Source of the DNA: Granulosicoccaceae bacterium
GTDB lineage: Bacteria > Pseudomonadota > Gammaproteobacteria > AKS1
Direction: 5' to 3'
DNA length: 24,231 nucleotides
NCBI GenBank assembly: GCA_050122215.1
Contig: JASFJH010000001.1
Coordinates: 1-24,231 of the forward strand
Part shown: piece after piece, positions 1 through 24,231 of the stretch
Position numbering within the stretch: the stretch's first letter is position 1
Layout: every line of letters begins with the position of its first letter
Program-made: the position numbers and the translations under genes
The notes under the pieces: generated by a model
Database searches by the model: none
The model's input: only the letters and a program-made list of their open reading frames with translations
What the model was told of the DNA's origin: nothing

Positions 1-7
1 CGCAGCG

Positions 8-13
8 CTCCTT
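8..13 (-). promoter_or_regulatory. Possible Shine-Dalgarno for a minus-strand gene starting just outside the window
   Basis: Minus strand reads AAGGAG followed by 7 nt up to the window edge, the right spacing for a start codon just beyond position 1. The start codon itself is not visible. Confidence 0.3.
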
Positions 14-206
14 GGCTACAAACTGATTGTGTTCGCTACTGTTGAGCTTGCTTGTCAATACCGACAATACCAATGAGCAAGCCAAAGGCGATCGCCGTAT
101 TGCCGGGCAGATTAGCCCTGGTCGGTTTTACAAGCAACAACGTGCGTTGCGTCGGCATATGTGGCGGGATCACCGCGATGATATAATTATCGCGATGTAC
201 GTTTAT

Positions 207-824
207 TTATTGTGGAGGCCCGGTGAGTGCTTCACGTAATGTGATTACGATCTCCTCAGGATCAGTGCCATGACGGATCAAGGATCGCATTTCACCATCG
301 CGCCCGATGACGTAATACATAGAGGAGTGGTCAATTGCATAACCAAGCGCCGAATCCGGCAGTTCAACCTTCATGTAGAGCACACCATAGCGCCGTGCAA
401 TCTCTTCTATCTGCTTCGGTGTGCCGGTAATGCCGATGATCCTGTCATGAAAGGCCCTGGTGTAGGTTTTCAGGCTGTCCACCGTGTCACGTTCCGGGTC
501 AACGCTGATAAAAAGCGGCTGCAACTGGGCCAGTTCAACAGTAGATAATTCACGTAATGCGAGTGACAGCAGACCAAGACTCGTTGGACACACATCCGGG
601 CAGGCGGCGTAACCGAAATACAGCACCACGATCTTGCCCCGGTAATCGGACAGGGCGACCGGGCCATCCGCCGATTGCAGCACAAAATCCCCGCCTGCCT
701 TTGCCGCCGGTTTGAGGGCATTACCCACTGAATCCTCGCCACGAAATACCGTTAAAGACAGCGCCACGCCAAGCAACAGCATTGCAGCGGCCAGCCCGAC
801 AATAACAATTCTGGATTTCATCAT
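207..824 (-). CDS. SCO1/SenC family copper chaperone
   Basis: N-terminal membrane anchor, FGYAACPDVCP (CxxxC), ISVDPERD, and IDHS (copper-ligand His). The ORF track starts at TTG 839; ATG at 824 or 821 is more likely. Confidence 0.95.
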   Translation of the reverse strand: MMKSRIVIVGLAAAMLLLGVALSLTVFRGEDSVGNALKPAAKAGGDFVLQSADGPVALSDYRGKIVVLYFGYAACPDVCPTSLGLLSLALRELSTVELAQLQPLFISVDPERDTVDSLKTYTRAFHDRIIGITGTPKQIEEIARRYGVLYMKVELPDSALGYAIDHSSMYYVIGRDGEMRSLIRHGTDPEEIVITLREALTGPPQ

Positions 825-850
825 TACAATAAAGATCAATGCCGGGGCAT

Positions 851-1324
851 TTACTTTTCTTTGCGGTGCATCATGCCCGCGACCGCTTTGACCGGCACCT
901 CGAGCTTTTGACTGCTGCCGTCAGAAAATACAATTTCCAGGGCAAGCATACTGCCTGCCGGCAGTCCCTGCTTCAGGCCAATAAACATGATATGCAGGCC
1001 ACCCGGTTGCAACACGGTTTCAGTACCGGCCTTGATATCGATTTGCATGATGCGACGCATGCGCATCATGCCGCCTTCCTTGCGGTGTGTGTGTAATTCA
1101 ACGGCATGCGCGATGTCACTACGCGCCTCGACTATCGCGACATCCCGGCTGCCCGTGTTACGCAGCGTCATGAAGGCCGCGCTGTTGGGTTGTCCCTCGG
1201 GCACGGCACGCGCATACGGATTATCAATGCTGACCATGTCAGCAGCCAGATCGGCAGCGTTCGCAGTAAGGGGGAGCAGGAACAGGGGCAGTACAACAGC
1301 GAAAAAAACTGAACGCAATTTCAT
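851..1324 (-). CDS. Periplasmic copper chaperone PCu(A)C
   Basis: Signal peptide (..LTANA), NSAAFM, and an exact H-x10-M-x21-H-x-M copper motif (HTHRKEGGMMRM...GGLHIM). Adjacent to the Sco gene. Confidence 0.95.
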   Translation of the reverse strand: MKLRSVFFAVVLPLFLLPLTANAADLAADMVSIDNPYARAVPEGQPNSAAFMTLRNTGSRDVAIVEARSDIAHAVELHTHRKEGGMMRMRRIMQIDIKAGTETVLQPGGLHIMFIGLKQGLPAGSMLALEIVFSDGSSQKLEVPVKAVAGMMHRKEK

Positions 1325-1517
1325 GGGTTACCTCAGTACAACATCATCAGCGTGTGGGGAAAAGAATCGTAAACGAGCAAATCTGCAGTTGGACAGACCA
1401 CTACAACATCAGCGGACAAGCATAAGCGACACTGTAACTACCTGTCCACCAGGATATAAACTGTTTTTGAAAACCCTGTATAGTAGTCAGGTAATACTGT
1501 AAAGACGTCTAATCGCT

Positions 1518-1523
1518 TATAAT
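1518..1523 (+). promoter_or_regulatory. Candidate sigma70 -10 element for the gene at 1552
   Basis: Exact TATAAT 28 nt upstream of ATG 1552 in an AT-rich divergent intergenic region. No good -35 at 17 nt spacing. Confidence 0.4.
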
Positions 1524-1551
1524 TACGAGCATATTTGCCAACTGTCTAGTC

Positions 1552-2295
1552 ATGGATATCAGCCCCTTCCTGATCAGTTCCACCCCCTACCTGACCGCCT
1601 TTCTGACCGGGCTGTTCGGTGGCGTGCATTGTGTCGGCATGTGTGGCGGTATTGCCGCGGCGATGATGCACGGCCTGCCTGCCGCGGTACGGGCGAAAAC
1701 CTCGAGCATGCTGCCCTACGCGATAGCCTATAACGTTGGCCGGATCAGCAGTTATACCGTAGCGGGAGCGATCGTCGGCTATCTCGGCTACAGCGCCGGC
1801 ACGCTCGTGCAGGAGTACAGCGGCTGGTTCTACCTGCGCATCGTCGCCGGCATGTTCATGATCATCCTCGGCCTGTACCTCGGTGGCTGGTGGTTTGGCC
1901 TGCAACGTCTCGAACAACTTGGCGGCCTGTTGTGGCAGCGCGTCAGCGGTCTGGCCAACAGCCTGTTGCCACTACACAATCCCGGCCAGGCTTTTGCCCT
2001 CGGCCTGTTATGGGGCTGGCTACCCTGCGGGCTTGTCTACAGCATGCTCGTGTTCAGTTTTGCCGCCGGTGGCTGGATGGAAGGTGGCGCCTTCATGCTG
2101 AGTTTCGGCCTGGGCACCCTGCCCGCACTGCTCGGTGTCGGCCTGCTGGCCGGCAAGGCGTCAAAATTCCTGCAACACCCGCGTATACGTCACCTCGCCG
2201 GGGCGCTCGTCATAGGCTTCGGGATCTGGACCATTACCGCGACCTTGCTGGTGCAGGCCAACGTTGGGCTGGGTTGCGCGGTGCCGGTGCAATAG
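1552..2295 (+). CDS. DsbD_2 / TauE-SafE-like membrane protein (cytochrome oxidase maturation-associated type)
   Basis: About 6-7 hydrophobic helices with GGVHCVGMCGG in TM1 and GWLPCGLVY in the second half, the signature Cys motifs of this family. Confidence 0.85.
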   Translation: MDISPFLISSTPYLTAFLTGLFGGVHCVGMCGGIAAAMMHGLPAAVRAKTSSMLPYAIAYNVGRISSYTVAGAIVGYLGYSAGTLVQEYSGWFYLRIVAGMFMIILGLYLGGWWFGLQRLEQLGGLLWQRVSGLANSLLPLHNPGQAFALGLLWGWLPCGLVYSMLVFSFAAGGWMEGGAFMLSFGLGTLPALLGVGLLAGKASKFLQHPRIRHLAGALVIGFGIWTITATLLVQANVGLGCAVPVQ

Positions 2296-2360
2296 GAAGA
2301 GGGTCCAGATTAGAGATCGGGGCGGATTCTGCGCGCTCTCCCCCCTTGTATGCATGCATA

Positions 2361-2960
2361 TCATGCACTGCTTTTCGCCCACTGGTAGACATGCATGGGC
2401 GGGATGTTGAGAAGCTCCAGCATTTCCTGCTCTCTTCCCAGGTAGGGTCGGCACAACGAGGCGACGCGGTTGCTCACCTGGTATGCGACAAAACGCCCGT
2501 TCGCGGCGAGCGAAGACGAGATTGCCTCGATAATCTGCGCGCCTTCGCTATGGCTCATAGTGGAAAAAGGGATACCGGAAATGACGACATCCGGAGCACT
2601 CAGCCCATACAGTGAGATAATAGTCTGTAGACTGGCTGCATTACCCAGGTGCGCGATAAGCCGATCGTCCTCGATGCTGCTGACCAGAGCGTGAAAATGC
2701 GGGTTGATTTCGATACTTAACAACCTCGCATTTGTGGGCATCGCACGGAGTATTGCTTGTGTGACACCACCCGTACCGGCGCCCAGTTCTACGATGGTCC
2801 TGGCTGAATCGATTGCTGCAGCCTCCAGAATACGCCGCTCAAGGAAACGGGAGCTGGGAATAATCGAGCCAATCTGAAGTGGGTGCTTCAGAAATTCCTG
2901 AAAGAACAGGAATCGGCCATTCATCAAGGAATTAACCGGTTTTGGCTTTTTATTATTCAT
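2361..2960 (-). CDS. Class I SAM-dependent methyltransferase, PmtA-like phospholipid N-methyltransferase
   Basis: FFQEFLKHPLQIGSIIPSS N-terminal motif, VELGAGTG SAM-binding loop, acidic IEIN after beta2, and VISGIPF. SD-like GGAGG lies upstream of ATG 2960. Confidence 0.8.
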   Translation of the reverse strand: MNNKKPKPVNSLMNGRFLFFQEFLKHPLQIGSIIPSSRFLERRILEAAAIDSARTIVELGAGTGGVTQAILRAMPTNARLLSIEINPHFHALVSSIEDDRLIAHLGNAASLQTIISLYGLSAPDVVISGIPFSTMSHSEGAQIIEAISSSLAANGRFVAYQVSNRVASLCRPYLGREQEMLELLNIPPMHVYQWAKSSA

Positions 2961-3216
2961 CCGCCTGCCTCCATCAAATCCATATCAATGTCGCTTAACG
3001 GTAGTATCAAACAGATACCATAAAAAAGATTTTACTCATACTGGAAAATATTGCTCTGTGAATCCGGTTCTTCCTATGAAACCGGGTTCAGGACAACAAG
3101 GCAATACTCGCTTGCCTGAACAGGATCGGGTAGAGGCTTAAGAATCTTGTGCGTGGCCACCCTATCCAGCCCGTAGTTTACCCGAAAGGGGTTCCCCTGT
3201 ATCACATTGAACAGCC

Positions 3217-4422
3217 TTATTCGTAACGCAGGGCGTCGATGGGATCCATGTGCGCCGCCTTGCGCGCCGGGAAGAACCCGAAGATCACGCCGACCGCGGC
3301 AGAAAACAAAAAGGCCAGCAACATGATGCCGGGGCTGAGCACGACCGGGCTGTTCAGCAGCGAGGCCAGGCCAAAGGTACCGCCCACCGCGACAATGATG
3401 CCGATGACGCCACCGAACGACGACAACACGACCGCTTCGACGAGGAACTGCAGCAGCACTTCCCGTTCGAGGGCGCCGATGGCCAGACGGATGCCGATCT
3501 CGCGCGTGCGTTCGGTGACCGACACGAGCATGATGTTCATAATACCGATGCCGCCCACGAGCAGGCTGACCGCGGCCACCGCACCGAGCAGCGTGGTCAT
3601 CACCTCGGTGGTACCGGTCAACGCCTCGGCGATCTCCTGCATATCGCGAACGTTGAAATCGTCATCCTCGCTGGGCGAAATACGCCGACGCTCGCGCATG
3701 AGTAACTCGATATCACGTTTCACCTTGCTCGTGGCAATACCCTCGCGGGCCGACACGTAGATCATCTGCACATCCTGGTTGCCGGCAAGGCGCCGCCAGA
3801 AAGTACGCAGCGGTATGACCACGAGATCATCCTGATCACGCCCACCGGCCGACTGGCCCTTGGACTCGAGCAGCCCGACCACCTGGCAGGCGAGCTTGTT
3901 GAGGCGGATCTTTTCCCCTACCGGGTCCTGGCCGCCGAATAACTCATTACGCACGTTATCGCCGAGGATGCACACCGCGGCACCGGCGCGCAGCTCGCTG
4001 CTGCTGAATTCACGTCCCTTCGCCAGTGTCCAGTTGCCCACCGGAAAATAGTTGTTGTTTGTGCCGGTGACCGTGGTGGACCAGTTGCGGTTACCGTAGA
4101 TGGCAATCGAGGCTTGCGAAGCAATAGGTGCCACAGCGGCCACACCACCGACCTCTTCAGCGATGGCCTCGACATCATCCATATCAAAGGACTCGGCCGC
4201 CGAGCGTTGCCCGAAGCCGAGACGCTGGCCGGTGCGCACCATGAGCAGGTTGCTGCCCAGGCTGGCAATTCGCTCAGAGACCTGGGCGGTCGCGCCACTG
4301 CCCAGGTTAACCATAATAATCACGGAGGCCACGCCGATAACGATCCCCAGCATGGTCAGCGCCGAGCGCAGCAGGTTGCGGCGGATCTCGCGCAGGGCGA
4401 GCAGCAGGGCATTCCAGAACAT
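3217..4422 (-). CDS. MacB/FtsX-family ABC transporter permease
   Basis: RSALTMLGIVIGVASV in TM1, a large periplasmic domain, GGIGIMNIMLVSVTERTREIGIRLAIGA, and a C-terminal PIDALRYE. Confidence 0.95.
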   Translation of the reverse strand: MFWNALLLALREIRRNLLRSALTMLGIVIGVASVIIMVNLGSGATAQVSERIASLGSNLLMVRTGQRLGFGQRSAAESFDMDDVEAIAEEVGGVAAVAPIASQASIAIYGNRNWSTTVTGTNNNYFPVGNWTLAKGREFSSSELRAGAAVCILGDNVRNELFGGQDPVGEKIRLNKLACQVVGLLESKGQSAGGRDQDDLVVIPLRTFWRRLAGNQDVQMIYVSAREGIATSKVKRDIELLMRERRRISPSEDDDFNVRDMQEIAEALTGTTEVMTTLLGAVAAVSLLVGGIGIMNIMLVSVTERTREIGIRLAIGALEREVLLQFLVEAVVLSSFGGVIGIIVAVGGTFGLASLLNSPVVLSPGIMLLAFLFSAAVGVIFGFFPARKAAHMDPIDALRYE

Positions 4423-5147
4423 CAGCCAGCGCCTCCCTTGTGCGCCGCGCTATCAACGATCAGGCCGTCGAGAAAATGTACGACGCGGCGCGCATAGGCA
4501 GCCATCTCTGCTTCGTGGGTCACCATGATGATGGAGATACCCTGTTCCTCGTTGAAGCGCTTGAGCAGTTCCATGATCTCGAGACTGCGCGCGGTGTCCA
4601 GGTTGCCGGTAGGTTCGTCGGCGAGCAGTACGGCCGGCTCGGTGACAATGGCCCGCGCAATGGCGACACGCTGCTGCTGACCACCCGACAGTTCAGCGGG
4701 CGAGTGTTCCTCCCAGCCGGAAAGACCCACTTCGGCAAGCGCGCGGCGGGCACGCGCACGTCGTTCCGCCGCGGGAACCCCACGATAGACGAGTGGCAAC
4801 TCGACGTTCTCCAGCGCCGAAGTGCGTGCCAGCAGATTGAAGCCCTGGAACACGAAACCGATGTAATTGCGTCGCAACAGCGCGCGCTGGTTGCGCGACA
4901 GGCCACGCACGTCGACCCCTTCAAACAGGTAATGGCCTGCGGTGGGTGTATCGAGACAACCGATAATGTTCATACAGGTGGATTTGCCGGAGCCGCTTGG
5001 CCCCATCATGGCGATGAACTCGGCCTGTTCAATGGCGATGTCGATACCACGCAGGGCATGCATGGCCGCCTGGCCCTTGCCATACACCTTGGTGACACTG
5101 CGCAGCTCGATCAATGGTGCGGTGCTTGCGGCAGGTTGCGCATTCAT
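4422..5147 (-). CDS. ABC transporter ATP-binding protein (MacB/LolD-like)
   Basis: Walker A GPSGSGKST, signature LSGGQQQR, Walker B LLADEPTGNLD, H-loop VTHE. The stop overlaps the permease start (TGATG). Confidence 0.95.
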   Translation of the reverse strand: MNAQPAASTAPLIELRSVTKVYGKGQAAMHALRGIDIAIEQAEFIAMMGPSGSGKSTCMNIIGCLDTPTAGHYLFEGVDVRGLSRNQRALLRRNYIGFVFQGFNLLARTSALENVELPLVYRGVPAAERRARARRALAEVGLSGWEEHSPAELSGGQQQRVAIARAIVTEPAVLLADEPTGNLDTARSLEIMELLKRFNEEQGISIIMVTHEAEMAAYARRVVHFLDGLIVDSAAHKGGAG

Positions 5148-6418
5148 TTCTTCACGCTGATGGCGTCGACGATAATGTGCTGGCCGGCCTGGATCTCCGT
5201 CGTGCGCAACTCGGTAAACTTGCCATCACTGGCACCCGTCTTCACTGTCACTGCCTGCGGCTGGCCGTCACGCAGGATCCAGACTTTCTGGCTTGCATTG
5301 GCGCCGACATCAGGGCGGCGGCGTTCCGTCCGTGGCCGACGGAACATGGCGCCAAAGATCCCGCCGCCGTTGCGTTGCGTTGTCTTTGTGGCCGGCGGGG
5401 CAAAACGCAAAGCCGCGTTGGGAATCAACACCACATCCTGGAGCTGTTGCACGGTGATCACCGCGGTGGCCGTCATGCCCGGTCGCAGGGACAGATCGGA
5501 ATTGTCCACCGACAGGACCGTCTCGTAGGTGACCACGCCCTCGACGGTCTGCGGCGCGAAGCGCACCTGGCTGATACGTGCCGGGAAACTGCGCTCGGGA
5601 TAGGCATCCACGGTGAACAGCGCGGCCTGGTCTTCGGCGATCTTGCCCACATCCGCCTCATCGACGGCGACAAGCAGCTCCATGTGGGCCAGATCTTCGG
5701 CCAGCGTGAACAACACCGGTGCCTGCAGAGATGCCGCCACCGTCTGGCCCGGTTCGATCTGGCGCCGCAGCACGAGGCCGTCTATGGGTGAACGGATCTC
5801 GGCCTTGGCCAGGTTGGTCTCATGGGCATCCAGCGACGCCTGCGCCACAGCCACCTGGGCCCGGGCACTGGCCTCGGCGGCTTTGGCGCGCGCCTGTGCC
5901 GCACGCACAGTATCGAGTTCCTCGCTGGTACAAAGCTGCCGGGCAGCAAGCTTTTCACAACGTTGGTAACGCAGACGTGTTTCGACAACAGTCGCCTTCG
6001 CCTCTTCTTGCTTGGCCTTCGCCGATTCGAGCGCGGCGCGTGCCTCGATCACCTGGGCCTGCAGACGATCAGTATCCAGGCGCGCCAGCACCTGGCCGCG
6101 GCTTACCCGGTCGTTAAAGTCCACATCCACGGACTCAATGGTGCCGGACAGTTCGCTACCCACGTCGACCTGGTTGACCGGCTGTACCGCACCGGTGGCG
6201 GTGACCGTGACAGTCAGATCACCTCGCTGCACCTCGGCAGTTTCGTAGCGCAGCGCAGTGTCCTTCGACGGCCACAGCAGCATGTACATACCTGCCAGCA
6301 ACACCACCACTGCCGCCACGGCGGCCAGCCATAGCAGGCGCCGACGTGCGGGCGAGCGCCGCTCTGTGCCGAGGACCGCGCCAATATCTTCGTGGGGATT
6401 CGGATCGTAGTTTGCCAT
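5144..6418 (-). CDS. MacA-like periplasmic adaptor (membrane fusion protein)
   Basis: N-terminal TM anchor, ATGAVQPVNQVDVGSELSG, VDFNDRV..GQVLARLD, coiled-coil hairpin, IRSPIDG..GQTVAASLQAPVLF, VDEADVG, LRPGMTA. ATGA overlap with the ATPase gene. Confidence 0.95.
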   Translation of the reverse strand: MANYDPNPHEDIGAVLGTERRSPARRRLLWLAAVAAVVVLLAGMYMLLWPSKDTALRYETAEVQRGDLTVTVTATGAVQPVNQVDVGSELSGTIESVDVDFNDRVSRGQVLARLDTDRLQAQVIEARAALESAKAKQEEAKATVVETRLRYQRCEKLAARQLCTSEELDTVRAAQARAKAAEASARAQVAVAQASLDAHETNLAKAEIRSPIDGLVLRRQIEPGQTVAASLQAPVLFTLAEDLAHMELLVAVDEADVGKIAEDQAALFTVDAYPERSFPARISQVRFAPQTVEGVVTYETVLSVDNSDLSLRPGMTATAVITVQQLQDVVLIPNAALRFAPPATKTTQRNGGGIFGAMFRRPRTERRRPDVGANASQKVWILRDGQPQAVTVKTGASDGKFTELRTTEIQAGQHIIVDAISVKK

Positions 6419-6751
6419 CAGCGTTCACATCCCTGCCATCAGGACACAGCCATAATGAAAATGTTCACGAAACTATCGTGCCACAGTCATATGGCCGCCG
6501 TAAATGCAATACTGATCAGCCGCATTTTGCGCCTGTACGGCATCCTGACAGGAAGCAAGGCTTTAGTCTTTTGAGTAACAGGCACGGCGCAAAAATGCCG
6601 AAACTGGCAAAGCGCTCGCAGCCACACTGGAAAGGGTCAGACTCTGTTTTATCGGGGTGGCTTCGAGTGGGTAGGATTAACCAATGAAATTGCACGCACG
6701 CCGATATTTTTTCTGAACACTGCAAGCTGATTACTGCCAACTTTACTTATG

Positions 6752-7969
6752 TTATTCCTGACGTAATGTCGTATCTTTACCGGCTGGTTCCTGTTCACCC
6801 TGTTCCACCTCCCCGCTGTGGCGCAGGGCATAACGCGTCAGGATCGGGCCAACGATCTCGAACAACACGGTTGTGGCGATCACAATCGGCAGGATCTTTT
6901 GTCCCCATTGCGGAAAATGCTGCATCGACACGAGTGCCATGGCCATCGCAACACCTGCCTGCGGCATCAGGGCTACGCCGATCCATTTACCGCAAGCAGG
7001 GTCCCCCACTGCCATGCCACCAAACCAGCCTCCCGCAAGCCGACCGGCAATACGCAATACGACATAGCTGGCGCCTATCCAGCCCGCCGTTTCGAACATC
7101 GCCGGTTGTAGCGAGGCCCCGGCCAACACGAGGAACAGGATCAGGAACGGCATTTCAATATCGGCGATAGCATGGAACGGTCGTTGCGAGTGACGCGCGA
7201 AGTTAGCCACCGTCGCCCCCATGATCACCGTCGCCAGCAGGTAAGAGACTTCCAGGTGCATCGCCAGGCCGGTACACAGGAACACCATGCCCAGGGCCTC
7301 GATAAGCGTGAATTCACCACGGCGCAGACGACCGGTCAGGTAACTCATGGGCAGGCCAAGCAGCACTCCCAGACCGATACCGCCAACAAGTTCCCACAGG
7401 CCGTTCAACAGAATTGTACCATTACCGGTGCCGTCACCATTGAGCATGTGCCCGATGGACAGCAATACACTGAACAGAATCAGGCCCCAGGCATCATCGA
7501 CCGCAACGATACCAAGTAGCACGGAAGTGAAACGACCTCCTGCCTTTTGTTCCCGTACCGCATCCGAGGTCGCGACCGGATCAGTCGCCGTGGCAATGCC
7601 GGCGAGCAACAGCGCCATGCCGGCAGGCACGCCGATCAGCCACAAACCGCCAAACATGACCAGCGTGGTCACGATTACCACGGCCAGCGATATAATGATG
7701 ATATAGCGGCCATGCTGTTCCAGGTTATGTCGGCCAAGCTTCTCACCGAGCAGGAAGCCAATCATGACCAGTGCCAGGTTGGCAATAAACGGGAACCAGT
7801 TGCGGGTAAGGTCGGGCAGGATATCGAAGCCCGCCGGCCCAATTGCAAATCCAAACACCAGTAGCAGAGTGACACGCGGCAGGCGGGTACGACGGCCAAG
7901 CGTATTAATAAGCAGCCCGGCCAGCAGCAGTGCCCCGATGACAATGAAGGTCAGTGAGAGCTTTTCCAT
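6752..7969 (-). CDS. Monovalent cation:proton antiporter (CPA superfamily) without a C-terminal regulatory domain
   Basis: About 12 TM helices with LPRVT, ATATDPVAT, VAVDDAWG, FLVLAGASL, R..GRLAG and PQAGVA motifs of Na+/H+ exchanger-family proteins. Confidence 0.9.
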   Translation of the reverse strand: MEKLSLTFIVIGALLLAGLLINTLGRRTRLPRVTLLLVFGFAIGPAGFDILPDLTRNWFPFIANLALVMIGFLLGEKLGRHNLEQHGRYIIIISLAVVIVTTLVMFGGLWLIGVPAGMALLLAGIATATDPVATSDAVREQKAGGRFTSVLLGIVAVDDAWGLILFSVLLSIGHMLNGDGTGNGTILLNGLWELVGGIGLGVLLGLPMSYLTGRLRRGEFTLIEALGMVFLCTGLAMHLEVSYLLATVIMGATVANFARHSQRPFHAIADIEMPFLILFLVLAGASLQPAMFETAGWIGASYVVLRIAGRLAGGWFGGMAVGDPACGKWIGVALMPQAGVAMAMALVSMQHFPQWGQKILPIVIATTVLFEIVGPILTRYALRHSGEVEQGEQEPAGKDTTLRQE

Positions 7970-7999
7970 GTCTCACATGCTCTCATAGTCTGGCGGGGA

Positions 8000-8368
8000 T
8001 CAGAAGTCCGTGGGGGTTTTCGTGTCCTGCAGGATATAGGCGGTCTTCTCGGTATCGACCTCGTTCTCGTCAACAAACTTGAACTCGTTCCAGCCGATGC
8101 GGATGATGTCGTTGTTATGCAGGCGATGGCGGCTGACCTCGGCATCATTGACGAAGGTCTTGTTGGTACTGCCCAGGTCATTGACCCAGTACGTCAGGTT
8201 GCCGAAATTCTCATCCTGGTTCACTTCGACCTCGGCATGCCGACTGCTTACCGCAAGGTCGTCGATATGGACATCATTGTCTGTTGAACGACCAATCGTC
8301 AGTTTCGAACCTTGCAGTTCGAATTGATTGACGCCGACACCATCGACCATAAGTACAAGCTTTGCCAT
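8000..8368 (-). CDS. Stand-alone FHA domain protein (122 aa) with a Thr-rich C-terminal tail
   Basis: TIGR, VSSRHA, DLGSTNKTFVN (NGT-like, Gly replaced by Lys) and L.NNDIIRIG. AGGAG sits 7 nt upstream of ATG 8368, favouring it over the track start at 8398. Confidence 0.95.
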   Translation of the reverse strand: MAKLVLMVDGVGVNQFELQGSKLTIGRSTDNDVHIDDLAVSSRHAEVEVNQDENFGNLTYWVNDLGSTNKTFVNDAEVSRHRLHNNDIIRIGWNEFKFVDENEVDTEKTAYILQDTKTPTDF

Positions 8369-8381
8369 GCCGTGTCTCCTG

Positions 8382-9128
8382 CTATTGTGAACACTCAAGT
8401 ATTAATACGGATATATTGTCATCACCACCGGCGGCATTGGCCTGGCGAATCAGTTCATCGCTGGCGCGGGAAGCACTCTCGGCTCCCCGGAGTATGTGAT
8501 GAATTGCATCATCGTCAAGCATACCGCTCAGTCCATCCGAACAAAACAGGTAAACATCCCCGGGTTGTGTATCGAGTTGCCGGATGTGGGCCTCAACCTG
8601 GTCCTGGCTGCCGAGCGAGCGTGTGAGAATATGATTGAAACCGGAACCTTCTTTCTGTTCAGCCGTGATCACGCCCTCCTCGACCATTTGCTCGGTAAGC
8701 GTATCATCGCGTGTCAGTGCCACAAACTCGTCACCGCGCAGGCGGTAGCAACGCGAATCACCGATATGCGCGATGACCAGCCGGTCATCGCAGGCAAGCC
8801 CGGCCACGAGCGTGGTTGCCATCTGTGCCAGTTCGGGAGTTTGCTGGCGGCCCTCGAACACGATGTGGTTGGCCTCGGCAATGGCCTGCTGTAACAGGGA
8901 CTGCGGCTGGCATCCGGTGGCATCGCGCATGAGTTCGAGCGTCTTGCTACGCACGGCCTCGACCGCCAGCTGGCTCGCCACCTCGCCACCAGTAGTACCC
9001 CCTACCCCGTCGGCGAGCACGGCAAGCACGGTATGGCCGTCGCTGTCGAGGTACCAGTCGATACTGTCCTCGTTGTGCGCGCGGACCCGGCCGGTATCGG
9101 ATTCACCATATATGGAATAGTGCATCAC
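8382..9128 (-). CDS. PP2C/PPM-family Ser/Thr phosphatase (Stp1/PrpC-like)
   Basis: SDTGRVRAHNEDS, VLADGVGG, MATT, AHIGDSRCY, LTRSLG, FCSDGL and GGDDNIS; the metal-binding Asp residues are present. Start is GTG 9128 or ATG 9125. Confidence 0.95.
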   Translation of the reverse strand: MMHYSIYGESDTGRVRAHNEDSIDWYLDSDGHTVLAVLADGVGGTTGGEVASQLAVEAVRSKTLELMRDATGCQPQSLLQQAIAEANHIVFEGRQQTPELAQMATTLVAGLACDDRLVIAHIGDSRCYRLRGDEFVALTRDDTLTEQMVEEGVITAEQKEGSGFNHILTRSLGSQDQVEAHIRQLDTQPGDVYLFCSDGLSGMLDDDAIHHILRGAESASRASDELIRQANAAGGDDNISVLILECSQ

Positions 9129-9138
9129 GGCCTGACCC

Positions 9139-11394
9139 TCAAACCTTCTGCAAGGCCGCTGCCATGTCGCCGGCGGTCTCGTAACGCTTTTCCGGTTTCT
9201 TCTGCAGGGCCTTGTTCACAATCCGCGTGATCTTGATGCTTAGTTCAGGTCGCAGCTCGCGCACGCTGTTATGTTTCTTGTTTGTGATCTGGTAGGCGAC
9301 ACTGGCAAGGCTGTCGCCACGGAACGGTAACTCGCCGGTCAATAACTGGTACAGGGTGACACCGAGGCTGAAGATATCCGCGCGGCCATCCACTTTGGAC
9401 TGGGTCACCTGCTCAGGCGCCATGTACGACGGGCTGCCGAGCAGCGTACCGGTACGCGTGGCATTCGAGTCCGTAATACGGGCGATACCAAAGTCCGTAA
9501 TACGGACACGCTCATCATCCGGGTCATAGATAATATTACCGGGCTTGATATCACGGTGCACGATGCCTTGCCGGTGCGCATAATCGATTGCCTGTGCCAC
9601 CTGCGCGATGATATGGCAAACGGTTTCTATCGGCAGTAACTGGTCCGGCGCAGTCCAGGTACTGAGCGGTTTGCCGGCGGCATAGTCCATGGCGATGTAG
9701 GCGAGGTCGCCGTCTTCGCCGGCATCGAAGATCGTCACGATGTTCGGGTGGTTGAGTTTACCGGCGGCCTCCGCCTCGCGGAAAAACCGTGCCGTAATAT
9801 TCTGTGCTTCAGTGCTACTGAACTGTTTCAACTCCACGGTCTTTATCGCAACCTGCCGCTGGATTTTCGGATCGCGTCCGAGGTACACCACGCCCATCGC
9901 CCCGCGGCCGAGTTCCCGTTCAATCTCGTAGCGCCCAAGCACGGGGTTTTCCACACCGTGTGACGGCATGATCAGGGTCCGCGCACCGTTAAAGGCCGAG
10001 AGGGTACCGGTTGGATCACCGGCATGCTCAAGGGTATTGATCCGCGCACGCACGTCCTGGTAATTGCGTTGCCTGCTGTGCAAGTGCTTGAAGCATTCCA
10101 GCGCCCGCGTATATTTGCGTTGCCGCTCGTACTCGATACCAAGCCGGTACAACAAGGCCAGCGCCTCGTCACTGTTGTCAGACTGCTGCAGGGTGACAAG
10201 GGCATGTTCCAGCTCACCGCCATCAATCTGGTAACGCGCCAGTGTGCGCAAGGTCATGTCATGGTTCGCTGACAATGCAATAGTTTGTTGATGACGCTTG
10301 TGAGAGGCAAACACGAAGAAGTGCCCGAACACCAGTGCTGCCACCACCGTACCGAGCGGTAACCAGACCTGTTGTATGAGCATAAAACCGAATTGCGCGA
10401 CGAGGATCGCGCCTACAGCAATCGATGTCAGTAGCATGCTGGTCTGCGCGCGCAGGCGATGCAGCAACAACAAATAGCTCATGACAAGCAATGCCAGCAA
10501 TAGCTTGGCCAGTACTGCCCAGTAAGGGATCACCGCGGTTTGCCCGGCCAGCATGTCATCGAGCATGGTCGCGGCATTGATCATCGCCGGCTCATCGGCC
10601 GCACCGATCAGGACAATACGGTCTCGTAGCGCGGAATAATCGCGGTCGGCAATCAGGTCACGAAAGGCATACTGGCTGATAGCGGGCCGCAGACGGGTAG
10701 CCGGCAGGTGCAGACCGCGCAACTTGTGACTGATATCGGTACGGGACGGGGCATCGCCATGTTTGTTATACAGAAACGATACCAGGTCCTGCATACCATC
10801 ACTGGGCCGATACCAGACCAGCGGGTAATCGACCAGGGCATAACTATCGGCGACAGGCAGGCTGCGGTAACCGGGTACGGCGTCCTGGCGTAACGCCAGC
10901 GGCGACGGACTTGCATGCACGAGGCGCAGGGCCTGCGTATACCACGGATCAGCGTGTGGCCGGTTGACGATACCCTCGGCGGTGAAATCATAGGCACCCG
11001 CGGCCAGCTTGCCTGTAACGGTGCTGGTGGTGCGGCCAACGATGACCTCGTAACGGGCAAGATCAGCCGACAATTCAGCGATATTCTGATTTGTGATCAG
11101 CACCACGGCCATGGCGCCACTGGCACGGATCTGCGCGAGCCGGGGACTATCGACATACTCTTCAACCCGGGCGGCGGGCGGCAGGCTCAAAACCATGAGC
11201 CGGTCGCTGCCCTGTGGCCCGACGCTGATGTCGGCGGCCATACGGTACAGGCCATCATCAATGGCTTTTAACCACGGCACATGCGCTGCCGGAATGATGG
11301 CCAACAGGCACAAGGCCACGACGATGCCACGGGCACTGAACAACACTGGCCAGTGGCGGATAAATTGCATGATCTGCGTCTGTATCGTTGACAT
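9139..11394 (-). CDS. Membrane Hanks-type Ser/Thr kinase with degenerate CHASE2-like sensor, 3-TM bundle and TPR-like segment
   Basis: Kinase motifs intact: LGRGAMGVVY, VAIK, helix-C Glu (FFREAE), HRDIKPGN, DFG, GSPSYMAPE, DIFSLG. An N-terminal TM and three TMs flank a region ending ALRDRIVLIGA (CHASE2-like). Start uncertain: ATGs at 11445, 11421, 11394 and 11370. Confidence 0.92.
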   Translation of the reverse strand: MSTIQTQIMQFIRHWPVLFSARGIVVALCLLAIIPAAHVPWLKAIDDGLYRMAADISVGPQGSDRLMVLSLPPAARVEEYVDSPRLAQIRASGAMAVVLITNQNIAELSADLARYEVIVGRTTSTVTGKLAAGAYDFTAEGIVNRPHADPWYTQALRLVHASPSPLALRQDAVPGYRSLPVADSYALVDYPLVWYRPSDGMQDLVSFLYNKHGDAPSRTDISHKLRGLHLPATRLRPAISQYAFRDLIADRDYSALRDRIVLIGAADEPAMINAATMLDDMLAGQTAVIPYWAVLAKLLLALLVMSYLLLLHRLRAQTSMLLTSIAVGAILVAQFGFMLIQQVWLPLGTVVAALVFGHFFVFASHKRHQQTIALSANHDMTLRTLARYQIDGGELEHALVTLQQSDNSDEALALLYRLGIEYERQRKYTRALECFKHLHSRQRNYQDVRARINTLEHAGDPTGTLSAFNGARTLIMPSHGVENPVLGRYEIERELGRGAMGVVYLGRDPKIQRQVAIKTVELKQFSSTEAQNITARFFREAEAAGKLNHPNIVTIFDAGEDGDLAYIAMDYAAGKPLSTWTAPDQLLPIETVCHIIAQVAQAIDYAHRQGIVHRDIKPGNIIYDPDDERVRITDFGIARITDSNATRTGTLLGSPSYMAPEQVTQSKVDGRADIFSLGVTLYQLLTGELPFRGDSLASVAYQITNKKHNSVRELRPELSIKITRIVNKALQKKPEKRYETAGDMAAALQKV

Positions 11395-11536
11395 TATTAT
11401 TAATCTAGACGCATTTCGCATTGCGAAACGTGGCAGGTTTAACATTTCGGCGCAAAGACATGCTTTTTTGCCGTTCTACCACCAGCGCCTGATACGGTAC
11501 CGGCGGGGTTTACCTGATTATATAGAAGGACGGCTG

Positions 11537-12931
11537 TTATTTCTTCACGTGTTTCATCATGCGCTTGCGGCTACGTTGCTGGCGCGGGGTGAGCTTGTTG
11601 CGGCGACCCTGAAACGGATTGACACCGGTACGAAACTCGATGCGCACGGGGGTACCGCGGAAGTCCAGCACCTTCATGAAGGTGTTCATCAGGTAGCGCT
11701 TGTAGGAATTGGGAACGGCCTCGGTCTGGTTACCATGGATGACGATGATCGGCGGGTTCTGACCACCCTGGTGCGCGTAACGCAACTTGATGCGACGGCC
11801 ACGCACCAGTGGTGGTTGATGCGCCTCGAGTGCGTCTTCCAGAATACGTGTCAGTTGCGGCGTGGAGATCTTGCGCATGGCTGATTCGTAGGCCTTGTCG
11901 ACCGAATCAAACAGGTTGCCAACCCCGGTGCCGTGCAGGGCCGAGATAAAATGGATATCGGCAAAATCGATAAAGTTCAGGCGCCGATCCAGTTCCCGTT
12001 TCACCTCGTTACGATCATCCTGTGACAGGTTGTCCCATTTGTTAACGGCGATCACAAGCGCGCGGCCGGCATCGAGTACCTGGCCAAGCAGGTTCAGGTC
12101 CTGATCACTGATGTTGAGCCGCGCGTCGAGCACGAGGATCACAACATTGGCCGCATCGATCGCCTGCAGGGTTTTTACGACACTGAACTTTTCCACGACT
12201 TCCCTGATCTTGCCGCGGCGCCGGACACCGGCTGTATCGATCAGCGTGTACTCCTTGCCCATGCGTTCAAACGGGATAAAGATACTGTCGCGCGTGGTGC
12301 CCGGCATGTCGTAAACGAGCACGCGTTCTTCACCGAGCATGCGATTAACCAGCGTGGATTTGCCAACATTGGGCCGGCCCAGGACGGCGATACGAATGCC
12401 CTTCAGGTTGGCCTCGTCCTCCTGCCCGGTTTCCGACGGCGCAGGCAACAATCCGCTAATGGCTTCCACCATACGTTGCACGCCGCGACCATGGGCCGAG
12501 GCAATAGGCAGGGGCTCACCCAGGCCAAGCGCGTGAAACTCGGCAATCGCCATGTCGGCATTTACGCCATCGATCTTGTTGAGCACGAGGACGAAGGATT
12601 TACCGAGCTGACGTAACTGCGCAGCAATGGTTTCATCGGCCGTAGTCAGGCCATCACGTGCGTCCACCAGGAACAGGACGAGGTCGGCTTCCTCAATGGC
12701 CAGCAGGGTCTGCCCGGCCATGTGCACATCGATCCCTTCACGCTCGCCGCTCAGGCCACCCGTATCGATGACGATTACCTCACGTTCATCGATTTTGGCA
12801 TGACCATACTTGCGGTCACGGGTCATACCCGGTTGATCGGCAACGATCGCATCACGTGTGCGTGTCAGCCGGTTAAACAAGGTAGACTTGCCGACGTTCG
12901 GCCTACCGACAAGCGCGATAACTGGTTTCAT
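11537..12931 (-). CDS. der: Ribosome biogenesis GTPase Der (EngA)
   Basis: Two tandem G domains (GRPNVGKST twice, DTGG/DTAG, NKID/NKWD) plus a KH-like C-terminus. Confidence 0.99.
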
Positions 12932-12972
12932 GACTCTGCCCGGATTATTCCGGTAACTGGTTGCAAAAAATA

Positions 12973-14139
12973 TTAACCGTTGATACGTAATGCTGTGACG
13001 CGGCCATCCGAGCCACTGACAAAGATGGTATCATCCTTGATGATCGGCGCTGCAATAATCGGTGCACTGCCAACCCGGCTGCGCGCCACAAAGCTGCCAT
13101 CCCGGTTCGACATGACATGGATATAGCCTTCCAGGTCGCCGACAATGACATAATCCTTGTATACGGCCGGTGCGGTTAACTTGCGCGCATACAGTTTGTC
13201 CTGCTTCCAGTACGAGGAACCGCTACGGCGATCCAGTGCCCAGACCGCATCATTTTCATCGGTAACAAACAGGAACTGTTTGTCAGCAGACAGCCCGGCG
13301 CTCGAAGACATTTCCCGTCGCCACAGGCCACGACCGTTTTCAAGTGCCACGGTTGCCACGTTCCCCTGGTAAGTCACGGCATGCACAACACCGTCGGCGA
13401 TCAGCGGCTCAGCATCGATATCGACCATACGTTCGAGTTCTGAACGACCTCGCGGCACGCTGATCGCGGACTCCCAGATCAGGGCGCCATCCGACAGGCG
13501 CAGCGCAACCAGCCTGCCATCAGCCAGCCCGGCAACCAGGCCATTGCCATCAATCACCGGCGCACTGGCACCGCGCAATGACAACACCGGCACCTTGCTG
13601 TCGTAAATCCACAACCGCTTGCCGTCAGCCGCATTCAAACCGAAGATACGTCCATCAATACTGCGGGCAACCACCACGCCCTTACCAATCTGCGGGGTTG
13701 CCAGCACCTCGCTGGACACGCGGGTACGCCAACGTTCACTGCCATCGGCCTGGCTGAATGCGACAACCTCGGCATCGGCCGTGCCGACCAGCACGAGCCC
13801 TTCGCCACTGCCCGGGCCACCCCGTACTGGCAGCTTGCTCTCGATCTGCCAGAGCGTATCGCCCGACTGCACATCAAACGCGCTGATGCGCCCTTTCACA
13901 CCGGCGGCAAACAGGCGATTACCGTCAATGCTGGGCAGCAGGCGCACATACAACTTCTTGCTGGAACTGCCCGCCCTGGCTTGCCATACAGTATTGATAG
14001 TTGCCCTGGCCTTGAATTCTACCAGTTGCGCAGGCGGCGTCGTGTTGTCCTTGCCGGAGAAATAACCACTGACCGTTTCACCCAATGATGAGCAACCGTT
14101 CAGCAATACCGCCAATAGCGGTAACCACAGGTAACGCAT
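12973..14139 (-). CDS. bamB: Outer membrane protein assembly lipoprotein BamB
   Basis: Lipobox LLNGC, PQQ-like beta-propeller repeats (G..LW), and the canonical position between yfgM and der. Confidence 0.95.
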
Positions 14140-14795
14140 TACTTCTCCTCCGTTGTAACTGCCGGGGCTGCGGCAATATCATCAAGCTTGAGCTTCAATG
14201 TATTGCTTTGCTGCGTATCGTCCCCGGCAGCGGCCAGGGCACGATTATAGGCTTGGCGCGCGGCAGCGAGTTCACCCTTTGCCCGCGCAATGTCACCTTC
14301 GACCTCGGCATAGGCCGCGGCATAGGCACCCGGCTCGACCTTCTCAAGCACGGCACTGGCCGCGTCGCTGTTGCCGGCCGCAATCATCACGCGGGCCAGG
14401 CGCAGACGCGCGGCATGTTCAAGCTGGTCCTGGCGGGTATTGGCAAGTGTCCACTGCAGGTGTGCAGCCGCGGCATCAAGGTCTCCGGCCTCGACCGCCA
14501 GGCGGCCCTGGGCGAAGGCCGCCAGTGCGGCGTACGGCGTACGTTTGAAATCACTACGCAGGCTGTTTGCCTGTTGTTCCACGGCAGCCGCATTGCCGGC
14601 CTGCAGGTTCGTCATCAGCTGCTGGTAGATACGCGAGGCCTGGGCGGCCTGTTCATCACGGTAATCATTCCAGTAATTCCAGCCAAACAGCGCGGCAAAG
14701 CCGATGACAAGGCCCGCCACAACGGACAGACCATTGTCTTTCCACCATTGCTTGATCGCCTCGACTTGTTGTTCTTCCGTTTGATGTTCTGCCAC
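14139..14795 (-). CDS. yfgM: Ancillary SecYEG translocon subunit YfgM (TPR protein)
   Basis: EEQQVEAIKQWWKDNG, a single TM, TPR-like helices, RLARV and GDI motifs; lies between hisS and bamB. GTG start. Confidence 0.93.
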   Translation of the reverse strand: MAEHQTEEQQVEAIKQWWKDNGLSVVAGLVIGFAALFGWNYWNDYRDEQAAQASRIYQQLMTNLQAGNAAAVEQQANSLRSDFKRTPYAALAAFAQGRLAVEAGDLDAAAAHLQWTLANTRQDQLEHAARLRLARVMIAAGNSDAASAVLEKVEPGAYAAAYAEVEGDIARAKGELAAARQAYNRALAAAGDDTQQSNTLKLKLDDIAAAPAVTTEEK

Positions 14796-14831
14796 TGTTA
14801 TTCCCCAACCTTGATATATAAATTCCGTGAT

Positions 14832-16109
14832 TTATGCCTGGCAAACGAGCTCGGCCAGCCAGTTTTCCAGTTCGTCCCAGCTCATGCGCTGTTGTTCACT
14901 GTCACTGCGCAGATCCTTGAGTGTGACCTCGTTGCTCGCGACCTCTTCACTACCAAGGACGAGCGCCACCGCCGCGCCACTCTTGTCGGCCCGCTTGAAC
15001 TGGGCCTTGAAGCTGCCGCCGCCACAATTTACCACAAGTCGCAGGCCAGGCACGCGATCACGCAGCCGTTCGGCCAGTGCAGCGCCGGCAACCTCTGCCT
15101 CGCTGCCGGCCATAACCAGGTACGCATGCGCCGTCGACATGGGCACCTCGACACCACTTTCCTCGAGCAGGGCAATCAGGCGCTCGATGCCCATGGCGAA
15201 ACCGGATGCCGGGCAAGGCTTGCCGCCAAGTTGCTCGACCAGACCGTCAAACCGCCCGCCGGCGCAGACCGTACCCTGGGCGCCGAGGCGATCCGTGGTC
15301 CACTCGAATACGGTCTTTGTGTAGTAATCGAGTCCACGCACGAGACGCGTATTGATATCGTAGTCGATACCGGCCGCATCAAGCAGCGTCTTGAGCTGTT
15401 CAAAATGCTCGCGGGATTCATCATCAAGGTGATCGATAAGCTTCGGCGCCGCCTCGATCATGGCCTGCATGTCCGGGTTCTTGCTGTCGAGTACGCGCAA
15501 GGGGTTGGTCTCGAGCCGGCGCTGGCTGTCCTCATCGAGGATCGCCATGTGCTCGCGCAGGTAGTCCTGTAACACATCGCGGTAGGTGTGACGCGATTCA
15601 AGTGAACCGAGCGAGTTCAGCTCAAGCTTGATGCCGTCAAGGCCAAGCATTTTCCACAATCGCGCCGTCATGAAGATCAACTCGGCATCGATGTCCGGTC
15701 CGGCCAGGCCGAAGGTCTCGACACCGACCTGGTGGAACTGTCGATAGCGGCCTTTCTGCGGCCGTTCATGGCGGAACATCGGTCCGGTATACCAGAGCTT
15801 CTGGGTCTGATTCTGGATCAGGCCGTTTTCCAGGCAGGCGCGCACACAACTTGCGGTACCTTCCGGGCGCAGGGTCAGGCTGTCACCGTTGCGGTCCTCG
15901 AAGCTATACATTTCTTTCTCGACAATGTCGGTCACTTCGCCGATGGAACGGCAAAACAGTTCGGTGACCTCGACAATTGGCGTACGGATCTCGCTGTAGC
16001 CGTATGCATTGAGGAGTGTAGTGACTGTAAATTCAAGATGCTGCCAATACGGAGCGTGCACGGGCAGGATGTCATGCATGCCCCGGATTGCCTTGATGTA
16101 CTTCGCCAA
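14832..16109 (-). CDS. hisS: Histidine--tRNA ligase
   Basis: [58 protein letters not shown]. Confidence 0.99.
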
Positions 16110-16133
16110 GCTGGTTCCCCTGGAAAATCGTGT

Positions 16134-17258
16134 TCAGGCTTTCGGTGCTGCCTGGACCTTTAATGGATTCGTATCGGTGTCGTCACGATTGGCAAGATGC
16201 TCGCGGATCACCCGTTCAAGTTCATCGACAAGCCGTTCATCATCAACCTTGTGATCCGGTTTGCCATTGATATACAGCAGGTTCGGTTCACCACCGGTCA
16301 GGCCGATATCCGCCTCGCGCGCTTCGCCCGGGCCGTTCACCACGCAGCCGATCACTGCGACATCAATCGGTTCGATAATGTCTTCAAGCCGTTCTTCGAG
16401 TGCGTTGACCGTTTTGATCACGTCGAACTTCTGCCGTGAACATGACGGGCATGCAATCAGATTCACGCCCTTGGCGCGCAGGTGCAGGCTTTTCAGGATA
16501 TCGAAACCAACCTTGATCTCCTGCACCGGATCGGCAGCCAGCGACACCCGGATCGTATCGCCGATACCGTCATTGAGCAGCATGCCCAGGCCAATTGCGG
16601 ACTTGACCGCACCGGCACGCGCACCACCGGCTTCGGTAATACCGAGGTGCAGCGGTTGCTCAATCTCACCGGCAAGCTGGCGATAGGCGGCAACCGTGGT
16701 ATGCACATCCGAGGCCTTCAGACTGATCTTGTATTCCTGGAAATCATGCCGGTCGAGGATGTCGATATGGCGCATCGCCGATTCGACGAGCGCGGCCGGC
16801 GTAGGCTCGCCATATTTCTTCTGCAGGTCCTTTTCCAGTGAACCGGCATTCACGCCAACCCGGATCGGAATGTTGTGATCCCGCGCCGACTCGATCACGG
16901 CCCGTACGCGGTCTTCACGGCCGATATTGCCCGGGTTGATGCGCAAACAATCGGCGCCGAGTTCGGCAACGCGCAACGCAATCTTGTAATCAAAATGGAT
17001 ATCGGTGACAAGCGGCAACGTGACGCGTTTGCGGATCTCGGCAAACGCCTCGGCGGCCGCCATACTCGGTACAGAGACACGCACGATGTCGGCGCCGGCG
17101 CGTTGCAGGGCCTCGACCTGGCCGACCGTCGCATCGACGTCGCAGGTCTCGGTGTTGGTCATGCTCTGCACCGAGATCGGCGCATCGCCACCCACTGCCA
17201 CATCACCAACGAAAATCTGTCGCGAGCGGCGCCGCTTGATGTCAGGTTTGAATGTCAT
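16134..17258 (-). CDS. ispG: 4-hydroxy-3-methylbut-2-en-1-yl diphosphate synthase IspG
   Basis: [35 protein letters not shown] and GCVVNGPGE ([4Fe-4S] ligands). Confidence 0.99.
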
Positions 17259-17270
17259 TGGTTTTGCCCG

Positions 17271-18242
17271 TCAGGCATCTTCTTCAATCGTTACTGTAAA
17301 CCGGGCCAGCTTGCCGCGAATATGCTGGCTGAAGTCATACTCCTGGCCGTCCACTTCCATATACGCGCCGGTGGCATTGCCTAAAAACACCTCGAAAGGC
17401 GCAGTGCCCCGCTTCACAAGCGTCTGCCCGGCGGGGACCAGATCATAAACGAGATGGCGACCATCCGCATCGGTGATTTCCACCCAGCAATCCTCATCGG
17501 CACGCAGTACCAGCCGGTGCGAAGGCTCAGCCTGCGCGGCATCTGCAACAGTTTCACTGCCCGTTGCCTGTTGCTCCGGCAGCGGGGCCGGCCCGATCAC
17601 GGCATTGGCAACAGTTTCGTCGCCGGTTGCCTTTTGCGCCGCCGGCGTGGCCGGGTCGGTCACGGTATCAGCAATCGTTTCGCTCGCCGGTAAAGCCGGC
17701 AAGGCCGGGCGCTCCTCGAGCGGCAATTCCGGGCTGGCCGTCGGCTCCGGCAGGACAGCCTGCTCAGCGGCCAGTCCGCCAGCGGTTGTCACAGCCTCAT
17801 TCGTGATACTGTCGTTCAGGCTGACGTCGGTGAGCCAATCAAAGTCCTGGTTTTGCAGCCAGGACACAAACCCGGCCAACACGGCACCGAATACGAGCAC
17901 TCCCACCCAGCGCACAATCCGGCGCGACTGTCCCCGGTCATAGGGCTGTACAATCTCCGAGACAACCACCGGTGCTTCAACCTGTAATTGCGCATAGGCC
18001 TCGAGCAGGGGCTCAACCGGGATGTCGACAAGACGCGCATAATTGCGCAAGTAGCCATTGACATAAATCGGCGCTGGCAAAACCCCGGTGTTATCGGCTT
18101 CCAGCGCAGCAATAATTTCCGGTTTCAGGCGCAAGGCCGTGGCAACATCAACGCGCGAAAGTTTCAGTGCCGTGCGCGCCTCACGCAATTGGCGGCCCGG
18201 TCCTTCAGGCAGGAGCGATTCCTGTATAGCCACGCCGTTCAT
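17271..18242 (-). CDS. rodZ: Cytoskeleton/cell-shape protein RodZ
   Basis: N-terminal HTH (GRQLREAR...GYLRNYARLV), a single TM, an Ala/Pro/Glu-rich linker and a C-terminal domain (CWVEITDADG...LGNA); lies between pilW and ispG. Confidence 0.93.
   Translation of the reverse strand: MNGVAIQESLLPEGPGRQLREARTALKLSRVDVATALRLKPEIIAALEADNTGVLPAPIYVNGYLRNYARLVDIPVEPLLEAYAQLQVEAPVVVSEIVQPYDRGQSRRIVRWVGVLVFGAVLAGFVSWLQNQDFDWLTDVSLNDSITNEAVTTAGGLAAEQAVLPEPTASPELPLEERPALPALPASETIADTVTDPATPAAQKATGDETVANAVIGPAPLPEQQATGSETVADAAQAEPSHRLVLRADEDCWVEITDADGRHLVYDLVPAGQTLVKRGTAPFEVFLGNATGAYMEVDGQEYDFSQHIRGKLARFTVTIEEDA
17538..17690 (-). repeat. Degenerate in-frame 63-nt (21-aa) tandem repeat, about 2.5 copies, in the RodZ linker
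   Basis: 17538-17574 and 17601-17637 match at 30/37 nt with an offset of 63; a third partial copy starts at 17664. Protein: ETIADTVTDPATPAAQKATGD / ETVANAVIGPAPLPEQQATGS / ETVADAAQAEP. Confidence 0.75.
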
Positions 18243-19036
18243 TTGCTCGTAGTCAGTAATTTCTTGGCCTCATCCGAGTCAGGATAATTTTGTTTCAATA
18301 GCAGACTGTAACTGGCCAGCGCATTCTTGTCGCCCAGTATGCGTTCAATACGAATACCCAGCCACAGCGTTTCTGCCGTGTGCTTGGCCACTTCCAGGTA
18401 ACGTTGCAGGTAAGCACGGGCACGCAGGTAGCTGGCCTGGTCAAAACTGATCTTGGCCATATTGAAGAGCGCCTGCGGCTGTTTCGGGCGTTGCTTCAAT
18501 ACAGAACGAAAATACTGTTCTGCACGTTCAAGCCGCTTGGCTGATTCCGAGTTATACATACACACGCCTGCGTTGAGTAGCGCTACCTGCGGAGAACGAT
18601 ACAGCGGATTCTTCAATGCCAACTGGAAATGCATATCGGCCTGTTCATATTCCTCGTTGCGACACAGGAACACGGCATAGGCATTGTGGGCATCCGAGTA
18701 TTGCGGGTCCAGTGACACGGCACGTTCATAATGGCGACGCGCATGTTCCGGCCTGGTAAGCCGCTCATATAACAGGGCAATGGCGTAATGTGCTTCCGGC
18801 AACGAGTCATCGATCTCCAGGGCCTTGCGCAGCTTGTTCAGGGCAAATTCATAGTTGCCCTGCCTCATGTAACCCACGCCAAGTTGCACATTGGTCCTGG
18901 CCAGTTTATCCCCTTCCGGACGCAGGGTGACATCGCCTTCGCCATCAATCGTCGTCCCGCTGCCGGTCGTACTGCATGCCAGCATCAGCGACGACAGAAC
19001 GATTAGACCACACATATAAAGGAGTTTTTTTATCAT
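18239..19036 (-). CDS. pilW: Type IV pilus biogenesis/stability TPR lipoprotein PilW (PilF)
   Basis: Lipobox LMLAC, TPR repeats (LGVGYM..GNY..A, AHNAYAVFLC, NPLY..P, NAGVC) and C-terminal LLKQNYPDS; canonical position after rlmN. Confidence 0.93.
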   Translation of the reverse strand: MIKKLLYMCGLIVLSSLMLACSTTGSGTTIDGEGDVTLRPEGDKLARTNVQLGVGYMRQGNYEFALNKLRKALEIDDSLPEAHYAIALLYERLTRPEHARRHYERAVSLDPQYSDAHNAYAVFLCRNEEYEQADMHFQLALKNPLYRSPQVALLNAGVCMYNSESAKRLERAEQYFRSVLKQRPKQPQALFNMAKISFDQASYLRARAYLQRYLEVAKHTAETLWLGIRIERILGDKNALASYSLLLKQNYPDSDEAKKLLTTSK

Positions 19037-19041
19037 TCTGT

Positions 19042-20145
19042 TTATCCTCTTGTACCAGCCACCTGGTGACGTTGAGTTCTTTTTGTTTTGTCATTCACCC
19101 GACCGGCAAGCTGGCCGCAGGCGGCATCGATATCATCACCACGGGTACGGCGGGTAATAGTAACCAGGCCGTTTTGCACCAGTATGTCCCGAAAACGATC
19201 AATGCGTTGCTGTGGCGAGCGTCTGTATTGTGACTGCGGGAACGGGTTAAAAGGGATCAGGTTAACCTTGGAAGGAATACCACGTAACAGTTTGACCAGG
19301 GCACGTGCATGCGCGTCGCTATCATTAATACCATCCAGCATGACGTATTCCCAAGTGATATGGAAACGGTTTTTGCCCTCGATAAAACGACGGCAGGCCG
19401 CCATGAGTTCCTTGATCGGGTACTTGCGGTTAAGCGGTACCAGTTCATCACGCAAGGCATCATCGGGTGCATGCAGGGACACAGCCAGGCTGACATCACT
19501 GGTTTCCCGCAGGCGATCCAGCGCCGGCACAACACCGGCCGTACTCAGGGTGACGCGGCGCTTGGACAGACCGTAGGCATAGTCGTCCATCATGATGTCG
19601 ATGGCGCGCACGACATTGTCGAAATTCAACAACGGCTCACCCATACCCATGAGCACGACATTGGTGATAACACGATCACCTCCGGGCGTTTTACCCAGCG
19701 CATGATCGGCGACGTGTAACTGGCTGATGATCTCGGCTGTAGTCAGGTTGCGGTTAAAACCCTGTTTGCCGGTTGAGCAGAAACGACAATCGAGCGCACA
19801 ACCGATCTGCGACGACACGCAAAGTGTGCCGCGATTACTTTCCGGGATAAACACGGTTTCAATACAGTTACCGGATTCAAGCTGCAGCAACCATTTACGC
19901 GTGCCATCGCCGGATGTCTGATCGACAACCACCTCGGGCAGACGCACCTCGGCCACCTCTGCGAGTTTGCTGCGCAGTGACTTGCTCAGGTTGGTCATGT
20001 CAGCGAAGTCGTACACCGCGTAGCGGTGGATCCATTGCATGACCTGGTCAGCACGAAAAGCCTTCTCCCCCATCCCGGTGAAGAAGGCTTGCATGTCTGC
20101 CCGGTTCAAACCGAGCAGGTTGGTTTTGTTGTGCACTTCCGGCAC
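19042..20145 (-). CDS. rlmN: Dual-specificity RNA methyltransferase RlmN (radical SAM)
   Basis: [15 protein letters not shown] (CxxxCxxC), MGMGEP and [12 protein letters not shown] start with AGGAG 9 nt upstream. Confidence 0.99.
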
Positions 20146-20192
20146 GCTGCGCTACTCCTGAATGTATTGTCTGCAGCCCCGGATGGTCTGCT

Positions 20193-20621
20193 CTAGCGTG
20201 TCCGTTCGCAGACGCCTTCCGGGAAGAAATATTCAATTTCGATCTTGGCGGTTTCCGGTGCGTCCGAGCCGTGCACGGCATTTTCATCGACGGTCTCGGC
20301 GAAATCGGCGCGAATCGTACCGGCGGCCGCATCCTGCGGGTTGGTCGCGCCCATCAGTTCACGGTTTTTCGCGATCGCGTCTTCACCTTCGAGGACCTGC
20401 ACCATCACCGGGCCAGACACCATGAAATCAACCAGGTCATTGAAAAACGGGCGCTCTTTATGCACGGCATAAAAACCTTCTGCCTGTTCACGGTCCAGCT
20501 GCAGCATTTTCGCCGCGACAATGCGCAAACCCGCCTTTTCGAAACGGCTGTAGATATCGCCAATCACGTTTTTGGCGACCGCATCGGGTTTAATAATAGA
20601 GAGCGTACGTTCAATTGCCAT
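20193..20621 (-). CDS. ndk: Nucleoside-diphosphate kinase
   Basis: [27 protein letters not shown] and NAVHGSD (catalytic His). Start set to ATG 20621 (GGAG upstream) rather than the track start at 20663. Confidence 0.99.
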
Positions 20622-20661
20622 GGTATCGGGAAACTCCAATTGATAATGATAACAATAACAC

Positions 20662-20687
20662 AAAAACCCGCCTAGATTCGCGGGCTT
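20662..20687 (-). terminator. Intrinsic-terminator-like hairpin between iscX and ndk
   Basis: Minus strand AAGCCCGC-GAATCTAG-GCGGGTTT-TTG: a GC-rich stem with one G-U pair followed by a U-rich tract. Confidence 0.55.
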
Positions 20688-20707
20688 ACGAGGAAAAATG
20701 CGGGGCT

Positions 20708-20736
20708 ATTCTAGCCGCGAAGCACGGCGGTAACAA
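20708..20736 (-). promoter_or_regulatory. Putative sigma70 promoter for ndk and downstream genes
   Basis: Minus strand TTGTTA (20736-20731), a 17-nt spacer, then TAGAAT (20713-20708). Confidence 0.6.
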
Positions 20737-20765
20737 TGCCCGGAAGCGTCAATTTCGAGGAATAT

Positions 20766-20966
20766 TCAGTCGCGTTCGTCGATCCAGGCCATCTGGATGG
20801 CTTCGAGGATTTTTTCGCCAGAACGCGCCGGATCGTCATCAAAATCAGACAGTTCGCACACCCACTGGTGCAGGTCGGTAAAGCGAAGGGTCTTCGGGTC
20901 GACGTCCGGGTGCGTCTCGTCGAGTTCAATCGCGATATCGAGGGTATCTGTCCATTTAAGTCCCAT
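20766..20966 (-). CDS. iscX: Fe-S assembly protein IscX (YfhJ)
   Basis: [51 protein letters not shown] lies upstream of ATG 20966. Confidence 0.97.
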
Positions 20967-20984
20967 GTTGCTCACCTCTGCTGA

Positions 20985-21323
20985 TTAATGATTTTCCGAG
21001 ACCATATTAATCGTGTACTTCGGGATCTCGACCACGAGATCGGTGTCACCGACCACGGCCTGGCAGGACAGGCGTGATTCGGGTTCAAGCCCCCAGGCCT
21101 TGTCGAGCATGTCTTCCTCGGTCTCGTCGGCCTCGCTCAGGGAATCGAAACCTTCACGAACGATGACATGACAGGTCGTGCAGGCACAGGATTTCTCACA
21201 GGCATGTTCAATTTCGATGCCGTTTGTCAGTGCCGCATCGATAACCGTGACACCCGGTTCGGCCTCGATCACTGCCCCTTCCGGGCAGATCTCTTCGTGG
21301 GGCAGGAAAATAATCTGGGTCAT
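20985..21323 (-). CDS. fdx: ISC system [2Fe-2S] ferredoxin
   Basis: HACEKSCACTTCH and SRLSCQ. Start at ATG 21323 gives 112 aa. Confidence 0.98.
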   Translation of the reverse strand: MTQIIFLPHEEICPEGAVIEAEPGVTVIDAALTNGIEIEHACEKSCACTTCHVIVREGFDSLSEADETEEDMLDKAWGLEPESRLSCQAVVGDTDLVVEIPKYTINMVSENH

Positions 21324-21324
21324 A

Positions 21325-23202
21325 CTACTTTTCTTCCTCGGTAAATTCGTCCAGGCGGTGGCCACTCAGGGCCTTGTTGATGTTGGCGTTCATGCGGCGC
21401 GCCGCATACTCGGTGGTCACCTTGTCGAGCGCATCGATCGCCTGCTTGATGGCAGTATGCTCGCTGCCATTTCGCGCGGTTTGCAACGCCTGCATGGCAT
21501 CATCAATCACTGCTCGTTCTTCACCTGATAACAGTTGCTCACCATCCTGGGCCAGCGCCGCCTGCAAGGCTTCGAGCACACGGTCGGCTTCCACCTGCTG
21601 CTCGCGAAGGTTACGCGCGGCAACATCTTCCTCGGCATGGGTAAAATTGTCCCGCAACATGCGCTCGATTTCGTTATCGGTCAGGCCATACGATGGTTTG
21701 ACCTGGATACCGCTTTCCACGCCGGTCGTTAGTTCACGGGCAGTCACTTCGAGCAAGCCATCGGCATCGACCTGGAAGGTGACACGGATACGTGCCGCGC
21801 TCGCCACCATCGGCGGAATACCATGCAATTCAAAACGGGCCAGGGAACGGCAATCATCGACGAGTTCGCGCTCGCCCTGCAAGACGTGGATGGCCATCGC
21901 CGTCTGGCCGTCCTTGTAGGTGGTAAATTCCTGGGCCCGGGCCACCGGGATGGTCGTGTTGCGCGGGATGATCTTCTCCACCAGGCCACCCATGGTTTCA
22001 ATGCCCAGCGATAACGGGATCACATCGAGCAGCAACATTTCATCTTCGGGCTTGTTTCCGGCGAGGATATCGGCCTGGATGGCCGCACCAATGGCAACCA
22101 CCTTGTCCGGGTCGATATCGACGAGTGGTTGTTGGCCAAAAAACTCACCGACCCGTTCCCGTACACGCGGCACGCGGGTCGAGCCGCCGACCATGACGAC
22201 GTCCCGTATCTCGTCGGCGGTCACACCCGCATCGCGCAGGGCGCGCCGGCACGGTGCGAGGGTCTTTGCGATCAGCGGGTCAACAAGTTCGTCAAATGTT
22301 GCACGGTCAAGTCGCTGTTCGCAGACGCTGCCATCTGCGAGGGGCAACTCGATATCAATACTGTCCCGGGTAGTCAGCGCCTCTTTAGCATCACGCGCGA
22401 TATGCATGAGCTGGCGATGCATGGCGGCATCGTGCTCGCCGATACCTGCCTTGTCGGCCAGCCAGTGGGCGATGGCGCGATCAAAGTCATCACCGCCGAG
22501 CGCCGAATCACCGGCCGTGGCCATGACCTCGAACACGCCCTTGTTGAGGCGGAGGATAGAAATATCAAAGGTACCGCCACCAAAGTCATACACGGCATGC
22601 ACGCCCTCGGCGGCGCGATCGAGGCCGTAGGCAACGGCCGCGGCGGTCGGCTCATTCAACAGCCGTAAGACATTCAGGCCGGCAAGCTTCGCCGCGTCTT
22701 TCGTCGCCTGGCGCTGGGCATCATCAAAATAGGCCGGCACGGTGATCACCACACCACTGAGCTCATCACCGAGTGCCTCGACTGCACGTTGATTCAGGTT
22801 GCGCAGGATCTCGGCCGAGACCTCGACCGCGCTGACATCACCGCCCGCCGTATGAATGCGTGGTACCGCCGAGTCGTTACTGACAAACTTGTAACGGCTC
22901 TGATCGCGCTCGATGTCCTCGAGGCCTCGTCCCATGAAGCGTTTCACGGAGATAATCGTATTGTGTGGATCGACAGGCGCAGCTTCGCGTGCCTGCTTGC
23001 CCACCTCGACCTCACCGGTGGCATGGTATCGCACCACGGAGGGCAACAGGTGTTCACCTTCACTGTCAGCCAGGGTCACCGCTTCACCACTACGCACCGT
23101 GGCGACGAGTGAATTGGTTGTACCAAGGTCAATACCTGCTGCCAGCCGGTGCTGGTGCGGCGCAGTGGATTGACCGGGTTCGGATATTTGTAACAGTGCC
23201 AT
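21325..23202 (-). CDS. hscA: Fe-S assembly Hsp70 chaperone HscA
   Basis: [41 protein letters not shown] and VGGSTR; located in the isc operon. Start set to ATG 23202. Confidence 0.98.
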
Positions 23203-23238
23203 CGTATTCAGACCATAAAACCGCAAGCAGCGGTTGCT

Positions 23239-23775
23239 TTAAAACATCGATTCTTCAAGCGACCCGGCTTCGGCGAGTAACTTGTCGAGAAACTGCATTT
23301 GCAGTGTCAACTTGTGCGCCTCGGCGAGCTGCCCCTCACCGGCATCCGCAAACAATTCTGCGAGGCGTTTTACCAGTGCCTTGCGCTGTGCGGCAACATC
23401 GTCCATGAAGCCTCCCAGTGCATCGAGGTCACGCCTGTCACCTATTTCTTCCAGTGACTCCCGCAGTTCCATTTGCTGCATGAGAAAGGCTCCATCCATA
23501 ACCGTATTGGACTCATCATTAATCTCAAGCCCATGCAAACCAAGCAGGTATCGCGCCCGCGATAAAGGTGATTTGAGTACCTGGAATGCCTCATTAATCA
23601 GCGCTGCTTGTTGCACTGACAGGCGACGTTCTCGATCAGTCGCATTAGCAAACTTGTCAGGATGGACGCGACGCTGCAGTTCACGATAATGCTCGGTCAG
23701 GACGGCATTATCTACGTCAAAAGAGACAGGTAAATCAAACAAGTCGAAATAGTTGCGACCGGGTTCAGACTGCAT
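23239..23775 (-). CDS. hscB: Fe-S assembly J-domain co-chaperone HscB
   Basis: NYFDLFDLP, HPD motif, INEAFQVLK.PLSRARYLL, D.AFLMQQMELRE. GGAG lies upstream of ATG 23775. Confidence 0.97.
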   Translation of the reverse strand: MQSEPGRNYFDLFDLPVSFDVDNAVLTEHYRELQRRVHPDKFANATDRERRLSVQQAALINEAFQVLKSPLSRARYLLGLHGLEINDESNTVMDGAFLMQQMELRESLEEIGDRRDLDALGGFMDDVAAQRKALVKRLAELFADAGEGQLAEAHKLTLQMQFLDKLLAEAGSLEESMF

Positions 23776-23813
23776 ACTGAAAGCTCCAAGCGCCAATCAA
23801 AAACCGGCAGCAA

Positions 23814-24137
23814 TCACACGGTAAAGCTTTCGCCGCAACCGCACATATCCTTGACATTGGGGTTGTTGAACTGGAAGCCTTCGTTCAGCCCTTCCTTGGC
23901 ATAATCGAGTTCGGTACCGTCAAGGTAAAGCAGACTTTTAGGATCGACGAAGATTTTCACGCCATGCGCCTCGAATACAGTGTCATCCGCGTCCTGTTCA
24001 TCAACAAACTCGATAACATAGGCCATACCTGAACAGCCGGTCGTTTTTACACCAAGCCGCAAACCGATACCGGAACCCCGGTTATCGAGAAAATGCCTGA
24101 CGCGTTCAGCCGCTGTTTCTGTCATGCTGATAGCCAT
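23814..24137 (-). CDS. iscA: Iron-sulfur cluster assembly protein IscA
   Basis: [22 protein letters not shown] and CGCGESF. Confidence 0.98.
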
Positions 24138-24165
24138 ATACCCTGCTCCTGGTTAACAAACAGGA

Positions 24166-24231
24166 TTAACTGCCCTGCTTTGACTTGTAATCGTCAATAG
24201 CAGCCTTGATCGCGTCTTCAGCCAGAACGGA
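24166..24231 (-). CDS. iscU: IscU scaffold, C-terminal 21 codons plus stop (truncated by the window edge; not in the ORF track)
   Basis: My translation of the minus strand gives SVLAEDAIKAAIDDYKSKQGS-stop, matching the IscU C-terminal (HC)SVLAEDAIKAA..DYK motif, directly upstream of iscA. Confidence 0.93.
   Translation of the reverse strand, partial: SVLAEDAIKAAIDDYKSKQGS

Follow-up and report, generated by a model that had tools for sequence, protein, structure and literature searches.

The three minus-strand genes at positions 8000 to 11445 of the window (the whole 24,231-nucleotide stretch of DNA analysed) encode a receptor Ser/Thr kinase, a phosphatase of the PP2C type and a short FHA-only protein, which probably form one signalling cassette working, to judge from sequence and from analogy, along the lines of PknB-PstP-GarA. 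The triad belongs to a cassette family widespread in Gammaproteobacteria and falls within a well-supported clade of reduced members, marked by a short FHA protein, a degenerate or lost CHASE2 domain and the absence of an adjoining CHASE2 cyclase. As a type of system the cassette is not new: all of its domains are known and the writer/eraser/reader logic is established. What is known of Ser/Thr phospho-signalling in Gram-negative bacteria comes mostly from the control of type VI secretion systems (T6SS) and from a few isolated kinases; the cassette family occurs in roughly a fifth of the sampled gammaproteobacterial genera and is apparently unstudied.

Organization of the locus

The genes follow one another in the order kinase (9139..11445), PP2C (8382..9128) and FHA (8000..8368), all on the minus strand, and all three proteins are intact. 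The gap between kinase and PP2C genes measures 10 nt, or 13 nt if the phosphatase starts at ATG 9125 (247 aa) instead of GTG 9128 (248 aa), and that between PP2C and FHA genes 13 nt, in agreement with the spacing of 10 and 13 nt reported in an earlier sequence-only reading of this DNA. Scanning the intergenic gaps revealed no terminator-like site between the triad genes. Metatranscriptome contigs from two libraries contain pieces of all three genes, a weak indication of expression given possible DNA carry-over; no contig from these libraries spans any of the triad's gene junctions. The genome assembly is 83% complete, and partner genes may be unassembled. A search of this genome found no FHA match other than the triad gene itself; the genome also encodes two cyclases, one HAMP-type and one AAA_16-type.

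A receptor kinase with a degenerate CHASE2-like sensor

The kinase reading frame yields 768 aa from ATG 11445 and 751 aa from an in-frame ATG at 11394 (M18). The latter is probably the true start, because orthologues fit it and NCBI annotates the 95%-identical sister protein at 751 aa. Assignment to the receptor Hanks-type kinases rests on the Pkinase match and on motifs in the translation, together with solved-structure relatives and the annotation of the sister protein. The Pkinase match (PF00069; E 6.8e-58; 196.6 bits, cut-off 31.7) covers aa 506-756 (9178..9930, minus strand), where the Hanks motifs GRGAMG, VAIK, HRD, DFG and APE are found along with the activation loop that the sequence-only reading had quoted, DSNATRTGTLLGS. 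This loop, from DFG to APE (9412-9495, minus strand), carries T663 and T665. Residues K535, H630, D632, N637, D651 and T663 are invariant in an alignment of 41 family members, and T665 is kept in 40 of them. The closest solved relative of the catalytic domain is PknB of M. tuberculosis (E 3e-53), with StkP and PknA also among the nearest. The PknB_PASTA model NF033483 aligns with the kinase domain only (model positions 7-267) and, at 312.9 bits, falls short of its cut-off of 450; profile searches detected neither PASTA nor vWA domains in the protein.

Ahead of the catalytic domain lie, in order, a first TM helix (TM1, aa 37-55; 11281-11337), some 250 periplasmic residues (aa 56-305; 10531..11280), three further TM helices recognised in a hydropathy scan (aa ~308-328, 336-356 and 361-381; 10300..10530) and a cytoplasmic TPR-like linker (aa 383-495; 9961..10299), all encoded on the minus strand. 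The three-helix segment is the best-conserved piece of the N-terminal half. The linker is conserved in the 41 kinases and has TPR_1 and TPR_2 matches that lie under the cut-off (E about 1e-3). Its end is rich in Gly, Ser and Ala and includes T490, in the motif T-L-I-M (codon 9976-9978), which is kept in 32 of the 41 kinases.

Judged by profile comparison and predicted fold, the periplasmic domain is a degenerate CHASE2 homologue, even though it misses the Pfam threshold (PF05226; 14.2-14.5 bits, cut-off 26.3, over profile positions 160-201 only). When aligned with hhalign to orthologues that themselves score Pfam CHASE2 at E 1e-30 to 1e-53, it gave a probability of 99.2% (E 2.9e-19) over 339 columns. 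A Foldseek search of AFDB clusters with the AF2 model, whose input alignment contained CHASE2-positive relatives, returned E values of 5e-11 to 2e-7 among the top 30 hits, most of which are named CHASE2 or have outputs typical of CHASE2 proteins, namely cyclase, histidine kinase, PPM phosphatase or Ser/Thr kinase. The hhalign match begins past the conserved N-terminal CHASE2 motif region, which is missing from the kinase; ligand binding may for this reason have been lost. In Marinobacter relatives the periplasmic CHASE2 domain is wholly gone, evidence that the sensor can decay or vanish from a cassette that retains its kinase, phosphatase and FHA protein. Thus, of the architecture proposed by the sequence-only reading, the order of TM helices, TPR-like segment and C-terminal kinase and the difference from PpkA stand, while the CHASE2-like domain has to be described as degenerate and below the Pfam cut-off. 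Nor is the architecture itself undescribed. The CHASE2 domain is credited in PMC2877116 to Zhulin et al. 2003, and CHASE2-kinase combinations appear in domain surveys from 2003-2010 onward (PMC2176072, PMC2877116), including cyanobacterial Ser/Thr kinases that are listed in PMC2176072 and uncharacterised. CHASE2 adenylate cyclases of S. meliloti have been studied (PMC13001267).

The phosphatase and the FHA protein

The second gene encodes a soluble PP2C/PPM Ser/Thr phosphatase, identified by PP2C_2 (E 2.4e-18; 66.9 bits against a cut-off of 24) and, at the borderline, by the NCBIfam Stp1/IreP model NF033484 (230.1 bits against 230). The metal-binding Asp residues, noted as intact in the sequence-only reading, are indeed so, the motifs NED, DGVGG, GDSR, SDG and DDN all being present. 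Among solved structures the protein is nearest to a cyanobacterial-type phosphatase (5d2u, 2j82; E about 1e-41), followed by PstP (E 2e-34).

The third gene starts with an ATG behind AGGAGA and encodes an FHA-only protein of 122 aa (PF00498; E 4.3e-20; 72.4 bits, cut-off 20.7). An alignment of 19 partner proteins shows no variation at the phosphothreonine-binding residues G26, R27, S41, H44 and N69. The AF2 model has a core (aa 1-100; 8069-8368) with pLDDT above 90 and a C-terminal tail (aa 101-122; 8003-8068) with pLDDT of 50-60, which is probably flexible or disordered. Within the tail lies T109 (E-K-T-A-Y-I-L; codon 8042-8044), a position occupied by Thr in 51 of 53 FHA partner proteins. 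Translation and alignment revealed no N-terminal phospho-acceptor tail; the candidate acceptor is C-terminal. Rv0020c (FhaA), GarA and OdhI are near relatives among solved structures and NCBIfam models, although the score of the GarA/OdhI model NF041660, 52.9 bits, lies well under its cut-off of 200. By analogy with these proteins, the conserved tail threonine suggests a GarA-like switch of docking, phosphorylation and release.

Distribution of the cassette

The TM-TPR linker of the kinase was used as a marker in 300 evenly sampled Gammaproteobacteria representing 271 genera, and was found in 63 genomes and 58 genera (about 21% of the genera sampled). In an even sample of 40 loci from across the class, the kinase gene was directly followed by PP2C and FHA genes 24 times, kinase and FHA genes only were present 4 times and the kinase stood alone 11 times, and some lineages have no PP2C. 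The triad is therefore not obligatory. The same gene order follows der in two genera of the window's own family, where the cassette lies within a rodZ-ispG-hisS-yfgM-bamB-der block, and recurs in unrelated settings across Marinobacter, Ectothiorhodospiraceae, Lysobacteraceae, Acidiferrobacterales and others, so that the co-conservation of the three genes extends across many families. Neighbours elsewhere include ruvAB-tolQRA or dap genes. One clade (clade A) has cyclic-nucleotide genes as recurrent neighbours, another adjoins tolQRA and a third sits downstream of a lytic transglycosylase-LysM gene. A fourth gene recurring across lineages, for which the sequence-only reading had proposed to look, did not emerge from the roughly 100 loci examined.

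In a tree of the kinases, the window protein falls in a sub-clade with 100/100 support inside a clade with 95/97 support, in which the kinase is paired only with short FHA proteins and the tested members have weak or no Pfam CHASE2 matches. The window triad represents a minimal three-gene form, without the cyclic-nucleotide genes that adjoin its relatives. The searchable literature yielded no characterised orthologue and no paper on the cassette family. To this extent the system may still be called undescribed; its presence in about a fifth of the genera shows it to be neither rare nor singular.

A model for cassette function and alternatives to it

In the mechanism proposed, a periplasmic or membrane cue would change the oligomeric state of the kinase, leading to autophosphorylation at activation-loop residues T663 and T665 and probably also at T490 in the linker. 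The FHA protein would dock on a kinase phosphothreonine and be phosphorylated in turn at T109 of its tail. The resulting pT-x-x-Ile would fill an FHA pocket, more probably in trans than in cis, because no more than about 9 residues lie between T109 and the FHA core, and the adaptor would be released or re-targeted; the phosphatase would reset both kinase and FHA protein. The downstream target would be encoded outside the cassette. Conservation and motif shape are what point to phosphorylation of T109 and T490 and to FHA binding to either, and the suggestion offered here is that T109 serves both as kinase substrate and as FHA ligand. A broader proposal is put forward only tentatively: T109 and the similar T-L-I-M motif of the linker might define a dock-phosphorylate-release cycle common to CHASE2-kinase cassettes of Gamma- and Betaproteobacteria, a Gram-negative counterpart of GarA/OdhI with its acceptor on the C-terminal side, of which the window clade would be the minimal, cyclase-free form. 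Should such a cycle exist, the search for the adaptor's target would be simplest in this clade.

The cassette is independent of T6SS. Its writer/eraser/reader content equals that of PpkA-PppA-Fha1, and a pathway of that type could be proposed if the structural T6SS genes were among the 17% of the genome missing from the assembly. In its favour is also a weak domain-level match of the FHA protein to the TagH/Fha1 model TIGR03354 (35.7 bits); this score is, however, far under the cut-off of 120.25. A profile search of the whole window agrees with the sequence-only reading in finding no T6SS gene, and VipB and Hcp were not found in the 83%-complete genome. VipB was not found either in the triad-bearing genomes G001, G003 (99% complete), G005, G006 and G031 (closed), and is present in 5 of 63 kinase-positive genomes (58 having no detected copy) against 54 of the 237 others in the 300-genome sample. 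None of the roughly 100 loci has T6SS neighbours, and a kinase domain placed C-terminally behind a CHASE2-type sensor is not the PpkA build, which leaves the T6SS pathway an extremely improbable explanation. It is also highly improbable that the triad is an anti-phage defence module, with a Stk2- or PD-T4-6-type kinase that is restrained by the phosphatase and phosphorylates host or phage proteins upon infection. The PADLOC models PD-T4-6 and mad6 do match the kinase (E down to 1e-90), PDC-M21C matches the PP2C weakly, and distribution is patchy within one genus (present in G003, G005, G006 and G007, missing from G002 and G004). The PADLOC kinase matches are nevertheless limited to the generic catalytic domain (aa 500-768), as any Hanks kinase would give, and the FHA protein has none. 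In two genera the cassette occupies the same housekeeping position, after der, and elsewhere it lies next to ruvAB-tolQRA or dap genes; GC content is not anomalous, and no defence-island genes were recognised adjoining it in the surveyed loci. Four TM helices with a periplasmic sensor are, moreover, not usual in defence kinases.

Control of envelope growth or division, as by PknB-PstP-FhaA/FhaB in Actinobacteria with the membrane sensor reading an envelope cue, would be in keeping with the nearness of the catalytic domain to PknB, StkP and PknA, with the FHA relatives named above and with the location of some cassettes: inside the rodZ-der block, beside tolQRA, or downstream of the lytic transglycosylase-LysM gene. 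Yet neighbourhoods vary by lineage with no consistently adjacent envelope gene, the recurrent neighbours in clade A are cyclic-nucleotide genes, and the kinase has no PASTA domain, its PknB_PASTA score being confined to the kinase domain; an envelope role of this kind is judged unlikely. The gene beyond the triad invites another reading, namely that a cation/proton antiporter (6752..7969, minus strand; Na_H_Exchanger, E 1.5e-34) is the cassette's output, its ion transport gated by the FHA protein or the kinase. It starts 30 nt past the FHA stop on the same strand, a scan of the sequence between the two revealed no terminator-like site, and the arrangement is kept in the sister genome G001. However, two genomes 95% identical are not independent evidence, none of the roughly 100 other loci has an antiporter after the triad, and the family's next genus has a gene on the opposite strand downstream of the triad. 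The antiporter is a genus-specific neighbour that does not belong to the conserved cassette, and its being the output is very unlikely. The preferred reading remains a cassette working in the manner of PknB-PstP-GarA.

Comparison with known systems

PpkA-PppA-Fha1, the threonine phosphorylation pathway of the P. aeruginosa H1-T6SS, is likewise a proteobacterial trio of kinase, PP2C and FHA protein, and PppA is a detectable relative of the cassette phosphatase (6jkv, E 6e-22). In PpkA, however, the catalytic domain is N-terminal and a vWA domain lies in the periplasm, whereas the kinase described here shows the reversed domain order and has no vWA. Unlike Fha1/TagH, the FHA protein is only 122 aa long and falls below the TIGR03354 cut-off; and unlike that pathway, the cassette is found in genomes that, for the most part and including the window's own, have no detected T6SS.

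With CHASE2 receptors the kinase shares the succession of a TM helix, a periplasmic domain, three TM helices and a cytoplasmic output, but its sensor is sub-threshold in Pfam and devoid of the N-terminal motif region, and the members studied are cyclases, not kinases. The CHASE2-kinase/PP2C/FHA cassettes with CHASE2 cyclases of Beta- and Gammaproteobacteria have the same kinase family (TM-TPR linker and catalytic domain), the same gene order and the same conserved Thr past the FHA core. Those cassettes carry a long, two-domain FHA protein, whereas the window clade has a short one, a degenerate CHASE2 domain and no adjoining CHASE2 cyclase, cNMP-binding protein or phosphodiesterase.

The PknB (PknG)-PstP-GarA/OdhI system offers the analogy on which the model is built: it too has a Hanks kinase that spans the membrane, a PP2C, and a short FHA-only protein whose flexible tail holds an acceptor Thr, for which the cassette has a candidate. 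Proteins of the GarA/OdhI type are further characterised by binding to 2-oxoglutarate dehydrogenase, GDH or GOGAT. PknB is the nearest relative of the catalytic domain, GarA and OdhI are among the best FHA matches, and T663 and T665 occupy the places of PknB T171 and T173. The cassette proteins nonetheless score far under the cut-offs of the OdhI and PknB models. PknB bears C-terminal PASTA repeats where the kinase has an N-terminal CHASE2-type sensor, and the phosphatase, unlike its counterpart, is soluble. Finally, GarA carries its acceptor in an N-terminal ETTS tail, whereas the candidate acceptor of the FHA protein is C-terminal, about 9 residues from the core.

Genes and proteins of the triad

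A kinase, a PP2C phosphatase and an FHA protein had been read from the sequence as products of three adjacent minus-strand genes, and all three genes proved real and intact. The kinase gene (9139-11445, minus strand; residues numbered from ATG 11445) encodes a Pkinase domain at aa 506-756 (E 6.8e-58) with the GRGAMG, VAIK, HRD, DFG and APE motifs all present, and the activation loop quoted in the sequence-only reading was found in its translation. Orthologues and the NCBI-annotated sister protein start at the equivalent of M18 (ATG 11394, 751 aa). Hydropathy places a TM helix at aa 37-55, followed by about 250 periplasmic residues and three TM helices at aa 308-381, after which comes a TPR-like stretch that scores below threshold. 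The PP2C (8382-9128, minus strand) keeps the metal-binding Asp motifs and just reaches the Stp1/IreP equivalog cut-off (230.1 vs 230). For the FHA gene (8000-8368, minus strand; FHA E 4.3e-20) the most plausible start is not an upstream TTG but ATG 8368, preceded by AGGAGA, which gives a protein of 122 aa. The kinase and PP2C genes are separated by 10 nt (13 if the PP2C starts at ATG 9125), the PP2C and FHA genes by 13 nt.

The window is the complete 24-kb contig C1 of a 2.06-Mb MAG that is 83% complete. Nearly all its genes are on the minus strand, in an order typical of a gammaproteobacterial housekeeping region: hscB-hscA-fdx, ndk, rlmN, a TPR protein gene, rodZ, ispG, hisS, yfgM, bamB and der. 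The triad follows, and behind it lie a cation/proton antiporter gene and genes for MacAB-type efflux. Composition gave no signal of horizontal transfer, the GC content of the triad (0.56-0.59) being like that of its flanks. A plus-strand ORF of 495 aa (14085-15572) runs antisense to yfgM and hisS; it almost certainly arose by chance in GC-rich sequence and is no gene. The macA-macB genes (3217-6418) differ between this genome and its 95%-identical sister G001, through either a deletion or an assembly difference; in the sister, only the C-terminal FtsX part of MacB is found, as a 120-aa piece directly after the antiporter (locus L025, 12680-13042). Two further kinase-PP2C pairs, both soluble and unaccompanied by an FHA gene, lie elsewhere in the source genome, on contigs C50 (L002 561-2371) and C43 (L148 1576-3782). 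In one pair a kinase of 310 aa is partnered by a PP2C of 293 aa; in the other, just after a thioredoxin-HEAT protein, a short kinase-like protein of 244 aa is partnered by a PP2C of 267 aa. Small kinases akin to those of these pairs also occur in related genomes.

Four short contigs from two wetland metatranscriptome libraries match parts of the kinase, PP2C and FHA genes at 95-100% identity, and none spans a gene junction. As these are contigs in which DNA carry-over is possible, they give at most a weak hint of transcription. A promoter and terminator scan of 6500-11700 returned counts no higher than those of shuffled sequences and was uninformative on operon structure.

Conservation of the gene order

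A neighbourhood survey bore out the co-conservation of the three genes, in the same order, both within the family and across unrelated contexts. The sister genome and four species of the next genus share the order der-kinase-PP2C-FHA; in one of the four a contig end cuts the triad. Two other species of the same genus, more divergent and one of them represented by a closed genome (G002 and G004, loci L103 and L104), have the triad neither after der nor elsewhere in the genome, as against L037 from G003, where it is present. This patchy distribution reflects either loss in one branch or an insertion polymorphism at a fixed site. Farther afield, among others in Ectothiorhodospiraceae, Lysobacteraceae, Acidiferrobacterales, Thiohalomonas and about 40 Marinobacter genomes, the three genes keep their order within quite unlike neighbourhoods.

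To reduce sampling bias, 300 genomes spread evenly over the class were queried with the TM-TPR linker of the kinase, which was present in 63 of them (58 of 271 genera). Among 40 loci fetched from the positive genomes, 24 have kinase, PP2C and FHA genes in that order and one more is truncated after the PP2C gene at a contig end; four have kinase and FHA genes only and eleven the kinase alone. Only four close relatives came back when the linker (aa 290-505) was used in a word-indexed protein search. Clustering the neighbours of about 65 loci disclosed no fourth gene recurring across lineages. The antiporter (6752-7969, minus strand; Na_H_Exchanger E 1.5e-34), which starts 30 nt past the FHA stop codon, was considered for this role and rejected: it adjoins the triad only within this genus, here and in the sister genome.

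That the system stands apart from type VI secretion, as the sequence-only reading had it for this window, holds for the whole family, because the source genome (83% complete) yielded neither VipB nor Hcp, and five other triad-bearing genomes (one 99% complete, one closed) no VipB; because, of the 59 genomes with VipB among the 300 sampled, only 5 belong to the 63 that have the kinase; and because the FHA protein falls far short of the TagH/Fha1 model's cut-off. PADLOC gave generic kinase-domain matches only.

The periplasmic sensor domain

The periplasmic region had been called CHASE2-like. As a statement of homology this stands; as a Pfam CHASE2 assignment it does not (14 bits against a cut-off of 26.3). 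Orthologues from other families match CHASE2 with E-values of 1e-30 to 1e-53, and hhalign aligned the profile of the Granulosicoccaceae N-terminus with that of the CHASE2-positive orthologues over 339 columns (99.2% probability, E 2.9e-19). An AF2 model of the sensor region (mean pLDDT 78) matched, among AFDB clusters, almost exclusively CHASE2 proteins, with cyclase, histidine-kinase, PPM or kinase outputs; the alignment behind the model included CHASE2-positive relatives, making the fold match supportive and non-independent. Since the hhalign match begins past the conserved N-terminal motif region of CHASE2 and the domain of relatives is about 100 residues longer, the sensor is best described as a degenerate CHASE2. 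In Marinobacter the periplasmic domain has been lost: the orthologues (533-597 aa; for example L041 7659-9428 and L067 7593-9293, with about 40 other loci alike) keep the TM helices, TPR-like linker and kinase, and their loci keep the PP2C and an FHA protein of 116 aa, whose tail has the E-K-T-A-Y-I-L of the window's protein.

Clades of the family and cyclic-nucleotide neighbours

A maximum-likelihood tree built on the TM-TPR-kinase part separated three groups. In clade A a strong CHASE2 goes with PP2C and an FHA protein of the long form (208-249 aa); clade B has the same content plus a short FHA gene behind the long one, and ruvAB-tolQRA as recurrent neighbours; clade C (support 95/97) has the short FHA only, and no recurrent neighbours were found for it. 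The long FHA proteins consist of an FHA core, a Thr linker and a second, degenerate FHA-like domain (L029 10632-11354, L030 6402-7136, L084 10396-11025 and similar). This second domain follows an Ala/Pro-rich linker and is devoid of the Ser-x-x-His and Asn residues of pThr binding. A separate short FHA gene behind the long form was seen in eight sampled loci.

In clade A, a CHASE2-adenylate/guanylate cyclase (745-770 aa) lies beside the triad in eight sampled loci, and in several loci the gene immediately upstream encodes a cNMP-binding-rhodanese protein, or an MBL/class-II-phosphodiesterase-like gene is present (L128 5774-6880 and 14118-16355; L138 1945-4996; L119, L130, L132, L137, L143, L145 and L029-L031). 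These neighbours link Thr phosphorylation with cyclic-nucleotide signalling, a link that the window's clade is without. The window belongs to clade C, in a 100/100 sub-clade with other Granulosicoccaceae, Marinobacter, and Ectothiorhodospiraceae and Lysobacteraceae MAGs, in which CHASE2 gives a weak Pfam score or, in Marinobacter, is missing entirely. No cyclase was found near the triad in this sub-clade, and no CHASE2 cyclase elsewhere in the source genome (83% complete), which has two class III cyclases, a HAMP-cyclase and a cyclase-AAA_16. With its short FHA only, weak CHASE2 and no cyclase nearby, the window thus holds a reduced form of the cassette.

A candidate phospho-switch

G26, R27, S41, H44 and N69, the canonical residues for pThr binding, are common to the FHA partners. 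About nine residues past the last strand of the FHA core stands a conserved threonine, T109 here (E-K-T-A-Y-I-L; F-E-K-T-M-I-I-R-P in the long forms), whose equivalent is found in 51 of 53 partner proteins; in the remaining two a Thr lies two residues further on. In the AF2 model pLDDT exceeds 90 in the core and falls to 50-60 in the tail, so a structural reason for the conservation of T109 is unlikely. At +3 the motif carries Ile/Leu, which FHA domains commonly prefer; its acidic residues upstream and hydrophobic ones downstream fit the preference reported for PknB-type kinases. In the kinases, the activation-loop threonines T663 and T665 are conserved in 41/41 and 40/41 sequences, and a motif like that of T109, T490-L-I-M, is kept in 32 of 41, within a stretch rich in Gly, Ser and Ala that immediately precedes the catalytic domain. 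Together, the conserved threonines and FHA pocket residues suggest, by analogy, a GarA-like cycle, every step of which, beyond the intact and co-conserved proteins themselves, we infer. Phosphorylated T109 would more likely be bound in trans than in cis, because it lies so close to the FHA core. A homodimer prediction for the FHA protein, run without controls, scored 0.00 and is evidence in neither direction.

Comparison with known systems

CHASE2-kinase fusions are listed in domain surveys (PMC2176072, PMC2877116); a search of the open-access literature found no functional study of a CHASE2 kinase with PP2C and FHA partners. The triad, here in minimal form, is real, intact and widespread, a variant on an established type of phospho-switch. 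Its logic is like that of PknB-PstP-GarA/FhaA and of PpkA-PppA-Fha1, but by their membership criteria it falls outside both systems.
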